Below, in pieces: positions 1 through 64,000 of a stretch of 64,000 nucleotides of DNA. Made by a program: the position numbers and the translations under genes. Source of the DNA: an uncultured Spirochaetota bacterium (GTDB lineage Bacteria; Spirochaetota; Spirochaetia; SZUA-6; CAVTHK01). The stretch covers positions 320,001 through 384,000 of the forward strand of contig CAVTHK010000003.1 in the NCBI GenBank assembly GCA_963734495.1, read 5' to 3'. The notes below the pieces were generated by a model. It had not been told where the DNA came from, did no database searches, and saw only the letters and a list, made by a program, of their open reading frames with translations. Position 1 is the first letter of the stretch; every line of letters starts with the position of its first letter.

Positions 1-619
1 GTGAGCCGCGTGACGCTGGCGGGCTTCCGCCGCGGGCTCACGGTCTTCGAGGAGAAAGACGACCTGCTGCCGTTTGAAGAGGCGAAGCTCTTCGGCCACA
101 ATGCCATCCACTGCCTGCTCGGGTTCCTCGCCCGGCGGCGCGGGTACTCCCTGATGAGCCAGGCGGCCGGCGACGGCGAGCTGATGGGGTTCGCGAGGGA
201 AGCCTTCATTCTAGAATCCGGGGCCGGGCTTCTCGCGAAGCACCGCGGGGTAGGGCGACCCGCTCTTCGCGGAGGCGGGCTTCGAGGCGTACGCCGACGA
301 CCTGCTCGCCCGCATGGGCAACCCGTGGCTGCGCGACACGGTCGAGCGCGTCTGCCGCGACCCGGAGCGGAAGCTGGGCTACGGGGACCGGCTGTTCGGC
401 GCGATGCGCCTCGCGCTCGCTGCCGGCGTCCGGCCCGTGAGGATCGCGGCCGCGGCGAGGGCGGCGATCGAGCACCTCGCGCCCGGGCCGCTCGACGCGG
501 CGGCGATCCGTGGTATCCTCGAGTCGATCTGGAGCCGCGGGCCGGCGGAGGCCGACGGCCTCGCGGAGGAGTGCGTCCGCCTCGTGGCCGAGGCGCGGCC
601 GATGGGGCGCGGGAGGTGA
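1..619 (+). CDS. Mannitol-1-phosphate/altronate dehydrogenase-family protein, C-terminal part (5' truncated, frameshift near 250-300)
   Basis: EEAKLFGHNAIH (KL..N..H motif) in one frame and NPWLRDTVERVCRDPERKLGYGDRL (MtlD-like C-terminus) in ORF 314..619. Confidence 0.7.
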
Positions 620-623
620 GGCG

Positions 624-932
624 ATGATCGTGCGTGCGGTGCGGGTGTACGTAAAGCCGGAAGCGGTCGAGGCCTTCGAGCGCGCGACGGTCGAGAACCG
701 CGCGGGGTCGATCAGGGAGCCGGGCGTGCTGCGCTTCGACGTGCTGAAGAGCGCGGAGCGGCCGGCCGAGTACCTCCTCTACGAGGTGTACGCCGACGAC
801 CAGGCCACCGCGGACCACAAGGAGACCGCTCACTACAAGAAGTGGAACGAGACCGTGGCTCCCATGATGGAACGCAAGCGGGAGGGCGCCGCCTATGCTC
901 CGGTGGCGCCGCTCGACCGCAAGTCCTGGTAG
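624..932 (+). CDS. ABM-superfamily protein, LsrG-like
   Basis: ATG 624 after [35 protein letters not shown] motif. Confidence 0.8.
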
Positions 933-942
933 AGGCCCGGGA

Positions 943-1895
943 GTGGCTCGCTACCTGGTCACCGGCGGCGCGGGCTTTATCGGGAGCCACGTCGCCGCCG
1001 CGCTCGCGAAGCAGCACGAGGTGATCGTGCTGGACAACTTTTCCTCGGGCAGCCGCGCGAACCTCGCGGGAGTCGCCGTCGCGCGTGGTCGAAGGCGACG
1101 TGCGCGAAGCGCGGTCCCTCGCAAAGGCCTGCGAGGGCGTCGAGGCGGTCTTCCACCTCGCGGCGCGGATCAGCGTGGCCGGCTCGATGGAGACGCCCGC
1201 CGACACCGTCGGAGTCAACACGGTCGGGCACTCTGGCGCTGATCGAGGCCGCGCGCCGCGCCGGGGCAAAGGCGATCGTGCTCTCCTCGTCGGCCGCGAT
1301 CTACGGCGACGACCCGAGGCTGCCCAAGCGCGAGCGCATGGTCCCCGATCCGCGCAGCCCGTACGCGGTGTCGAAGCTCGATGGAGAGTATTACCTGCGC
1401 ATCTTCGCGGCGCCTCACGGGATGCGCGCCGTGGCCCTGCGCTACTTCAACGTCTTCGGCCCGCGGCAGGATCCCAGATCGCAGTACGCGGCCGCCATTC
1501 CGGCGTTCATCAGCCGGGCCATCGCGGGCGAGCCGATCACCATCTTCGGCGACGGGAAGCAGACGCGCGACTTTGTCTTCGTCGAGGACGTCGCGCGGGC
1601 CAACCTCCTGGCCGCAGGCGTGCTCTCCGCCGCGGGCCGCGGCGCTCCGCCTTTTGCCGTCTACAACGTCGGCGGCGGCCGCTCGATCTCCATCCTCGAA
1701 CTGGCGCGCGTGATCATCCGCGCCACCGGCTCCTCCTCGCGGATCGTGCACGCGGACCCGCGGCCCGGCGACGTGCGCGCCTCGCGCGCCGACGTGTCGC
1801 TCATCCGCCGCGACCTCGGCTTCCGCGCCGAAGTCGCGCTGCCCGAAGGCCTTCGCCGCACCATCGAAGCTTTCCGGGCCCCCGTCCGCGCATGA
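943..1895 (+). CDS. NAD-dependent epimerase/dehydratase (UDP-sugar 4-epimerase-like), frameshifted
   Basis: [32 protein letters not shown] (YxxxK) and [11 protein letters not shown] spread over three frames. Confidence 0.85.
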
Positions 1896-3046
1896 GCGGC
1901 GGCGGCGGCGGCGGCGTAGCGACGGGCGCGATGCGCGCGCCCGGCCGCGTCAACCTGATCGGCGAGCATGTCGACTACAACGGCTTCGCGGTGCTGCCGA
2001 TGGCGATCGATCGCGCGGTCTCGGCGGCGTGGCGGCCGCGGAGCGACGGCCGCGTCGTGCTGCGGAGCGCCGGGGAGTACCCCGCGCGCGAGTTCGCGCT
2101 CGAGCCGCGCATCCCTCCGGGTCCGCCTGGAGATTGGGGAAACTACGTGAAGGCTGCCGCGCAGGGGCTCATCGACGCCGGCTTTGCGCTGCGAGGTGCG
2201 GAGATGCTGATCTCCTCCACGCTGCCGCCGTCGGCGGGGCTCTCCTCGTCGTCCGCCCTCGTGGTGCTCGCCGCGCTCGTGCTCCTCGAGGCGGCGGGCC
2301 TCGCGATGCCGAAGCCCGCGCTGGCGGCGCTGCTCGCGGAAGCCGAGAAGTACGTCGGCACGCGGGGCGGGGGCATGGACCAGGCGGCGAGCCTCCTCGG
2401 CCGCGCGGGTCACGCGCTGCGCATCGACTTCCGCCCGCTGCGCGTCGCGCCGCTGCCGTTCTTTGCCGACTGCGTCGTCGTCGTGTCCAACAGCCTGGTG
2501 CGCGCCTCCAAGGCCGAGGCCGCGGGCTACAACTCGCGCGCGGCCGAGTGCCGGCAGGCCGCGGCTGCCGCGGCGCGGGCCCTCGGGCGCCCCGCGGACC
2601 CGCCGCCGCTGCTCGCGGACCTGCTCGCTCACGCGACGCGCGAGGAGATCCTCGCCGCCGTGCCGCCCGGGCTGCTGCGCCGGGCCCGCCACGTGCTCAC
2701 CGAGTCGGCGCGCGTGGACGCCGCGTGCGCCGCGCTCGCCGCGGGCGATGCGGCCGCTTTCGGCAGGCTCATGGACGAGTCGCACGCGAGCTGCCGGGAC
2801 GACTTCGACTTCAGCTGCCCCGCCCTCGAGCGGCTGGTCGCGCTCGGGCGCCGGGCCGGCGCGCTCGGCTCCCGCCTCACCGGCGCGGGCTTCGGCGGCT
2901 GCGCGGTGCACCTGGTGTCGCGGGAGCGCGCGCCGGCGCTGCTGGCCGCGCTCGCCGAAGGCTTCTACCGCGGCTTCGAGCCGGGCGCCCTCGGCGACGC
3001 GCTGTTCGTGGCCGAGCCCGCCGCAGGCGCGGGGCCGGCGGCCTGA
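1892..3046 (+). CDS. galK: Galactokinase (GHMP kinase)
   Basis: APGRVNLIGEHVDYNG, PPSAGLSSSSA, GGMDQ and GSRLTGAGFGGC; ATGA overlap with upstream gene. Confidence 0.88.
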   Translation: MSGGGGGGVATGAMRAPGRVNLIGEHVDYNGFAVLPMAIDRAVSAAWRPRSDGRVVLRSAGEYPAREFALEPRIPPGPPGDWGNYVKAAAQGLIDAGFALRGAEMLISSTLPPSAGLSSSSALVVLAALVLLEAAGLAMPKPALAALLAEAEKYVGTRGGGMDQAASLLGRAGHALRIDFRPLRVAPLPFFADCVVVVSNSLVRASKAEAAGYNSRAAECRQAAAAAARALGRPADPPPLLADLLAHATREEILAAVPPGLLRRARHVLTESARVDAACAALAAGDAAAFGRLMDESHASCRDDFDFSCPALERLVALGRRAGALGSRLTGAGFGGCAVHLVSRERAPALLAALAEGFYRGFEPGALGDALFVAEPAAGAGPAA

Positions 3047-3070
3047 GCCGCACGCCGCGGCCCGGCTCCT

Positions 3071-4246
3071 TCAGCGGCCCCAGCGGTCCGGCAGCTCGTG
3101 CAACGGAACCGCGTGCCCGTCGCGGGCGAGCGGGAAGGAGTGCGGCGCCCGGCAGATGACGGAGAGGCGGTCCACGCTTCCCCGCGGCAGCTCCGCGGCG
3201 ACCCGTCGCAGGGCGGCGAGATCGTCGCCCGACGGCAGCTCGGTCCACTTCGCGTCGGCCAGCTCGAACCGGCCCGCGCGGTGCCACAGGAAGTCAGCCT
3301 CGCGCGAGCGGTCGCGCCAGAAGTGCAGGTCCCATCCCCCGGTGGCGTTCGCCTGCAGCCGCCGGATCTCGCCGAAGGCGAGCGTCTCCCACAGCGGCCC
3401 CGCGAGCGGTGACGCGGCGAGATCCCGCGTCTCGCGGATGCCCACGAGGAACGAGCAGAGACCCGAGTCGCGCATGTACAGCTTCGGGGTCTTCACGAGC
3501 GATTTCGTGCGGTTGCTGAACCACGGCTCGAGCAGCACCGCCTGTGCGGAGGCTTCGAGCACGCCGAGCCACGCGCCCGCGGTCGATCCCGCGATCCCCA
3601 CGTCACGGGCGAGGTCGGTGCGGTTCAGCAGCTGCGCTGAGCGCAGCGCGCAGGCACGCACGAACCGCTCGAAATCCCGAAGGCTGCCCACCTGGAGCAG
3701 CTGCCGCAGGTCGCGCTCGAGGTAGGTGGCGACGTAGGAACGGAAGAACGCGGCGGCTTCGAGCTGCGGCTTTTCGTGCAGCTCGGGAAAGCCTCCCCTG
3801 GCGAGGAACTCCTCCACGGTCGTGTCGGGACGAGCGGCCTTGACTTCGCGCCACGACAGCGTCTCCAGCTCGACGATGTCCGCGCGGCCGGCGAGCGAGT
3901 CCGAGACGGCCTTCATGAGGGGGAGGCGTTGCGAGCCGGTCAGGATGAACTGCCCCGCGCGTCCCCGGTCGCGATCGACGACAGCCTTGAGGTGCCGAAA
4001 CAGGCCGGGGGCGTACTGGATCTCGTCGACGACGAGCGGCGGCTTGTGGCGCGCGAGGAACGCCGCGGGGTCGTGCTCCGCCTGCTCCGCCTCGCTCGGC
4101 AGGTCGAGCGTGACCAGCTCGTGGTTGGGAAACAGCCGGCGGACCAGGGATGTTTTCCCCGTCTGGCGCGCCCCGGTGAGCACCACGACCGGGCGCTCGG
4201 ACGCCCTGCGAGCCAGCAGCCGCTCGACGACCCTCGGAATCCACAT
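3071..4246 (-). CDS. AAA_14 + DUF4143 ATP-binding protein
   Basis: GARQTGKT Walker A, VVDEIQ Walker B, LTGS, GGFPE, TYLERD, KTPKLY and C-terminal EADF..DAK (PD-(D/E)xK-like). Confidence 0.88.
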   Translation of the reverse strand: MWIPRVVERLLARRASERPVVVLTGARQTGKTSLVRRLFPNHELVTLDLPSEAEQAEHDPAAFLARHKPPLVVDEIQYAPGLFRHLKAVVDRDRGRAGQFILTGSQRLPLMKAVSDSLAGRADIVELETLSWREVKAARPDTTVEEFLARGGFPELHEKPQLEAAAFFRSYVATYLERDLRQLLQVGSLRDFERFVRACALRSAQLLNRTDLARDVGIAGSTAGAWLGVLEASAQAVLLEPWFSNRTKSLVKTPKLYMRDSGLCSFLVGIRETRDLAASPLAGPLWETLAFGEIRRLQANATGGWDLHFWRDRSREADFLWHRAGRFELADAKWTELPSGDDLAALRRVAAELPRGSVDRLSVICRAPHSFPLARDGHAVPLHELPDRWGR

Positions 4247-4248
4247 CC

Positions 4249-4282
4249 TGCAAATTGTACGATCGAATCGAGCAATTTGCAA
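4249..4282 (-). promoter_or_regulatory. Sigma70 promoter TTGCAA-N17-TACAAT overlapped by inverted repeat TGCAAATTG..CAATTTGCA; leaderless start
   Basis: -35 at 4277-4282, -10 at 4254-4259, ATG 7 nt downstream; perfect 9-bp arms at 4249-4257 and 4273-4281. Confidence 0.7.
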
Positions 4283-4516
4283 GACAGGCGATTGGGCCGG
4301 ACGACGGACGGCGGCAAGATCCAGGTGACCGCGGAGCTGCCCCGGTTCAGGCACAAGGACCTCGGCCACCCGCGGGCCGAGTCGACCCGCGATATGCGGG
4401 CCTCGTCCTGCGCCGACTCGATCATCGAGCACCGACCTGCCTGCGGCCACACGACGAGCGGCGCCGCCGCGCGCCCGGTCTACCTCGGTCTCCCGCCGGC
4501 GTCTCCCGCCGGCGTA

Positions 4517-4545
4517 TTGACGCCCCGTGCTCCTTCTCCTACATT
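4517..4545 (+). promoter_or_regulatory. Sigma70 promoter of ileS (TTGACG-N17-TACATT)
   Basis: Near-consensus hexamers with 17-nt spacer about 110 nt upstream of the start. Confidence 0.6.
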
Positions 4546-4653
4546 ATTGTCGCCCAATTCCCGACACGACGAGCCGCCGCCTCCCCGGGACCGCGACGGG
4601 CAGCCGCCGGCGGCCGGACGGAGACGCGGCCGATGCGGGATGGGGAGGACGCT

Positions 4654-7600
4654 GTGTACAAGCCGGTCGATTCGCGCGTGAGCTTTCCGCAGATGGAGGA
4701 GCGGATCCTCGCGTTCTGGCGCGAAAACAACACCTTCAAGCGCTCGATCGAGAACCGGAGGGACGCGCAGGAGTTCATGTTCTACGACGGCCCGCCGTTC
4801 GCCACGGGCCTGCCGCACTTCGGCCACTTCTCGCCCGGCACCATCAAGGACATCTTTCCGCGCTACCAGACGATGAAGGGAAAGCGCGTCGAGCGGCGCT
4901 TCGGCTGGGACTGCCACGGGCTGCCCGTCGAGTACGAGATGGAGAAGCAGCTCGGCATCTCGGGCAAGACGCAGATCGAAGCATTCGGCGTCGCGAAGTT
5001 CAACGAGGCCTGCCGCAGCATCGTGCTGCGCTACACCGCCGAGTGGCGCAAGACCGTGGAGCGCATGGGCCGCTGGGTCGACTTCGGTCACGAGTACCGC
5101 ACGATGGACCCCGACTTCATGGAGACCGTCTGGTGGGTCTTCAAGGAGCTCTGGGACCGGGGCCTGATCTACCAGGGCTACTACATCCTGCCCTACGATC
5201 CGGTGCTCACGACGCCGCTCTCCAACTTCGAGGTGAACCTCGGCGGCTACCAGGAGGTCGACGACCCCGCGATCACGGTGCGCTTCCGCGTCACCGACTC
5301 GAAAGGCCGCTTCCCGCTCGCGGACGGCCCCACGTACATCCTCGCGTGGACGACCACGCCCTGGACTCTGCCCTCCAACCTCGGGCTCGCCCTCGGGCCC
5401 GACATCGAGTACGCGCGCGTCAAGGACGGCTCCGACTACTACATCCTCGCGCCCGAGCGCATCCGTCACTACTACAAGAATGAAGGCGACGTGCAGGTCG
5501 TCCAGCGCTTCAAGGGCAGCGACCTGAAAGGCATCGGGTACGAGCCGCTCTTTCCGTACTTCAAGGAGCTCGCGTCCAAGGGAGCGTTCCGCACTCACAA
5601 TGCCGCCTACGTCACCACCGAGGACGGCAGCGGCGTGGTGCACATAGCCCCCGGCTTCGGCGAGGAGGACTACGAGGTGCTCAAGGGAAGCGGCCTGCCC
5701 GTGGTCTGCCCGATCGACGCGGAGTGCCGCTTTACCGACGAGGTGCCCGAGTACAAGGGCGTGTTCGTCAAGGACGCCGACGCCGAGATCATCAAGCGCC
5801 TCCGCGCCGAAGGCAAGCTCGTGCGCCGCGAGACGTACCGGCACCAGTACCCCTTCTCCTACCGCTCGGACAGCCCCCTGATCTACCGCGCGGTCTCCTC
5901 GTGGTTCGTCAGCATCGAGAAGATCAAGGAGCGGTTGCTGCGCACGAACTCCGAGATCAAATGGGTGCCGGCGCACCTCAAGGAGGGGCGCTTCGGCAAG
6001 TGGCTCGAAGGCGCCCGCGACTGGGCCATCAGCCGCAACCGCTACTGGGGCAACCCGATCCCGATCTGGCAGAGCGACAAGGGCGACTACAGGGAGTGCA
6101 TCGGCAGCGTCGAGGAGCTGGAGAAGAAGAGCGGCGTGCGGGTCAAGGACCTGCACAAACACTTCGTCGACGACATCACGTGGCCGGCGCCGGACGGCGG
6201 CACGATGCGCCGCATCCCTGAGGTGCTCGATTGCTGGTTCGAGAGCGGCGCGATGCCTTACGCGCAGAGCCACTACCCGTTCGAGAACAAGGATCACTTC
6301 GACTCGATCTTCCCCGCGGACTTCATCTGCGAGAGCCTCGACCAGACCCGCGGGTGGTTCTACACCCTCCACGTGCTCGCGGCCGCGCTCTTCGAAAAGC
6401 CGGCGTTCCTCAACTGCGTCGTGGGCGGCATGGTGCTCGACGCCCAGGGCAAGAAGATGAGCAAGAGCAAGCGCAACTTCACGGACCCCGCCGAAGTCAT
6501 CGACCAGTACGGGGCGGACGCCCTGCGGCTCGCCCTTATGGATTCCGCCGTCGTGCGCGCCGAGGACTTCAAGTACTCTGACGACGCCGTGCGCGAGGTC
6601 CTGAAGAACGTGCTGATCCCGCTGTGGAATTCGTACTCGTTCTTCGTCACCTACGCCAACATCGACGGGGCGCAGCCGACCGGAGCGCCCGAGAATCCGG
6701 CGAACCCGCTCGACCGCTGGATCCTGTCGGAGATGGACCGCCTCGTCGGCGAGGTCGCGACGGCGCTGGACGCCTACGAGCTGCAGAAAGCGATCGACCC
6801 GATCGTCGCCTTTGTCGACCTGCTCAACAACTGGTACATCCGGCGCTCGCGCCGCCGCTTCTGGAAGAGCGAGAACGACGCCGACAAGGCCGAGGCCTAC
6901 GGCACGCTCTACGCCGTGCTCAAGCGCCTGGCGCAGCTCGCCGCGCCGGTGATTCCGTTCATCACCGAGGAGATCTACAGGAACCTGAGGCTTCCGAGCG
7001 AGCCCGAGAGCATCCACCTGTGCGACTACCCGGTGGCCACCGGCCGCCGGGACCTCGTGCTCGAGCGCCGCATGGCGCTGGCGCGCCGGGCGGTCTCCAT
7101 GGGCCGCGCCCTGCGGGTGATGCACAACGCCAAGGTGCGCCAGCCGCTGCCGGCGCTGCACCTCGTCACCCGCGACCCCGAGGAGCGGGCGATCCTCCGC
7201 GACCTGGAGGACATCGTGCGCGACGAGCTCAACGTCAAGCAGGTGGTCTTCCGCGAGAACGAGGAGGAGCTCGTCGAGTACAAGGCGAAGGCGAACTTCC
7301 CCGTGCTCGGCAAAGCAGCTCGGCAAGGACATGAAGGCCGCGGCCGAGCGCATCGCCGCGCTCTCCGGTCGCGACATCCAGGCGCTGCTCGCGGGATCGA
7401 CGATCAAGCTCGACCTCGCGGGCCGCGCCTTCGACCTCAACTCCGACGGCGTGATAGTCACCCGCGTCGAAAAGGAGGACCTCAAGGTCCTCAACGAAGG
7501 CTCCCTCACGGTGGCCCTCGACGTGCGCATCACCGAAGACCTCAAGCAGGAGGGCGCCGTGCGCGACCTCGTGCGCTCGGTGCAGAGCCTGCGCAAGGAG

Positions 7601-7801
7601 CGGGGCCTCAACGTGACCGACCGCATCCGGCTCTTCCTTCACGGCAGCGCAGTCGCGCGCGAGGCCGTCGAGAGCTACGAGGACTACCTCACCTCCGAGA
7701 CGCTGGCCGTCTCGTGGGAGTGGGCGAAAAAGCCCGGCTCCGTGGCCGCGGCCTGCGGCGACGAGAAGATCGATGTGGACCTGGAGAAGGTCGCGGGGTA
7801 G
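4654..7801 (+). CDS. ileS: Isoleucyl-tRNA synthetase, type 2 (one frameshift near 7313)
   Basis: DGPPFATGLPHFGH, GWDCHGLP, WTTTPWTL, DQTRGWFY and KMSKS; C-terminus continues in ORF 7331..7801; GTG after GGAGG. Confidence 0.95.
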
Positions 7802-8609
7802 GCTCGCCGCGGCGGCGGCTGCTGTCGCGCTCTCTTCGTGCGCGACGGTTCCGGCCGTCCGCGTGCCGCTCGAGCCGGCGCGCTTCGGCCTCTTTCCGGA
7901 GTCCGAGGTCTACTTCGCATTCGTGCTGACCCCGGAGGTACGCTCCGCGGCCGAGAGGCTGCTCCCGGAGGAGGCGCGTCCCGTGCTCAAGCGCGTGGAG
8001 CGCATCTACGGGGCGACGGCGCCGGGCGAGGTGTACGCCGCCGCCGAGGGGCGCTTCTCGCCGCGGTCCGCGCGGACCGGCTTTGCGCTGGCAGGCGGCT
8101 GGAAGCGCGTGGGCCGCGACCGGTGGCGCGCGGCCGACGGCTCGCTCGAGGCGGCCGCGCCGGGCGCCGGCCTGCTGCTCCTCGGCAGCGGCGACCTCGC
8201 CCCGGTCATCGAGCGCCTCGGGGCCGCGCCCCGGTTCGCGATGCCTCCCGAGGCGGCCGCCGCCCTCGCCGGCGCCGACTTCTACGGCTATATTCCCTCG
8301 GTGCCGGCGGCCATGGCGGGCGGCCTCCCGATTCGCAGCGCATGGGCGTCGTTTACGCCGGCGCAGGACGGCCGCTTCCGGGGCGCGCTCACGCTGCTGC
8401 TCGCCGGCGAGGGCGGCAGCCGCCTGACGGCGCTGGCCGCACGCGCCCTGCTCACGCAGCTGCTGCGCGACGCGCAGGTGCCCGACTACGCCGCCCGTCT
8501 CCGCGAGGTGACGGTGCGCGCCGACCCGGGCGTCGTGAGCGTCACGGGGCTCGTTCTGTCCGCCGACGAGATCGCGGCGGTGGTTCAGTCCTTCGGAGGG
8601 CGCGTCTGA
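7773..8609 (+). CDS. Hypothetical lipoprotein
   Basis: Signal peptide ending in lipobox-like ALSSC; tight overlap with both neighbours. Confidence 0.6.
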   Translation: MWTWRRSRGRLAAAAAAVALSSCATVPAVRVPLEPARFGLFPESEVYFAFVLTPEVRSAAERLLPEEARPVLKRVERIYGATAPGEVYAAAEGRFSPRSARTGFALAGGWKRVGRDRWRAADGSLEAAAPGAGLLLLGSGDLAPVIERLGAAPRFAMPPEAAAALAGADFYGYIPSVPAAMAGGLPIRSAWASFTPAQDGRFRGALTLLLAGEGGSRLTALAARALLTQLLRDAQVPDYAARLREVTVRADPGVVSVTGLVLSADEIAAVVQSFGGRV

Positions 8610-9231
8610 TGATCGGTGTCGTCGACTACGGAGCCGGCAATCTCCCGAGCGTGGAGCGCGCCCTGGCCCGCGTCGGCGCCGGGTTCTTCACGACGGCGCG
8701 GCCGGACGAGCTCGCCCGCGCCGACCGGCTGGTCTTTCCCGGCGTCGGGGAAGCGCGGGCGGCCATGGACGTGCTGGAGGCGCGCGGCCTCGACGAGGCG
8801 ATCGTCGCGTTCGCCCGCTCCGGGCGGCCGCTCCTCGGCATCTGCATCGGCGCGCAGGTGGTGCTCGACGCCTCCGAGGAGCGGAGCACGCGCTGCCTCG
8901 GGCTCGTCGCGGGCAGGGCCGTCCGCTTCCGCGCCGCATCCGGTCTCAAGGTGCCCCACATCGGCTGGAACCGGGTGCGGGTCGCGTCGCCGCATCCCGT
9001 CTTCGCCGGCATCCCGGACGGCGCCTTCTTCTATTTCGTGCACTCCTACTACCCCGAGCTGGCCGACGGCGACGGCGTCACGATCGGCGAGACGGACTAC
9101 GGAGTGAAGTTCACGTCGGCGTTCGCAAAGGGCAACATCGTCGCCGTGCAATTCCACCCGGAGAAGTCGGGACGCCACGGCCTGCAGCTTCTGGCCAACT
9201 TCGCGGGCAGGGAGGCCGGGAGCCGTGCTGA
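8609..9231 (+). CDS. hisH: Imidazole glycerol phosphate synthase glutaminase subunit (stop displaced by apparent indel)
   Basis: [34 protein letters not shown] and QFHPEKS. Confidence 0.9.
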
Positions 9232-9992
9232 CCAAGCGGATCATCGTCTGCCTCGACGTCCGCGACGGCAAGACCACCAAGGGCGTCCGCTTCCGGGACA
9301 ACGCCGACATCGGCGACCCGGTCGCGATGGCCGAGGACTACTACAGGCAGGGCGTCGACGAGCTCGTGTTCTACGACATCACCGCGAGCGCCGAGCGGCG
9401 CGGGATCATGATCGACGTCGTGCGGCGCGTGGCGGAGCGGATCTTCATCCCCTTCTCGGTCGGCGGAGGCCTCGGGTCGCTCGAGGACATGCGCGCGGCG
9501 CTGCTCGCCGGCGCGGAAAAGGTGAGCGTGAACTCGCAGGCGGTGAGGAAGCCGGCGATCATCGAGGAGGGCGCGAAGGCCTTCGGCAGCCAGTGCATCG
9601 TCCTCGGGATGGATGTCAAGGCCGACGCCGCGATGCCGAGCGGCTACCGCGTGCTCATAGACGGCGGCCGCGTGGCCACGGACCTCGACGCCCTCGCCTG
9701 GGCGCGCGAGGCCGAGCGCCTCGGCGCGGGCGAGATCGTGCTGAACTCCATCGATGCCGACGGCACGCGCGACGGGTACGAGCTTACGGTCACGCGGCTG
9801 CTTTCGGAGAACGTCGGGATCCCGGTGGTCGCGAGCGGGGGCGCGGGGAAGCCCGAGCACCTGCTCGACGTCTTCGAGCGGGGGAAAGCGGACGCGGCGC
9901 TCGTCGCCTCCATGGTGCACTACGGCGACTACACGGTGGGCGGGATCAAGCAGTTCCTGACGGAGCGGGGCGTGCCGATCCGTCTCGACTAG
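9225..9992 (+). CDS. hisF: Imidazole glycerol phosphate synthase cyclase subunit
   Basis: [30 protein letters not shown] and VVASGGAG. Confidence 0.95.
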
Positions 9993-10036
9993 AGATTGCC
10001 GACGGGCACGCCCCGCCTATCCCCGAAGGGGTCAGG

Positions 10037-11705
10037 TCACTTCTTGTGCGTCGCGTCGTACGCCGCCTGGTAGATCTGCAGGTAGCGCTTGAGGTTCATC
10101 TGGTCGAGCGTCTTGAGGTAGTCGGCCCAGCCGCCGTTGATGTCCGCGTCGCCCGTGACGAAGCGCGCGATCATGGAGGTCACGTAGTTGCCGATCGACG
10201 TCTCCATGTCGCTCAGCTCCTCCGCCTGGTCCTTGGTGAAGAACAGCGGCGGGACGATCCCGGACAGCGCCATCTTGTAGGGCTCGTACTTCTCGACGGT
10301 GACGTCGTAGTACATCTTTTCCTTGTCGGGCAGCTTGAGGATGGCCTGGCCCGCGTACCAGTTCTCGTCCGTGCGGTAGTCCAGGCCGAACTGCGCCCAG
10401 TTCATGTTCTTCACCCTGCCGTAGGGAATGAGCAGCCGGTAGTACGCCTTGGCGCCGCCGCGTCCCTTGTCGCCCGGGCTGCGACCACGCCCACGCCTTG
10501 CCCTCGTCGCCGAAGTTGGAGTGCAGGGCCGACTCGAGCGTGTACTGCGCGTCCGCCCACCGCATGGTGGCCCCGGGGTACTTGTTCGCCCTGGTGATGG
10601 CGATCTCGCCCGATGCGGAACTTGCGGTACGGCAGCCACACCGCCTTGCGATAGCCCTTGGGGCCGATCAGCGGCGCGATCGGCTGGTAGTCGATCCACC
10701 GATTGCACGGGACCCTCGACGATGGTGAAGTTCGACGGCGAGTGGGCGGGATATGCGCCCATGATGGCAGTGTCGGGGTTCTCCGCGAGCTTGGTCGCCG
10801 TCTTCCGGTCCATCGTGAACGACTGCGGCGCGATCAGGCCCTGGCAGTAGAGCCGGCGCAGGTACAGCAGGCCCTCCTTCCACTCGGGCTTGTTGTAGAC
10901 CACGTCGATCTTGCCGTTCTCGACGATCATCCGCTTGCCGGTCTCGTTGCCCCCGTCGTCATAGATGAAGGAGTTCATCAGGAACACGTCGGCAAAGGAG
11001 CGGTAGTCGTTGGAGGCGGCCATGGGGATCTCGTCGGCCTTGCCGTTGCCGTTGGGGTCCTTGTCCTTGAACGCCTTGAGCATCGCTTCGAACTCGTCCG
11101 TGGTCGTCGGCTCCTTGAGCCCCAGCTTCTTGAGCCACGGCTGGTACACGTACATCTTCCAGTCGAGCGAGCAGTGGTAGCAGTCGTTGACGTACGGCAG
11201 GCTGTACATGTTGCCGTCCGGCGACGACGAGGGTCTCCTTGACCTCGGGCATCTCCTTGAGGATCGTCTTGACGTTGTCGCCGTACTTCTCGATGAGCGC
11301 GTTGAACGGCCTGAAGATCCCCTGGCTCCCGTAGACGATCTGCTGCGTGGGCGAGATGTCCAGGTTCATCAGGACGTCCGGCAGGTCGCCGCTCGCCAGC
11401 ACGAGGTTCATCTTCTGCTGGTAGTTGGCCGGATCGGCCAGCGACCACTCGAGGTGCACGCCCGTCTTGTCCTCGAGCCACTTGGTATAGGTGTTGGTCG
11501 CGAAGTCCTCGACCAGGGGATGGTTCTGCATCAGCACCTTGAGGGTCACCTTCTCCTTGACCACGGGAAAGGTCCCCACCGGGGTCACGTTGGCCGCGTC
11601 GTCGACCGCTGCCGCGGCCGTCTTCTCGGTCTGGCCGCCGGCGAACACGCCGGCAGCGACGAAGAGCGCGCAGGCTCCCATTGCGATGAGTCTCGAAAAG
11701 CGCAT
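10037..11705 (-). CDS. Carbohydrate ABC transporter solute-binding protein (LplA-like), frameshifted
   Basis: Signal peptide FAGGQTEK, LASGDLPD, FKDKDPNGNGKADEIP and C-terminal YQAAYD; pieces in several frames. Confidence 0.85.
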
Positions 11706-11789
11706 ATCGCGTCTCCTTTCAGCCGCTTCCGCGGCATTCCGCCCGTTGTGTCGCCGGCGGCCGCCCTGCCGCCGTCCTGCCCTCCTTCC

Positions 11790-12673
11790 CTATCCCTTGA
11801 TCGCGCCGATCATGACGCCGCGCACGAAGTATTTCTGCGCGAAGGGGTAGATGATCAGCACCGGCACGGTGGCCACGACGATCAGCGAGTACTTCAGCAG
11901 GTCCTCCAACCCCTGCCGCGCGACGAGGTCCTCCTCGCTCGTGATCAGGTTCGGATCGACCTGGTTCTGGATCAGGATGCTCCGCAGCACGAGCTGCAGC
12001 GGGAACAGGTGCTGGTCATGTCAGGTACAGCAGGGCGCTGAAGTACGAGTTCCACTGCCCGACGGCGTAGAACAGCGTGATGACGGCGAGGATCGGTCCC
12101 GACAGGGGAAGCACGATCCGCCTGAGGAACGTCATGTCGGAGGCGCCGTCGAGGCGCGCCGCCTCCAGGAGCTCCGGCGGGATGTTGGTCTGGAAAAAGG
12201 TGCGCGTGACCAGGACGTTAAAGACGCTCATCGCCGACGGGACGATCATCGCCCAGCGCGTGTTCAGCATGCCGAGGTTCCGCACGAGCAGGTACGTCGG
12301 GATCAGGCCGCCGGAGAACATCAGCGTGAAAAGAAAGGCGAACGTGATCCAGCCGCGGCCCACGAAGTCGGAGCGCGACAGCGGGTAGGCCGCCATCACC
12401 GTGAGGGAGACGCTGATGACCGTCCCGAGCACGGCGTAGGTAGAGAGAGTTGTAGAAGCCCCACCAGACCGCCTTGTACTCGAAGACCGCCTGGTAGCCG
12501 CGCAGGCTCGGGTCGACCGGCCACAGCCAGACCCGGCCGGTCACGACCGCGCGGGTCGAGCTGAAGGAGGCGCTCAGGATGTAGACGCACGGATAGAGGA
12601 CGGAGAGGAAGAAGAGAGCGAGGATGACGGTGTTGACCGCGTCGAATGCCGCGTCGCTCCGCGCCTGCCTCAT
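11790..12673 (-). CDS. Carbohydrate ABC transporter permease (LplC-like), frameshifted
   Basis: FSGGLIPTYL, EAARLDGA, QWNSYF and YPFAQKYFVRGVMIGAIKG. Confidence 0.85.
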
Positions 12674-13596
12674 GCCCTCACCACATTCCCTGTCCCGTCC
12701 TGCGGGCCGACCTGGTTCACGCCCAGGAGGAGCACGAAGTTGATGACGTTGGTGAACAGTCCGATCGCGGAGGAGTAGGAGAAGTTCACGATCCTCGAGG
12801 CGATCCCCACCTTGTAGACGTAGGTGTTGATGATCTCCGAAGTCCTGATGTTCAGAGGGTTCTGCAGCAGGAAGACCTTCTCGAAGCCGATGTCCAGCAT
12901 GTGCGCCACCTGCAGGATCAGCAGCGTGATCGCCACCGGGATGAGCCCGGGCACGTCGATGTGGATCACGCGGCGCAGCTTCGAGGCACCGTCGACCACC
13001 GCGGCCTCGTGCAGCGCGGGATCGACCGCCGACAGCGCCGCGAGGTAAATGATGCAGCCGAAGCCCATGTTCTGCCACACGCCTGACCAGACGTAGATGG
13101 ACGGGAACAGGTTGGCCTTGCCCAGAAAGTCGATCGGCACGCCGGTGAAGCGCTGGATCGCCAGGTTGACGATGCCGATCCGGGGGTCGAGCACCTGGTA
13201 GATGATGCCCACCATCACGACCACGGAGATGAAGTGAGGAAAGTACGTAAGGAGCTGCACGCTCTTCTTGAAGCCCACGTGTCCGACGTAGTTGAGGCTG
13301 AGCGCGAGCAGGATCGGGAACGGGAAGCCGGCGAGCAGCTGGTACAGGCTCAGGCTCACCGTGTTTCGCATCACGGTCCAGAACTCGTACGAGTGGAAGA
13401 AGCGCACGAAGTAGCGGAAGCCGACCCAGCGGCTGCGCCAGATGCCTTCGGAGACCGAAAAGTCCCGGAACGCGATCTGGGCGCCGTACATCGGGACATA
13501 CTTGAAGATCAGGAGATAGGCGAAAGGCAACGCAATGAGAAGGTAGAGCTGCCAGACCCTGCGGATGGCCGCGAGACGGGCACGCCGCTCGATCAC
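12670..13596 (-). CDS. Carbohydrate ABC transporter permease (LplB-like)
   Basis: FKYVPMYG, PHFIS and EAAVVDGA EAA loop. Confidence 0.88.
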   Translation of the reverse strand: MIERRARLAAIRRVWQLYLLIALPFAYLLIFKYVPMYGAQIAFRDFSVSEGIWRSRWVGFRYFVRFFHSYEFWTVMRNTVSLSLYQLLAGFPFPILLALSLNYVGHVGFKKSVQLLTYFPHFISVVVMVGIIYQVLDPRIGIVNLAIQRFTGVPIDFLGKANLFPSIYVWSGVWQNMGFGCIIYLAALSAVDPALHEAAVVDGASKLRRVIHIDVPGLIPVAITLLILQVAHMLDIGFEKVFLLQNPLNIRTSEIINTYVYKVGIASRIVNFSYSSAIGLFTNVINFVLLLGVNQVGPQDGTGNVVRA

Positions 13597-13620
13597 GTTC
13601 CGCCTGCCCTCCAGGATGCA

Positions 13621-13649
13621 ACCCTAAGGGAGCCGCCTGCGGTTGTCAA
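13621..13649 (-). promoter_or_regulatory. Sigma70 promoter TTGACA-N17-TAGGGT for the sugar ABC operon
   Basis: Perfect -35 and 17-nt spacer, about 25 nt upstream of the GTG. Confidence 0.5.
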
Positions 13650-13673
13650 CTCCGCCCCCGCGGCGGCGGGCTG

Positions 13674-14966
13674 CTATGTCTTCGCCAGCGCGTCGTCCAG
13701 GGCTTCGATGATGTCGTCGATGTGCTCGAGCCCGACCGAGAGCCTGATCAGGTCGGGCGTGAGGCCGCCGGCGCGCTGCTGCTCCTCGCTGAGCTGCGAG
13801 TGCGACGTGCTCGCCGGGTGCAGGATCAGGCTCTTGGCGTCGCCGACGTTGGCGAGGTGCGAGAAGAGCTCGATGTTGTCGATCACCTTGACCGCCGCCT
13901 CGTAACCGCCCTTGACGCCGAAGACGACCATGCCGCCGAAGCCCTTCTTCAGGTACCTGCTCGCGACCTTGAAGGTCGGGTCCTCGGGGAGGCCGGGATA
14001 GCGGACCCACGCGACCTTGGGGTGCCTGGCGAGGTGCTTGGCCACGGCCAGCGCGTTGCTGCTGTGCCGCTCCATGCGCAGCGGGAGCGTCTCGATGCCC
14101 TGCAGGAAGATCCACGCGTTGTCGGGCGAGATGCAGGCGCCGAGGTTGCGCAGCGGCACCGTGCGCACCCGCAGGGCAAACGCGATGGGCGCCAGCGGCT
14201 GCGGCAGGTCGTGCGGCCCAGCGCAGGCCGTGGTAGTTCGGGTCGGGCTCGTTGAACAGGGCGAACTTCGGGTCCTTCCAGTCGAAGTTGCCCGCGTCCG
14301 TGACGATGCCCCCGATCGCCGACCCGTGGCCGCCCATCCACTTGGTGAGCGAGTTGACCACGATGTTGGCGCCGTGCTCGATGCTGCGCAGGAGGTAGGG
14401 GGTCGTGAAGGTCGCGTCCACGACCAGCGGCAGGTGGTGCCTGCGCGCCACTTCGGCCACCGCGGCGATGTCCGTGAAGTCGAGGACCGGGTTGCCGATG
14501 GTCTCGATGAAGATGAGGCGCGTCTTCGCGTTGATCGCCTTGTCGAACGCCTTGATGTCGTGGTGGTCGACAAAGCGCGTCGTGACTCCGAATTGCGGGA
14601 GGATCGCGTCGAACATCGTGTAGGTGCCGCCGTAGAGGTTGCTCGCCGAGACGATCTCGTCGCCCGGCCTTCGCGATCGTGGCGATCGCGTAGTGGATCG
14701 CGGCGGTGCCCGGAGGCGGTCGCGACCGAGGCGGCGCCTCCCTCGAGCTGCGTGACCCGCTGCTCGAGCACGTCGTGGGTCGGGTTCATCAGGCGCGTGT
14801 AGATGTTGCCGAGCTCCTTGAGCGCGAACAGGTTCGCCGCGTGCTCGGTGCTCTTGAACACATAGGAGCTGGTGCGGTGCACGGCGACGCCCCGCGAAAG
14901 AGTCGTGGGGTCGGGCACCTGGCCCGCGTGCAGCGACAGGGTCTCGAAGCGGTAGCTCTTGCTCAC
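13674..14966 (-). CDS. metY: O-acetylhomoserine aminocarboxypropyltransferase (sulfhydrylase), frameshifted
   Basis: FETLSLHAGQ, GNIYTRLMNPT, SLTKWMGGHG (PLP Lys) and HLANVGDAKSLILHPASTSHSQL. Confidence 0.88.
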   Translation of the reverse strand: MSKSYRFETLSLHAGQVPDPTTLSRGVAVHRTSSYVFKSTEHAANLFALKELGNIYTRLMNPTHDVLEQRVTQLEGGAASVATASGHRRDPLRDRHDREGRATRSSRRATSTAAPTRCSTRSSRNSESRRALSTTTTSRRSTRRSTRRRASSSSRPSATRSSTSRTSPRWPKWRAGTTCRWSWTRPSRPPTSCAASSTAPTSWSTRSPSGWAATGRRSGASSRTRATSTGRTRSSPCSTSPTRTTTACAGPHDLPQPLAPIAFALRVRTVPLRNLGACISPDNAWIFLQGIETLPLRMERHSSNALAVAKHLARHPKVAWVRYPGLPEDPTFKVASRYLKKGFGGMVVFGVKGGYEAAVKVIDNIELFSHLANVGDAKSLILHPASTSHSQLSEEQQRAGGLTPDLIRLSVGLEHIDDIIEALDDALAKT

Positions 14967-15075
14967 CGGACTCTCCTTGGTCGATGCGTCTTCGTCTCGG
15001 GTCCCACCGACCCGCGCCGGCTCTCTGCCGGCGCGATCCGTGCGCTCCGGCAGCAGCCCTTCACTTAAAATCAAG

Positions 15076-15126
15076 TATCCAGATATAGATTGTCAGGATA
15101 GTATCTGAGATGAGAATTAAAGTCAA
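15076..15126 (-). promoter_or_regulatory. metY promoter TTGACT-N17-TACTAT with 25-bp imperfect palindrome over the -10/+1 region
   Basis: -35 at 15121-15126, -10 at 15098-15103; TATCCAGA-N9-TCAGGATA at 15076-15100 in an AT-rich patch. Confidence 0.7.
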
Positions 15127-15161
15127 CTGATTCTGTTATCTTTTCCGCAGGGGGAGGCGGC

Positions 15162-15641
15162 ATGGATCGTTCCGTATCGGTGGGCGTGGGCGCCGTCATC
15201 GTGCGCGACGGGCGGGTCCTGCTGGTGCGCATGGGGTCCGGCGGGAACCGGGGCCAGTGGTCCGTGCCGGGCGGGTACCTGAACGCCGGCGAGTCGCTGG
15301 AGCAGACGGTGGCGCGCGAGGTGGCGGAGGAGACCGGGCTGGAGTTCCGGCCGGAGCGCCTGGTGGCCGTCCGCTGCGGCGTGCGGGACTCGGCCGAGCG
15401 CGAGGAGACCAACGTCTACATCGCGTTCGTGGGCACCTGCGGGGCGGGCGAGCCGCGCCCCGATGGAAAAGAGGTGAGCGACGCGGCCTTCCGGCCGTCC
15501 GCGGAAGTCGTCGAGGCCGCAGACGTGGCGTCGCTCACGCGCGAAGTCGTGCGCGCCGCCCTGGGCGGCGGCGGCCTCGCGCGGTCGGACAGGGCCCTCG
15601 TCTCCGGCAACCGGTATCGCTCCTACGACGTGTACGCGTGA
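15162..15641 (+). CDS. NUDIX hydrolase
   Basis: Nudix box PGGYLNAGESLEQTVAREVAEETGL. Confidence 0.9.
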   Translation: MDRSVSVGVGAVIVRDGRVLLVRMGSGGNRGQWSVPGGYLNAGESLEQTVAREVAEETGLEFRPERLVAVRCGVRDSAEREETNVYIAFVGTCGAGEPRPDGKEVSDAAFRPSAEVVEAADVASLTREVVRAALGGGGLARSDRALVSGNRYRSYDVYA

Positions 15642-15744
15642 AATCGGGCCGGCCGGGCGGGGACCGAGGAGGCCGCGGGTGCCTTCACCTTGCCCTTCTC
15701 CAGGAACATGCGCTATATTCCGCATCAACTACGGGGACAATGCC

Positions 15745-16059
15745 ATGCCGACTTATGAGTACCACTGCCAGTCGTGTGGCCATCGGTTCGACGTTCTCCA
15801 GAAGATCACCGAAGAGCCGCTGACCAGGTGCCCCAAGTGCCACCGCGCCCGACTCAAGCGGCTGATCGGCGCCGGGCTCGGAGTCATCTTCAAGGGGAGC
15901 GGCTTCTACACGACGGACTACAAGCGCAGCGGCGCCAACGGATCCTCCTCCCGGAAGGGCGAAAGCAAGTCGGAGAGCAAGACCGACGGCAAGACCACGA
16001 AAGCTCGTCGGAGTCGAAGACCAAGGCGGAAACCAAAACCGGAAACCAAGACCGCCTGA
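15745..16059 (+). CDS. FmdB-family zinc-ribbon protein (low-complexity tail possibly frameshifted)
   Basis: MPTYEYHCQSCG..CPKC..FKGSGFYTTDY. Confidence 0.88.
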   Translation: MPTYEYHCQSCGHRFDVLQKITEEPLTRCPKCHRARLKRLIGAGLGVIFKGSGFYTTDYKRSGANGSSSRKGESKSESKTDGKTTKARRSRRPRRKPKPETKTA

Positions 16060-16128
16060 CGCGGCGGCCCTCCCTCAGCCGCGCTCCCGTCCGAGTTCTG
16101 TTCAACACCCCGGCGATCCACTATACTC

Positions 16129-17157
16129 GTGCGCGTGCGGGACCTGCGGCTCGACACACAGGGGTTCGTCTCCGTCGTTTCCTTTCGCGACGCCTTCCGC
16201 CTGCCCAGGCCCGCGAACGCCGACCGCCTGCTCTACGTCTTCGACGAGAACACCGGCCGGCTCTTCGCGGGCGGCGAGCGCGCCGCGGCGGTGATCCCGG
16301 CGGGGGAGGCGGCCAAGACATGGGCCTCGGTCGGGAGCATCCTCGAGCGGGCGCTCGCGCTCGGGCTCACGCGGGCGAGCGCGATCGTCGGCGTGGGCGG
16401 CGGCGTCGTCTGCGACGTGGCCGCCTTTGCGTCCTCGATCTACATGCGGGGCTGCGGGCTCGTCCTCGCCCCGACGACCCTGCTCGCGATGGTCGACGCG
16501 GCGATCGGCGGGAAGACCGGCATCAACTTCGGCGGCTTCAAGAACATGGTGGGCACGTTCCGGCCCGCGGCCGAGGTCCACGTCTGCATCGGCGCCCTGT
16601 CGTCCCTGCCCGAACGCGAGTATCGTTCGGGCCTCGCGGAGGTCATCAAGACCGCGGCCCTCGGCGACGAGGAGCTTTTCGGGATGCTGGAGCGCGAGCG
16701 CGAGCGCATCCTCGCGCGCGATGCCGCGCTCCTCGCCGATGCGGTCCGCAGGTGCGCCGCCGTCAAGGTGGGGATCGTCCAGGAGGACCTCACGGAGCGC
16801 GGGCCCCGCGCATGGCTCAACCTGGGCCACACGTTCGGCCACGCCCTGGAGTCCGTGACCGCGATGGAGCGGTTCACCCACGGGGAGGCCGTGGCCTGGG
16901 GCATGGCGCGGGCCATGGATCTGGGGGTCCGCGTCGGGGTGACCCGGCCCGCCTGGGCCGGACGGCTCACCGCCCTGCTCGAGGCCTACGGCTTTCGCAC
17001 CCGCATCGAGCGAGTCGACGCGGGCGCGCTCCTCGAGGCCATGGGGCGGGACAAGAAGAAGCTCGGTGCGGGGCTCCGTTTCGTGCTGCAGGAGGATATC
17101 TGCCGCACGCGAGTCGAGGAGGCCGACCTGTCGCAGGTGAGCGCGGTGCTCGGCTGA
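16129..17157 (+). CDS. aroB: 3-dehydroquinate synthase (true start possibly GTG 16135)
   Basis: GGGVVCD, PTTLLAMVDAAIGGKTGIN, LNLGHTFGHALE, HGEAV and DKK. Confidence 0.93.
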   Translation: MRVRDLRLDTQGFVSVVSFRDAFRLPRPANADRLLYVFDENTGRLFAGGERAAAVIPAGEAAKTWASVGSILERALALGLTRASAIVGVGGGVVCDVAAFASSIYMRGCGLVLAPTTLLAMVDAAIGGKTGINFGGFKNMVGTFRPAAEVHVCIGALSSLPEREYRSGLAEVIKTAALGDEELFGMLERERERILARDAALLADAVRRCAAVKVGIVQEDLTERGPRAWLNLGHTFGHALESVTAMERFTHGEAVAWGMARAMDLGVRVGVTRPAWAGRLTALLEAYGFRTRIERVDAGALLEAMGRDKKKLGAGLRFVLQEDICRTRVEEADLSQVSAVLG

Positions 17158-17215
17158 GACGACTGGACGCCTGCGGGATCGCGGGCGCTTGGGCGCGGAG
17201 AGCGAGGGGTGTGCG

Positions 17216-17869
17216 ATGCGTATCAGCAAGGAGGTCTTCCGTCAGCACGTGCGCGGCTTCGGGCCGGGCGACGTCATCTTCCGCGAAGGCGAGCCCGGGA
17301 AGGAGATGTTCATCGTCGTCGACGGCAAGGTGGAGATCACCAAGTCGACCTCGGGGTCGGCCAGCAAGACGCTGATCACGGTGACGAGGGGCGACATGTT
17401 CGGCGAGATGGCCGTGATCGACAAGAAGGCCCGTGCCGCCACGGCCACCGCCATCGCGCCCACAAAGGTGCTCGTCCTGAACGAGGCCCTCTTCGACGCG
17501 ACGCTGGAAAAGAACCCGGATTTCGCCCGCAAGATCATCAAGCTGCTGTCGGAGCGCCTGCGGCGGACCAACCTGCTGCTGCAGGGCGCCCTCGGCACGA
17601 ACCGCCAGAACCTGGTAATGGACGCGCTGAACCAGTTCGCGGCGGAGCACGGCAGCAGCACCTTCCGCGGCATGCGGTTCAACGTGAACGCCTTCGCCGA
17701 CTGGGCCGCCCGCCACATCGGTCTCGACGAGGCGGACATCCGCCAGCACGTCGAGGCGCTGGTCAGGCACAAGGTGCTGCAGGTCTCGGCTCTCGGCAAG
17801 GACGAGCTGCTGATCAGCTCCAGGGCGGCATCAGCCGCCCGGGCCGGCTCCGTCCGGCGCCGCCCCTAG
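17216..17869 (+). CDS. Cyclic-nucleotide-binding (Crp/Fnr-like) protein
   Basis: IFREGEPG, MFIVVDGKV and FGEMAVID..RAATATA. Confidence 0.8.
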   Translation: MRISKEVFRQHVRGFGPGDVIFREGEPGKEMFIVVDGKVEITKSTSGSASKTLITVTRGDMFGEMAVIDKKARAATATAIAPTKVLVLNEALFDATLEKNPDFARKIIKLLSERLRRTNLLLQGALGTNRQNLVMDALNQFAAEHGSSTFRGMRFNVNAFADWAARHIGLDEADIRQHVEALVRHKVLQVSALGKDELLISSRAASAARAGSVRRRP

Positions 17870-17938
17870 GGCCGCCGTCCGCGGGGCCGCGGCGCCGCGA
17901 GCGCCGGCGAGCCTGCGGCTCCCGCGCCGCGGCCGGCG

Positions 17939-20420
17939 CTACTCCTCCTCGATCAGCTTCGACAGCCTGCGGTAGGCCGCGTTGATGCACTCCGTGCGGC
18001 GGCTCTTCTCGCTGTCCGGGACCTCGTCCGCGAGCGCCTCGAGGCTCCCCAGGCTCTCCATGAGCGCGGTGTGGAAGCTCTTGTCCACCTCGAGCCAGTA
18101 GATGCCGGCCCGGTCGGTGTGCAGCGCCAGGAAGCCCAGCCTCCGCTGCTTCTTCTGCATCCGGCAGAGGCGCAGCAGGTTCTCGAGCTCCTCGCAGAGC
18201 TCGCCCGCGGCCCCGGTGACCGTGTAGTTGCGGTTCGACCACTTCTTGAGCACGCCGCGCTCCGCGTCGATCCGCACGGCGGCCGCCAGCAGCGAGTCGA
18301 GCGGCGCCCCCGGCATGATCTCCCAGCCGTCGTAGAGCAGCGTCCCCCGCATCTTGCGGTACTGGGGCAGCAGCGAGCGGTCGACCTCGTGGAGCACCGC
18401 CTTGAGCGCGCCCCATTCGAGGCTGACGAGCTTCTTCTTCCCCTTGACTCCCCTGATGGGGAACATGCCCGTGCCGATCCGCACGTTGTTCGTGAAGTCG
18501 CGGGTCGGGCCGGCGCCGGCCTTCTCGGCCACGGGGCGATGGAGCACGAGCCCCTCGTAGAGCAGGGGCGAGATGCGCTTGAGCCACTCCGGCCGCAGCT
18601 TGCTCACCGAGCGCGCGTACATCCGCGTCGTGCGCACGATCTCGCCCGCGACGATGTAGGGCGGCGTCTCCCCGAAGAGGACCGAGCCCGGGTGGATCAT
18701 GATGCGCCCCGTCGGTGAGCGTGCGGTAGACGCCGCGCTTGGCCTGGCCGCAGACGAACTGGATGAGGCCGCGCGAGACGGCGCAGAGGTAGTCGGAGAC
18801 GTCGCCGCCCGACAGGACCGGGACGCCCATGTCCGAGACGATCAGCTCGAGCTGCTCCTTGACGTTGGCGATCTCCGCCATGGCCTGGATGTCGAGGTAG
18901 GCGCGGTCGCAGAAGCTCTTGCGGTTGCGGCTGCGCTCGTAGCCCTGCAGGATCTTGAGGTAGGAGACGAAGTCGCCGTAGGCGTCGCGGAACGAGTGGT
19001 GCGCCCTGCGCGCCGCCATCTCCTCGCCGAGGGGCAGCAGGAAGGGGTTGTCGGCCGAAAGAAAGGCGGCGGCGGTGACGGCCTCGTCCACGACCTTCGG
19101 GTAGCTGCAGGATCGCCTCCACGATCATGCGCGCGTGCTTGGGCAGCAGGGGGAAGCGGCACATCATCTCGCCGACCTTCGTGAGGCTGCCGATCCGTCG
19201 TCGATGCGCGTCGAGGAGCTTGAGCGTCTGGATCGCGCTGAGGATGCCCTCGCGGTCGGGCGCGGCGAGGAACTCGAAGTTCTCGAAGTCCGTGATGCCG
19301 AGCTCCGCCATGCGCAGCACGACCTCCGAGAGGTCGGTGCGCAGGATCTCCTCGCGGGTGAACAGCTCCCGCAGCTCGTAGTCCGCCTGGCTGTAGAGGC
19401 GGTAGCAGACCCCCGGCGCCGTGCGGCCGGCGCGGCCCTTGCGCTGGTTGCACGAGGCCTTGGAGATCGGCACTTCGATCAGCGACGAGGTGAAGGTCCG
19501 CTGGTTGTAGAAGTTGAGCTTGGCCGACGCCCGGGTCGATCACGGTGCGCACGCCGTCGATGGTGACGCTGGTCTCGGCGATGTTCGTGGCGATGATCAC
19601 CTTGCGCTTGCCGGGGAAGTCGGCGAACACCCGCTCCTGCTCCTCGGCGGCGAGCCTCGAGTAGAGCGGCAGGATCTCGAAGTCCCGCGAGCCGGGCAGC
19701 GCCTGGACGCGGGCCGCGCAGTCCTTGATGGCCTTTTCGCCGGGCAGGAAGATCAGGATGTCGCCGGGCTCGCCCTTTCTGGCCGTCGCGTCGACGATGT
19801 CCTCGATCTTCTGCTGCATCTGGTCGTAGTCGCCCTCGACCTCCGGCGGGTCGTGGATCACCTCGACGGGGTAGGTGATCGCGTCGATCTTGACGACCGG
19901 GCACTCGTCGAAGTACTCGGAGAAGATCTCGGCGTTGATCGTCGCCGAGGAGACGATGACCTTGAAGGTCGGCCGCTCCCGCAGCACGCGCTTGAGCAGC
20001 CCGAGGATGAAGTCGATGTTGAGGCTGCGCTCGTGGGCCTCGTCGACCATGATCACGTCGTAGCGCGAGAGGTGGTAGTCGGCCTTCATCTCCTGGAGCA
20101 GGATGCCGTCGGTCATGATCTTGATGCGCGTGCGCTCGTCGGTGCGGTCCTCGAAGCGCATCTTGTAGCCGATGACGTCGGGGATCGTCGCGGCCGAGCT
20201 GGCGGGCGATGAACTGCGACACGGAGACCGCGGCGATGCGGCGCGGCTGCGTCACGCCGATCATGCCCTTTTCGGCGTAGCCGGCGTGGTAGAGGATCTG
20301 CGGCAGCTGCGTCGTCTTGCCGCTGCCCGTCGGGCTCTCGACGACGATCGCCTGGTGGCTCGCGAGGGCTTCGAGGATGCGCTCGCGCTGCTGGTGGACG
20401 GGAAGGTCGAGGGGGTTCAT
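17939..20420 (-). CDS. hrpA: DEAH-box ATP-dependent RNA helicase HrpA, multiple frameshifts
   Basis: SPTGSGKTTQLPQ, TQPRRIAA, DEAHER, SAT, TNIAETSVTI and QRKGRAGR. Confidence 0.9.
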
Positions 20421-20586
20421 GCCTGGGTGAGAGTGTAGGCCGAGCCTGCGCCGGCTGTCCACGGCGGCTCGGGCGGCGGCTTGGGCCGGGCGGCCTCCAC
20501 GTCGGTGTCGGGCGAGCTCGGGGGGCACCACGTTGTGCGCCGGGCGCGGCGAGTACAGTGCCGTACCGATCTACGAAACCTGTTCT

Positions 20587-20615
20587 TTGACTTCACGAAT
20601 CAGTCATGTTACTGT
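20587..20615 (+). promoter_or_regulatory. Promoter TTGACT-N17-TACTGT (extended -10) with TGACT-N9-AGTCA inverted repeat
   Basis: Seen directly about 25 nt upstream of the island's first ATG. Confidence 0.55.
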
Positions 20616-20641
20616 ACCGCGGTCTGGTCAAGGAGGATGTC

Positions 20642-22363
20642 ATGAACCGAAAGGTCTGCTCGATCGTATTGTGCTTTGTTGTTCTCGCTGGCCTGGGTCA
20701 GCTTTACGCCAGCGGGCAACGCGCGAGCGCCCCGGAGACCGCGACGACGGGCAAAGCGGGCGAGCCTCGGTACGGCGGCACGTTCACTGGCTTCTGGCCG
20801 TACTATCAACAGGAAGACCCGCCGAACCCCGATATCATGGCCGGGTTCTGGCAGCCGACCCAGTGGCTCAACCCGATCCAGGAACGCCCGATCATCGGCG
20901 ATTTCGAGAAGTACGGCCCGAGGGGCACGGGCGAGTTCAAATTCCAGCTGAAGGCGTATATCCCGGAGAAGTTCTGGAAGCCCAACCTGATCGAGAGCTG
21001 GGAAGTCACACCGCAGAAGACGGTCTGGCACGTGCGGCCCGGCATCATGTGGCAGGCGAAAAAAGGCGTCATGGACGCGCGGGAGCTCGTCGCCCAGGAC
21101 TTCGTGGAGGACCTGCTGCGCTTCGCGCAGAGCCCGCGCGGCGGCGGCTTCAAGAAGATGTTCACGAAGATCTCCGCCGACGGCAAGTACACCGTCGTCA
21201 TCGAGACTCCGTCCTTCGACAGCCTCCTCATGTACTACGTCGGATATGAAGATGCCGCCCTGATCTCTCCGCCGGAGATGGTCAAGGCGGGCCCCGATAA
21301 ATGGGAGAACCAGGTCGGCACGGGGCCGTTCATGCTCAAAGAGTACGTGATCGGGTCTCACGTCACCTACGAAAAGAACCCGAACTACTGGGGGACGACG
21401 ACCATCAACGGCGTCAAGTACAAGCTCCCCTTCGTGGATCAAATCGTGTTTCCGATCGTCCCGGATCATTCCACGCAGATCGCGCTGCTGCGGACGGGGA
21501 AGCTGGACTATTACTCGTTCGTGCCGTCGCAGGACTGGCAGTCTCTGGACCAGACGGCCCAGGGAATCAAGTCGCTGCGTATCCCCGGATCGACGGGCTG
21601 GGGGATCAGCCTCAACACTTCGAAGCCGCCCTTTGACAAGGCGGACGTCCGGCGGGCACTGATGGTCGGCACCAATCTCAAGGCGTTCGCGGACCTCGAG
21701 CGGGCCGGCGAATTGCCGCTCCACTGGTGGCCCCAGTACTTCGGAAACCCCGAGGTCTACACGCCGCTCAAGGACCTGCCGGCGAGCAGCCAGCTGCTGT
21801 ACTCGAACGATCCGGCCAAGGCGAAGCAGATGATTGCCGATGCCGGCTACCCGAACGGCTTCAGCATGGAGTTCCTCATCTCGACGCGGCCGGCCGACCA
21901 GGACCGGGCGTCGCTGATCAAGGACATGTGGAGCAAGCTCGGCGTCCAGGTGTCGATCAAGACCGTTGAGTGGGCGCAGGCGCAGACGCTGACACGGGCC
22001 GGCAACTTCCAGGCCTGGCTCGTCGAAGGCGAGGTCGGCAACCCGGTGTCCGGGATCCAGCAGTCGATGACGGGCAACAACTTCAACTCCAGCCGCTGGT
22101 CCAACCCCAAGTTCGACGACCTGGCATCGAAGATGCTGGCGGAGACGGATGCCGTCAGGCGCGCTGCCCTGAGCAAGGAGGCTTCGCTGATCCTCCTCGA
22201 CCAGGTTCCGCGCATTCCGATCGAGCCCATTGCCGAAGGCTACTTCTGGTGGCCGTGGCTCAAGAACTACTATGACGAGACCAACGTGGAAGACCAGGAC
22301 ATCCTGCCGGTCATCACGCGGACGTGGATCGACCAGGACCTGAAGAAGCAGATGGGGCACTGA
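20642..22363 (+). CDS. ABC transporter substrate-binding protein, family 5 (DppA/OppA-like)
   Basis: Signal peptide, PRYGGT, VGTGPFML, KNPNYW, LPFVDQI and PPFDKADVRRAL; AGGAGG RBS. Confidence 0.88.
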   Translation: MNRKVCSIVLCFVVLAGLGQLYASGQRASAPETATTGKAGEPRYGGTFTGFWPYYQQEDPPNPDIMAGFWQPTQWLNPIQERPIIGDFEKYGPRGTGEFKFQLKAYIPEKFWKPNLIESWEVTPQKTVWHVRPGIMWQAKKGVMDARELVAQDFVEDLLRFAQSPRGGGFKKMFTKISADGKYTVVIETPSFDSLLMYYVGYEDAALISPPEMVKAGPDKWENQVGTGPFMLKEYVIGSHVTYEKNPNYWGTTTINGVKYKLPFVDQIVFPIVPDHSTQIALLRTGKLDYYSFVPSQDWQSLDQTAQGIKSLRIPGSTGWGISLNTSKPPFDKADVRRALMVGTNLKAFADLERAGELPLHWWPQYFGNPEVYTPLKDLPASSQLLYSNDPAKAKQMIADAGYPNGFSMEFLISTRPADQDRASLIKDMWSKLGVQVSIKTVEWAQAQTLTRAGNFQAWLVEGEVGNPVSGIQQSMTGNNFNSSRWSNPKFDDLASKMLAETDAVRRAALSKEASLILLDQVPRIPIEPIAEGYFWWPWLKNYYDETNVEDQDILPVITRTWIDQDLKKQMGH

Positions 22364-22390
22364 GACCCGCAAGGCCGAGCGCGGGTAGCG

Positions 22391-22452
22391 CGACTCTCGT
22401 CGACCGAGGGGTGCCGGCTTTCGCGGCACCCCTCGCGCGCTTTCGAGAGTCG
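22391..22452. repeat. Intercistronic nested hairpin (12-bp perfect inner stem, 9-bp outer stem)
   Basis: CGAGGGGTGCCG/CGGCACCCCTCG at 22405-22435; CGACTCTCG/CGAGAGTCG at 22391-22452. Confidence 0.7.
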
Positions 22453-22477
22453 AATGACCGGACACAGGAGAGGCGGA

Positions 22478-22879
22478 ATGGCTCTGGGCAGAATTGACCA
22501 CATCGACCTCATCGTCGAGGATCTCACAACGGCCGAGGAATACTTCACGACGAAGCTGGGGTTCAAGCTCCTCCGACGCACCGACCACGCCGGCAAGTCG
22601 ATCGAGCTCCAGTCTCCGGCGGGGGATTTCTTTTTCGACCTGCATCAGGGGACCGAGGAGCTGTACAAGGAAGAGCGGGAGCAGCCCGGCGGCCGCTGTC
22701 ACTTCGGGCACGTTGCGTTCCGAGTCAGGGACATAGAGAAGGAGATGAAGGACCTCAAGGCGAAGGGCGTGAAGCTGACGCGGGAGGCTCCGTACGACCA
22801 CCCGATCACCGGCCGCCGAATCGTCGGCGTGTCGGACGCCGACGGACGTTTCTGGCTTCAGCTGACGGAAAACAAGTAA
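22478..22879 (+). CDS. VOC-family protein
   Basis: IDHIDLIVEDL, HVAFRV and terminal DADG..LQLTE. Confidence 0.85.
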   Translation: MALGRIDHIDLIVEDLTTAEEYFTTKLGFKLLRRTDHAGKSIELQSPAGDFFFDLHQGTEELYKEEREQPGGRCHFGHVAFRVRDIEKEMKDLKAKGVKLTREAPYDHPITGRRIVGVSDADGRFWLQLTENK

Positions 22880-22949
22880 CGCGAGTCGCAGCACGACGGC
22901 AGACCGCGGCTTCCTGCCGCGGCCGCACCGCGTTCGGGAGGGCACGCCT

Positions 22950-24098
22950 GTGAAAATAGTCGACGTCAAGACGTACGTTGTGGGCAATCCGCCCCCCCAC
23001 CGCGGCGGCCTCAACTGGGTGTTCCTCAAGCTCACCACGGACAGCGGCATCCACGGGTTCGGGGAGGCGTACTGGGTCCCCTTTGATGCGCGGACCGTCG
23101 TTCGCATGATCGAGGACATCGGGGAGCGGTACGCGATCGGCGCGGACCCGTTCAAGATCGAAGCCCTGTGGCGCCTCATGTACCGCCACGGTCACCCCGA
23201 CGTGACCAGGATGGCGGTGATCAGCGCCTTCGAGATGGCGTGCTGGGACATCGTCGGCAAGGAGCTCGACCAGCCGATCTACAACCTCCTCGGCGGCAAG
23301 ATCAACGAGCGGCTGCGGTCGTACAGCTATATCTATCCGTCGCCCGAAGAGGCCGACCAGTACATCCTGCAGACGGACCCCGAGCGCGCGCCGGCGGTCG
23401 CGGCCGAATACGTCAAGCGTGGCTTTACGGCGGTCAAGTTCGATCCTGCGCTGCCCTTGCTGCCCTCCGACCCGAGGCAACTCTCGCTCGAAGCGCTCGA
23501 CAGGGCGGAGCGGGTCGTTGGGAACATACGGGAGGCCGTGGGAACGCGGTGCGATCTGCTGGTCGGCACCCACGCGCAGATGACCACCTCCAGCGCCATC
23601 CGGCTCGCGAAGCGGATAGAGAAGTACGACCCGCTGTGGATCGAGGAGCCGGTGCCCCTCGAAAACTGCGACGAGATGGCGCGCGTCGCGCGGTCCACGA
23701 GCATCCCCGTGGCCACGGGCGAGAGGCTGTCGACGAAGTTCGAGTTCCGCGAGCTGCTCGAAAAGCAGGCCGCGGCGATCCTCCAGCCGGCCCTCGGGCG
23801 CGTGGGCGGAATCCTCGAAGCGAAAAAGATCGCCGGGATGGCCGAGGCCTACTACGCGCACATGGCGCCGCACCTGTGGTGCGGCCCCGTCGAGCTCGCA
23901 GCGAGCATCCAGCTCGGCGCCTGCTGTCCGAACTTCCTCATCCTGGAGATCATCGACACGCTGGGCGGGTTCTACGCCGAGATCCTGAAGAAGCCGTTCC
24001 GCTGGGAAGATGGGTACGTGATCCCTCCCGAAGAGCCGGGTCTCGGCATCGAGCTGAGCGAAGAGGTGATGGCGCAACATCCCAGCTATGCGGATTGA
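22950..24098 (+). CDS. Mandelate racemase/muconate lactonizing enzyme family protein (DgoD-like)
   Basis: WDIVGK, AVKFDP, WIEEP, ATGERL and APH. Confidence 0.88.
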   Translation: MKIVDVKTYVVGNPPPHRGGLNWVFLKLTTDSGIHGFGEAYWVPFDARTVVRMIEDIGERYAIGADPFKIEALWRLMYRHGHPDVTRMAVISAFEMACWDIVGKELDQPIYNLLGGKINERLRSYSYIYPSPEEADQYILQTDPERAPAVAAEYVKRGFTAVKFDPALPLLPSDPRQLSLEALDRAERVVGNIREAVGTRCDLLVGTHAQMTTSSAIRLAKRIEKYDPLWIEEPVPLENCDEMARVARSTSIPVATGERLSTKFEFRELLEKQAAAILQPALGRVGGILEAKKIAGMAEAYYAHMAPHLWCGPVELAASIQLGACCPNFLILEIIDTLGGFYAEILKKPFRWEDGYVIPPEEPGLGIELSEEVMAQHPSYAD

Positions 24099-24128
24099 TC
24101 CGGTGGTACGCCCGTCCGGCAGAACAAC

Positions 24129-25106
24129 ATGCGAGCCTACGTAATCAGACGGCTTCTCATCGCGATCCCCACGCTGCTGCTCGCGAGCGTTCTAGTCTTC
24201 TTCGTGATCCAGCTCCTCCCGGGCGACATCACGGACATCATACAGGCCTCGCCCAGCGTCGAGAAGATCGACATCACCTCGATCAGGCACAACTTCGGGC
24301 TGGACGTCCCGCCGATCGTCCAATACGCCCGCTGGCTGGGGATTCTGCCTGGTCCCGAAGGCAAGTACGCCGGCGTGCTCCAGGGGGACTTCGGCGTTTC
24401 GTGGTGGAGGCAGGTGCCGGTGACGAGGCTGCTCGCCGGTCGCTGGCCGGTGACGCTGGAGCTCGGGCTGCTGGCCCTCATCGTGGCGCAGTTGATCGCC
24501 CTCCCTACGGGCGTGCTTTCCGCGCTCCGGCAGGATACCTGGGCCGACTACGTGGCGCGGGGTACGGCGATCTTCTGCATCGCGGTGCCCAGCTTCTGGC
24601 TGGGCACCATGATCATCGTCTTCCCGTCGATCTGGTGGGGCTACACTCCTCCGATCGGGCTGGTGCGCTTCGCGAAGGACCCATTGCGCAACTTGCAGAT
24701 GTTCCTCGTCCCCGCGATCGTCACCGGCATGGAGCTCTCGGGGATCACCATGAGGCTGACCCGGACGATGATGCTAGAGGTGCTCAGGCAGGACTACATC
24801 CGCACCGCCTGGGCCAAGGGCCTCAGGCAGAGGGTCATCGTGAACCGGCACGCGCTCAAGAATGCCATCATCCCGGTTGTCACGATCGTCGGGATGCAGC
24901 TCCCCATCATGGTCGGGGGCACGGTCATCGTCGAGCAGATCTTCAGCCTGCCGGGAATGGGGCGGCTGATCATAGACGCTACGCTCCAGCGCGATGAGCC
25001 GCTGTTGCGCGCGGAGGTGCTGCTCATCGCCGTGGTCCTCGTCGGGATCAATCTCGTGGTCGATCTCTCCTATGCGTACCTGGATCCGCGGATTCGCGCA
25101 GGCTGA
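24129..25106 (+). CDS. ABC transporter permease (DppB-like)
   Basis: YVIRRLL, GDFGVS and DYIRTAWAKGL. Confidence 0.9.
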   Translation: MRAYVIRRLLIAIPTLLLASVLVFFVIQLLPGDITDIIQASPSVEKIDITSIRHNFGLDVPPIVQYARWLGILPGPEGKYAGVLQGDFGVSWWRQVPVTRLLAGRWPVTLELGLLALIVAQLIALPTGVLSALRQDTWADYVARGTAIFCIAVPSFWLGTMIIVFPSIWWGYTPPIGLVRFAKDPLRNLQMFLVPAIVTGMELSGITMRLTRTMMLEVLRQDYIRTAWAKGLRQRVIVNRHALKNAIIPVVTIVGMQLPIMVGGTVIVEQIFSLPGMGRLIIDATLQRDEPLLRAEVLLIAVVLVGINLVVDLSYAYLDPRIRAG

Positions 25107-25127
25107 CGGCGCGGCTGACGAGGTGGG

Positions 25128-26060
25128 GTGATGACGGACACCGCGCGGAAACGCGCCCGGGCAGGCAGACAACTGCGCGCGATCGCCGACTTCGCGAAGC
25201 GCCTCGTCCGCGAGAAGCCGCTGGGCGCGGTCGGCGCCGCGATCACGCTTGTTCTTCTGCTCGCGGGGATTTTTGCCGACTGGCTGGCGCCCTACGGGAT
25301 GAACGAGGCCCACGTCGGCAGCTTCCTGTCGCCGCCGTCCAAGACATTCCTGCTGGGCACCGACAACGTGGGGCGGGACATTCTCTCCCGCGTGATCTTC
25401 GGCGCCCGCGTTTCGGTGTTCGTGGGTCTGATCGCGTCCTCGGTCGCTACCGTGCTCTCTGTGATCATCGGCGTCGTAAGTGGCTACATGGGAGGGAAAG
25501 TCGACCTGCTCGTGCAGCGCGTCGTCGACACATGGATGTCTTTTCCTCAGCTGGTCCTCATGATGGTCATGATGGGGGTGATCGGGCCGGGCATCTGGCA
25601 GGTGAACGTGGTCCTCGGGATATCGTGGGGCATCGTCGGCTCCAGAATCCTCCGCAGCGCCGTCATCGCCGTCAAGGAGAACCAGTACGTGGCCGCGGCG
25701 CGGGCGGTCGGGATCTCGACGACGCGGATCCTCGTGCGGCACATCCTGCCCAACATCATGGCGCCGACGATCATCCTTTTCACGACCCGCGTTCCCAACG
25801 TAATCCTCACCGAAGCGAGCCTGAGCTTCCTTGGGTTCGGCATCCCTGCGCCGACCCCGACCTGGGGCGGGATGCTGAGCGGCAGCGGGCGGTCGTACAT
25901 GTACATGGCCCCATGGATGGTCGTCTGGCCGGGCCTGGCGCTGGCGACCGTGGTCTGGGGAGTGAACATGTTCGGCGACGCTGTGAGGGACCTGCTCGAC
26001 CCCAAGCTGAGGGGCGGAGCGGGAAGATTCGACGCCGGGGCTGCACGACCCGCGAAGTGA
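25128..26060 (+). CDS. ABC transporter permease (DppC-like)
   Basis: LGTDNVGRDILSR, HILPNI and EASLSFLGFG. Confidence 0.9.
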   Translation: MMTDTARKRARAGRQLRAIADFAKRLVREKPLGAVGAAITLVLLLAGIFADWLAPYGMNEAHVGSFLSPPSKTFLLGTDNVGRDILSRVIFGARVSVFVGLIASSVATVLSVIIGVVSGYMGGKVDLLVQRVVDTWMSFPQLVLMMVMMGVIGPGIWQVNVVLGISWGIVGSRILRSAVIAVKENQYVAAARAVGISTTRILVRHILPNIMAPTIILFTTRVPNVILTEASLSFLGFGIPAPTPTWGGMLSGSGRSYMYMAPWMVVWPGLALATVVWGVNMFGDAVRDLLDPKLRGGAGRFDAGAARPAK

Positions 26061-26081
26061 TCCCGCGCAAAGGAGCGAGCA

Positions 26082-27146
26082 TTGGCTTCCAAGGACAGTC
26101 GAAGGGTCGAATACGACAAGCTCGTCGCCCACGCGGCAAAGGTGCTGCGGAGCCTTGGGGTGCCGGAGGGTGATGCCTGGACCACCGGCCGTCTCCTCAC
26201 GGCGGCGGACCTCCGAGGGGTCGACTCCCACGGCGTGGTGAGTCTCGTCCCGTTCTACGCCAAGGGCATCCGCGAGGGACGCATCAACCCGCGCGCGGAC
26301 ATCAAGGTAGTCACCAGGAGCGCGGCCGCCGCGGTCGTGGACGGCGACCGTGGGCTCGGCTTTGTCGTGGGCGACCGGGCCATGAGAGAGGCGATGGGCC
26401 TTGCCGAGGCCGCCGGGGTCGGGGCGGTCACCGTGAGGAACAGCACGCATTTCGGGGCCGCATTCGTGTATACGATGATCGCCCTCGAGCGCGACATGAT
26501 CGGGATCGCCATGACTAATCCCAACCCGGAGGTGATCCCGCCGGGCGCCGCAAAGCCCGGCGTAGGCACCAACCCGATCGCAGTGGCCGTCCCCGCCGGG
26601 CGGTATGCCCCGTTCGTCCTCGACATGGCGACTTCCGTGGTCGCTTCGGGGAAGCTGCGGAAGGCTCAGCTGGAAGGAAGAGGGATCCCCCCCGGCTGGG
26701 CGATCGACAAAGGCGGAGAGCCTATCACGGACCCGGCGAAGCGTTCGTCGGGCGAAGGCGGACTGCTGCCGCTCGGCGGCACGCCGGAGCTCGGCGCATG
26801 GAAAGGGTTCGGGCTCGGCGTCCTCGTGGAGATCCTGTGCGGCGTGCTGTCGGGCGCGTCCGCGAGCATCCTCCGCAACGTCCCGATCGCGTCGGATCAC
26901 TTCTTCGCCGCACTGAGGATCGGCAGCTTCCTCCCGGTAGAGAAATTCAAGGACTCCATGGACCGCATGATCGATTCGCTCAAGGCGCTGCCGAGGCTGC
27001 CGGGCGTCGATCGGGTGACGCTGGCGGGCGAGCTCGAGGCGGAGATCGCCCAGGACCGCAGGGCGAACGGCGTGCCTTTGCATCCGAAGACGCTGCGGGA
27101 GATCGAGGAGCTGTCGAAGGAGCTCGGGATCGATTGCGACCTGTAA
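26082..27146 (+). CDS. Ldh_2-family (malate/L-lactate/L-sulfolactate) oxidoreductase
   Basis: ADLRGVDSHG, RNSTHFG, GTNPIA, LDMATS and KGFGLG. Confidence 0.88.
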   Translation: MASKDSRRVEYDKLVAHAAKVLRSLGVPEGDAWTTGRLLTAADLRGVDSHGVVSLVPFYAKGIREGRINPRADIKVVTRSAAAAVVDGDRGLGFVVGDRAMREAMGLAEAAGVGAVTVRNSTHFGAAFVYTMIALERDMIGIAMTNPNPEVIPPGAAKPGVGTNPIAVAVPAGRYAPFVLDMATSVVASGKLRKAQLEGRGIPPGWAIDKGGEPITDPAKRSSGEGGLLPLGGTPELGAWKGFGLGVLVEILCGVLSGASASILRNVPIASDHFFAALRIGSFLPVEKFKDSMDRMIDSLKALPRLPGVDRVTLAGELEAEIAQDRRANGVPLHPKTLREIEELSKELGIDCDL

Positions 27147-27193
27147 TCTGATCGGCAGCGCGCCGTTCATCCGGACCGATAGGGAGGTGAGAG

Positions 27194-27607
27194 ATGGCAC
27201 TCGGCAGACTCGACCACATCGACCTTCTCGTCGACGACCTGGAAAGAGCCGAACAGTTCTTTGTCGGGAAGATGGGATTCAGGCTTCGCAGGCGCACCGA
27301 GCACGCGGGCAAGTCGGTGGAGCTGACGTCGCCGGCCGGCGATTTCTTTCTTGACCTGCATCAAAAGACCCCGGAGCTGTACGACGCCTGGAAGAAAGGG
27401 GCGCTCGACGGCCCGGGCCCCGTGTGTTTCCAGCATATCGCGTTTCGCGCGAGCGACGTGGGCGCGGAGTTCGAGAGGCTCAAGAAGAGCGGCGTCGCGT
27501 TCTGGCAGGACAAGCCGTTCACGCATCCCGTGACGGGACGCAAGATCGCCGACGCGAAGGACGCCGACAACCGCTACTGGATCCAGCTTACCGAAGGCGA
27601 CGACTAG
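27194..27607 (+). CDS. VOC-family protein (paralog of 22478..22879)
   Basis: LDHIDLLVDDL, RRTEHAGKSVEL and HIAFRA; GGAGG RBS. Confidence 0.85.
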   Translation: MALGRLDHIDLLVDDLERAEQFFVGKMGFRLRRRTEHAGKSVELTSPAGDFFLDLHQKTPELYDAWKKGALDGPGPVCFQHIAFRASDVGAEFERLKKSGVAFWQDKPFTHPVTGRKIADAKDADNRYWIQLTEGDD

Positions 27608-27609
27608 CG

Positions 27610-27815
27610 CCCGCATGATCGCGATCCGCTTCGCGTCGAATCTGGCGGGCACCGACTGCGCGAAGAACTCACTCTGCGAGTCGTCGCGGCCGCAGGTGCA
27701 GAAGAAGTACTTGAAGCCGCGCTCGGTGAGGCGCACGGCGGTCACGCTGTAGCCGATGTTCACCTTTTTCGCGTTCTCGTAGACGTTGCTCGCGGGCTCG
27801 CAGAAGCGGCGGACC
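27610..27815 (-). pseudogene. Internal fragment of a branched-chain amino acid ABC binding protein (LivJ/K-like)
   Basis: ASNVYENAKKVNIGYSVTAVRLTERGFKYFFCTCGRDDSQ..AKRIAIM; no N- or C-terminal parts. Confidence 0.6.
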
Positions 27816-27925
27816 TGCGCGCCGACCCCGGGGTGCAGGCGGCGTACCTCGGCGGCCGCGCGCTCGAGCGCCGCCGCGCCGCCGGCCAGGCCGACGCCGG
27901 CGCTTGAGGGCCCCCGGCGCGGGCC

Positions 27926-29499
27926 CTACTTGCGCAGGTAGGCGAGCTTCGCGGGAAGCGGCAGGTTGTTCCCGAAGTCGTCTTCGCCGTAGCCGCTTTC
28001 GGCCAGCAGCTTGATGTCCTCGAGCACCCTGCGGTCCCCGTAGAAGGACACCGTCACGTCCATCTCCATGTCGATCTTGCCGATCGCCAGAAGCTGGGTG
28101 AGGGCCCGCGTCACGAACTCCGGCCGCGTCTCGTCCTCGCGCATCGAGACGTCCTCGAGCGTGAGGTTCCGCTCGTAGAGCACGATCTTGTTGCGCGTGA
28201 ACATCTCGTGCGCGACCTCGCGGACGAAAGCGGCCGGGTCCTCGTCCGGGCTGTCGTTCAGGTTGCAGCGGTAGACCTCGAGAGCGAGGAGCCTGCGCTT
28301 GACCGCGCTGATCTTCTCGTTGGCGCGGAACAGGTCGAGGGTGAACCCCGCGTTGTAGGTCTCCTTTTCCAGCTTCATCGCCACGTCGCTGCCGTAGTGG
28401 GCGACGATCTTGGCGACCATCGTCGAAGGCCGCACGTGGAAGCCCCGGTAGCGCGGCACCGGCACGGTGACGTGCCCCTGGATGGCGTAGCGGCGCAGCA
28501 TCTCGTGGCAGAGGCCGCGGGTCGTGAGCATGTAGCGGCTGGCGAACGCGAGGGAGTAGCTCATCAGCACGCCGAGGACCTCGGTGGGGTCGACGATCGG
28601 TCCGTCGGCCGCGGCGCCCGGGCCCGGGCTCTGCGGGTCGCCGCCAGGGCCCCTGCGCGACGCGAAGCTCAGGATGTGGCGCTCGCAGTAGTGGGCGAGG
28701 GCCGTCGCGGTCTCGAGCAGGTGATAGATGACCGAGACGTGGCCCCGCAGCACCGGGAGGTCGGCGTCGAGGCTCTCGACGTTGGTCTCGGAGATGTGGG
28801 TGTCGTACAGGGACTGCAGGTTGTGGAACCGCTGCTCGAGATCGCGCAGGCGCGCTTCGTTGATCGGTTCGGGGATCCAGTCCGCGTAGTGGTCCGGTTT
28901 CTCCTGCTGCGTGACGTGGATGAACTTGCCGTCCTCGGCGAGGTTCAGAAAGGCGGTGGCGACGCGCGTCGACGGTCTCCTCGGGCGAGGCGGCTTTCTC
29001 GCTGGTGCGGTCGGCCGGGAGATGACCCCGCGCGAGCGTCTCGACGTAGGCGTCCCCGGGGCCGCCCTCCTCGCGCAGCGTCAGGCCGAGGCCGCCGGCC
29101 GCGGCGATGAGCGCCTCGAGGCTGCGCCGCAGGATGCCGCAGACGACCTCGAGGGCCTGCGGTCGTGGCCGCCGGGAAGTCCCGCTCCACCGGCAGCAGC
29201 CGGTAGGCGGGCAGGAACAGCAGGATGTGCTGGAGCTGGTAGGCCACGCCCGAGAACAGCTTGATCGTCGCGGTCAGACGGCGCAGCGGGTACCAGCGCC
29301 TGTTGCGGCCCGCGCCGTACACGTCGAGGATCTCTTCGAGCTCGCTGGCGGCGCCCAGCATCCCGTGGAGCAGGGGGCGCGTGAAGCAGGCCGCCCCGCT
29401 CGTCGCTGCCGCACACCGCGGCGGCGCTGGCCGAGAAGCTCGCCGGTGCAGCCCCCGACCACCGCTCAGAAGACGTTCCTCGGGCAGGAGGGAATCCAT
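27926..29499 (-). CDS. Large (~520 aa) protein with a C-terminal HPr-like phosphocarrier domain, frameshifted
   Basis: VTVPVPRYRGFHVRPSTMVAKIVAHYGSDV resembles the HPr GLHARP motif; upstream TTGCCG-N17-TACTCT promoter at 29515-29543. Confidence 0.7.
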
Positions 29500-29581
29500 G
29501 TTCGTCCGGGTCCAAGAGTAGCCGCGCCGGTGCGTTTCGGCAAGACGCACGGGGCCTGTGAGCGACGCCGGGGCGCACGGC

Positions 29582-30639
29582 CTACCGCGCCCGGCTCAGC
29601 CGATCCGACGGCCTTCCGCTCCCGGTCGGAGACGAAGCTCGCGTCGAGGTAGCGCTGCACCTTGAGGCCGTTGGCAAAGTCGCTCTCGTCGTCGCGGCGC
29701 GTCGCGGATCGCCTTGACGAAGCGCTGGTAGTTCGAAGGCGTGGGCTCGGCCTCGATGGTCTCCCACTCCCGGGCGGCGATCGTGTAGAGGTAGCAGGCG
29801 GTCTGGGAGCGGTCGAAGTCGACCTCGATCGTCCCCTTGTCGCCGTAGACCCTGATGAACTCGCGGTTGACGTATGCCGGAGCCCACCGCGTCGAGTGGA
29901 TGGTCCCGATCACGCCGGAGGCGAAGGTCACCGTCGCGACCATGCTGTCGTTCGCGTCGAGGACGTACTCGCCGATGCGGTTCCCGGGCACGCCCTTGTC
30001 GTAGGTCTCGAGCCGGCAGTACAGCTCGGCGATGTCGCCGCAGAGGAAGGCGGCCATGTCGTAGATGTGGCAGCCCAGGTCGCCGAGCACGCCCTGGCTG
30101 CCGTGGCGGGTGGAGAGGCGCCAGGTCAGGCGCGGGTTGTTCCGCCAGTCGCCCCAGTCGGATGCGGCGAGCCAGCTCTGCAGGTAGCTCGCCTCCATGT
30201 GCCGGATCGCGCCGATGCGCCCGAGCCGGATCAGGTCGCGCGCCTTCTGCAGGCCCGACGCGTTGCGCTTGGAGTAGTTGACCATCGCCGACGACGCCCG
30301 CCTTCTGCCAGGCCGCGACCATGCGCTCCGCGTCGGCGAGCGTCGAGGCCATGGGCTTCTCGCAGAGCACGGGCACGCCTGCGGCGAGCGCCTCGATCGC
30401 GGCCTCGGCGTGGGCCCTGTCGGGCGTGACGATGGACACGCCGTCGAGCTTCTCCTTTGCCAGCATCTCCCGGTAGTCGGCGTAGCGGCGCGGGATCTTC
30501 GTGCGCGTCGCAGAACGCGGACAGGTTCTCCGGCGGAGATGTCGCTGCCCGCGACCACGCTCACGCCCTTCATCTCCTGATAGGCCTTGACGTGGGTCTT
30601 CGCCATGGATCCGGTGCCGATGATGCCGAGCTTGAGCAC
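29582..30639 (-). CDS. Gfo/Idh/MocA-family oxidoreductase, frameshifted
   Basis: LGIIGTG, VLCEKPMA and GVLGDLGCHIYD. Confidence 0.85.
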
Positions 30640-30655
30640 GCTCCCTCCCGCGAGG

Positions 30656-30977
30656 CTAGGAGCCGCAGCAGCCGCCCTGCGGAGCGGAGTTGCCGCAGGC
30701 GCGCAGGAACCGCAGTCCGGCTGCCGCGCAGCCAGCTCCCGACCACGGCCGCCGCGCAGCCGACGCCCGCCTGCACGCTGATGGCGCCGGCGCTGCAGTT
30801 GCGCGCGCAGGCGCCGCACTCGATGCAGGCGTCGCGGTCCACGATGGCGACGCGCTTCGCTGCGCGCGCGAGCACCGCGCGCGGACAGACCTCGAGGCAG
30901 CGCAGGCAGCCGGTGCAGCGCTCCTCGTCCAGGGCGAGGGTCACGACGTTGCGCAGGTACCTCACGGCCGCGCTCAC
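30656..30977 (-). CDS. hgcB: Mercury methylation 2[4Fe-4S] ferredoxin HgcB (tail frameshifted)
   Basis: RYLRNVVTLALD, CTGCLRCLEVCP, CIECGACARNC, GVGCAAA and terminal GGCCGS-stop in an adjacent frame; GTGA overlap with hgcA. Confidence 0.88.
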
Positions 30978-32021
30978 AGGCTCACCCCCCAGGTGCGGAT
31001 CTTCTGCGCGATCACGAGCGCCGCAACGGCGAGCGCGGCCGCCGCGTACAGCGGCACCGCGACTCTCAGCTCGCGTTGAACGCCGGAGATATTGGTGAAG
31101 GTGGATGCGCCCGTAAAGGCGAGCGCGAGCGCCGAGGCGACCGCCGGCACGAGGACGAGCGCCGTCGCGGCGGCGAGGCGCGGTCTCGCGCAGCGCCGGC
31201 AGCGCGAGGAGCGCCGCGGCCGCGACCGCCAGGCCGACGAGGGCGCCCTTGACCGCGAAGGCGCGTCCCGGAACCAGCGGCAGCAGCAGCGGCGTGAGGA
31301 ACGAGCCGGACACGACGGCGAGCGCGCCGAGCAGCGGCCAGGGGCCAGCCCGTCACGAGCGCGCGCGCGAAGAGGATCCCCTGCGGCGCGAGCCCGAAGA
31401 CAACGAGGACGCCGAGGACGAAGAGGAGCAGCCTGGGCAGCGCCGGGACCAGCTCCATCGGGATCAGGGCCAGCCGGTCGGACGAGCGCGAAGCGCACCT
31501 CGCGCACCGACGCGGGAACGCGGCCGCCCGCGTCGAGCGCCTCGGGCAGGTCCGCCGCGCGCACCGGGCCGTAGCTCACGCGGAAGCCGGTGCCCGGCCT
31601 CCACCACGTGCGCGCTCACGCCGGGCGCGCCGAGCTGCGGCAGGATCACGCGGCGGTGGTCGACGAGGCCTTCGAGGCCGCGCCTCCCGGATGCGCGCTA
31701 TGAGCTCCGCGGTGCCGAACGTGCCCTTCCCCGCGGCGCACCAGACGTTGATGCCCTTCGTGTCGAGCACGAGGATCCACGCGTCCCGCCCGGCCAGCGA
31801 GCGTCCGCAGGTGGTCGAAGCTCAGCTTGTAGTTGGCGGTGACGAGCACCGGCGAATCGCGTCCCGCCGCGCCCAGGCGATAGAGGCCGGGCGCCACGGC
31901 GTAGCGCATCCGGAACCGGTTGCTCAGGCGGCAGAGAAGCCGGCCGCGCGTGTCTCCGGGCCGACCACTGGCTGTCGGCCTCGCGGACGCTGCTGCGGCC
32001 GCGCAGCAGCTTTCAGGCCAT
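30974..32021 (-). CDS. hgcA: Mercury methylation corrinoid protein HgcA, multiple frameshifts
   Basis: PGLY, PVLVTANYKLSFD, cap helix GINVWCAAGKGTFG, ILPQLGAPGV, YGPVRAADLP, transmembrane region and FTGASTFT..SGVQRE. Confidence 0.92.
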
Positions 32022-32043
32022 TTCGAGCGCTCCCTCGGCGGCG

Positions 32044-32072
32044 ATGGTAGCCGGGACGAGGCAGGAGCGCAA
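32044..32072 (-). promoter_or_regulatory. Putative hgcA promoter TTGCGC-N17-TACCAT
   Basis: 17-nt spacing; followed by GAGGGAG RBS and ATG 32021. Confidence 0.5.
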
Positions 32073-32123
32073 CCGGCCGGACGTGCGATACTACGGGCGT
32101 GACCGACGAGGGAGGCGGCGGCG

Positions 32124-33069
32124 GTGAGCTCGTACGACATCGCGATGATCGGGCATGTGTCGCGCGACATCATGGTCTATCCCGGCGGGCCGCGAGGAAC
32201 GGCTGCTCGGCGGAGCGGTCGTCTACTCTTCGGCGGCCGCGGCCCGCTCGGGGGCGCGGGTCCTCGTGATCACCAAGGCGGCCAGGGAGGACCTGCCGCT
32301 GCTCGGCCCTCTGGAGCACGAGCGGGTCGAGGTCGTCGCGATCGACTCCCCGCCGCACGACCTCGATCCGCAACGTCTACCTCTCGGAGGACCGCGAGCG
32401 GCGCGAGGTGTCGCTCGTCGCGGGCGCGGAGCCGTTCGCCGTCGGGGAGCTGCCGGCCTTCGAGGCCGGGATCCTTCACCTGGCCGGTCTCTTTCACGGC
32501 GAGATCCCGCCGGCCGCTCGATCCCGGCGCTCGCACCGCGCTACCCGCTCGCCGTCGATGCGCAGGGCTGGCTGCGGCGGGTCGAAGGCGGGCGGATGGT
32601 CTTTCGCGACCTGGAGGGCAAGGAGGCGCTGCTTCCGCTCGTCCGCTACCTCAAGACGGACCTCGCCGAGGCGGAGATCCTCACCGGCGAGACCGACCAG
32701 GAGCGGGCGGCCCGGGCGCTGCACGCGATGGGGCCGGCGAGCGTCATGGTGACGCACGGGAGCGGCGTGATGGTCGTGGAGGGCGGCCGGCTCTACCGCG
32801 CGCCTTTCACGTCACGCAACCTCTCGGGGAGGACAGGCCGCGGCGACACCTGCTTCGCCTCGTACCTCGTCCGGCGGCTCTCGCACGATCCGCAGGAGTC
32901 GATTAGCTATGCCGCCGCGCTCACGAGCATCAAGATGGAGACCCCCGGGGTGTTCCGCGGCACGGTGGAGGACGTCCTCGCCCGCATGCGGGAAGGGCTG
33001 AGCAGCGCCGATCGCGCCCGCCGTGCGGCTACCCCGGACCCGGCGCGGCAGCGGTTTGACGGCCCGTGA
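32124..33069 (+). CDS. PfkB-family carbohydrate/nucleoside kinase, frameshifted
   Basis: IGHVSRD, LGGAVVYS, DAQG and RTGRGDTCF anion-hole motif. Confidence 0.8.
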
Positions 33070-33107
33070 CGCAGCCTGTACCTTGGGCTCACGCGTGAGG
33101 GGTGCTC

Positions 33108-35525
33108 ATGGAGCCGCAACCCGACACGAAGCGTAAAGCGGTGGCGTCGGACCGGGCCCAGGGCCGAGCCGTGGGCCGTTCCGTGCCGCGGACCGACGGA
33201 CCCGACAAGGTGCACGGCCGCACGCGCTTTACGGCCGACCTGCGCATCCCCGGCCTGCTGCACGCCGCGCTCGTGACCAGCGCGCACGCCCACGGCTCGA
33301 TCGCGGCGGTGCACACCGCGGAGGCTGCCGCGGCGCCCGGCGTGCGCGGCGTCTTCACCGGCGCGGACTTTCCCATACGGATCGGGCTCTACCTCGGCGA
33401 CAAGCCTCCTCTCGCGCGCGCGGTGGTCCGCTACTTCGGCGAGCCCGTCGGCAGCCGTGGTGGCCGACGACGAGGCCGCCGCGGTCGAAGCCGCTTCGCT
33501 CGTCCGCGTCGAGATCCGTCCGCTGCCCGTCGTCCGCACTCCCAGAGAGGCGCTGGCGCCCGGCGCGCCCATCCTCCACCCCGAAGATGGCGCAGTACGA
33601 GCACATCCCGGCGATCCTCCCCGAGCCGGGCACGAACGTCGGCAACCGGACCAGGATCCGCAAGGGCGACGCCGAGCGGGCCTTTGGCGAAGCCGACGTC
33701 ACGGTCGAAAGTGAAGTCGAGTTCCCGCCCGGGCGACCACGTGGCCATGGAGCCGCGCGTGGCGATCGCCGAGGTCAGGCCCGACGGCGCCGTCATCATC
33801 CATTCCTCGACGCAGTCGCCCTACAACGTCCGCATCATCATGAGCCGCACCTTCGGCATCCCGCCGGGAAAGATCACCGTCGTCGCCCCCGCGGTGGGCG
33901 GCGGATTCGGCGGCAAGGCGGGAATCCAGCTCGAGCCGCTCGCCTACCTGTTGTCGAAGGCGGTCGGCGGAAGACCCGTGCGCGTTGCCAACACCCGCGA
34001 GCAGGACCTGGTGAGCTCGCCGGGGCGGCCCGGGCTGCAGGCGCGCGTGCGGCTCGGGGCCCGGAGCGACGGACGGATCATCGCCGCCGACATCGAGTTC
34101 CTCTTCGATTCAGGCGGCTACGCCGACTACGCGGTCAACGTGAGCCGCGCCGCGGGCTACTCCTGCACCGGGCCGTACGCGATCGCGAACGTCAAGGCCG
34201 ACTCGCTCTCGGTCTACACGAACCATCCTTTCGCGACCGCCTACCGCGGCTTCGGCCACATCGAGATGAGCTTCGCGGTCGAGCGCGCCATGGACCTGCT
34301 GGCCGACCGCCTCGGCATGGACCCGGTCGAGCTCCGCGCGCTGAACGCGATCCGCGCGGGGGACACGACACCGACGCAGTCGGTGCTCGACGAGAGCACC
34401 GGCGACCTCAGGGAGTGCCTGCGCTTGGCAGCCGAGGGCGTCGACTGGAGCGCGGGCCCGCGCGCCCGGGTTGACGAGCACCGGGTCCGCGCCAAGGGCG
34501 TGAGCTGCTTCTGGAAGGCGCCCGCCATCCCGACCTTCACGGACGCGGGCGCGGTGGTGACCTTTAACGAGGACGGGAGCGTCAACCTGATCACGGGCGC
34601 GGTGGAGATCGGGCAGGGGACGCACACCGGCCTGGCGCAGATCGTGGCGGAGCGTCTCGCGATCGACCCCTCGATGGTGCACGTGGTCGCCGAGGTGATG
34701 ACCGACCGCTCCGCGCACGACTGGACCACGGCGGCGAGCCGCACGCTGTTCATGTGCGGGCGCGCCGCCCTCGCTGCGATCGACGACGCCGTCGCGCAGA
34801 TCCGCCGCGTGGCCTCCGCGCCGCTGCGCTGCCCCGAGGAGGACCTCGAGGTGGGCGGCAACCGCGTCTATCTGCGCGACGATCCGGGCCGCGGCCTCGC
34901 CCTCCCCGAGGTCGTCATGGGCTACGTCTACCCGAACGGCAACACCGTGGGCGGGCCCGTCATCGGCCGCGGCCGGTACGTCGCCCGCCACCTGAGCGGG
35001 CTCGATCCCGAGACGGGGGAGGGGAGGCCGGGCCTGGAGTGGACTCTCGGCGCCGAGGCCGTGGAGGTCGAGGTCGACCTGCGGGACGGCAGCTATCGCG
35101 TTCTGAGGAGCGCGTGCGCGATGGACGTCGGCCGGGTGATCAACCCGGCCCTCGCCCGCGGCCAGATCGTGGGCGCCATGGCCATGGGGATCGGCTACAC
35201 CACGCGGGAGGCCTTTGTTTTTGGACAAGGCGAGCGCGTGCTCAACGGAAAGCTCCGCGACTACAAGATCCTCCGCTACGGCGAGCATCCCGAATACATC
35301 GTGCGCTTCGTCGAGACGCCCCAGAGGGACGGGCCGTTCGGCGCGCGGGGCCTCGGCGAGCAGGGGATCGTCGGCATGCCGGGCGCGCTGGCAGGGGCGT
35401 TCTCGCGGGCGGTGGAGCGGCACCTCACGCGGCTGCCCATCACGCCGGAGGCGCTGTGGCGGGCGCGCGCGCAGCCTATGGGTGCAGCGCCGACCGGGGA
35501 CACTCCGGAAGGGGGGAACCCGTGA
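33108..35525 (+). CDS. Xanthine dehydrogenase-family molybdopterin-binding subunit (compensating frameshifts at about 33450-33730)
   Basis: GGGFGGKA, AYRGFG, EIGQGTHT, INP..GQ..G and GARGLGE. Confidence 0.9.
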   Translation: MEPQPDTKRKAVASDRAQGRAVGRSVPRTDGPDKVHGRTRFTADLRIPGLLHAALVTSAHAHGSIAAVHTAEAAAAPGVRGVFTGADFPIRIGLYLGDKPPLARAVVRYFGEPVGSRGGRRRGRRGRSRFARPRRDPSAARRPHSQRGAGARRAHPPPRRWRSTSTSRRSSPSRARTSATGPGSARATPSGPLAKPTSRSKVKSSSRPGDHVAMEPRVAIAEVRPDGAVIIHSSTQSPYNVRIIMSRTFGIPPGKITVVAPAVGGGFGGKAGIQLEPLAYLLSKAVGGRPVRVANTREQDLVSSPGRPGLQARVRLGARSDGRIIAADIEFLFDSGGYADYAVNVSRAAGYSCTGPYAIANVKADSLSVYTNHPFATAYRGFGHIEMSFAVERAMDLLADRLGMDPVELRALNAIRAGDTTPTQSVLDESTGDLRECLRLAAEGVDWSAGPRARVDEHRVRAKGVSCFWKAPAIPTFTDAGAVVTFNEDGSVNLITGAVEIGQGTHTGLAQIVAERLAIDPSMVHVVAEVMTDRSAHDWTTAASRTLFMCGRAALAAIDDAVAQIRRVASAPLRCPEEDLEVGGNRVYLRDDPGRGLALPEVVMGYVYPNGNTVGGPVIGRGRYVARHLSGLDPETGEGRPGLEWTLGAEAVEVEVDLRDGSYRVLRSACAMDVGRVINPALARGQIVGAMAMGIGYTTREAFVFGQGERVLNGKLRDYKILRYGEHPEYIVRFVETPQRDGPFGARGLGEQGIVGMPGALAGAFSRAVERHLTRLPITPEALWRARAQPMGAAPTGDTPEGGNP

Positions 35526-36328
35526 TCCCCTACGACGTCGCCTACTACCGGCCCGACACGCTGCCCGAGGCGCTCGAGGCGTTCAGGCAGGCGGCCGCCG
35601 AAGGGCTTGCGCCCGCGTGGCTCGGCGGCGGCACCGAGATCGTGACGATGGCGCGCGACGGGAAGCTGCGTCCGGGCGCTCTCATCGACCTCAAGGGGGT
35701 GCCCGAGTGCGCGGGCATCGAGGAGCTCGACGGGCACCTGCGCTTCGGCGCCTGCCTCACGCTGAACGAGGCGGCGGACCAGGCGCGCTTCCCGCTGCTC
35801 GCGGCGGCGGCATCGGGAGTCGCGGACCACACCGTGCGCAACAGCATCACTCTCGGAGGAAACATCGCGGGAAGGCTTCCCTACCGCGAAGCTGTTCTGC
35901 CCTTCCTCCTGTGTGACACGGTCGCGGAGATCGCCGGCGCCGAGGGCGGGCGCGAGGTTCCGCTCGCGAAGCTCTTCGAGAAGCGGCTGCGCCTTGCAGC
36001 CGGCGAGGCGCTCGTGGCGCTGCGCGTGCCCGTGGCCGCGGCGTCGCTGCCCCACGCGTACGCCCGGCGCACGAAGGACTCTCGCGTCGATTACCCGCTG
36101 CTCACCGCGTGCTTCGTCCGCGACGGCCGGACGCTCCGTGTCGCGGTCAGCGGGCTGGGCGACTACCCGGCGAAGCTCCCCGACCGCGAGATGGGCCGCG
36201 GCGCGCCCGCAACGGACACCGCGGGCCTCGCGGCGCGGGCCGACATGCGCGCGTCCGCGGAGTACCGGGTGGCGCTCTTCCAGCGGGCGCTCGAGGAGGC
36301 TGCGGCGCGCCTCGAGGAGGCAAGGTGA
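35522..36328 (+). CDS. Xanthine dehydrogenase-family FAD-binding subunit
   Basis: YYRPDTLPEA, GGGTE and VRNSITLGGN; GTGA overlap. Confidence 0.88.
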   Translation: MIPYDVAYYRPDTLPEALEAFRQAAAEGLAPAWLGGGTEIVTMARDGKLRPGALIDLKGVPECAGIEELDGHLRFGACLTLNEAADQARFPLLAAAASGVADHTVRNSITLGGNIAGRLPYREAVLPFLLCDTVAEIAGAEGGREVPLAKLFEKRLRLAAGEALVALRVPVAAASLPHAYARRTKDSRVDYPLLTACFVRDGRTLRVAVSGLGDYPAKLPDREMGRGAPATDTAGLAARADMRASAEYRVALFQRALEEAAARLEEAR

Positions 36329-36801
36329 AGGTCTACCGCGGAATCACGCGCGTCACCCTGCGGGTCAACGGAGAGGAGCGGGGCGCAAACGTGCGGCCGG
36401 GCGACACGCTGCTGCGCACGCTGCGCGAGGGCCTCGGCCTCACGGGGACCAAGGCGGGCTGCGAGAATGGCGACTGCGGCGCCTGCACCGTGCTGCTCGA
36501 CGGACGGCCGGTCAAGAGCTGCCTGGTCCTCACGCTCTCCGCGATCGGGCGCGAGGTTACCACGATCGAAGGCCTCCGCGGCACGGCGCTCCAGCGCGCC
36601 TTCGTCGAGGAGAACGGGTTCCAGTGCGGCTTCTGCACTCCGGGCATCCTCATGAACGCGCACGCGCTTCTCGCGGCCGACCCGCGGCCGTCGCCCGAGG
36701 CGGCGCGCCTCTGGCTGGAGAGCAACCTCTGCCGCTGCACCGGCTACGAAGGGATCGAGCGCGCGGTCAGACGCGCATCGGGAGGCTCGACCGCCGACTG
36801 A
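36325..36801 (+). CDS. Xanthine dehydrogenase-family (2Fe-2S) subunit
   Basis: GCENGDCGAC, QCGFCTPG and NLCRCTGY. Confidence 0.92.
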   Translation: MKVYRGITRVTLRVNGEERGANVRPGDTLLRTLREGLGLTGTKAGCENGDCGACTVLLDGRPVKSCLVLTLSAIGREVTTIEGLRGTALQRAFVEENGFQCGFCTPGILMNAHALLAADPRPSPEAARLWLESNLCRCTGYEGIERAVRRASGGSTAD

Positions 36802-36856
36802 CGCTTGCGCGGGCCGGCCTCCGGGCGCTACTCTTGCGGCACACCGGGGACAGCCG

Positions 36857-37840
36857 TTGCCGCAGATCGTCGTCGAGTCGCTGACCAAGACCTATCGCGT
36901 CTCGGAGCGGGCCTCAGGCCTCGCGGGCGCCCTCGCCGGGCTCGTGAGGCGCAGGCATCGGGTCGTGCGCGCGCTCGACGGGGTGTCCTTCAACATCAAT
37001 TCCGGTGAGCTCGTCGGCTACATCGGACCCAACGGGGCGGGCAAGAGCACCACGGTCAAGGTTCTCTCCGGCATCCTCGTGCCGGACAGCGGGCGCTGCG
37101 AGGTCGACGGTCTCGTTCCCTGGCGCGACCGGGTGCGCCACGTGAGCCGCATCGGCGTGGTCTTCGGCCAGCGCACGCAGCTCTGGTGGGACCTCCCGGT
37201 GATCGAGTCCTTCGACCTCCTGCGCGACGTCTACCGGATCCCGCGCGCCGCCTACCGCGTCACGCGCGACGAGCTGGTGGAGCTGCTGAGCCTCGCCCCG
37301 CTGCTCGATACGCCGGTGCGCAGCCTGAGCCTCGGCCAGCGCATGCGCTGCGACATCGCCGCCTCGCTCCTGCACTCGCCCGCCCTGGTCTTCCTCGACG
37401 AGCCGACGATCGGCCTCGACGCCGTCGCCAAGCTCAAGGTGCGGGAGTTCGTGCGGGCGCAGAACCGCGAGAAGGGCACGACGGTCATCCTCACGACCCA
37501 CGACATGGACGACATCGAAGCGCTCTGCGAGCGGGTCCTGGTGATCGGCCGGGGACGCATCCTCTGTGACGGGAGCCTCGGCTCCCTGCGCGAGCTCGTG
37601 AGCCCGGAGCGCAGGCTCGTGGTCGACCTCGAGCACGAAGCGACGCTCCAGGTGCCAGGCGCGAGGGTCGTGGAGGTGGACGGGCAGCGCGTGCACCTGA
37701 GCTTCGACCCGCGCGAAGTCTCCGCCGCCGACCTGATCGCGCGCGTGTCCGCCGCCTGGCCGGTGCGCGACCTCTTCGTCGAGAACCCACCGATCGAGCA
37801 GATCATCGCGCGGCTTTACCGCTCGCATGGAGAAGAATGA
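36857..37840 (+). CDS. ABC-2 type transporter ATP-binding protein
   Basis: GPNGAGKST, LSLGQ and FLDEPTIGLD. Confidence 0.92.
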   Translation: MPQIVVESLTKTYRVSERASGLAGALAGLVRRRHRVVRALDGVSFNINSGELVGYIGPNGAGKSTTVKVLSGILVPDSGRCEVDGLVPWRDRVRHVSRIGVVFGQRTQLWWDLPVIESFDLLRDVYRIPRAAYRVTRDELVELLSLAPLLDTPVRSLSLGQRMRCDIAASLLHSPALVFLDEPTIGLDAVAKLKVREFVRAQNREKGTTVILTTHDMDDIEALCERVLVIGRGRILCDGSLGSLRELVSPERRLVVDLEHEATLQVPGARVVEVDGQRVHLSFDPREVSAADLIARVSAAWPVRDLFVENPPIEQIIARLYRSHGEE

Positions 37841-38673
37841 AGGCAGCCTCCGGCGCCGCCGCTCCCTACCTGGCCGTCCTCTCCGCGCGCCTGCGCACGC
37901 TGCTGCAGTACCGCGCCGCGGCGCTCGCGGGGTTCGCGACGCAGCTCTTCTGGGGCTTCCTCAAGATCATGGTGCTCGCGGCGTTCTACCGGGCGCGGCC
38001 GGAGGCGCAGCCGATGAGCTTTGCCGCGGTCGCCTCCTACGTCTGGCTCGGGCAGGCGCTGCTCGGGATGTTCCCGTGGAACGTGGACCGGGACGTGGAC
38101 GCTATGGTGCGCAACGGCACCGTGGCCTACGACCTGCTGCGCCCCATCGACGCATACGCTCACTGGTACACGCGGGCTCTCGCGTGGCGGATGGCGTCGC
38201 CCGCTCTCCGCGCCCCGCCGATGGTGTTGACGGCCGGCATCCTGCTGCCGCTCGCGGGGCTCGGCGGCTGGGCGCTCTCGCCGCCGCCCTCGCTCGCCGC
38301 CGGCCTCGCCTGGGCCGCGGCGCAGACCGTGGCGCTCGCGATGAGCGCCGCGATCACCGCGGCCCTCAACATCTCCCTCGTCTGGACCATCTCCGGCCAG
38401 GGCGTGCGGATGGTCGTGCCCCACCTGGTCACCGTCCTCTCCGGGATGATCATCCCGCTGCCCATCCTGCCGCCGGTCCTGCAGCGAGTGCTTCAGGCGC
38501 TGCCCTTTGCGTACCTCGTCGACGTGCCGTACAGGCTCTTCGCCGGCGACATCCCCGCGGCCCGCCTGCCCGGGCTCCTCGCCGTCGGCCTCGCGTGGAC
38601 CGCCGGCATCGTGGCCCTCGGCCGCTTTCTCATGAGCCGCGCGACCCGCCGTCTCGTGGTGCAGGGCGGATAG
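37837..38673 (+). CDS. ABC-2 family permease (DUF990-like)
   Basis: LQYR, YVWLGQ, LLRP and terminal VVQGG. Confidence 0.85.
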   Translation: MKAASGAAAPYLAVLSARLRTLLQYRAAALAGFATQLFWGFLKIMVLAAFYRARPEAQPMSFAAVASYVWLGQALLGMFPWNVDRDVDAMVRNGTVAYDLLRPIDAYAHWYTRALAWRMASPALRAPPMVLTAGILLPLAGLGGWALSPPPSLAAGLAWAAAQTVALAMSAAITAALNISLVWTISGQGVRMVVPHLVTVLSGMIIPLPILPPVLQRVLQALPFAYLVDVPYRLFAGDIPAARLPGLLAVGLAWTAGIVALGRFLMSRATRRLVVQGG

Positions 38674-38681
38674 GGGCCGGC

Positions 38682-39482
38682 ATGAACGGGCTGCGGCTCT
38701 ACCTGCGCTACATCACGGTGTCGCTGCAGGCGCAGATGGAGTACAAGGCGTCGTTCGCCTTGCAGGCGCTGGGGCAGTTGCTGGCCACCGCCATCGATTT
38801 CGTCGGGCTGTGGGCGCTGTTTACGCGCTTCGGCGGCGTGAAGGGCTGGAGCCTCGCCGAGGCCGCCTTTCTCTACGGAGTCGTCAACATCTCCGCCGCG
38901 TTCGGCGACGCCGTGTCGCGCGGCCTCGACGTCATGGGGAGCTTTATCCGGGATGGCGACCTGGACCGTCTGCTGCTGCGCCCGCGGTCGCTGGTGGTGC
39001 AGCTTGTGGGGTACGAGTTCACGCTGCGCCGCTTCGGAAGGTTCCTTCAGGGCGCCGCGGTCCTCGCCTGGTCGATCACGCGGCTCGCGATCCCCTGGTC
39101 GGCCGGCCGTGTCGTGCTGCTGGCCGCCTCCATCGTCTCGGGCGCGACCCTCTGGCTCGGCCTCCTGGTCCTCCAGGCCACGCTCGCGTTCTGGACGGTG
39201 GAGTCGCTCGAGATCATGAACACGGTGACCTACGGCGGGACCGAGACCGCCGAGTTCCCGATGTCGATCTACAGCCGGTGGTTCAGGCGCTTCTTCATCT
39301 TCGTCGTTCCCCTGGCGTGCGCGTCGTACTTTCCGGTGATCGCGATCCTCGGCAAGGCGGACCTGCCCGGAGCCCCGCCGTGGCTCGGCTGGGTCTCGCC
39401 CGCCGCCGGACCGCTCTTTCTCGCGGCCTCGCTCCAGGTCTTCAAGCTCGGCGTGCGGCACTACACCTCTACAGGAAGCTGA
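38682..39482 (+). CDS. ABC-2 family permease (DUF990-like)
   Basis: QMEYKASF, GDLDRLLLRP and terminal YTSTGS. Confidence 0.85.
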   Translation: MNGLRLYLRYITVSLQAQMEYKASFALQALGQLLATAIDFVGLWALFTRFGGVKGWSLAEAAFLYGVVNISAAFGDAVSRGLDVMGSFIRDGDLDRLLLRPRSLVVQLVGYEFTLRRFGRFLQGAAVLAWSITRLAIPWSAGRVVLLAASIVSGATLWLGLLVLQATLAFWTVESLEIMNTVTYGGTETAEFPMSIYSRWFRRFFIFVVPLACASYFPVIAILGKADLPGAPPWLGWVSPAAGPLFLAASLQVFKLGVRHYTSTGS

Positions 39483-39508
39483 GCAGCTGCGTGGCTCCGG
39501 CCCGCAGA

Positions 39509-40581
39509 TTACCGTGAAACGCCGGCGAGCCCGAGCTCCTCGGCGAAATGACAGGCGGACCAGTGGCCGTCAGACAGCTTCCGCAGGGCGGGCTCCTCGC
39601 CGCTGCACTTCGCCATTCGCCCGTCGAGCTGGGCGTAGCGGCACCTCGTGTGAAAGCGGCAGCCGCTCGGCGGATTGAGGGGCGAAGGTACGTTGCCCTG
39701 CAGCACAATCCGATGGCCGGTGTAGGTGGGGTCAGGCACGGGGACAGCCGAAAGTAGCGCTTCGGTGTACGGGTGCCGCGGACGCGCATACAGATCCCGA
39801 GTCACGCCGACCTCGACGATCTTGCCGAGGTACATGACGGCAACGCGATCGCACATCTGCTCCACCACGGACAGGTCGTGGGCTATGATGACGTAGGTGA
39901 GGGTGAACCGCCTCTGCAGATCGACCAGCAGGTTGAGCACTTGGCCCTGGATCGAAACGTCCAGCGCGGACACCGGCTCGTCGGCGATGATCAGCCTGGG
40001 GCGCAGCGCAAGAGCCCGCGCGATGCCGATCCGCTGCCTCTGCCCGCCGGAGAATTGATGTGGGTAGCGGTTGCGGTGGTCCGGGCGGATTCCCACCTCG
40101 TGCATGAGCTCGGCGACCTTCTCGTCGATCTTCGACTTCCCGACAGCGGACCGGTGAATGAGAAAGGGCTCGGCGAGAATCTCGCGAATTGTCATCTTCG
40201 GGTTGAGCGACGAGTCGGGGTCTGGAACACCATCTGTATCTCGCGCCGGATCCGCTTGAGCGCACTCTTTGCGAGTCCGGTCAAGTCGATGAGATCTGAC
40301 CCGCCGCCACCGGACCGCGCGCTGACCGCGTTCGACCTGAAGAGAATCGTGCCTGCGGTCGGCTCGATTAGGCGAATGATTGCCCGCCCGGCTGTTGTCT
40401 TTCCGCACCCGCTCTCACCCACGAGACCGAGCGTCTCCCCGGACCGGACGTAGAGCGATACATCATCGACCGCCTTGACGTCGCCGACCTTTCCGTAGAG
40501 TAAGCCGCCCCGGACCGGGAAGTACTTCTTGAGGTGCTGGACCTCGAGGACCACGTCCTCGCCGTTCTCAAATGACGACAT
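39509..40581 (-). CDS. Oligopeptide ABC ATP-binding protein (OppF/DppF-like), frameshift near 40220
   Basis: [31 protein letters not shown] and GCRFHTRC. Confidence 0.88.
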
Positions 40582-41563
40582 CGCGTTCCCCGCCACTGCC
40601 CTCGACGACCTTCGAGTCCTCTTTCCGGGACGACTCCTGCGTGTGCAGCCAGCACCTCGAGAGATGATCGGGCTCGACGGCCACGAACGGAGGCGGTTGC
40701 GCGCAGACAGCCATGCGGTACGCGCAGCGATCCGAGAACCTGCATCCCTCGGGCATGGAGAGTGGGTCGGGGACGATTCCCGGGATCGGATTGAACTTCT
40801 TTGTCTGCTGCGCTCCGAGGACGGGGAGCGCGTTCAGCAACCCCTGAGTGTACGGATGCAGCCGCTTGGCGAAAAAGTTGCTCGTGCTGCTCCTCTCCAC
40901 TAGCTCCCCGAGGTACATCACGGCCACTTCGTCGGCGATCCCCGCGACGACTCCCAGGTCGTGAGTGATCATGATGATGGACATCCGCAGCTCGCTGGCC
41001 GCAGTCCACGGTGCGTCGACGTACTGCGGCGAAAAGAGCCCCTGCGGGGGCGGAATATCGAAGATGTAGAAGAGGCCCACGAGAACCAGAAGAGCAAGAA
41101 AGAAATCGGGTATCGAAAGCCCGAGGAACGCGCCGACGCTGACGACGTAATCCGAAATGCCGTACTGGCGATACGCCGTCCATATGCCGATCGGGATGCC
41201 GATCACGTACATGAACACGAAGGCCGACAGCGAGATGGTCATTGAATAGAGGAGCCTCGGGCCCACGAGGTTCGAGACAGGCTGGAAGTTGTCGAACGAT
41301 ACGCCGAAATCACCCTGCATGAACCTTCCGAGCCAGTTGACGTATCGGACTACAAAGGGTTGCGTGAATCCGTAGCGCTCTCGAAGCAGATCGGTCCGGT
41401 CCTTCGCGGCCTTCGCGGAGTAGTTGTAGGTGACTTGCAGCGCCTGCTCGTAACGGGTCAGTGGGTCCCCCGGCGCGAGGGTCAGGATCACGAAGACCAC
41501 GAAGGACATGATGACGAGGGTTGGGACAAAATTGGCGATTCGGCGAACTACATAAGAGCCCAT
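40568..41563 (-). pseudogene. In-frame chimera: N-terminal DppB-like permease fused to C-terminal DppD-like ATPase
   Basis: YVVRR..GDFGVS..SIPDF..DAPW runs directly into ELRMSIIMITHDLGVV..HPYT..GCRFSDRC; no EAA loop and no Walker motifs. Confidence 0.8.
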
Positions 41564-41579
41564 GTTGTCTCTTGGCCCG

Positions 41580-41645
41580 TGCAGGGGTGCCGCGTGACCA
41601 TCGCGGCACTCCCTGCATGAGCACGGCCGGCAGTATTGCCGGCCG
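41580..41645. repeat. Two intercistronic hairpins after the binding-protein gene
   Basis: TGCAGGGGTGCCGCG/CGCGGCACTCCCTGCA at 41580-41617; CGGCCGGCA/TGCCGGCCG at 41624-41645. Confidence 0.65.
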
Positions 41646-41648
41646 CGG

Positions 41649-43589
41649 TTACTGAATGTACCACTGGTCGGCCATGAGGGGCAGGTGATCCTGTTCGTCG
41701 ATGCTGATCTGATCCGCCGGAGGCACGTTCTTGAGGCGATTGCTTACGATGATAACCAGAGGGACGTCGTTCGCCGCCCAGATCCCGAGGCCTTCGGACG
41801 CCCGCAGGCGCTGGTTTTCCGCCATGAGCTTCTGCGCCTGCGCCGGGTCGGTCGCCTGCAGGATCTGGTCCTTCAGGCTCCAGAGCTGCTTCAGGTCCTG
41901 CGGAGGATCCGCAACCTGGTCCGGTCCCGCCTGATACGCCGCATCGATCGGGCCCTCGGTCGTTCGGAACTCGGGGAAGATCACGCTGGTCGTTCCCCAG
42001 ACAACGGCATGAAACGTGCCGTTCGTGACCCCGTTGAACAGCAGCTGTCGGGTCTGAACGCCCAGACGGGCATCGAGGCCGATCTTCCGCCAGTAGTCAA
42101 CGACCATCTGCGCGAAATTGACATGAGCGTTGATCTCCGAAGCGGCGCCGAGGACGATCGTCACGTTGTCGCCGTTCGGATACTGCAGGATCCCGTCGTT
42201 GTCCAGATCCTTCAGACCGAGCTGCTGCAGGAGGTCCTTTGCTTTTTGAGGATCGTACTGGGCGTTGATCTGGGCAATCTGCGCCATCTCGTTGTCCCAG
42301 TAAGGCGACTTTGTGCTGATACCGATATTGGCGACCTTCGCCAGACCGAGAAAGATGTTCTTGTTGATGGCATTACGATCGAGCGCAAGGCTCAGCGCGT
42401 TGCGGAACTTGGGCGTGCGCAGCAGCTCTCGCAGTCGCGTGTACTTGGGGTCCTTGAGGTCATAGTCGAACCATATCTCGTTTCCATTCGTAAAGTTGTC
42501 GCCGACGGCGAGCGCGACCTTGTAGTTGCCCTTCTGTTCGCTCTGCTTGAGAATGGGGAGGTTCTGCAGCACTTGGAAGTTCCGCTCCGCCAGGTCCACC
42601 TGGCCGGCCATGCCCCGGAGCACCGCCGCCTCTTGAGAGCCAAGCATCGTGAATACCATCTTGTCGATGTACGGAAGCTGATTCCCCTTGGCATCCACTG
42701 CCCAGTAGTACGGGTTGCGCACGAGAACGGCCTCGGTGGCGGGGTCATACTTGCTCAGGATCCACGGCGAAGCTGTCGGCAAGTCCGGATTTGCCGGAGC
42801 GTACACCTTCTGGAAGTCTCGCCACGTGGCCTGCGGGTTGTTGTCCGGGCTGAACTTCTCGAGGTAGTGCTTGGGAGCCAGAAGCGCGCCGTACGGAGCA
42901 AGCGAGTTTGAGTAGAGTGCCGCCAGGAACCAGGGGTAGGGCCCGGCGAACTGGAAGTGCACCGTGAAATCGTCGACTTTCGTCACCTGCATCGGTTGAC
43001 CCTTGACGACGAACTGCGAGGGCACGGTCGGCTGGTAGTTCTTGTTCATCTGGACTTTGTTCCAGGTCCAGGTGATATCGTCGGCAGTGAGCGGAGCGCC
43101 GTCCGACCATTTGACTCCTTTCCGCAAGTAGACGGAGAGCCCCGTCGCGTTGGGGTCCCACTTCCAGTTTTCCGCGATCGCCGGGCTCCACCCTTCCATA
43201 CCGTTCTTGGAGATTCCCCCCATGTCGCGATATGTGCGGCCGATGAGCCCGCCGTACAGTGCCGTCTTGTACAGGACCCATTTGTCCGCGTCCCCCAGCT
43301 GGAAGCCCTGGAAGGTGCCGCCGTAAGTGCCGATCTTGTCCACCACCTTCTCGACGAACGGGTTCTGCGGCAGCCGCTGCTCGACCGGCGGCAGTTTGCC
43401 GGCGACGACCGCCTCATGGAGCATCGGCGCCTCCTGGTACTTGCCCGGAGCCGGCAACACCGATGGTTGGGTCGATCCCGCGGCGGATCCCGGCTTGTTC
43501 AGCTGTTCCTTTTGCCCTCCCGCGAACGCGCCTGCGCCCACAAAGGCGACAAACAGCACAACGCAGAGAGCCCAGTGTCTATGCGACAT
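41649..43589 (-). CDS. ABC substrate-binding protein, family 5 (oligosaccharide-binding type)
   Basis: FAGGQKE, EAPML..GKLPPVEQRLP, KWSDGAPLTADD and NPYYW..GNQLPYID. Confidence 0.88.
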   Translation of the reverse strand: MSHRHWALCVVLFVAFVGAGAFAGGQKEQLNKPGSAAGSTQPSVLPAPGKYQEAPMLHEAVVAGKLPPVEQRLPQNPFVEKVVDKIGTYGGTFQGFQLGDADKWVLYKTALYGGLIGRTYRDMGGISKNGMEGWSPAIAENWKWDPNATGLSVYLRKGVKWSDGAPLTADDITWTWNKVQMNKNYQPTVPSQFVVKGQPMQVTKVDDFTVHFQFAGPYPWFLAALYSNSLAPYGALLAPKHYLEKFSPDNNPQATWRDFQKVYAPANPDLPTASPWILSKYDPATEAVLVRNPYYWAVDAKGNQLPYIDKMVFTMLGSQEAAVLRGMAGQVDLAERNFQVLQNLPILKQSEQKGNYKVALAVGDNFTNGNEIWFDYDLKDPKYTRLRELLRTPKFRNALSLALDRNAINKNIFLGLAKVANIGISTKSPYWDNEMAQIAQINAQYDPQKAKDLLQQLGLKDLDNDGILQYPNGDNVTIVLGAASEINAHVNFAQMVVDYWRKIGLDARLGVQTRQLLFNGVTNGTFHAVVWGTTSVIFPEFRTTEGPIDAAYQAGPDQVADPPQDLKQLWSLKDQILQATDPAQAQKLMAENQRLRASEGLGIWAANDVPLVIIVSNRLKNVPPADQISIDEQDHLPLMADQWYIQ

Positions 43590-43737
43590 CCTCCTGCCTC
43601 CTCGGAGGTCTTTGATCTTCCGGATCAAAGCCTCAGTCTCACCGAGATTCGAGTCCCGTAGCCAGGCCATGTCCTTCGTTCGCGGCGCCTTCACCTCCCC
43701 GTCAGGCCCATGCTCAGTGGTGTCCCGTCGGCCATTC

Positions 43738-45135
43738 TCAGAATCCAGGCCGCGGCTGGGGCACAGCCCCTTCCCGGTTGAACCGCTCGCACTCGGCGGC
43801 GACCAGCGGGAGGAAATTTCCGCGGACCGAGTAGAGCCGGCCGCTCTTTACCATCACCTCGATACGAAGCGTGCGATTCTGCAGCGACGAAAGAGTCCGT
43901 CCACTCTCCCATCGTGGTGTCCACTCGGTCAAGTCGCCGGTGAACGGCTGGCAGTTCTCGAACGAGTAACCATCAATCCCGGTTCCCCTGTCGTCCGTGA
44001 CACGAACGCGGGCCTCGCCGCGTTGACTCTGCAGGTTGACCTGCAGCTCTCCGCCCTGCCAGAGGACCACACGTGTGCCAACCAGCCCGCGACCTCCCGT
44101 GCTCTCCAGATAGGCAAAGCCGTCCGGTCGGAGTCTGTGGACCGTCATGGATCCTGTGCCGTACTCGTTGTAGCCGTGCTCCCGGGTGCAGGCAGAGGAG
44201 TAGATCAGGATCGTACGATCCGCCGCGACTCGGAAGCTGGAGGGGTAGATGCATCCGTATGTTGGCGATTCCGGCGGTCCGTTGGGGAACAGTGGCTCGC
44301 GTATCGCTCTCTGGAAGTGCCATCCGTTGAGGCTGTAGGCCACCTGACAATCCACGTGGCCATCGTAGTACTTGTGCGGAGAATGGCCCTCGACCATCGG
44401 ATCGACGTGGTACAGCCACAAGAAACCGATGTAGTAGCCTTCGTACGGGAGAACAGGCATTCCATAGGGCTCGCACAGGGGTGTGTCCAGGCCGTCCGCC
44501 TGCAAGGCCAATTCCGGTTGCGTGAAATTCGACCAGTCTCTCGTCTCTATGAGCGCGATCCGTCTATCGGTCAATTCCGGTCGTGTGGTGAGCACGTATG
44601 AATTGCGCACGGAGTTCCAGAACGCGGCGACCCCGGGGTCCGGACCGCTTGCCTGCCACCGTACACCCTCCTTTTCCGTCCATCTGATGCCGTCGGGCGA
44701 GCACAGCAGCCTGGTCTCGAGGCGGTACCTCGACGCGTGGTGTACGACAAAGCCCTTCAGCCGTTCGCTCGCGGAGGCATGCGGATCCACATAGCAGGCC
44801 GGCCACTCGGTGAATCGGCGCAAGGGCAGGACTTGATTGGGGAGAATCCGGTCGGGAAGGCTCAGCTCGCGCGTCGTGTCCCGAGGAGAGAAGGCGACTC
44901 CGTCTTTGCTCTCGGCGAGCAACGCGACCCTCGTGCCGTCCTGTACCCACCCCTGATAGCTCAACCGAAACAGACCGGTCTCGGGATCCTGGAAGACGCC
45001 CGGGTACCCCCACGCCGTGTTTGCGTTCGGGTCCCGATAGACCGACTCCGGCAACAGGACAGGTGAACCGATTCTCCTCTCCATATTGAGTCGGAGATTC
45101 AGGCGCTGGTCGTCGAAGAAAAGCAGAGTGACCAT
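43738..45135 (-). CDS. Uncharacterised beta-propeller glycoside-hydrolase-like protein
   Basis: Asp-box-like SKDGVAF, SPDGIRW and SLNGWHF; RPDGF motif and C-terminal LYS; TATAAT at 45165-45170 upstream. Confidence 0.6.
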   Translation of the reverse strand: MVTLLFFDDQRLNLRLNMERRIGSPVLLPESVYRDPNANTAWGYPGVFQDPETGLFRLSYQGWVQDGTRVALLAESKDGVAFSPRDTTRELSLPDRILPNQVLPLRRFTEWPACYVDPHASASERLKGFVVHHASRYRLETRLLCSPDGIRWTEKEGVRWQASGPDPGVAAFWNSVRNSYVLTTRPELTDRRIALIETRDWSNFTQPELALQADGLDTPLCEPYGMPVLPYEGYYIGFLWLYHVDPMVEGHSPHKYYDGHVDCQVAYSLNGWHFQRAIREPLFPNGPPESPTYGCIYPSSFRVAADRTILIYSSACTREHGYNEYGTGSMTVHRLRPDGFAYLESTGGRGLVGTRVVLWQGGELQVNLQSQRGEARVRVTDDRGTGIDGYSFENCQPFTGDLTEWTPRWESGRTLSSLQNRTLRIEVMVKSGRLYSVRGNFLPLVAAECERFNREGAVPQPRPGF

Positions 45136-45348
45136 TTTGGCTCCTGCCTTCCGCGGTGGCCTGCATTATACCCGGGAGACCGTAGCTGTCTACACTCCGC
45201 GTATTCGCACTACACGCACACGCTTGGGCGGCGTTGGTATGGGTTGTCGTCCACGGGGCCAGCCCGGATTTCTCATGAGGCTCTGGCGGAGAAATCTCGA
45301 CGATAGGAGCCGTCGCCGCCGCCGCCCGCGGCGCGTTATCTTCGGGCC

Positions 45349-46287
45349 GTGACGACCGGCATCCATCACATCACGGCGATCGCGGGGGACCCGCAGGCCA
45401 ACGTCGACTTCTACGTGGGCGTCCTCGGCCTGCGCCTGATCAAGCGGACCGTCAACTTCGACGACCCCGGCACCTGGCACCTCTACTACGGCGACGAGGC
45501 GGGGACGCCCGGAACGGTGCTCACCTTCTTCCCATGGGGAAGCCGGGCAGCCAAGGGCAGACCCGGCGCCGGCCAGAGCACGGGGGTGGCGTTCTCGGTG
45601 CCTCCGGAATCGCTGGACTTCTGGGGCCGGCGCCTCGAGAGCCGATCGCCCCGCGCGGTCGACATCGCCGGCGAGCGCTGCCTCGAGGTCGCCGACCCGG
45701 ACGGCATCCGCGTGCGGCTGGTCGCGGTCGCCGAGGACGCCCGGCCCGGCTGGGCCGAGAGCGGCATACCGCGGCTGCACGCCGTGCGCGGCTTCCATGC
45801 CGTGGAGCTGCGCCTGCGCAGCGCGGAGGCGACCGCTGCGCTGATGACCGGCGCGCTCGGCTTCCGCCAGGTCCCGGGCCGGGCGGCCGGCGGCGGCGCG
45901 GGCCGCCGGCTGCAGGCCGGCGCGGGCGGGTCCGGGGCGTTCGTCGACCTGGTTGAGGACGCCGAAGGCTCCGCGGGCCGCATGGGCGTGGGCGCCGTCC
46001 ACCACGTCGCCTGGCGGATCGCGGACGACGCGAAGCAGCTCACGCTGCGCGAGGCGCTGCTGCGGCGCGGGCTCGCGGTGAGCGACGTGCGCGATCGGCA
46101 GTACTTCCACTCCATCTACTTCGTCGAGCCGGGCGGCATCCTGTTCGAGGCCGCCACCGACGGGCCCGGCTTCGGTTTCGACGAGGAGCCTTCCCGTCTG
46201 GGGCGCGAGCTCAAGCTGCCGCCCTGGCTGGAGCCCGAGCGCGAGAAGATCGAGGGCGCCCTCGCGCCCGTGACCTTCCCCGGGTGA
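45349..46287 (+). CDS. Ring-cleaving dioxygenase, two-domain VOC (MhqO/LinE-like)
   Basis: GIHHITAI, TVNFDDP, LTFF, VHHVAW and DRQYFHSIYF. Confidence 0.88.
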   Translation: MTTGIHHITAIAGDPQANVDFYVGVLGLRLIKRTVNFDDPGTWHLYYGDEAGTPGTVLTFFPWGSRAAKGRPGAGQSTGVAFSVPPESLDFWGRRLESRSPRAVDIAGERCLEVADPDGIRVRLVAVAEDARPGWAESGIPRLHAVRGFHAVELRLRSAEATAALMTGALGFRQVPGRAAGGGAGRRLQAGAGGSGAFVDLVEDAEGSAGRMGVGAVHHVAWRIADDAKQLTLREALLRRGLAVSDVRDRQYFHSIYFVEPGGILFEAATDGPGFGFDEEPSRLGRELKLPPWLEPEREKIEGALAPVTFPG

Positions 46288-46967
46288 GCGCCGGTGAGCG
46301 GACGGCCGTCGTGAGCGACCTGGTGCTCCGCGGCGAGCCTCTTGCCGCGGCCCGCGGGGCGTTGCTGATGCTCCACGGCCGCGGCGCGACGGCCGAAGAC
46401 ATCCTGGAGCTCGCGGAGGCGCTGCCGCGGGAAGGTTTCGCGTTTGCCGCCGCGCGGGCGCCCGCGGGCGCAGACAGCTGGTACCCCTACCGCTTTCTCG
46501 AGCCGCTGGAGAGGAACGAGCCCGCGCTCTCGCGTTCCCTCGCCCGCGTGGCCGAGTCGCTCGCCTGGCTCGCCGGGCGGGGGATGCCCGCGGAGCGCGT
46601 GATCCTGCTCGGCTTCTCGCAGGGAGCCTGCCTCGCCGCGGAGCTCGTGGCGCGATCGGCCGGCTCGGCGCCCGACGGGGCCCGCTACGGCGGCCTCGCC
46701 GTTCTCAGCGGGGGCCTGATCGGGCCGCCCGATCCCGGGCTGGAGCGCCGCTACACCGGCTCGCTGCGCGGCACGCCGGTCTTTGTCGGCTGCAGCGACG
46801 TGGACCCGCACATCCCGCTGGAGCGGGTCCACGAGACGGCCCGCATCTTTGGCGGCCTCGGCGCCGAGGTGACGGAGCGCGTCTACCCCGGGCTCGGCCA
46901 CGAGGTCAACGGCGACGAGATCGAGCGGATCGCGGCGATGATGCAGCGCGTGGCGGGCGGCAGGTAG
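46284..46967 (+). CDS. Phospholipase/carboxylesterase (alpha/beta hydrolase)
   Basis: LHGRG, GFSQG, DPHIP and GH catalytic triad. Confidence 0.88.
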   Translation: MSAGERTAVVSDLVLRGEPLAAARGALLMLHGRGATAEDILELAEALPREGFAFAAARAPAGADSWYPYRFLEPLERNEPALSRSLARVAESLAWLAGRGMPAERVILLGFSQGACLAAELVARSAGSAPDGARYGGLAVLSGGLIGPPDPGLERRYTGSLRGTPVFVGCSDVDPHIPLERVHETARIFGGLGAEVTERVYPGLGHEVNGDEIERIAAMMQRVAGGR

Positions 46968-47023
46968 GCCGGCGGCGGCCCTTCCGTAACCCTCGCTCGC
47001 CGTGTTAGCTTACGCCCGGCGCC

Positions 47024-47959
47024 ATGACACTCGAAGCCTTTGTGCTCGGAACCAGCGGAATGATGCCGCTGCCGGGCCGCCACCTCACCTCGGTGCTGCT
47101 GCGGCGCGAAGGGCAGCTCTTCCTCTTCGATTGCGGCGAAGGCACGCAGGTCTCGCTGCGCCGCCTGAACCTGCGCTGGAAGAAGATCTCCGTCATCTTC
47201 ATCAGCCATTCCCACGCCGACCACGTGACCGGGCTTCCCGGCATGCTGATGCTGTCCTCGCAGGTCGAGCGCGACGATCCCCTGCTGATCGTGGGCCCGC
47301 CGCGGACGCGGGAGTTCGTCGAGGCCAACCGGCGCATCCTCGACATGTACATCAACTACCCCATCGAGATCGTCGACGTGGACCCGCGCGCTCCTGAGGT
47401 CGTCTACGAGCAGGACGGCTTCCGCGTCCGCTCCCACCCCCTCAGCCACACCAAGCCGTGCGTCGCGTACACGCTCGAGGAGGACAAGCGCCCGGGCGAG
47501 TTCCACCCGGAGCGGGCCCAGGAGCTGGGCGTGCCGCGCGGCCCGCTGTGGTCGAAGCTCCAGGCCGGCGAACCCGTCCCGTCCAGCTCGGGCGCTCTCG
47601 TGAAGCCGGAGCAGGTGATGGGGCAGCCGCGGCCCGGCCGGAAATTCAGCTTCGTCACCGACACGGTCCCCGCCGCCGGGGTCGCGGAGTTCGTGGCGGG
47701 GAGCAACCTGTTCATCTGCGAGGGCATGTTCGAGCAGGAGCTGCTCGAGAGCGCCCGCGAGAAGAAGCACCTGACGGCCCGTCAGGCCGCGGAGATCGCC
47801 CGCGACGGGGGCGTGAAGAGCATGGGGCTCATCCACTACAGCCCCCGCTACGCCAAGCGCGAGCTGGACAAGCTGCTCGCCGAGGCGCAGGAGATCTTTC
47901 CCGCGACCTTCCTCAGCCGCGACGGCCAGAACATCCCGATCCCCTTCGAGGACGAGTAA
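47024..47959 (+). CDS. rnz: Ribonuclease Z
   Basis: LGTSG..P, DCGEGTQ, HSHADH, exosite GP motif and IHYSPRY. Confidence 0.93.
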   Translation: MTLEAFVLGTSGMMPLPGRHLTSVLLRREGQLFLFDCGEGTQVSLRRLNLRWKKISVIFISHSHADHVTGLPGMLMLSSQVERDDPLLIVGPPRTREFVEANRRILDMYINYPIEIVDVDPRAPEVVYEQDGFRVRSHPLSHTKPCVAYTLEEDKRPGEFHPERAQELGVPRGPLWSKLQAGEPVPSSSGALVKPEQVMGQPRPGRKFSFVTDTVPAAGVAEFVAGSNLFICEGMFEQELLESAREKKHLTARQAAEIARDGGVKSMGLIHYSPRYAKRELDKLLAEAQEIFPATFLSRDGQNIPIPFEDE

Positions 47960-48107
47960 GAAACTGAAGGCTGCCGCCGGGGGGAGGCCGCTCCCGACCG
48001 CCGCGGGGAGGGGCTCCTCGGCCGCGCGCGGGAGTCCCGCATGGCGGGTGCCTTCCTTCATCTAATTCTTTATCCTGAAATTGGTTACTAGCAAAATCGG
48101 CTCGAGG

Positions 48108-48137
48108 TTGACGCCGGCCGGTCCGGGGGGGTAGACT
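48108..48137 (+). promoter_or_regulatory. Promoter TTGACG-N18-TAGACT with AT-rich upstream element
   Basis: Hexamers seen directly; spacer contains a G7 run, so true spacing may be 17; AT-rich 48060-48097. Confidence 0.6.
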
Positions 48138-48142
48138 CTCTG

Positions 48143-48310
48143 TGCGATCCGGCCGATCAACCGGCTGGACGCAAGAGACTCCCGCGTAAAGGGGGAGAGG
48201 CAAAAGCAGATGGATCGCAGCGAAGATCCTGGGAGTAGGACCTCCACCTAAGGCGCGGGAGCCGCCTCTCGTCTCCCGTGCCGGTCCCTCCCGACACAGG
48301 AGGCACGGAG
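48143..48310 (+). ncRNA. Candidate cis-regulatory leader RNA (riboswitch-like, family not recognised)
   Basis: Several perfect 7-10 bp complementary segments, mutually exclusive, one occluding the RBS. Confidence 0.5.
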
Positions 48311-48985
48311 ATGAAGAGGCACAAGATCTTTGGGGACCCGTTCATCACGGGCGGGTTCATCACCAGTTTTTTCAGCGGATTCCTGTACCCGGTCTACGTG
48401 ACCCTCATCCTGGCGAAGCTCGACGCCCGCGTCATCGCGCTCGGGTCGATCCTGTCGGGAGGGTTCCCCGTCGTGATCGGGCTCGCGCTCGAGAACCGGC
48501 GGCTGCATGACTGGCTCTACACGGCGCTGCCCGCGATCATGGTGGGCGAGGTGGCGCTCGGGTTCCTCACCGTCTTCGTCGCCCGGGCCGACGTCGCGTC
48601 GTACTACGTCGTCACGATGCTCGTGCTCGGCGTGTTCACCTCCGCCGTGATGTACCTGCTGCAGCGGGTCAAGGAGAAGCGCTACCGCAGGGCGCGCGCC
48701 GCATTCGATCGCCGCTATGCCATGGCGGACGCCCTCGGGTTCCTCGCGGGCTCGGGCCTCAGCATGGTGGGCGTGCCGAAGATCGGCGACCCGCTCATCG
48801 TGGCCGCGGCCTTCGCGCTTCAGACCGCCGTCGTCTACTCGATGCTTCTGAGCGCGCGGAGCAGCCGCAGGACGCCTGCGCGCCGGGCGCTGCGCGCGGC
48901 CGACCGGTCGCGCGTCGGCGGGGTCCGCGTGGCCGAGGACCCGTTTCCATGGCGCCGCCCGATCCTCGCCGGAGTGGCAGCTTGA
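48311..48985 (+). CDS. Uncharacterised membrane protein (~6 TM, half-MFS-like)
   Basis: AGGAGG RBS; alternating hydrophobic segments. Confidence 0.7.
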   Translation: MKRHKIFGDPFITGGFITSFFSGFLYPVYVTLILAKLDARVIALGSILSGGFPVVIGLALENRRLHDWLYTALPAIMVGEVALGFLTVFVARADVASYYVVTMLVLGVFTSAVMYLLQRVKEKRYRRARAAFDRRYAMADALGFLAGSGLSMVGVPKIGDPLIVAAAFALQTAVVYSMLLSARSSRRTPARRALRAADRSRVGGVRVAEDPFPWRRPILAGVAA

Positions 48986-49110
48986 TTCCCTGAAAGAGAT
49001 CTAGATCGGGCGCGGTCCGCCGCGCCCGGACGCTCCGAAGCGGCGCGAAGAACGGCCCGTCGAAAGGTCGACAGGAACGATATTGAAGGAAGGCCGCGGC
49101 CGCCCGTGCC

Positions 49111-50319
49111 TCAGCGGGCGGCCGCGGCTGAGGGGGCCGCAGGCGATGCGGTCGCGCGCCGCAGGGAGGCGGCGAGCAGGCGGATCAGCAGCACCGAAGC
49201 CGCGAGCACGATCGCCGCGACCACGGCGAACATCACGCGCAGGCCGGCCGCGGCCCCGATCACGCCGCCGAGCCAGGGGCCGCCGAACAAGCCGAGCGCG
49301 TACAGCGACTGGTGCATGCCCGCCGCCGTGCTGCGCTCGGCCTGGTCCACGCGACGGAGGGTGAGCCCCGTGAGCGTCGGGTAGCCGAGCCCCGTCGCTG
49401 CCTCGACGAGGGCGCCGGCGACGAACAGCGAAGCGAGCGACGGGGCGACCGCCGCCGTCGCGATGCCCGCGATCAGGACGCCGAAGGCGAGGCTCACGAG
49501 CGTGGCGGGAGGCAGCCTTCGCTCCAGCCACGTGCTCGCCACGTTCCCCGCCGTGTTGGACGCCATGGCGACGGTCACGAGCAGGCTCTTCGCGATGTCG
49601 CTTCCGCCGAAGGACGAGGCAAACAGCGGGATAAAGGTCATCGAGGAGGCCCACTCGCCGAAGACGAGCAGCGTCTGCAGCGCGCTCGGCAGGAGCACTT
49701 CGCGCCTGCGCGCCAGCGCCAGGATCGCGGAGAGCGAGATGCGCCGCGGGGCGCGGCGCTCGATCGGCATGACGAGCACGACCACGATCGCGGCGACGCT
49801 CGCCGCGGCGGCCAGCGCGAAGGCAAGGCTGTAGCCTCCCGCCTCGTTCAGCACTCCCGTGAGGCTCGTGGCCACCATCCGCCCGATCGACCCGGTGAGA
49901 TTCAGCAGGGAGGCGGCGAGGACCGCCCGCTCCGGCGCGAACAGGCCGCTGAAGATCGCCATCAGCGGCACCCACGTCGCCGCGGCGAGCCCGGTAAGGC
50001 TGCGCCCCACCGCGAGCCCGGCGACGGAGCGGCTCGCGCCCATCGCGGCCGCGCCCACCGCGGCCAGGAGAAACCCGCCGACGATGAACGGCTTGCCCCG
50101 GCCCGTGGCGTCCACCGCGATGCCGACAGGAAAGCGCGCCAGGACCTGCCACAGCCCGTACATCGAGAGCACGAGCCCCACGAGGGCGAGATCGCTCGTG
50201 CGCCGGCCGACGTAGGTCGGGAGCGTGGGCACGTACAGGTAGAGCGCGATCCAGTAGAGAACGTTCGCCGCGAGGAACAGGATCACGGTCGGCCTGCGGC
50301 GGGCCTGACCTTCGGACAT
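49111..50319 (-). CDS. MFS transporter
   Basis: About 12 hydrophobic segments, GIAVDATGRGK motif A; promoter TTGACC-N17-TAGCGT 7 nt before the ATG. Confidence 0.88.
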   Translation of the reverse strand: MSEGQARRRPTVILFLAANVLYWIALYLYVPTLPTYVGRRTSDLALVGLVLSMYGLWQVLARFPVGIAVDATGRGKPFIVGGFLLAAVGAAAMGASRSVAGLAVGRSLTGLAAATWVPLMAIFSGLFAPERAVLAASLLNLTGSIGRMVATSLTGVLNEAGGYSLAFALAAAASVAAIVVVLVMPIERRAPRRISLSAILALARRREVLLPSALQTLLVFGEWASSMTFIPLFASSFGGSDIAKSLLVTVAMASNTAGNVASTWLERRLPPATLVSLAFGVLIAGIATAAVAPSLASLFVAGALVEAATGLGYPTLTGLTLRRVDQAERSTAAGMHQSLYALGLFGGPWLGGVIGAAAGLRVMFAVVAAIVLAASVLLIRLLAASLRRATASPAAPSAAAAR

Positions 50320-50377
50320 GGCCCGCACGCTACGCTCGGTCTCGACTTCGGTCAAGGCGCCTGCTATTCTCTCGCGG

Positions 50378-51106
50378 ATGGCAGACCGTTTCGAGGTGCT
50401 CGTGCTCGTTGCCAGGCCCGCCGCCGGGAAGAGCGAAGTCATCGATTACCTGCGCAGGACCCCTGAAAACGAGCGCCTCGCCCGTTTCCACATCGGCCGC
50501 TTCCGCGAGATCGACGACTTCCCGATGCTGTGGGCCTGGTTCGAGGAGGACGGGATCCTCGACGAGATGGCGCTGCCCCGCCTGCACACCGACGCGGACG
50601 GTTACTTCCGGCGCCGGGAGCTCTGGGACCTGCTCGTCCGCCGCATCGTCCTCGACTACCGCAAGCTGCTCGCCGAGGACCCGCGGCTGCACGACCACAC
50701 GACCGCGATCTTCGAGTTTTCCCGCGGGTCCGAGCATGGCGGCTACCGCAGCGCCTTCGCGTCGATCGATCCCGACGTGCTCGCGCGGGCCGCCGTGCTG
50801 TACATCGAGGTCTCGTACGCTGAGTCGCTGCGCAAGAACCGCGCGCGCTTCAACCCGGCAAAAGCGCATAGCATCCTCGAGCACGGCCTTCCCGACGCGA
50901 AGATGGAGCGCCTCTACCGCGACGACGACTGGCGGGAGCTCGCGTCGGGCGACGCCGGCCTGTTGCTGGTGGGAGAGGCGAGCGTCCCGTTCGCCGTGAT
51001 GCTGAACGAGGACGACGTGACGACAGCCCGCGGCGAGCCGCTCGGCCGCCGGCTCGAGGAGGCGCTGGGCCGGCTCTGGGCGCGCCGCGCCAACGTCCCC
51101 GGATGA
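50378..51106 (+). CDS. Uncharacterised small P-loop NTPase/kinase-like protein
   Basis: LVLVARPAAGKSE Walker-A variant, IDDF, IFEFSRG and LRKNRAR lid-like segment. Confidence 0.65.
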   Translation: MADRFEVLVLVARPAAGKSEVIDYLRRTPENERLARFHIGRFREIDDFPMLWAWFEEDGILDEMALPRLHTDADGYFRRRELWDLLVRRIVLDYRKLLAEDPRLHDHTTAIFEFSRGSEHGGYRSAFASIDPDVLARAAVLYIEVSYAESLRKNRARFNPAKAHSILEHGLPDAKMERLYRDDDWRELASGDAGLLLVGEASVPFAVMLNEDDVTTARGEPLGRRLEEALGRLWARRANVPG

Positions 51107-51126
51107 CGGCGCTGTCAAAAAGACGC

Positions 51127-51155
51127 TTGATTGCTTGTCATAATGACACTATAGT
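51127..51155 (+). promoter_or_regulatory. Promoter TTGATT-N17-TATAGT with palindrome TGTCAT-A-ATGACA in the spacer
   Basis: -35 at 51127-51132, palindrome at 51136-51148, -10 at 51150-51155. Confidence 0.72.
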
Positions 51156-51165
51156 CTGATTGAAA

Positions 51166-52392
51166 ATGACAGCCTATCGGGACCGCGCGCTGGCGGATCG
51201 TGTCGCCGAAGCTCTCGCCGATATGCCGGTCGTCATCGTGACCGGGATGCGGCAGACCGGCAAGAGCACTCTGCTGCAGCGCGACCCGAGGCTTGCGGGG
51301 CGTGAGTACGTCAGTCTCGATGACTTCGCGCAACTCGAAGCCGCCCGCCGCGATCCCGCGGCGTTTCTCGACCGCGAAGATCCTCTCTCGGTGGACGAGG
51401 CGCAGCGCTCCCCCGAGCTGCTCACGGAGATCAAGCGCGCCGTCGATCGCGACCGCAGGCCCGGCCGATTCCTGCTGTCGGGCTCGGCGAACTTCGCGCT
51501 GTTGAGCCGGGTCGTCGAGAGCCTCGCCGGGCGCGCCATCTATCTCGATCTTCACCCGTTCACGCGGAGGGAGATTCGGGGCGATCTGCGTCATGCGCCG
51601 GCAGTCCGCCGTATTCTCGAGGACGGCAGGCCGCCTCGGAACGGCCGGGTAGCCGATGTCGGCTGGGACGAGGTCGTCCGCGGCGGGCTTCCGCCTGTGG
51701 CTCTGGGAGCTGTGGCGAAGCCGACCGTCTGGTTCACCGGGTACGAGCAGACGTACCTGGAGCGGGACATTCGCGATCTCAGCAAGCTGGTGGACCTCGT
51801 TTCGTTTCGCAACTTCTTGAGGTTTGTTGCGCTCCGAACAGCGCAGGTGCTCAAGATCAGCGAGCTGGCCCGGGATGCCAGGCTCTCTGCTGCCACCGCG
51901 GGCCGATACCTGAGCCTTCTCGAGGCGTCGTTCGTTGTGAGCCGGGTTCCGCCTTTCCTCGGAAACGAAGCCGCGCGGCTCATCAAGTCGCCCAAGCTTT
52001 TCGTCTGCGATGCCGGGCTGGCCGCCCACCTTGCGGGAACGAGGGCGGGAGGCCCTGACCCCTCGGATCCTCTGCGCGGCGCCCTCCTCGAGACGTATGT
52101 CGCGCAGAACCTTACGGGGATCCTCGCGGCCGAGTGGCCGGACGCGCGGCTCGCTTATTGGCACGTCCAAGGCCGTTATGAGGTCGATTTCGTCGTGGAA
52201 TCGGGACGAGACTGCATCGCCGTGGAGGTCAAGGCGGGCTCGCGCTGGATTGATCGCGACCTGTCCGGGCTGCGCGCCTTTATCGAGCGCACGCCGCGCT
52301 GCCGCGTTGCGCTGCTTGCCTACACGGGCGACACCGTCGTTTCTCTCGGCGGCCGCGTGTGGGCGATCCCGATCCCCACGCTGCTCAGTTGA
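51166..52392 (+). CDS. AAA_14 + DUF4143 ATP-binding protein (second copy)
   Basis: GMRQTGKST, VDEAQ, LSGS, TYLERDIRD, KSPKLF and EVDF..AVEVK. Confidence 0.9.
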   Translation: MTAYRDRALADRVAEALADMPVVIVTGMRQTGKSTLLQRDPRLAGREYVSLDDFAQLEAARRDPAAFLDREDPLSVDEAQRSPELLTEIKRAVDRDRRPGRFLLSGSANFALLSRVVESLAGRAIYLDLHPFTRREIRGDLRHAPAVRRILEDGRPPRNGRVADVGWDEVVRGGLPPVALGAVAKPTVWFTGYEQTYLERDIRDLSKLVDLVSFRNFLRFVALRTAQVLKISELARDARLSAATAGRYLSLLEASFVVSRVPPFLGNEAARLIKSPKLFVCDAGLAAHLAGTRAGGPDPSDPLRGALLETYVAQNLTGILAAEWPDARLAYWHVQGRYEVDFVVESGRDCIAVEVKAGSRWIDRDLSGLRAFIERTPRCRVALLAYTGDTVVSLGGRVWAIPIPTLLS

Positions 52393-52428
52393 GCCAGCCC
52401 GCGGCTCCAAGCCGCGGAAGGAGCCGAC

Positions 52429-52854
52429 ATGATTCGGATCGAAGAGCGCCTGCCGACCGCGGAGGAGTACAATGCGTTGCGCGCGGATGCCGGGTGGGGG
52501 ACCTACGACCGCGAGGTGGCGCGACGCTGGCTGCCCGCTTCGCTCTACGGCGTGTGCGCCGTGGATGATGAGAGCGCGACCGTCGGGATGGCGCGGGTGA
52601 TCGGCGACGGCGGGCTCGCCTTCTACATCCAGGACGTCGTGGTCGCCGCCGCCTTCCGCAGGCGGGGGATCGGGAAGCGTCTCATGGAGCGGGTGATGGC
52701 TTTTATCGCCGGCCGCGCCTCGGCCGGCACCGTCGTCGGCCTGATGTCGGCGGCGGGCAAGGAGGCGTTCTACGAGCCGTTCGGCTTCGTACGGCGGCCG
52801 ACCGACCGGTTCGGCTGCGGCATGACGCTGTTCTGGCCGCCCCGGGGGCTATGA
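52429..52854 (+). CDS. GNAT acetyltransferase
   Basis: VGMARVIGDG, RRRGIGK and FYEPFGF. Confidence 0.9.
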   Translation: MIRIEERLPTAEEYNALRADAGWGTYDREVARRWLPASLYGVCAVDDESATVGMARVIGDGGLAFYIQDVVVAAAFRRRGIGKRLMERVMAFIAGRASAGTVVGLMSAAGKEAFYEPFGFVRRPTDRFGCGMTLFWPPRGL

Positions 52855-53028
52855 ACGCTTCCGGCTGTTGCGCGCAGCCGGGGCCGCCGGGCCGGCAAGC
52901 CCTTGACGTAAATCCAGCACTGCTTTGCGGAGGGCGACGGACCGGCGCAGCTTCTCAGCCCAGGGCAGAGCGGCCCGGCTCTTCTGCCACTCCGCCTGGC
53001 GGCGAAGGATGTCCTTGACCTCATCCAA
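52849..53028 (-). CDS. Small 59-aa helical protein (not in ORF track)
   Basis: TTG start after GGAGG, overlapping the upstream stop; MDEVKDILRRQAEWQKSRAALPWAEKLRRSVALRKAV. Confidence 0.6.
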   Translation of the reverse strand: MDEVKDILRRQAEWQKSRAALPWAEKLRRSVALRKAVLDLRQGLAGPAAPAARNSRKRS

Positions 53029-53530
53029 TCAGGAACCTCCTCACGAACTCGCTCCAAGCCTGCTCGAAGCTGTGGCGCCTGGCCAACGCCTCGATCTCTT
53101 GCGACTTGACCCTGCCGGACTCGAGCAACGCGAGCACCCGCGTCAAGTCTTTTGGCCTTCCGGCCTGGACGGCGATGGCAGCCAGGTAGTCGGCGCGAAC
53201 GACCCGAAGCGGGTATCCTTCGATCTCGTCGGTCTCGGCCTCCCGCACCGCCCACTCCGTCAGAGAGTTGAAGGCAGGAATGAACTGGACCGGCCAGTCA
53301 CCAACGCGAACGGATTCGCCCTCGGGGAGGTAACCCCGAGAGGCGCAGAAGCTGTAGACTGGACCGAGGACGTCCACAGTCTCCGCTGGAGGCAGCGCGA
53401 TCAGGACGTCGGCATCGAGAGTGACGACGGCCTCCGTGTAGCGCATCTGAGCCACAGCGCCGAAGAGGGCATAGTCCCGCACTACCCCGGCGGCGAGCAT
53501 CTCGCCCAGCAGCCGCGCGACTTCCTTCAT
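53021..53530 (-). CDS. Nucleotidyltransferase-like protein (AbiEii/DUF2204-like)
   Basis: YALFGAVA..TLDADV (G-x / DxD motif) and AGRPKD. Confidence 0.7.
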   Translation of the reverse strand: MKEVARLLGEMLAAGVVRDYALFGAVAQMRYTEAVVTLDADVLIALPPAETVDVLGPVYSFCASRGYLPEGESVRVGDWPVQFIPAFNSLTEWAVREAETDEIEGYPLRVVRADYLAAIAVQAGRPKDLTRVLALLESGRVKSQEIEALARRHSFEQAWSEFVRRFLIG

Positions 53531-53583
53531 GCTGCATAGACCATACGACCGCGAGCGACACGGGTGCAAGCACCCCGTAGACT

Positions 53584-55119
53584 CTACACGAACCGATTGC
53601 GGATCTCGGCGCTCACGTAGTCGAGCGTGGCGACGGTGATGGCGATGAACCACACCGCGATGCCCGCCGAGCGGTAGTCGAGGAGCCGGATGAACTGCAC
53701 GAGCAGGAAGCCGACGCCGCCGCCGCCGACGAGGCCGATGACCGTCGACATGCGCACGTTGATGTCCCAGCGGTAGATCGAGAACGAGACGAACGGCGGG
53801 ATCATCTGCGGAACGACCGCGTAGGCGATGGTCTGCAGCCGCGTGGCGCCCGTGGCCTGGATCGCCTCGATCGGACCTGCATCGATGCTCTCGATGGCCT
53901 CCGAGTACAGCTTGGCGAGCGACGCGACGGAGTGCACGGTGAGCGCGATGATGCCCGCAAAGGGCCCGAGGCCCACCCACACCACGGCGATGAGCGCCCA
54001 GATGAGCGGCTCGATCGAGCGGACGATGTTGAGCACCGTGCGCGTGATGTAGTAGACGGCGAGCGTCACCGGCGAGTGCGCCATGAGGTTCCGCGACGCG
54101 AGGAAGCTCACGGGGATGGAGAGGATGATCCCGAACAGCGTCGCCATCATCCCCATGAAGATCGTCTCGACCATGCGCGAGACGACGACCGTGAGCGATT
54201 CGCTCGGTTTGATGGCGCCCGCGGCGCCCGCCTGCCTCGCCTCGATGTAGTGCAGCCTCCGCGTCCCCTCGGTGTTCGGGGGAAGGATGCTGTACGGCAT
54301 GTTGATCCTGATCTCGAAGGCGCCCGCGGCGTCGGTGCGGGTCACCACGTAGTCGCCGCCCTTCCTGATGCGGAACGCGTTGTCCAGCGGGTCGATCCAC
54401 CAGATCTCGGTGTCGGTGCCCGGCTTGAAGCCGCGGCCGCGCACGGTGAGCGGCGTGCCGGGCACGGCGTTGTTGTTGGCGTCGAAGCGGGAGAGCTCGC
54501 CGCACGTCGGGTCCGAGACGACGTACGGCTTGCCCGCGACTTCCTGCGGCGGCTCCGGCGGCTTGCCCTGGTCGCAGGGCGAGAGGATCGGCGCGCGGGC
54601 GGTGAGCATCTCCCTCTGCCGGTCGATCGCCGCCTCCCACGGCCACAGGACCTTGGCGAGCGGCGGCCACGCCTGCGGGAAATTGGTGGCGAGCTGGACC
54701 GGATCGATCCGGCTGATCTGCCACCCCAGGACGAAGAACGTCGCGAGGATCAGGGCGAAGATGGCGACGTGACCGCGGTCTTCGGGCGCGCCCGCCGGTC
54801 GCGGGCGCGCCTTGCGCGCGGCGTCCCACGCGATCCCGAGCCACAACGCCACGGTCGCGGCCAACACAAGGATGACGAAGAAGGGCCTGCGGCCGAGCGC
54901 GTGGCCCCAGGCGGAGAGGAGGCCTGTGTGCTGCGGGGCGAGGTCACGGAAGCGCCAGTCCGCCATGACGACGATGGTGGCGAGCGAGCCGAACATCAGG
55001 AGGCCGCGGCGCACGTAGCCGCACAGCGCCTGCCCGAGGCCCGGGAGCAGGAGCGACAGCAGGCCCGCGAGCGCGGGCGGGAGCCGCAGCCCCGCGCGTC
55101 GGGTCGCCGCGGCTTTCAC
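53584..55119 (-). CDS. phnE: Phosphonate ABC permease with large extracytoplasmic insert
   Basis: RSIEPLIWAL, KLYSEAIE and YRWDINVR..GLVGGGGVG. Confidence 0.85.
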   Translation of the reverse strand: MKAAATRRAGLRLPPALAGLLSLLLPGLGQALCGYVRRGLLMFGSLATIVVMADWRFRDLAPQHTGLLSAWGHALGRRPFFVILVLAATVALWLGIAWDAARKARPRPAGAPEDRGHVAIFALILATFFVLGWQISRIDPVQLATNFPQAWPPLAKVLWPWEAAIDRQREMLTARAPILSPCDQGKPPEPPQEVAGKPYVVSDPTCGELSRFDANNNAVPGTPLTVRGRGFKPGTDTEIWWIDPLDNAFRIRKGGDYVVTRTDAAGAFEIRINMPYSILPPNTEGTRRLHYIEARQAGAAGAIKPSESLTVVVSRMVETIFMGMMATLFGIILSIPVSFLASRNLMAHSPVTLAVYYITRTVLNIVRSIEPLIWALIAVVWVGLGPFAGIIALTVHSVASLAKLYSEAIESIDAGPIEAIQATGATRLQTIAYAVVPQMIPPFVSFSIYRWDINVRMSTVIGLVGGGGVGFLLVQFIRLLDYRSAGIAVWFIAITVATLDYVSAEIRNRFV

Positions 55120-55922
55120 AGCGGCTCTCCCGGTCGCGCCGACGCCTGCCGGGGCGGACCGACGTTCACGCGCTGGGCATCTTCACCGTAGATTTCCTTG
55201 AACTGCCCGTCGGTCATGCGCCGGATGTCCTCGCTCGATCCGCGGTAGACGATCCGGCCTTCGCGCAGCCCGATGACGCTCGTGGCGTAGCGTTGCACGA
55301 GGTCGAGGTAGTGCAGGCTGCAGAGCACGGTGATGCCGCTGTCGCGGTTGAGCTTTTCGAGGTAGCCGAGGATCGAGTGCGCGAGCACGGGGTCCAGGCT
55401 CGCGACGGGCTCGTCCGCGAGCACCATCTTCGGCTCCTGCATCAGCGCCCGTGCGATGCCGACGCGCTGCTGCTGGCCGCCGGAGAGCTCGTCCGCGCGC
55501 TTGCCCGCCTGCTCGGAGAGGCCCACCTGCTCCAGCGCACCGAGCGCGCGCCTGCGCTCCTCGGCGGGCCAGCGGTAGAAGACCGTGGGCCCCGGCTTCG
55601 CGTAGCCGAGCCTTCCCGCGAGCACGTTGGTGATCACCGAGGAGCGCTTGACCAGGTTGAACTGCTGGAAGATCATGCCGATCTTCCGGCGGATCTCGCG
55701 GAGCTCGACCTGCTCCGCGGCCGTGACATCGGCGCCGTCCCACACGATGCGGCCTTCGGTCGGGTCGATCAGGCGGTTGATGCAGCGCAGCAGCGTCGAC
55801 TTGCCGGAGCCGGACAGGCCGATGATCACGAGGAACTCGCCGTCGGGCACGTCGAAGCTGACGTCCCGCAGGGCGACGGTCCCGTCGTCGTAGACCTTGG
55901 TCAGGTTCTTGACGGAAAGCAA
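55116..55922 (-). CDS. phnC: Phosphonate ABC ATP-binding protein
   Basis: GLSGSGKST, LSGGQQQR, ADEPVASLDP and CSLH. Confidence 0.9.
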   Translation of the reverse strand: MLSVKNLTKVYDDGTVALRDVSFDVPDGEFLVIIGLSGSGKSTLLRCINRLIDPTEGRIVWDGADVTAAEQVELREIRRKIGMIFQQFNLVKRSSVITNVLAGRLGYAKPGPTVFYRWPAEERRRALGALEQVGLSEQAGKRADELSGGQQQRVGIARALMQEPKMVLADEPVASLDPVLAHSILGYLEKLNRDSGITVLCSLHYLDLVQRYATSVIGLREGRIVYRGSSEDIRRMTDGQFKEIYGEDAQRVNVGPPRQASARPGEPL

Positions 55923-55976
55923 GGCTGCGCGCTCCTGATGAGAAAGGGGGAGCCGGGCGGCTCCCCTTCCTTCACC

Positions 55977-56885
55977 TTACTTCTTCTTGATGAGCTCCAT
56001 CGGATCGAAGCCCGCCGCCTGGAGCACCTGGCGGAAGGGGTCGTAGAAGCTGTCGTCCTTGACCACGAGGTCGGTCCACTGGTAGGCGGTGTTGATCGCC
56101 TTCTTGCCCTCGTCGGTCTTGATGATCTCGAGGAGGGCGTTGACGATCTTGTCGCGAGTCGCCTGCGGGACCGACGGGTGGAACTGGAGGCCGTCGTTCG
56201 GGATGTTGGCGGAGACCTGGACGACCTTGACCTTCTCCATCACGTCGGGCTTGTCCTTCTGCAGGCGCGTGCGCGCGTCGGCGTAGCAGGCGCCCGCGTC
56301 GACGGTGCCGTTGTAGACGGCCGCGACGACCGCGTCATGGCTCCCGGCATCGACGAGCTCCTTGAAGTCCTTGTCGGGGTTGATGCCTGCGCCCTTCATG
56401 GTGAGCATGGGGATGATCCAGCCGCTGGTCGAAAGCGGGTCAGGCCGCGCGAAGGTCTTGCCCTTGAGGTCGGCGAGGCTGTTGATGTTCCTGTCCGCCC
56501 TCGCGATGACCTCGCCCTGGTAGAACGGCGTGCCCGCGCGCACGGACACGAGCGCCGCCTGCGCGACCTTGCGGTCCGCCGCGATGATGTAGGCCGCGGT
56601 CGCGAGCGATGCCATCTGCGCCTTGGGCGGGTTGGCCGCCATCGCCTCGATCACTCCCACGTACTCGGTGGCTACGGTGGTCTGGATGTAGAGCCCGGTC
56701 TTCTCGCGCAGCAGCTTGGCCACGGCCTCGGCGCCGGCGGACACGCGCTGCATCTCGCCCGAGGGGACGAACGCCCAGATGATCGGGTTCTCCTCGGTGC
56801 CCAGCTCCTTCTTGCCCTCGGCAAACATAGCGGTTGCGCCCGCGACGAGCAGCGCGACCGCGACCACGAGAACGCGTTTTGCCAT
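55977..56885 (-). CDS. phnD: Phosphate/phosphite/phosphonate ABC substrate-binding protein
   Basis: DLKGK, STSG, GSHD and IPND; promoter TTGACG-N17-TAACGT at 56915-56943. Confidence 0.88.
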   Translation of the reverse strand: MAKRVLVVAVALLVAGATAMFAEGKKELGTEENPIIWAFVPSGEMQRVSAGAEAVAKLLREKTGLYIQTTVATEYVGVIEAMAANPPKAQMASLATAAYIIAADRKVAQAALVSVRAGTPFYQGEVIARADRNINSLADLKGKTFARPDPLSTSGWIIPMLTMKGAGINPDKDFKELVDAGSHDAVVAAVYNGTVDAGACYADARTRLQKDKPDVMEKVKVVQVSANIPNDGLQFHPSVPQATRDKIVNALLEIIKTDEGKKAINTAYQWTDLVVKDDSFYDPFRQVLQAAGFDPMELIKKK

Positions 56886-57090
56886 CTGTTCACCTCCCTG
56901 ATAGGTTGCGGGCTACGTTAGACCAGCACGACGGAGGCGTCAAGGACAGGGATGTCCTTGCCCGGCACAGCCATGGATGGCGTACTCGACAGCGCGGGGC
57001 TGGGACACGGCGGCCCTGGTCCGGCGTGCGGCCCTCGCGCCCCTTGCCGACCGGCCCGCGCCCCGGCTAATGTGCCGTCGGAGCAGCCTG

Positions 57091-57924
57091 ATGGCTCGAG
57101 GCCGCGTCCGCCTGATCCACTGGAACCCCGGGGCAGAGGAGCTCGCGCGTCCGTTGCGGGAGGCGGGCTTCGACCTCGACACGGGCCTGGTGACGCCCGA
57201 GGCGCTGCGCGCGCTGAACCGGGAGCCGCCCGCGGCGCTCGTCGTGGACCTGACGCGGCTTCCGAGCCAGGGGCGCGACGTCGCGGTGATCCTGCGGCGG
57301 CAGAAGGGGACGCGGGGCGTCCCGATGGTGTTCCTCGGCGGCGCGGCGGAAAAGGTCGAGGCGATCCGGAAGCTTCTCCCGGACGCGCGGTTCGGCGCGT
57401 GGGACGCCGCGGCGCGGGTCGTCGCCGTGGCCTTGGCCGCCGGCGGGCCGTCACAGCCCGTGGTGCCCGCGCCGATGGCCGGCTACTCAGGCACGCCCCT
57501 CGCGAAGAAGCTCGGCATCAAAGAGGGCGCGAGGGTCCGCCTCGCGGGCGCGCCCGCCGGCTTCGAGGAGCTGGTCGGCGGCCTGCCGCGGGGCGCGCGT
57601 CTGCTGCGGCGGGGGGCGGCCTCTCTCACGCTGCTCTTTGTCCGGTCCGCGCGCGGGCTCGAGACAGGGCTCGCGCGAACGCTTCCCGCGGCGGGCGAAG
57701 GGCTGTGGATCCTGTGGCCGAAGAAGGGCTCGGCTCGCGCCTCGGACGTTTCGGAGCGCGAGGTGCGGGCCGCGGGGCTCGCGGCCGGGCTGGTGGATTT
57801 CAAGGTGTGCGCCGTCGACGAGACCTGGTCGGGCCTCCGCTTCGCGCGGGCCCGTGCAGGCTCTGAGGGCGGGAAGGGCCCGCGCAACCGCGGGCCGCGC
57901 GCGACGAAAGGAGCGACGGGATGA
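57091..57924 (+). CDS. Receiver-like domain fused to DUF3052-like domain
   Basis: [16 protein letters not shown], then [38 protein letters not shown]. Confidence 0.65.
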
Positions 57925-58754
57925 GCGACGAGAAGTTTCTGGCAGGCCGGGTGGCCTGGGTGACGGGGTCGTCGCGCGGCATCGGACGGGTGATCGCCGC
58001 GCACCTGGCGAGCCTGGGCGCGAGCGTGGCGGTCCACGGTACCAGCCGGACGTCCTCCCGGGCGTTCGGCGAGGCCGATTCGATCGAGGCCGTGGCCGCG
58101 GCCGTCGCAAAGGAGTCCGGCGCGCGCGTGGTCGCGGTCACGGGCGATCTCGCCGACCCGGCGGCCGTGACCCGTGCCGCGGCCGAGGTGGAGCGGGCGC
58201 TCGGCCCGATCGACGTCCTGGTCAACTGCGCGGGCGGCGACATCGGCTCCCAGGGAACGCAGGGCCGCAACGCGGGCAAGCCGGAGGGCAACAACGCGAT
58301 CGACATATCGCTCGAGGACCTCCACGCGGTCCTGAACCGCAACCTGATGACCTGCATCCTGTGCTGCCGCGAGGCCGGGGCGCGGATGCGGGAGCGCAAG
58401 CGCGGCTCGATCGTCAACATCGGCAGCATCGCGGGCCTCGTCGGCCGCGACGGGTCGGCGATCTACTGCACGGCCAAGGCGGCCGTGCACGAATACACCC
58501 GCTGCCTGGCGGCGCTGCTGCGCCCCTCGAACGTGCGGGCCAACGTCATCGCCCCCGGCGACACGGTGACCCCGCGCTTCGTCGCCAGCCGGCCGGTCGA
58601 CCAGGCGATGATGGTGGAAGAAGGGACGCTCGTCCGCTACGGCCGCCCGATCGAGGTCGCGCGCGCGGTGGCGTACCTCGCTTCCGACGCCGCGTCGTTC
58701 ATCACGGGGCAGGTGCTGCGCGTCGACGGCGGCCTTCAGCTCTGGACGGCCTGA
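57921..58754 (+). CDS. SDR-family oxidoreductase
   Basis: [17 protein letters not shown] and [11 protein letters not shown]. Confidence 0.92.
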
Positions 58755-58829
58755 TCCGCGTCGGCGCCCGTCGCCGCGCCGCCGCCGCGCCGCGTGGACA
58801 GCGGCCGGAAATCATGGCAGATTGTCGGC

Positions 58830-59636
58830 ATGCAGGCAGCCACGCGCACGGGGCTCGCGGTCTGGGAACCCATCTCCGTCGGGCAGCGGCAGTGCATACA
58901 GTGGCGCTTCCCGCACAGGAACATCTACGTCGAGCGGCTCGACAACGAGTGGCACGTCCTGTCGCTCCCGGCGAGCGAGCCGGAGATCCTCGAGTCCTGC
59001 GCCCTGATCGACCGGAGCGACAAGCCCGCGTCGGACGCCTGGCGCCACTTCCTGCTGCTGAACGCCGACCGTCTCCAGCCCCTGCCGGTCCTGCCCGACC
59101 GCCCGCTCGTGGTGCGGCCGGACCGCCCGCTCACGATCCTCGCCTGGCAGAGCGCGCTGTTCTACCTGGAGATCCCGCTCTGGTTCCGGCTGAACGCGGC
59201 GGGTGAGAGCCCGGCCAGGATTTTCGAGGAGGCCCTCACGGTGCTCACGCCGACCTGGTTCGGCGACCCGGTGACGGGCGAGCTCTGCTACACGCTCGCC
59301 ACGCGCCTCCACCAGAGCCTCGATTCGGTCAGCCCGAGCGCCCACAGGGCCGTCTGCCCGGTGTCGATCTCGAATGACTCCGATACGGACCTTCCCTTCG
59401 CGAAGATCTGCCTTCACATCGAGAACCTGAGCGTCTTTATCGCCGTCAGTCAGCTGTGGACGAACCGGCTGAACGTCGTGTTCCGCGGCCCGGAGCAGGC
59501 CACGCAGATCAACATCGCCCACGGTCCGCCGGACGCCGGAGGCGACATACGCCTCGCGAGCAGCGCGCGCCAGCCCACCGAAGGCTGGAGCTTCCGGCGG
59601 ACCTTCGGCATCTTCAAGGACATCGCCGGGTTCTAG
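58830..59636 (+). CDS. DUF432-like hypothetical protein
   Basis: PVLPDRPLVVRP and TWFG...GELCY; adjacent to mscS. Confidence 0.6.
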   Translation: MQAATRTGLAVWEPISVGQRQCIQWRFPHRNIYVERLDNEWHVLSLPASEPEILESCALIDRSDKPASDAWRHFLLLNADRLQPLPVLPDRPLVVRPDRPLTILAWQSALFYLEIPLWFRLNAAGESPARIFEEALTVLTPTWFGDPVTGELCYTLATRLHQSLDSVSPSAHRAVCPVSISNDSDTDLPFAKICLHIENLSVFIAVSQLWTNRLNVVFRGPEQATQINIAHGPPDAGGDIRLASSARQPTEGWSFRRTFGIFKDIAGF

Positions 59637-59712
59637 TCCGGGCGCGCGGTCCGGCCCGAGCGGTGCGAACGAGGGCCCGTCGGGAGCCCGACGGGCTCAC
59701 AGGGAGACTCGC

Positions 59713-60567
59713 ATGGTGCCCCAGCAGATCATCGAATGGTTCCGGTCGCTCTCGCCCGACGTGGTCTCGCGTTTCCTGCGCGTCTCCGTGACGGCGGTCA
59801 TAGGGCTGTTCGCGGTGCGGCTGGTGGCCGCCTTCGTCCGGCGCATGTTCACGAAGAAGTCCAGCCCGCAGCGCCAGATGATCGTGCGCAAGGTCGTCAA
59901 CTACACCGGCTTCGTGCTCATCACGATGACCGTGCTCAGCGAGCTGGGAGTGCAGATCAGCGCGCTGCTGGGCGCGGCCGGGATCGTCGGGATCGCGATC
60001 GGCTTCGCGTCGCAGACGAGCATGTCCAACATCGTGAGCGGCCTCTTCCTGATCTGGGAGAAACCCTTCGCGCTCGGCGACGTGATCCGGATCGGGAGCA
60101 CGACCGGCATCATCCAGTCGATCGACCTGCTCTCGATCAAGATCCGCACCTTCGACAACCTCTTTGTCCGCATCCCCAACGAGAAGATCCTCAGCTCGGA
60201 GGTGACCAACATCACGCGCTTCCCGATCAGGCGCATGGACATCACGCTCCAGGTCGGGTACAGCGAGGACCTGGGCCGCGTCCACGACGTGCTCAAGGCC
60301 ATCGCGCGCGAGAGCCCCTACAGCCTCGACGAGCCCGAGGCGATCGTGATGTTCACCGAGTTCAAGGACTCCGGCATCGAGGTCCTGTTCGCGCTCTGGT
60401 TCGCAAAGGCCGACTTTCTCAACCTCAAGAACTCGATCATGAAGGACATCACCTCGCGTTTCCGCGCCGAGGGCATCGAGATGCCGTTCCCGCACCGGGT
60501 GATCGTGCAGCCGCCGGGCTCCGTCGTCCCGCAGGCGGGCGCGCCCGGCGCGGCGCGGGTCCCCTGA
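59713..60567 (+). CDS. mscS: Small-conductance mechanosensitive channel
   Basis: GIAIGFASQ..SNIVSG, PFALGD, IPN and GIEMPFP. Confidence 0.9.
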   Translation: MVPQQIIEWFRSLSPDVVSRFLRVSVTAVIGLFAVRLVAAFVRRMFTKKSSPQRQMIVRKVVNYTGFVLITMTVLSELGVQISALLGAAGIVGIAIGFASQTSMSNIVSGLFLIWEKPFALGDVIRIGSTTGIIQSIDLLSIKIRTFDNLFVRIPNEKILSSEVTNITRFPIRRMDITLQVGYSEDLGRVHDVLKAIARESPYSLDEPEAIVMFTEFKDSGIEVLFALWFAKADFLNLKNSIMKDITSRFRAEGIEMPFPHRVIVQPPGSVVPQAGAPGAARVP

Positions 60568-60584
60568 CCAGGGGCCGGCGGGCT

Positions 60585-60934
60585 CTAGAACGTCCCGTAG
60601 ATCTCCTCGAGCGTGCCCCCGCGCGCCGCGATCTCCTCGAGACGGCCCGCGGCCACGGTCTCGGGCCCGCGGTCGCCGCCGCGGAAGACGCGGGTGACGA
60701 CGCGGCCGCGCTCCTCGCGCGACCACGCGAGCTCCAGCGCGGGGTGAGCGCGCGAGAGATCGGCGGCGAGGCCGCCGAGGTCCGGATCGTCGCCGAAGGC
60801 CAGGCGGAGCTCGGGCCCGGCGCCCTCGCAGCGCCAGGCCCGCATGTCGCGGCTGCGGAAGTAGCGGATCTCCGACCGCACGAAGCGGTCGATCGCGTCG
60901 TGGTCCGCGAAGCCCGATACGACGAGGATGTCGG

Positions 60935-60938
<4 letters not shown>
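60585..60938 (-). CDS. Hypothetical protein coupled to metH
   Basis: TTG start overlapping the metH stop (TTGA); [27 protein letters not shown]. Confidence 0.5.

Positions 60939-64000
<3,062 letters not shown>

Follow-up and report, generated by a model that had tools for sequence, protein, structure and literature searches.

A canonical, probably intact hgcA–hgcB pair interrupted by likely assembly insertions in a putatively mercury-methylating spirochaete

The window analysed here (64,000 nucleotides, G000:C3:320001-384000, i.e., part of contig C3 of the genome under study, G000) carries on its minus strand what is very probably a canonical, intact hgcAB pair disrupted in the record by assembly insertion errors; with the breaks read in this way, one would expect the organism to be a mercury methylator. 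The genome amounts to 5.38 Mb in 18 contigs and is 83% complete, and its family is represented by two genomes only, G000 and a 99% complete congener, G001. The genes at the locus are as follows.

29596..30639, minus strand: Gfo/Idh/MocA oxidoreductase gene (Pfam PF22725/PF02894), at least 4 breaks
30977-30656, minus strand: hgcB, a 2x[4Fe-4S] ferredoxin (NF040864, 107.8 bits vs a cut-off of 99)
32021-30974, minus strand: hgcA, about 345 codons once the breaks are bridged, in at least 8 frame pieces
32030..32036, minus strand: hgcA ribosome-binding site GAGGGAG, 8 nt upstream of the ATG at 32021, read from the sequence
32022..32130, no strand: intergenic region between the divergent genes, which can be aligned loosely to the 124-nt pfkB-oxidoreductase spacer of the congener
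32124..33000, plus strand: gene for a PfkB-family carbohydrate kinase, oriented away from hgcA and with 3 breaks (the ortholog in the congener matches PF00294)

Six-frame translation and a motif scan of the minus strand recovered the hgcAB motifs where a preliminary description of this DNA had placed them, spread across three frames, so that, as it had also remarked, no single ORF holds hgcA. Its C-terminal transmembrane region is likewise there, and so is its overlapping ferredoxin with the cysteine motifs, the hgcA stop and the hgcB GTG start sharing 4 nt (GTGA, 30977-30974). All of the following lie on the minus strand and, except where indicated, come from the motif scan.

32003..32014: N-terminal Cys-Cys pair in ESCC, shifted by one frame relative to the ATG at 32021
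31840-31814: TANYKLSFD, corrinoid domain
31749-31726: cap helix NVWCAAGK, whose Cys (Cys93 in ND132) ligates cobalt
31643-31620: LPQLGAPG
31570-31556: GPVRA
30977..31480: membrane region of five hydrophobic 19-residue segments (Kyte-Doolittle scan, 5 segments >1.6)
31117-31094: FTGASTFT
30917-30885: first CxxCxxCxxxC of HgcB
30827-30795: second CxxCxxCxxxC, which begins CIECGA
30767-30756: GVGC
30673-30656: GGCCGS-stop, the C-terminal Cys pair, in frame only once a net +1 break is bridged

Six hgcA pieces matched the NCBIfam profile NF040863, following one another along it as expected and with E-values from 3e-20 to 5e-7, so that chance does not account for the matches. The membrane pieces cover profile positions 214-323, although one membrane piece taken alone gave no match. 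The six scores add up to about 279 bits against a cut-off of 275, a rough sum that is not valid as a whole-protein score, and no single frame can attain that cut-off. The expectation that annotation would miss the pair thus holds for hgcA as a whole protein, but not for HgcB, which as assembled scores 113.5 bits on NF040864 and is the sole above-cut-off match among 18 in the genome, nor entirely for the cap-helix piece, which by itself reaches 69-73 bits on NF040863 and has the high-stringency motif. PMC10087281 gives, in the part available to us, a list of six cap-helix forms together with high-stringency criteria for HgcA and HgcB, and the window HgcA and HgcB agree with both sets.

These matches could also be produced by an hgcA-like paralog, either fused HgcAB-like or related to CdhE/AcsC, that does not methylate mercury. 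Such paralogs exist in this order, their profiles NF043039 (HgcAB-like) and NF003195 (CdhE) match some of the pieces weakly, and the closest solved structures are CFeSP large subunits (PDB 2h9a, 4djd), in keeping with a homologous corrinoid-binding domain. However, NF040863 outscored NF043039 on every piece matched by both. The TGA at 30976-30974 separates hgcA from the ferredoxin, and a relative's contig from run X3 spans the junction (30930-31072) with no gap, whereas all nine fetched paralogs have the ferredoxin motifs in the same frame and eight of the nine lack a G-K-type cap motif (they have NVWCAS/SS/ST). With X placed at the breaks, the HgcA protein used for scoring and trees shares 55-57% of its residues with the best relatives. 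On a profile built here from 20 same-order HgcA it gave 418 bits, as opposed to 139-187 bits for 9 fused or HgcAB-like paralogs and 53-71 for 4 CdhE/AcsC proteins.

Phylogenetic placement, which the preliminary description had proposed as a check, gave the same picture. In two quick trees the window HgcA fell inside the true-HgcA clade (SH-aLRT 97 with 81 rows and 98 with 43 rows) and apart from the fused HgcAB-like and CdhE proteins; the 81-row tree took in the first 40 of 80 GTDB loci and drew a long-branch warning on its outgroups, and the 43-row tree used a mixture model. The sister of the window HgcA was the sequence from G044, weakly supported (93, 80) and sharing its unusual residue make-up, and in the 81-row tree the HgcA rows from Spirochaetota and Spirochaetaceae records grouped among the same-order genome rows, from which the organism would be a spirochaete. 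Taken together, these comparisons support the assignment of the window pair as a true hgcA–hgcB, and the paralog reading, largely refuted by them, retains hardly any probability. As for the paralogs themselves, those at L076-L084 (families f3, f6 and f8) have caps such as NVWCASTG, NVWCASMA and NVWCSSMA, among others; some are 470-490 aa long, and several genomes have one beside a true HgcA.

To place the breaks, we used a frameshift-aware alignment to 6 intact relatives, the approach that had been suggested together with the profile search. It gave seven core net +1 breaks in hgcA, near 31955, 31804, 31677, 31597, 31482, 31334 and 31178. All six relatives agreed on those near 31804, 31677, 31597, 31482, 31334 and 31180, and three of the six on that near 31955. 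Probably two further breaks fall in the poorly conserved first 40 nt (one relative of six). In hgcB, one net +1 break lies within 30741-30699, upstream of the CC tail, and was located near 30701 against 5/5 relatives; pairwise alignment with the metagenome locus L178 points to two events there, not one. A CC tail is present in the HgcB of 15 of 20 relatives.

The direction of these breaks is that of the assembly at large. When 340 candidate ORFs from 21 stretches of G001 were compared with G000, 90 aligned well at the DNA level, and 46 of these 90 genes were broken, with 102 '+1' vs 13 '-1' breaks in 112.7 kb of G000. At the protein level the count was 50 vs 5, in 32 of 142 orthologs, nusG included; what we take, by position, to be rplA and rplL are broken too. 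A codon-model scan found 195 +1 vs 45 -1 on C3, compared with 13 vs 19 at 11 held-out G001 loci. From the contig sizes and the indel pattern we infer that the assembly was made from long reads, whose indels are a described cause of frameshifts (10.1101/2021.08.23.457338, as far as its available text goes). The region 28.9-33.8 kb appears as a local error patch, with 5 breaks in a 519-aa orphan gene, 3 in the kinase gene, at least 4 in the oxidoreductase gene and 3 in a molybdo-enzyme gene; the ABC ATPase gene at 36.9 kb has none.

Independent sequence could be brought to bear on most of the core breaks. Six public runs carry a small share of the stretch (four aligned at 80%, three at 91%), and those with matching contigs are labelled peat and wetland metagenomes. 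Their contigs, about 92-94% alike and thus from relatives rather than from the source strain, lack one base at 31177 (X2), 31333/4 (X1, X2 and X4), 31482 (X2), and 31596 and 31676 (X4). Hence at 5/5 bridged sites, out of 7 core breaks and across three studies, the extra base is missing from close relatives, at the places that the alignment had set beforehand. A 577-nt X2 contig crosses three breaks and shows exactly three gaps. Apart from the missing bases, the indels listed came to a single pair that cancels out (31200/31206, in one X1 contig). No aligned contig bridges the breaks near 31804 and 31955 or the N-terminal ones.

The main competitor of this explanation is a real, young pseudogene, with hgcAB in this strain partway through a decay that the congener would have completed by losing the pair. 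The break density gives it some footing: hgcA has 7-9 breaks per 1.05 kb, whereas the genome as a whole has about 1.0 per kb. This is at or near the upper end of the genome range, a density of at least 6.7 per kb being seen in just 2 of 90 genes, and roughly double the mean of the flanks, 3.6 per kb (binomial p 0.13, 0.07 and 0.04 for 7, 8 and 9 hgcA breaks). In addition, no hgcA match was found in G001 at 99% completeness, and PMC10083202 argues, in its accessible portion, for widespread hgc loss. On the other hand, the core breaks here are all single-base gains in the direction of the assembly error bias, housekeeping genes are broken likewise, and hgcA shows no larger deletion, no in-frame stop within its pieces and no damage to its catalytic motifs. 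Bacterial pseudogenes generally decay mostly via deletion. Over 319 codons its GC3 is 0.95, host-like. Against the X2 contig, 14 codons differ synonymously and 14 non-synonymously (33 of 42 differences listed), a ratio that would indicate weak purifying selection only. Decay in this strain seems quite unlikely to us; the hgcAB breaks are most likely assembly insertion errors, and the genes are very probably intact in the source cell. That the preliminary description should have called this organism a putative Hg methylator appears fair on these grounds. Among the literature matches listed, no mercury paper combined 'hgcA' with 'frameshift'.

Two further mechanisms were considered and set aside. 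Programmed frameshifting would require at least 7 shifts in one gene, all in the direction of the assembly errors. A selenocysteine at codon 3, from read-through of its TGA, conflicts with the position of this TGA outside a PCUGP motif, with the hairpin behind it (z -1.28), and with the finding of no selA above cut-off and no tRNA-Sec among 55 tRNAs in the 83% complete genome. HgcA N-termini bearing CC and a selenocysteine (PCUGP) form are both described in the part of 10.1101/2022.07.06.499078 at hand; the HgcA N-terminus in the window reads best as the former rather than the latter, and since CC or CxC occurs in this region in 8 of 20 HgcA relatives, ESCC is likely the CC form of the motif. 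The congener does have selA (G001:C5:23447-24757), which was not found in G000.

Both flanks of hgcAB match a single congener contig, G001:C88, which lacks exactly this 1.4-kb block between the sugar-kinase and oxidoreductase genes: from the oxidoreductase start (window 30643) to the kinase start (window 32133) there are 132 nt in G001 and 1,489 nt in the window. Because the congener does without the pair, members of the genus can dispense with hgcAB. At this site in the congener, the oxidoreductase gene (L045:10268-10277) lacks about 600 nt internally, so that the locus without hgcAB also has a deletion next door. At 28 further pfkB loci from the order, with flanks of about 1.5 kb, neither the oxidoreductase gene nor hgcA adjoins. 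We saw no mobile-element ends at the hgcAB block: the 13 direct-repeat families and 25/31 inverted pairs checked include neither terminal repeats nor target duplications there.

Whether the pair was gained or lost can be approached through the trees. In the rpoB tree the family groups with f3/f4/f5; in the HgcA tree it goes with the f6 type, and the HgcA of f3/f4/f5 form another clade. AU tests, on groups named after the trees were seen, were split, rejecting sisterhood with f4 HgcA (p 2.5e-6) and not rejecting a grouping with all f3/f4/f5 HgcA rows (p 0.24). This discordance hints at a possible lateral gain of hgcAB in this lineage; both transfer and loss have been argued for hgc in the available text of PMC7438021 and PMC10083202. 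The oxidoreductase gene begins 16 nt downstream of the hgcB stop, a spacing from which it likely forms one transcript with hgcAB. No sigma-70 consensus was found in the divergent intergenic region (32022..32130), and a promoter and terminator scan of the locus found nothing. A tentative and rather doubtful scenario is that hgcAB arrived laterally as a bare, promoterless two-gene cassette and came to lie downstream of a divergent sugar-metabolism promoter, separating it from the oxidoreductase gene that it drives in the congener.

Other differences were noted around the locus. Downstream of the oxidoreductase gene, the minus-strand gene at window 27926-29480 encodes the 519-aa protein mentioned above, which has no Pfam/NCBIfam match, is 83% identical between the congeners and is intact in L045:8395-9954; its C-terminal part presumably resembles HPr. 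On the other side, genes for the large, medium and small subunits of a xanthine-dehydrogenase-family enzyme (window 33102-36801, plus strand) are missing between the kinase and ABC ATPase genes on the congener's syntenic contig.

Contig C3 is chimeric at its start. Its first 50 kb (1-50 kb) have a GC content of 0.41-0.45, a second, unrelated rpoB-rpoC and ribosomal-protein cluster and five tRNAs, which we take to be Bacteroidota-like; results from this piece belong to a different organism. The pair, even if intact, might thus be foreign to this genome, or else its main job might be other than mercury methylation, an arsenic-tied native role having been proposed for HgcAB (10.1101/2022.10.17.512643, in the part we could consult). 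As to a foreign origin, the window lies 270 kb away from the chimeric start, within the part of GC 0.66-0.72, its two flanks are syntenic with the congener, and the GC3 of hgcA is that of the host. Moreover, an X3 contig (30565-30698) joins hgcB to the oxidoreductase gene with 11 differences and no gap. As to another job, in the available part of PMC10087281 every tested non-fused hgcA carrier produced methylmercury. We consider it highly improbable that either holds. Elsewhere in the genome, a 50-kb contig end (G000:C9:375000-424061) has a GC content of 0.51-0.57 vs 0.68 for the genome, and is either an island or a second misjoin.

For a canonical pair, the chemistry would be that demonstrated in Pseudodesulfovibrio mercurii ND132 (PMC11588087, as far as available). 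The cobalamin in the HgcA cap helix would be reduced to Co(I) by the two [4Fe-4S] clusters of HgcB, receive a methyl group from SAM and hand this group on to Hg(II), probably aided by HgcB cysteines; hgcAB would be expressed together with the downstream oxidoreductase gene. The same source reports a requirement for Cys93 in HgcA and for Cys73/94/95 in HgcB in ND132, and the motifs matching them are present here (cap helix, CIECGA and CC tail). The window pair further resembles that of ND132 in having NVWCAAGK, a five-helix membrane domain, separate genes, and an HgcB with two CxxCxxCxxxC, C(I)ECGA, GVGC and a C-terminal CC. Unlike in ND132, no ArsR gene lies upstream, the neighbours being the PfkB kinase and Gfo/Idh/MocA oxidoreductase genes, and the HgcA N-terminus reads as a CC rather than a PCUGP form.

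Regarding cofactors, the genome has metK and six B12-binding domains above cut-off. No CobS match was found in the 83% complete genome, so the corrinoid may be salvaged. A PF03599 search of the genome found nothing. Cytochrome bd is present (subunit I, G000:C5:158100-159380), though not found in G001, and no match to a heme-copper oxidase turned up in G000, a combination that would fit an oxygen-tolerant anaerobe.

The nearest HgcA relatives are the f6 loci (L006, L011, L015, L089 and L090), 51-57% identical to the window HgcA over about 330 residues, and L178, which is 78% alike over a 50-residue piece and about 71% alike in DNA; on NF040863, L178 reaches 392 bits and L011 reaches 402. L178 was the best locus of a second metagenome scan, a scan with the membrane piece having returned no relative. 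Several of these relatives stand behind acr3, mostly with arsR, whereas the window hgcAB has no adjacent arsenic genes. Among same-order hgcA loci, acr3 lies within the 1.5-2 kb flank in 5 of 27, four of them with arsR, and arsR or acr3 is beside hgcA in 22 of 80 GTDB loci; ArsR genes adjoining hgcAB in Spirochaetes are also reported in the portion of 10.1101/2022.10.17.512643 available. In G000 we found no ArsR-linked hgcAB operon, the arsR/acr3 matches lying only on C11 and C9. The arsR and acr3 cluster on C11 (G000:C11:80000-83400) is unlinked to hgcAB, and presumably also includes a small thioredoxin-like gene divergent from arsR, a permease gene and an arsC-like gene.

The pair is already common in this order, where 30 of 61 sampled genomes passed the HgcA cut-off and 43 of 61 gave some match, one family being 0/13 for hgcA. 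Spirochaetota carriers are also already in print: hgcA-bearing Spirochaetes, including isolates, appear in PMC7438021, and further Spirochaetota hgcAB in PMC7536318 and PMC10087281, each as seen in part, and this lineage may already be among those in the Hg-MATE tables. The present locus adds one family (1/2 genomes) to the putative mercury methylators of the order. It also calls for caution in surveys, as indel-rich assemblies can conceal hgcA from whole-protein cut-offs. The clean presence and absence of hgcAB between congeners offers a small case for the pair's gain or loss and promoter use; if the tentative cassette scenario were true, mercury methylation in a widespread peat and wetland spirochaete would follow carbon supply rather than the ArsR/arsenic control found near related hgcAB operons.

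Follow-up and report, generated by a model that had tools for sequence, protein, structure and literature searches.

In attenuators of the ermC, cat-86 and cmlA type, a short leader ORF is preceded by an RBS of its own, and one of the mutually exclusive hairpins conceals the main RBS; the choice between these hairpins is made by a ribosome held in the leader ORF. In drug-dependent leaders the stall comes after a few residues, and an Ala/Ser/Thr-penultimate context belongs to chloramphenicol and linezolid arrest as well as to the cat-86 and cmlA leaders. To our knowledge, almost all work on arrest peptides concerns Proteobacteria and Firmicutes. Translation can also be paused or aborted by N-terminal stretches rich in D, E and P (four of the six residues after Met) together with small residues, and MgtL (MEPDPT...) acts in this way as a Mg2+ sensor, complete translation giving the OFF state and drop-off the ON state, according to two reports (bioRxiv 10.1101/2021.02.02.429294; PMC11282234). 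Further sources describe Asp-Pro motifs that stall ribosomes without EF-P/YfmR (PMC11381351), as well as D-first tripeptides with P or G, and PG dipeptides, that pause the ribosomes of eIF5A-depleted yeast (PMC5499558). The leader analyzed here lies in a 64,000-nt stretch of spirochaete DNA, referred to below as the window, and the coordinates of its features are collected in Table 1.

Table 1. Positions of the leader features and of the downstream gene in the window
Feature	Position	Strand	Remarks
Promoter-like site, sigma-70-like	48108..48137	+	-35 TTGACG 48108-13, 18-nt spacer, -10 TAGACT 48132-37
5'-proximal hairpin, holds the GGACGCAA tract	48137..48178	+	MFE pairs 48137-41:48174-78, 48143-46:48170-73, 48148-55:48162-69
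Segment 0, CUCCCGCGU, 5' partner of segment 1 in H01	48179..48187	+	MFE and conserved pairing
uORF Shine-Dalgarno-like tract, GGGGGAGAGG	48191..48200	+	9-12 nt 5' of the uORF ATG
uORF, MDRSEDPGSRTST, 13 codons	48210..48251	+	stop TAA 48249-51; core E-D-P-G-S encoded 48222-48236
Segment 1, GGCGCGGGAG, directly after the uORF stop	48252..48261	+	pairs with segment 0 (H01) or segment 2 (H12)
Segment 2, anti-SD strand, core CUCCCGUGCC 48273-82	48262..48287	+	pairs with segment 1 (H12) or segment 3 (H23)
Segment 3: main SD AGGAGG 48298-303, spacer, ATG 48311-13, codons 2-4	48298..48320	+	predicted to be sequestered in H23
Putatively regulated gene, 224-aa membrane protein, six predicted TM helices	48311..48985	+	single MFS-lobe-like predicted fold

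The leader, its upstream ORF and the downstream gene

The earlier note had described a clear promoter followed by a leader of about 170 nt, and both were recovered. A scan for sigma-70-like promoters gave one site, with 0.2 expected in shuffles, and the transcript probably starts near 48144, which leaves about 167 nt to the main ATG (structured leader ~48144-48310). In 57 of the 58 usable homologous loci, TTGnCn-17/18-TAnnnT was the best match 5' of the upstream ORF (uORF), a best-of-scan count that is biased towards finding something. The leader folded far better than its shuffled controls (MFE -97.5 versus -70.2 +/- 4.5 kcal/mol; z = -6.14), none of the 200 shuffles being as good. The sequence of its 5'-proximal hairpin is not conserved and could not be aligned even to the leader of the same genus (L011). 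By eye, unrelated hairpins occupy the same position in other leaders.

A DNA search of relatives returned only the same-genus leader and weak pieces, so the homologous leaders were reached through the protein. When the single protein was searched against contigs, the same-genus record was retrieved together with two spurious short matches. Altogether 65 loci were found, of which 58 were usable, two covered the 3' part of the gene only, and five had just 7-80 nt of upstream DNA. The leader is single-copy in its own genome, and a covariance model of it (R1) matched once per genome in 11 of 61 relatives, always just upstream of the gene; these were the same 11 that carry the gene, and no matches occurred in those of the 61 genomes that lack it. 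In a phylum-wide sample, the protein was detected in one of 401 genomes, which was the window's own. Among sequencing runs matched to 47950-49000, no RNA run was listed, and the 11 DNA runs had small shares (0.05-0.14). Judged by these searches, gene and leader are confined to one group of environmental spirochaetes, and no prior description of the leader or of the protein family was found in open-access and bioRxiv full texts.

The uORF, which had been overlooked in the first reading of the sequence, encodes an acidic, proline-containing peptide of 13 residues in the window and 11-16 residues in relatives. It was present in 58/58 homologous loci whose upstream DNA spans about 90 nt or longer, as located by a finder whose motif filter had been picked after the first sequences were seen, the main start being called by an SD-anchored rule. 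An SD precedes it in every locus, as AGGAG/GGAGG 6-9 nt before the start in loci other than the window. The 58 uORFs comprise 44 distinct nucleotide sequences and 38 distinct peptides, and their six lengths (36-51 nt including the stop) are all multiples of three, i.e., the frame is kept. The start is ATG in 56 and GTG in two loci; 57 of the 58 uORFs end in TAG and the window's in TAA. Compared with the window, the same-genus uORF has a GTG start, an R to H replacement, a synonymous TCC to TCG change and TAG in place of TAA.

The peptide core, [DE]-D-P-[GW]-[SG], is conserved across three families of the order, and the tail that follows it varies freely in sequence and length. A small residue precedes the acidic pair in most cases (S 15, T 13, A 3 of 43). 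At least four D, E or P residues occur among residues 2-7 in 21 of the 38 distinct peptides, the window's included, three occur in 15 and two or fewer in two. Three uORFs have no Pro (DDNSGW, DHQW and DDNG), and the Pro-anchored alignment misplaced L045, the motif of which is really S-P-G. Asp at -1 is encoded by GAT (16) or GAC (25), Pro by CCT (34), CCA (5) or CCC (1), and Ser at -3 by both AGC and TCN codons; the entropy of codons -3 to +2 is 0.70, 0.32 and 0.82 at the first, second and third codon positions, respectively. Judged by this substitution pattern, the leader contains a short ORF that is conserved at the amino-acid level with a coding-type signature, and it is probably translated. 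Since Gly is GGG in 37/38 and Ser(+2) is AGT in 30/30 cases, some RNA-level or codon-level constraint appears to overlap the coding constraint at these two codons. A reading of M-E-H as an N-terminal X-X-His metal-binding site was discarded, the third residue being His in only 26 of 43 peptides and Arg in the window.

The 224-aa protein encoded downstream had been presented as an unknown membrane protein, which agrees with six predicted TM helices and no Pfam family at E <= 0.01; NCBIfam gave only matches at E 0.004-0.055, far below cut-offs. Its predicted structure (pLDDT 75.8) has six long helices forming one lobe, and many MFS structures contain a six-helix lobe onto which residues 1-187 can be superposed. 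Foldseek E-values were weak (best 0.06), and the structural neighbours included the ferroportin C-lobe (Z 14.6, rmsd 3.1, 181 aligned residues), the LmrP N-lobe (Z 14.0) and NorA (Z 13.9), Z values near 14 being attainable by chance for helical bundles. All 50 neighbours listed are MFS-type or MFS-like, with Z from 14.6 down to 9.0, and cover every substrate class, and the nearest named ESM Atlas clusters hold short MFS_1 proteins (scores 0.95-0.96). By its predicted fold, the protein thus resembles a single MFS lobe and is transporter-like and uncharacterized; MFS transporters possess two six-helix lobes, whereas this protein has one and no Pfam MFS match. The operon context was considered as a clue to function and set aside: a HAD hydrolase upstream and a Glu/Gln-tRNA synthetase downstream are found in one family-level group only, and the window and family f6 have a different arrangement.

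Mutually exclusive helices of the leader

Three helices, H01 (48179-87:48253-61), H12 (48252-61:48273-82) and H23 (48264-87:48299-48320), compete for the same segments and are mutually exclusive. As a local hairpin H12 amounts to -20.8 kcal/mol, and H23 to -32.8 kcal/mol. The core pairings of all three had been proposed by the earlier note, and each was borne out in 52 distinct leaders by comparison with controls in which the partner was slid. For H01, seen by the note as CTCCCGCG (48179-86) with CGCGGGAG (48254-61) and present in the MFE structure, 69% of cells pair versus 35-50% slid; for H12, its 10-bp alternative of segment 1 with CTCCCGTGCC (48273-82), the values are 90% versus 31-64%; and for H23, in which CTCCCGTGCC pairs with GGCACGGAG (48302-10) over the RBS, 87% versus 51-66%, the MFE helix of the window being longer and covering the AUG. 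The slid-partner controls were thus exceeded for H01, H12 and H23, while shuffle controls overstate significance because the leader sequences are related. Covariation was found as well: column 97 covaries with column 151 (UG 27, CG 14, UA 6) and with column 29 (AU 16, GC 12, GU 5), and certain columns vary in concert with each of their two alternative partners. Two further pairings of the note did not hold up. TGCGATCC (48143-50) and GGATCGCA (48212-19), the latter being uORF codons 1-3, are complementary, but 48143-55 pairs locally in the MFE 5' hairpin, and no partner exists in L011; as for GAGAGGC (48195-201) with GCCTCTC (48264-70), the MFE structure pairs GCCUCU with AGAGGC (48315-20) instead, and the proposed pairing is not conserved. 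The two-state translational expression platform suggested by the note is nevertheless supported, as the three exclusive helices are conserved and the 3' state hides the main SD/AUG. RNAalifold alone gave a weak consensus (-5.4 kcal/mol, nine pairs, six of them the H23 core) with no conserved multi-stem junction or internal loop in the leaders. An intrinsic terminator was also considered and rejected, there being no terminator-like site on the + strand and no U-tract after H12 or H23.

The uORF stop falls 4 nt short of the H12 5' arm in 19 of 52 leaders (-4 relative to the first H12 pair) and 3 nt within it in 33 (+3), and the Pro codon lies 18-25 nt upstream of segment 1. Four loci (L020, L061, L068 and L063) seem to begin their transcript at the uORF and thus to lack segment 0, so H01 is not universal. 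When the transcript was truncated behind segment 2, H12 was the preferred helix of segment 1 in 37/52 leaders (1.00 in the window); in the window, the first 5 nt of segment 0 then pair with GGGAG (48193-97) of the uORF SD. At full length, segment 2 preferred H23 in 42/52 leaders (window: H01 0.98, H23 0.87). With a ribosome modelled at the uORF stop, H23 won in 52/52 leaders, and with one modelled at P-G, H12 beat H23 in only 24/52; in the window itself H23 won in every modelled state (0.87). Since H12 prevails at P-G in only 24/52 leaders and never in the window, the ON state proposed below rests on a kinetic argument. The equilibrium accessibility of the SD changed little and did not discriminate between the states, the mean unpaired SD/AUG fraction being 0.24 for the free leader, 0.29 when a ribosome occupied P-G and 0.20 when one occupied the stop.

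A putative attenuator and its alternatives

The comparison of relatives established a uORF with coding-type conservation, three exclusive helices, their geometry and an exclusive link to the gene. The reading that we prefer, with a probability of roughly 0.6, takes the leader for a translational attenuator that depends on a leader peptide (uORF). On the transcript, segment 0, the RBS, the 13-codon uORF, segment 1, segment 2 (anti-SD) and segment 3 (main SD/AUG) follow one another. In the ON state, H12 would form, segment 1 would hold the anti-SD and the main SD would be free, while in the OFF state (H01 plus H23) segment 0 would hold segment 1, and the anti-SD would hold the main SD and start codon. 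During transcription H12 would arise first, and the more stable H01 plus H23 would be reached in the end. Ribosomes arriving at the uORF stop would melt and occupy segment 1, upon which the anti-SD would pass to the main SD (OFF). If, as the conserved motif leads us to infer, ribosomes pause or abort at the N-terminal [DE]-D-P-[GW], they would halt 15-22 nt short of segment 1 and leave H12 intact; a paused ribosome would also hinder segment 0 from reaching segment 1, and the main gene would be translated (ON). The output of a switch with this presumed direction would report the difficulty of translating the motif, the candidate signals being ribosome stability (Mg2+, polyamines), EF-P/ABCF activity or another inducer.

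The comparison of relatives turned a convincing 'orphan riboswitch' candidate into what is best explained by a uORF-driven switch. On the riboswitch view, the leader RNA would bind a small molecule that shifts the H12/H23 balance, and the short ORF would be incidental. The strong structure of the leader (z = -6.1) and its conserved alternative helices, including one that sequesters the SD, speak for this view, and the invariant GGG and AGT third positions hint at RNA-level constraint too. What does not fit are the conserved letters, since all conserved blocks are explained by the uORF (SD, start, codons and stop), the anti-SD and the SD of the main gene, and the reading frame persists through six lengths with wobble and Ser-family codon changes. 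No conserved aptamer distinct from the expression platform was seen: the stretch between promoter and H01 is a hairpin, the sequence ahead of segment 0 shows no conservation inside the genus, and the leaders have no conserved multi-stem junction or internal loop. The leader had been placed outside the known families, and indeed no Rfam family matched at its gathering score across the whole 64,000-nt window; at E <= 10, region 47940-48400 gave seven chance-level matches to unrelated families (E 1.4-7.7, 10.5-21 bits versus gathering scores of 37.8-60). The resemblance to c-di-GMP-I was not confirmed, this family being absent at gathering score in the window and even at E <= 10 in 47940-48400. 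Because the conserved blocks are translation signals plus the uORF and the putative aptamer stretch is unconserved, the sensor is more probably a ribosome translating the uORF than a metabolite-binding RNA, and we consider a riboswitch very unlikely.

Two other explanations retain a translated uORF. An attenuator that is induced by antibiotics and controls an efflux or resistance gene (ermC / cat-86 / cmlA type), in which a ribosome-targeting drug would stall translation of the leader peptide and so open the main RBS, would have the same architecture; arrest would come 5-9 residues into the peptide, as early as in drug-dependent leaders, S/T/A before the acidic pair recalls the Ala/Ser/Thr-penultimate context, and two drug exporters, LmrP (Z 14.0) and NorA (Z 13.9), are among the structural neighbours. 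Yet the best-conserved D-P-G-S/G lies beyond that context, the protein is in no known resistance family, its MFS neighbours span all substrate classes, and the gene, chromosomal and restricted to its lineage, showed no mobile context, all of which makes this explanation improbable. It is also unlikely that the peptide has no stalling role, with the helices gauging general uORF translation, ribosome availability or temperature, or the 11-16-residue peptide being functional itself. The equilibrium predictions, which barely shift with a ribosome at the motif, the three uORFs without Pro and the possibility that the helices alone make a kinetic switch speak for this view; against it, [DE]-D-P-[GW]-[SG] is conserved over three families alongside synonymous change, and the distance from motif to segment 1 is held at 18-25 nt in spite of a tail free in sequence and length.

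Returning to the uORF-dependent attenuator, we tentatively consider a further-reaching form of it, which is possible rather than probable: [DE]-D-P-[GW]-[SG] may be a new, very short nascent-peptide sensor of ribosome stability (Mg2+, polyamines), EF-P/ABCF capacity or a tunnel-bound small molecule, driving a half-size MFS-type transporter via a four-segment kinetic RNA switch, so that an mgtL-like principle with purely translational output would have evolved independently in spirochaetes. If ribosomes are paused or destabilized by the motif, its 5-9 residues would make up a compact natural sensor outside Proteobacteria and Firmicutes. Pausing would also offer a clue to the function of a lineage-restricted family of single-lobe MFS-like proteins, as the transporter would then probably relieve whatever makes D-D-P-G hard to translate. 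In the proposed four-segment layout, finishing the uORF would actively return the switch from its kinetic ON state to OFF and lock it there, which would make the leader a clean system for co-transcriptional folding coupled to translation.

Relation to described leader-peptide systems

With the ermC/cat attenuators the leader shares a short conserved leader ORF with its own RBS (58/58 loci, SD 6-12 nt upstream, frame kept) and exclusive helices in positions that would let a ribosome translating this ORF select between them (stop at -4/+3 of H12; H23 in 52/52 with a ribosome at the stop). The stalled ribosome of ermC/cat sits on the switching segment, whereas here it would sit just upstream. Moreover, the segment beside the uORF is here an anti-anti-SD, so that finishing the uORF would repress, and an extra upstream segment (segment 0) would lock the OFF state, both unlike ermC/cat; no resistance family is involved here.

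Another parallel is offered by mgtL-mgtA of E. coli and Salmonella, which likewise has a very short leader ORF with acidic and proline-rich first residues and follows the same logic as proposed here, complete translation turning the transporter OFF and pausing or drop-off turning it ON via alternative RNA pairing. The window's peptide has the four D/E/P in the six residues after Met that are characteristic of such leaders, as do 21 of the 38 distinct peptides in all, the others having fewer. The motifs differ, EPDP in MgtL and [DE]-D-P-[GW]-[SG] here, and so do the outputs, Rho-dependent termination for mgtL versus the putative sequestration of SD/AUG. Unlike in mgtL, no Mg2+-riboswitch part was recognized by Rfam in the window's leader. 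While mgtL regulates a P-type ATPase (MgtA), the protein here is a predicted six-TM, MFS-lobe-like one and the hosts are spirochaetes; pausing and drop-off have been reported for mgtL, whereas here they are putative. Finally, the D-D-P-G core combines features of the EF-P/eIF5A/ABCF-dependent motifs (Asp-Pro, D-x-P/G and P-G) that are reported to slow peptide-bond formation (PMC11381351; PMC5499558). The hard-to-translate motifs described there lie inside ordinary proteins or synthetic repeats, e.g., (DP)5, whereas the spirochaete leader peptide has a single D-P-G, a putative pause site.

The upstream open reading frame

Lining up the upstream regions of homologous loci revealed, in the leader of the gene encoding protein P0001, a short upstream ORF (uORF; in the window it encodes MDRSEDPGSRTST) that the earlier note had overlooked. 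The loci numbered 65 in total; L072 and L074, where nothing but the gene's 3' part is present, were dropped beforehand. A uORF with its own Shine-Dalgarno (SD) sequence was found in all 58 loci having enough upstream DNA, by a finder whose permissive motif filter was written after the first sequences had been seen, so that detection and motif are not independent. Five loci with just 7-80 nt upstream (L031, L059, L066, L041, and L069) lie outside this count, and despite the short upstream DNA, the 3' part of the uORF is visible in the last two. Across the 58 loci, the uORF occurs in 44 different nucleotide sequences, and the 38 different peptides are 11-16 residues long. The uORFs start with ATG (56 loci) or GTG (2 loci) and end with TAG in all but the window, which alone has TAA (57 versus 1), and the reading frame is preserved across six different lengths. 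The peptides share the core [DE]-D-P-[GW]-[SG], usually led in by M-[EQD]-[HQ]-[ST]. Among residues 2-7, at least four, the published threshold for translation-aborting N-termini, are D, E, or P in 21 of the 38 peptides (the window's included), three in 15, and fewer in 2. Asp(-1) is encoded by GAT (16) or GAC (25); position -2, acidic in every case, by GAA (22), GAC (16), or GAT (5); Pro by CCT (34), CCA (5), or CCC (1); and Ser(-3) by both the AGC and TCN codon families, the entropy over codons -3 to +2 being 0.70, 0.32, and 0.82 at the three codon positions. The same-genus uORF (locus L011) differs from that of the window by a GTG start, an R to H replacement, a synonymous TCC to TCG change, and TAG in place of TAA. 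Against a purely coding constraint stand the use of GGG for Gly (37 of 38) and of AGT for Ser(+2) (30 of 30), as well as the absence of Pro from three uORFs. At most loci, the TAG stop itself lies within the helices described below (GCAUAGG in H12/H01), so the choice of stop codon looks structurally constrained; termination at TAG would depend on RF1.

Features of the window and support for the three helices (cells paired in 52 distinct leaders, with slid-partner controls)
Feature	Position	Strand	Basis
RNase Z-like metallo-beta-lactamase-fold protein, upstream neighbour	47024-47959	+	Lactamase_B_2, E 1e-15
Sigma-70-like promoter	TTGACG 48108-13, 18 nt, TAGACT 48132-37	+	Promoter scan
H01, segments 0:1	48179-87:48253-61		69% paired, slid 35-50%
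uORF	ATG 48210 to TAA 48249-51	+	Own Shine-Dalgarno; comparison of leaders
H12, segments 1:2	48252-61:48273-82		90% paired, slid 31-64%
H23, segments 2:3, main SD GGAGGTGG	48264-87:48299-48320		87% paired, slid 51-66%
Main ORF (P0001), 224 codons	48311-48985	+	Directly after leader
Full-length MFS_1 transporter, convergent downstream neighbour	49114-50442	-	MFS_1, E 1e-35
262-aa protein	50318-51103	+	No Pfam family

The leader and its competing helices

The promoter noted earlier ahead of a leader of ~170 nt is the sole sigma-70-like site in 47800-49300 (0.2 expected), and the leader measures ~167 nt. It is single-copy in its own genome and, in the comparison with shuffled controls that had been proposed, folds far better than its dinucleotide shuffles (MFE -97.5 versus -70.2 ± 4.5 kcal/mol; z = -6.14; 0 of 200 as good). 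No Rfam family reached the gathering score in the whole window, and a permissive scan of 47940-48400 gave seven chance-level matches, all to unrelated families; the suggested likeness to c-di-GMP-I is thus not borne out. At the 5' end of the transcript, ahead of segment 0, a GC-rich hairpin is predicted at 48137-48178; by eye, most leaders seem to open in this way, with unrelated sequences, and it could be a generic 5'-end stabiliser.

In transcript order, the leader comprises segment 0, the uORF with its SD, segment 1, segment 2 (the anti-SD), and segment 3 (the main SD and AUG); formation of H12 excludes both H01 and H23. The helices were assessed in a MAFFT alignment (A2) that was not fitted to any structure; the leaders are kin, so shuffle controls inflate significance and slid-partner controls are fairer. 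All three helices exceeded the slid controls (see table), the value for H01 being obtained despite misalignment of the window and L011 in that region. The corresponding pairings of the earlier note (48179-86 with 48254-61, 48252-61 with 48273-82, and 48273-82 with 48302-10 over the RBS) therefore hold in the homologues, whereas two others, TGCGATCC/GGATCGCA and GAGAGGC/GCCTCTC, are complementary in the window, yet lie outside the MFE structure and are not conserved. Some positions in the homologous leaders covary with both of their alternative partners; alignment column 97 does so with 151 (UG 27, CG 14, UA 6) and with 29 (AU 16, GC 12, GU 5). In the window, the local H12 hairpin amounts to -20.8 kcal/mol and H23 to -32.8 kcal/mol, the latter running from within the SD through the spacer and the AUG to codons 2-4. 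RNAalifold alone yielded a consensus of just -5.4 kcal/mol with 9 pairs, of which 6 belong to the H23 core; such a weak result is expected for competing helices and is no independent support for H12 or H01.

The uORF stop lies 4 nt before the first pair of H12 in 19 of 52 leaders and 3 nt inside it in 33, which means that a ribosome terminating there has to cover segment 1. From the Pro codon it is 18 to 27 nt to the stop, with a variable tail, and 18-25 nt to segment 1 (L045 was mis-anchored by the script); judged from these distances, a ribosome held with Pro or Gly in its P site would extend almost, but not quite, to segment 1. Folding was modelled with ViennaRNA at equilibrium and is merely a guide. 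The mean unpaired fraction from SD to AUG was 0.24 in free leaders; a ribosome placed at P-G raised it to 0.29 and one at the stop lowered it to 0.20, a small effect. With the ribosome at the stop, the anti-SD core paired toward the SD (H23) in 52/52 leaders; H12 prevailed over H23 in 14/52 when free and in 24/52 with a ribosome at P-G, and H23 won in every ribosome state modelled for the window. Transcripts from the inferred start cut after segment 2 preferred H12 over H01 in 37/52 cases (window 1.00), and full-length leaders H23 over H12 in 42/52 (in the window, segment 1 pairs with segment 0 at 0.98 and segment 2 with segment 3 at 0.87). The models thus predict a kinetic switch in which H12 (ON) forms first and H01 plus H23 (OFF) is the ground state. 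In the cut transcript of the window, the five 5'-terminal bases of segment 0, CUCCC, are predicted to pair with the uORF SD (GGGAG, 48193-97; pairing region 48179-48197), and the same-genus leader reads CCCCC...GGGGG at these sites; because of this pairing, the ON state may also damp further uORF initiation in this genus. In L020, L061, L068, and L063, the best promoter-like -10 ends just 6-7 nt before the uORF ATG, so placed that the uORF would be leaderless and segment 0, with H01, outside the transcript; the switch at these loci would be a naturally occurring variant with three segments.

The downstream protein and its distribution

P0001, described earlier as an unknown membrane protein, belongs to no Pfam family and matches NCBIfam far below threshold only. 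Its AlphaFold2 model (70-sequence alignment; mean pLDDT 75.8) has six long helices and a disordered C-terminal stretch of 35 residues. Foldseek against the PDB gave a weak best E of 0.06, and among the chains listed nearly all were MFS transporters. With VIA-align, the best 50 of 48,161 chains were all MFS or MFS-like, matching with one lobe each on residues 1-187, led by the ferroportin C-lobe (Z 14.6; rmsd 3.1 Å, 181 aligned), the LmrP N-lobe (14.0), and NorA (13.9) and falling to 9.0 at rank 50; by the tool's own warning, chance can bring helical bundles to Z 14, and the uniform list is the stronger argument. As a lead only, the nearest named ESM Atlas clusters (score 0.95-0.96) consist of short proteins, with MFS_1 present in 55-68% of the members. 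We read P0001 as a single-lobe, MFS-like membrane protein, probably a transporter. In six loci (L029, L034, L047, L055, L060, and L067), MKKTPR at the start of the main ORF is followed by 9-30 extra N-terminal residues, with one to three copies of an N-V-T-G-Y-R-D-R-A-like motif ahead of the conserved F-L-D...SGF start of the family.

The gene is present in 11 of 61 related genomes, the window's own included (family-level groups f1, 1/1; f2, 7/13; f6, 2/13; f3, f4, f5, f7, and f8 together, 0/33), in 1 of 401 genomes of a phylum-wide sample, again the window's own, and at 54 metagenome loci. The 80 protein matches among 5.8 billion are all unnamed or 'hypothetical', with an automatic KefB label on a few; the few named ones come from Spirochaetia MAGs. 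A covariance model, R1 (alignment A4; 50 of the 52 distinct leaders, the leaderless-type L020 and L061 being omitted), matched once per genome in the same 11 of 61 genomes, each time directly upstream of the gene; the search found no leader away from the gene and none in genomes lacking it. Since the leader always lies upstream of the gene and the other neighbours differ between families, leader plus gene is the conserved unit. In one family-level group (L027, L029, L032, L037, L051, and others), the gene is preceded by a HAD-type hydrolase, whose cluster occurs in 31 loci, and followed on the same strand by a class-I Glu/Gln-tRNA synthetase, whose cluster occurs in 25; in L029, a PAS-domain ORF separates the gene from the synthetase; this synteny is absent from the window and from f6, where an NMT1_3 binding protein lies downstream.

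Proposed mechanism and comparison with known systems

The comparison of leaders establishes their parts, their conservation, and their geometry. The earlier note had read the element as an orphan (metabolite) riboswitch; with a conserved uORF in a kept frame and three exclusive helices beside it, we prefer a uORF-coupled, SD-sequestering switch (probability about 0.8). We propose that the uORF is translated and that a ribosome reaching its stop would unwind H12 and occupy segment 1, leaving the anti-SD to capture the main SD and AUG through H23; after release, segment 0 would lock segment 1 in H01 (OFF). Pausing or abortion at the N-terminal acidic-proline motif would leave H12 intact (ON), and a ribosome held there would hinder H01 for as long as it is present. 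We lean slightly toward this direction, with completion as OFF and pausing as ON. That the trigger is ribosome destabilisation or an EF-P/ABCF-type difficulty at the motif is a tentative suggestion, rather unlikely to be correct as it stands. N-terminal stretches rich in D/E/P and containing small residues make ribosomes pause or abort early, when the nascent chain is still short; Escherichia coli MgtL (MEPDPT...) uses this as a Mg2+ sensor, in which complete translation means OFF and drop-off ON, and EttA modulates MgtL-type abortion (bioRxiv 10.1101/2021.02.02.429294; PMC11282234). Bacillus subtilis ribosomes without EF-P stall at Asp-Pro, a stall that YfmR/Uup relieves (PMC11381351), and pause sites in eIF5A-depleted yeast include tripeptides that have D in first place and P/G behind it, as well as PG dipeptides (PMC5499558).

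The regulated protein family is uncharacterised, and a search of open-access and bioRxiv literature, at abstract level, found no earlier account of it or of the leader. To our knowledge, the [DE]-D-P-[GW]-[SG] motif resembles no known arrest peptide. The element would work like mgtL and the ermC/cat attenuators but is a member of neither. Its output would be SD sequestration, in contrast to the Rho-dependent termination of mgtL. The segment adjoining the uORF is here the anti-anti-SD, so that finishing the uORF would repress, and a fourth segment would lock the OFF state.
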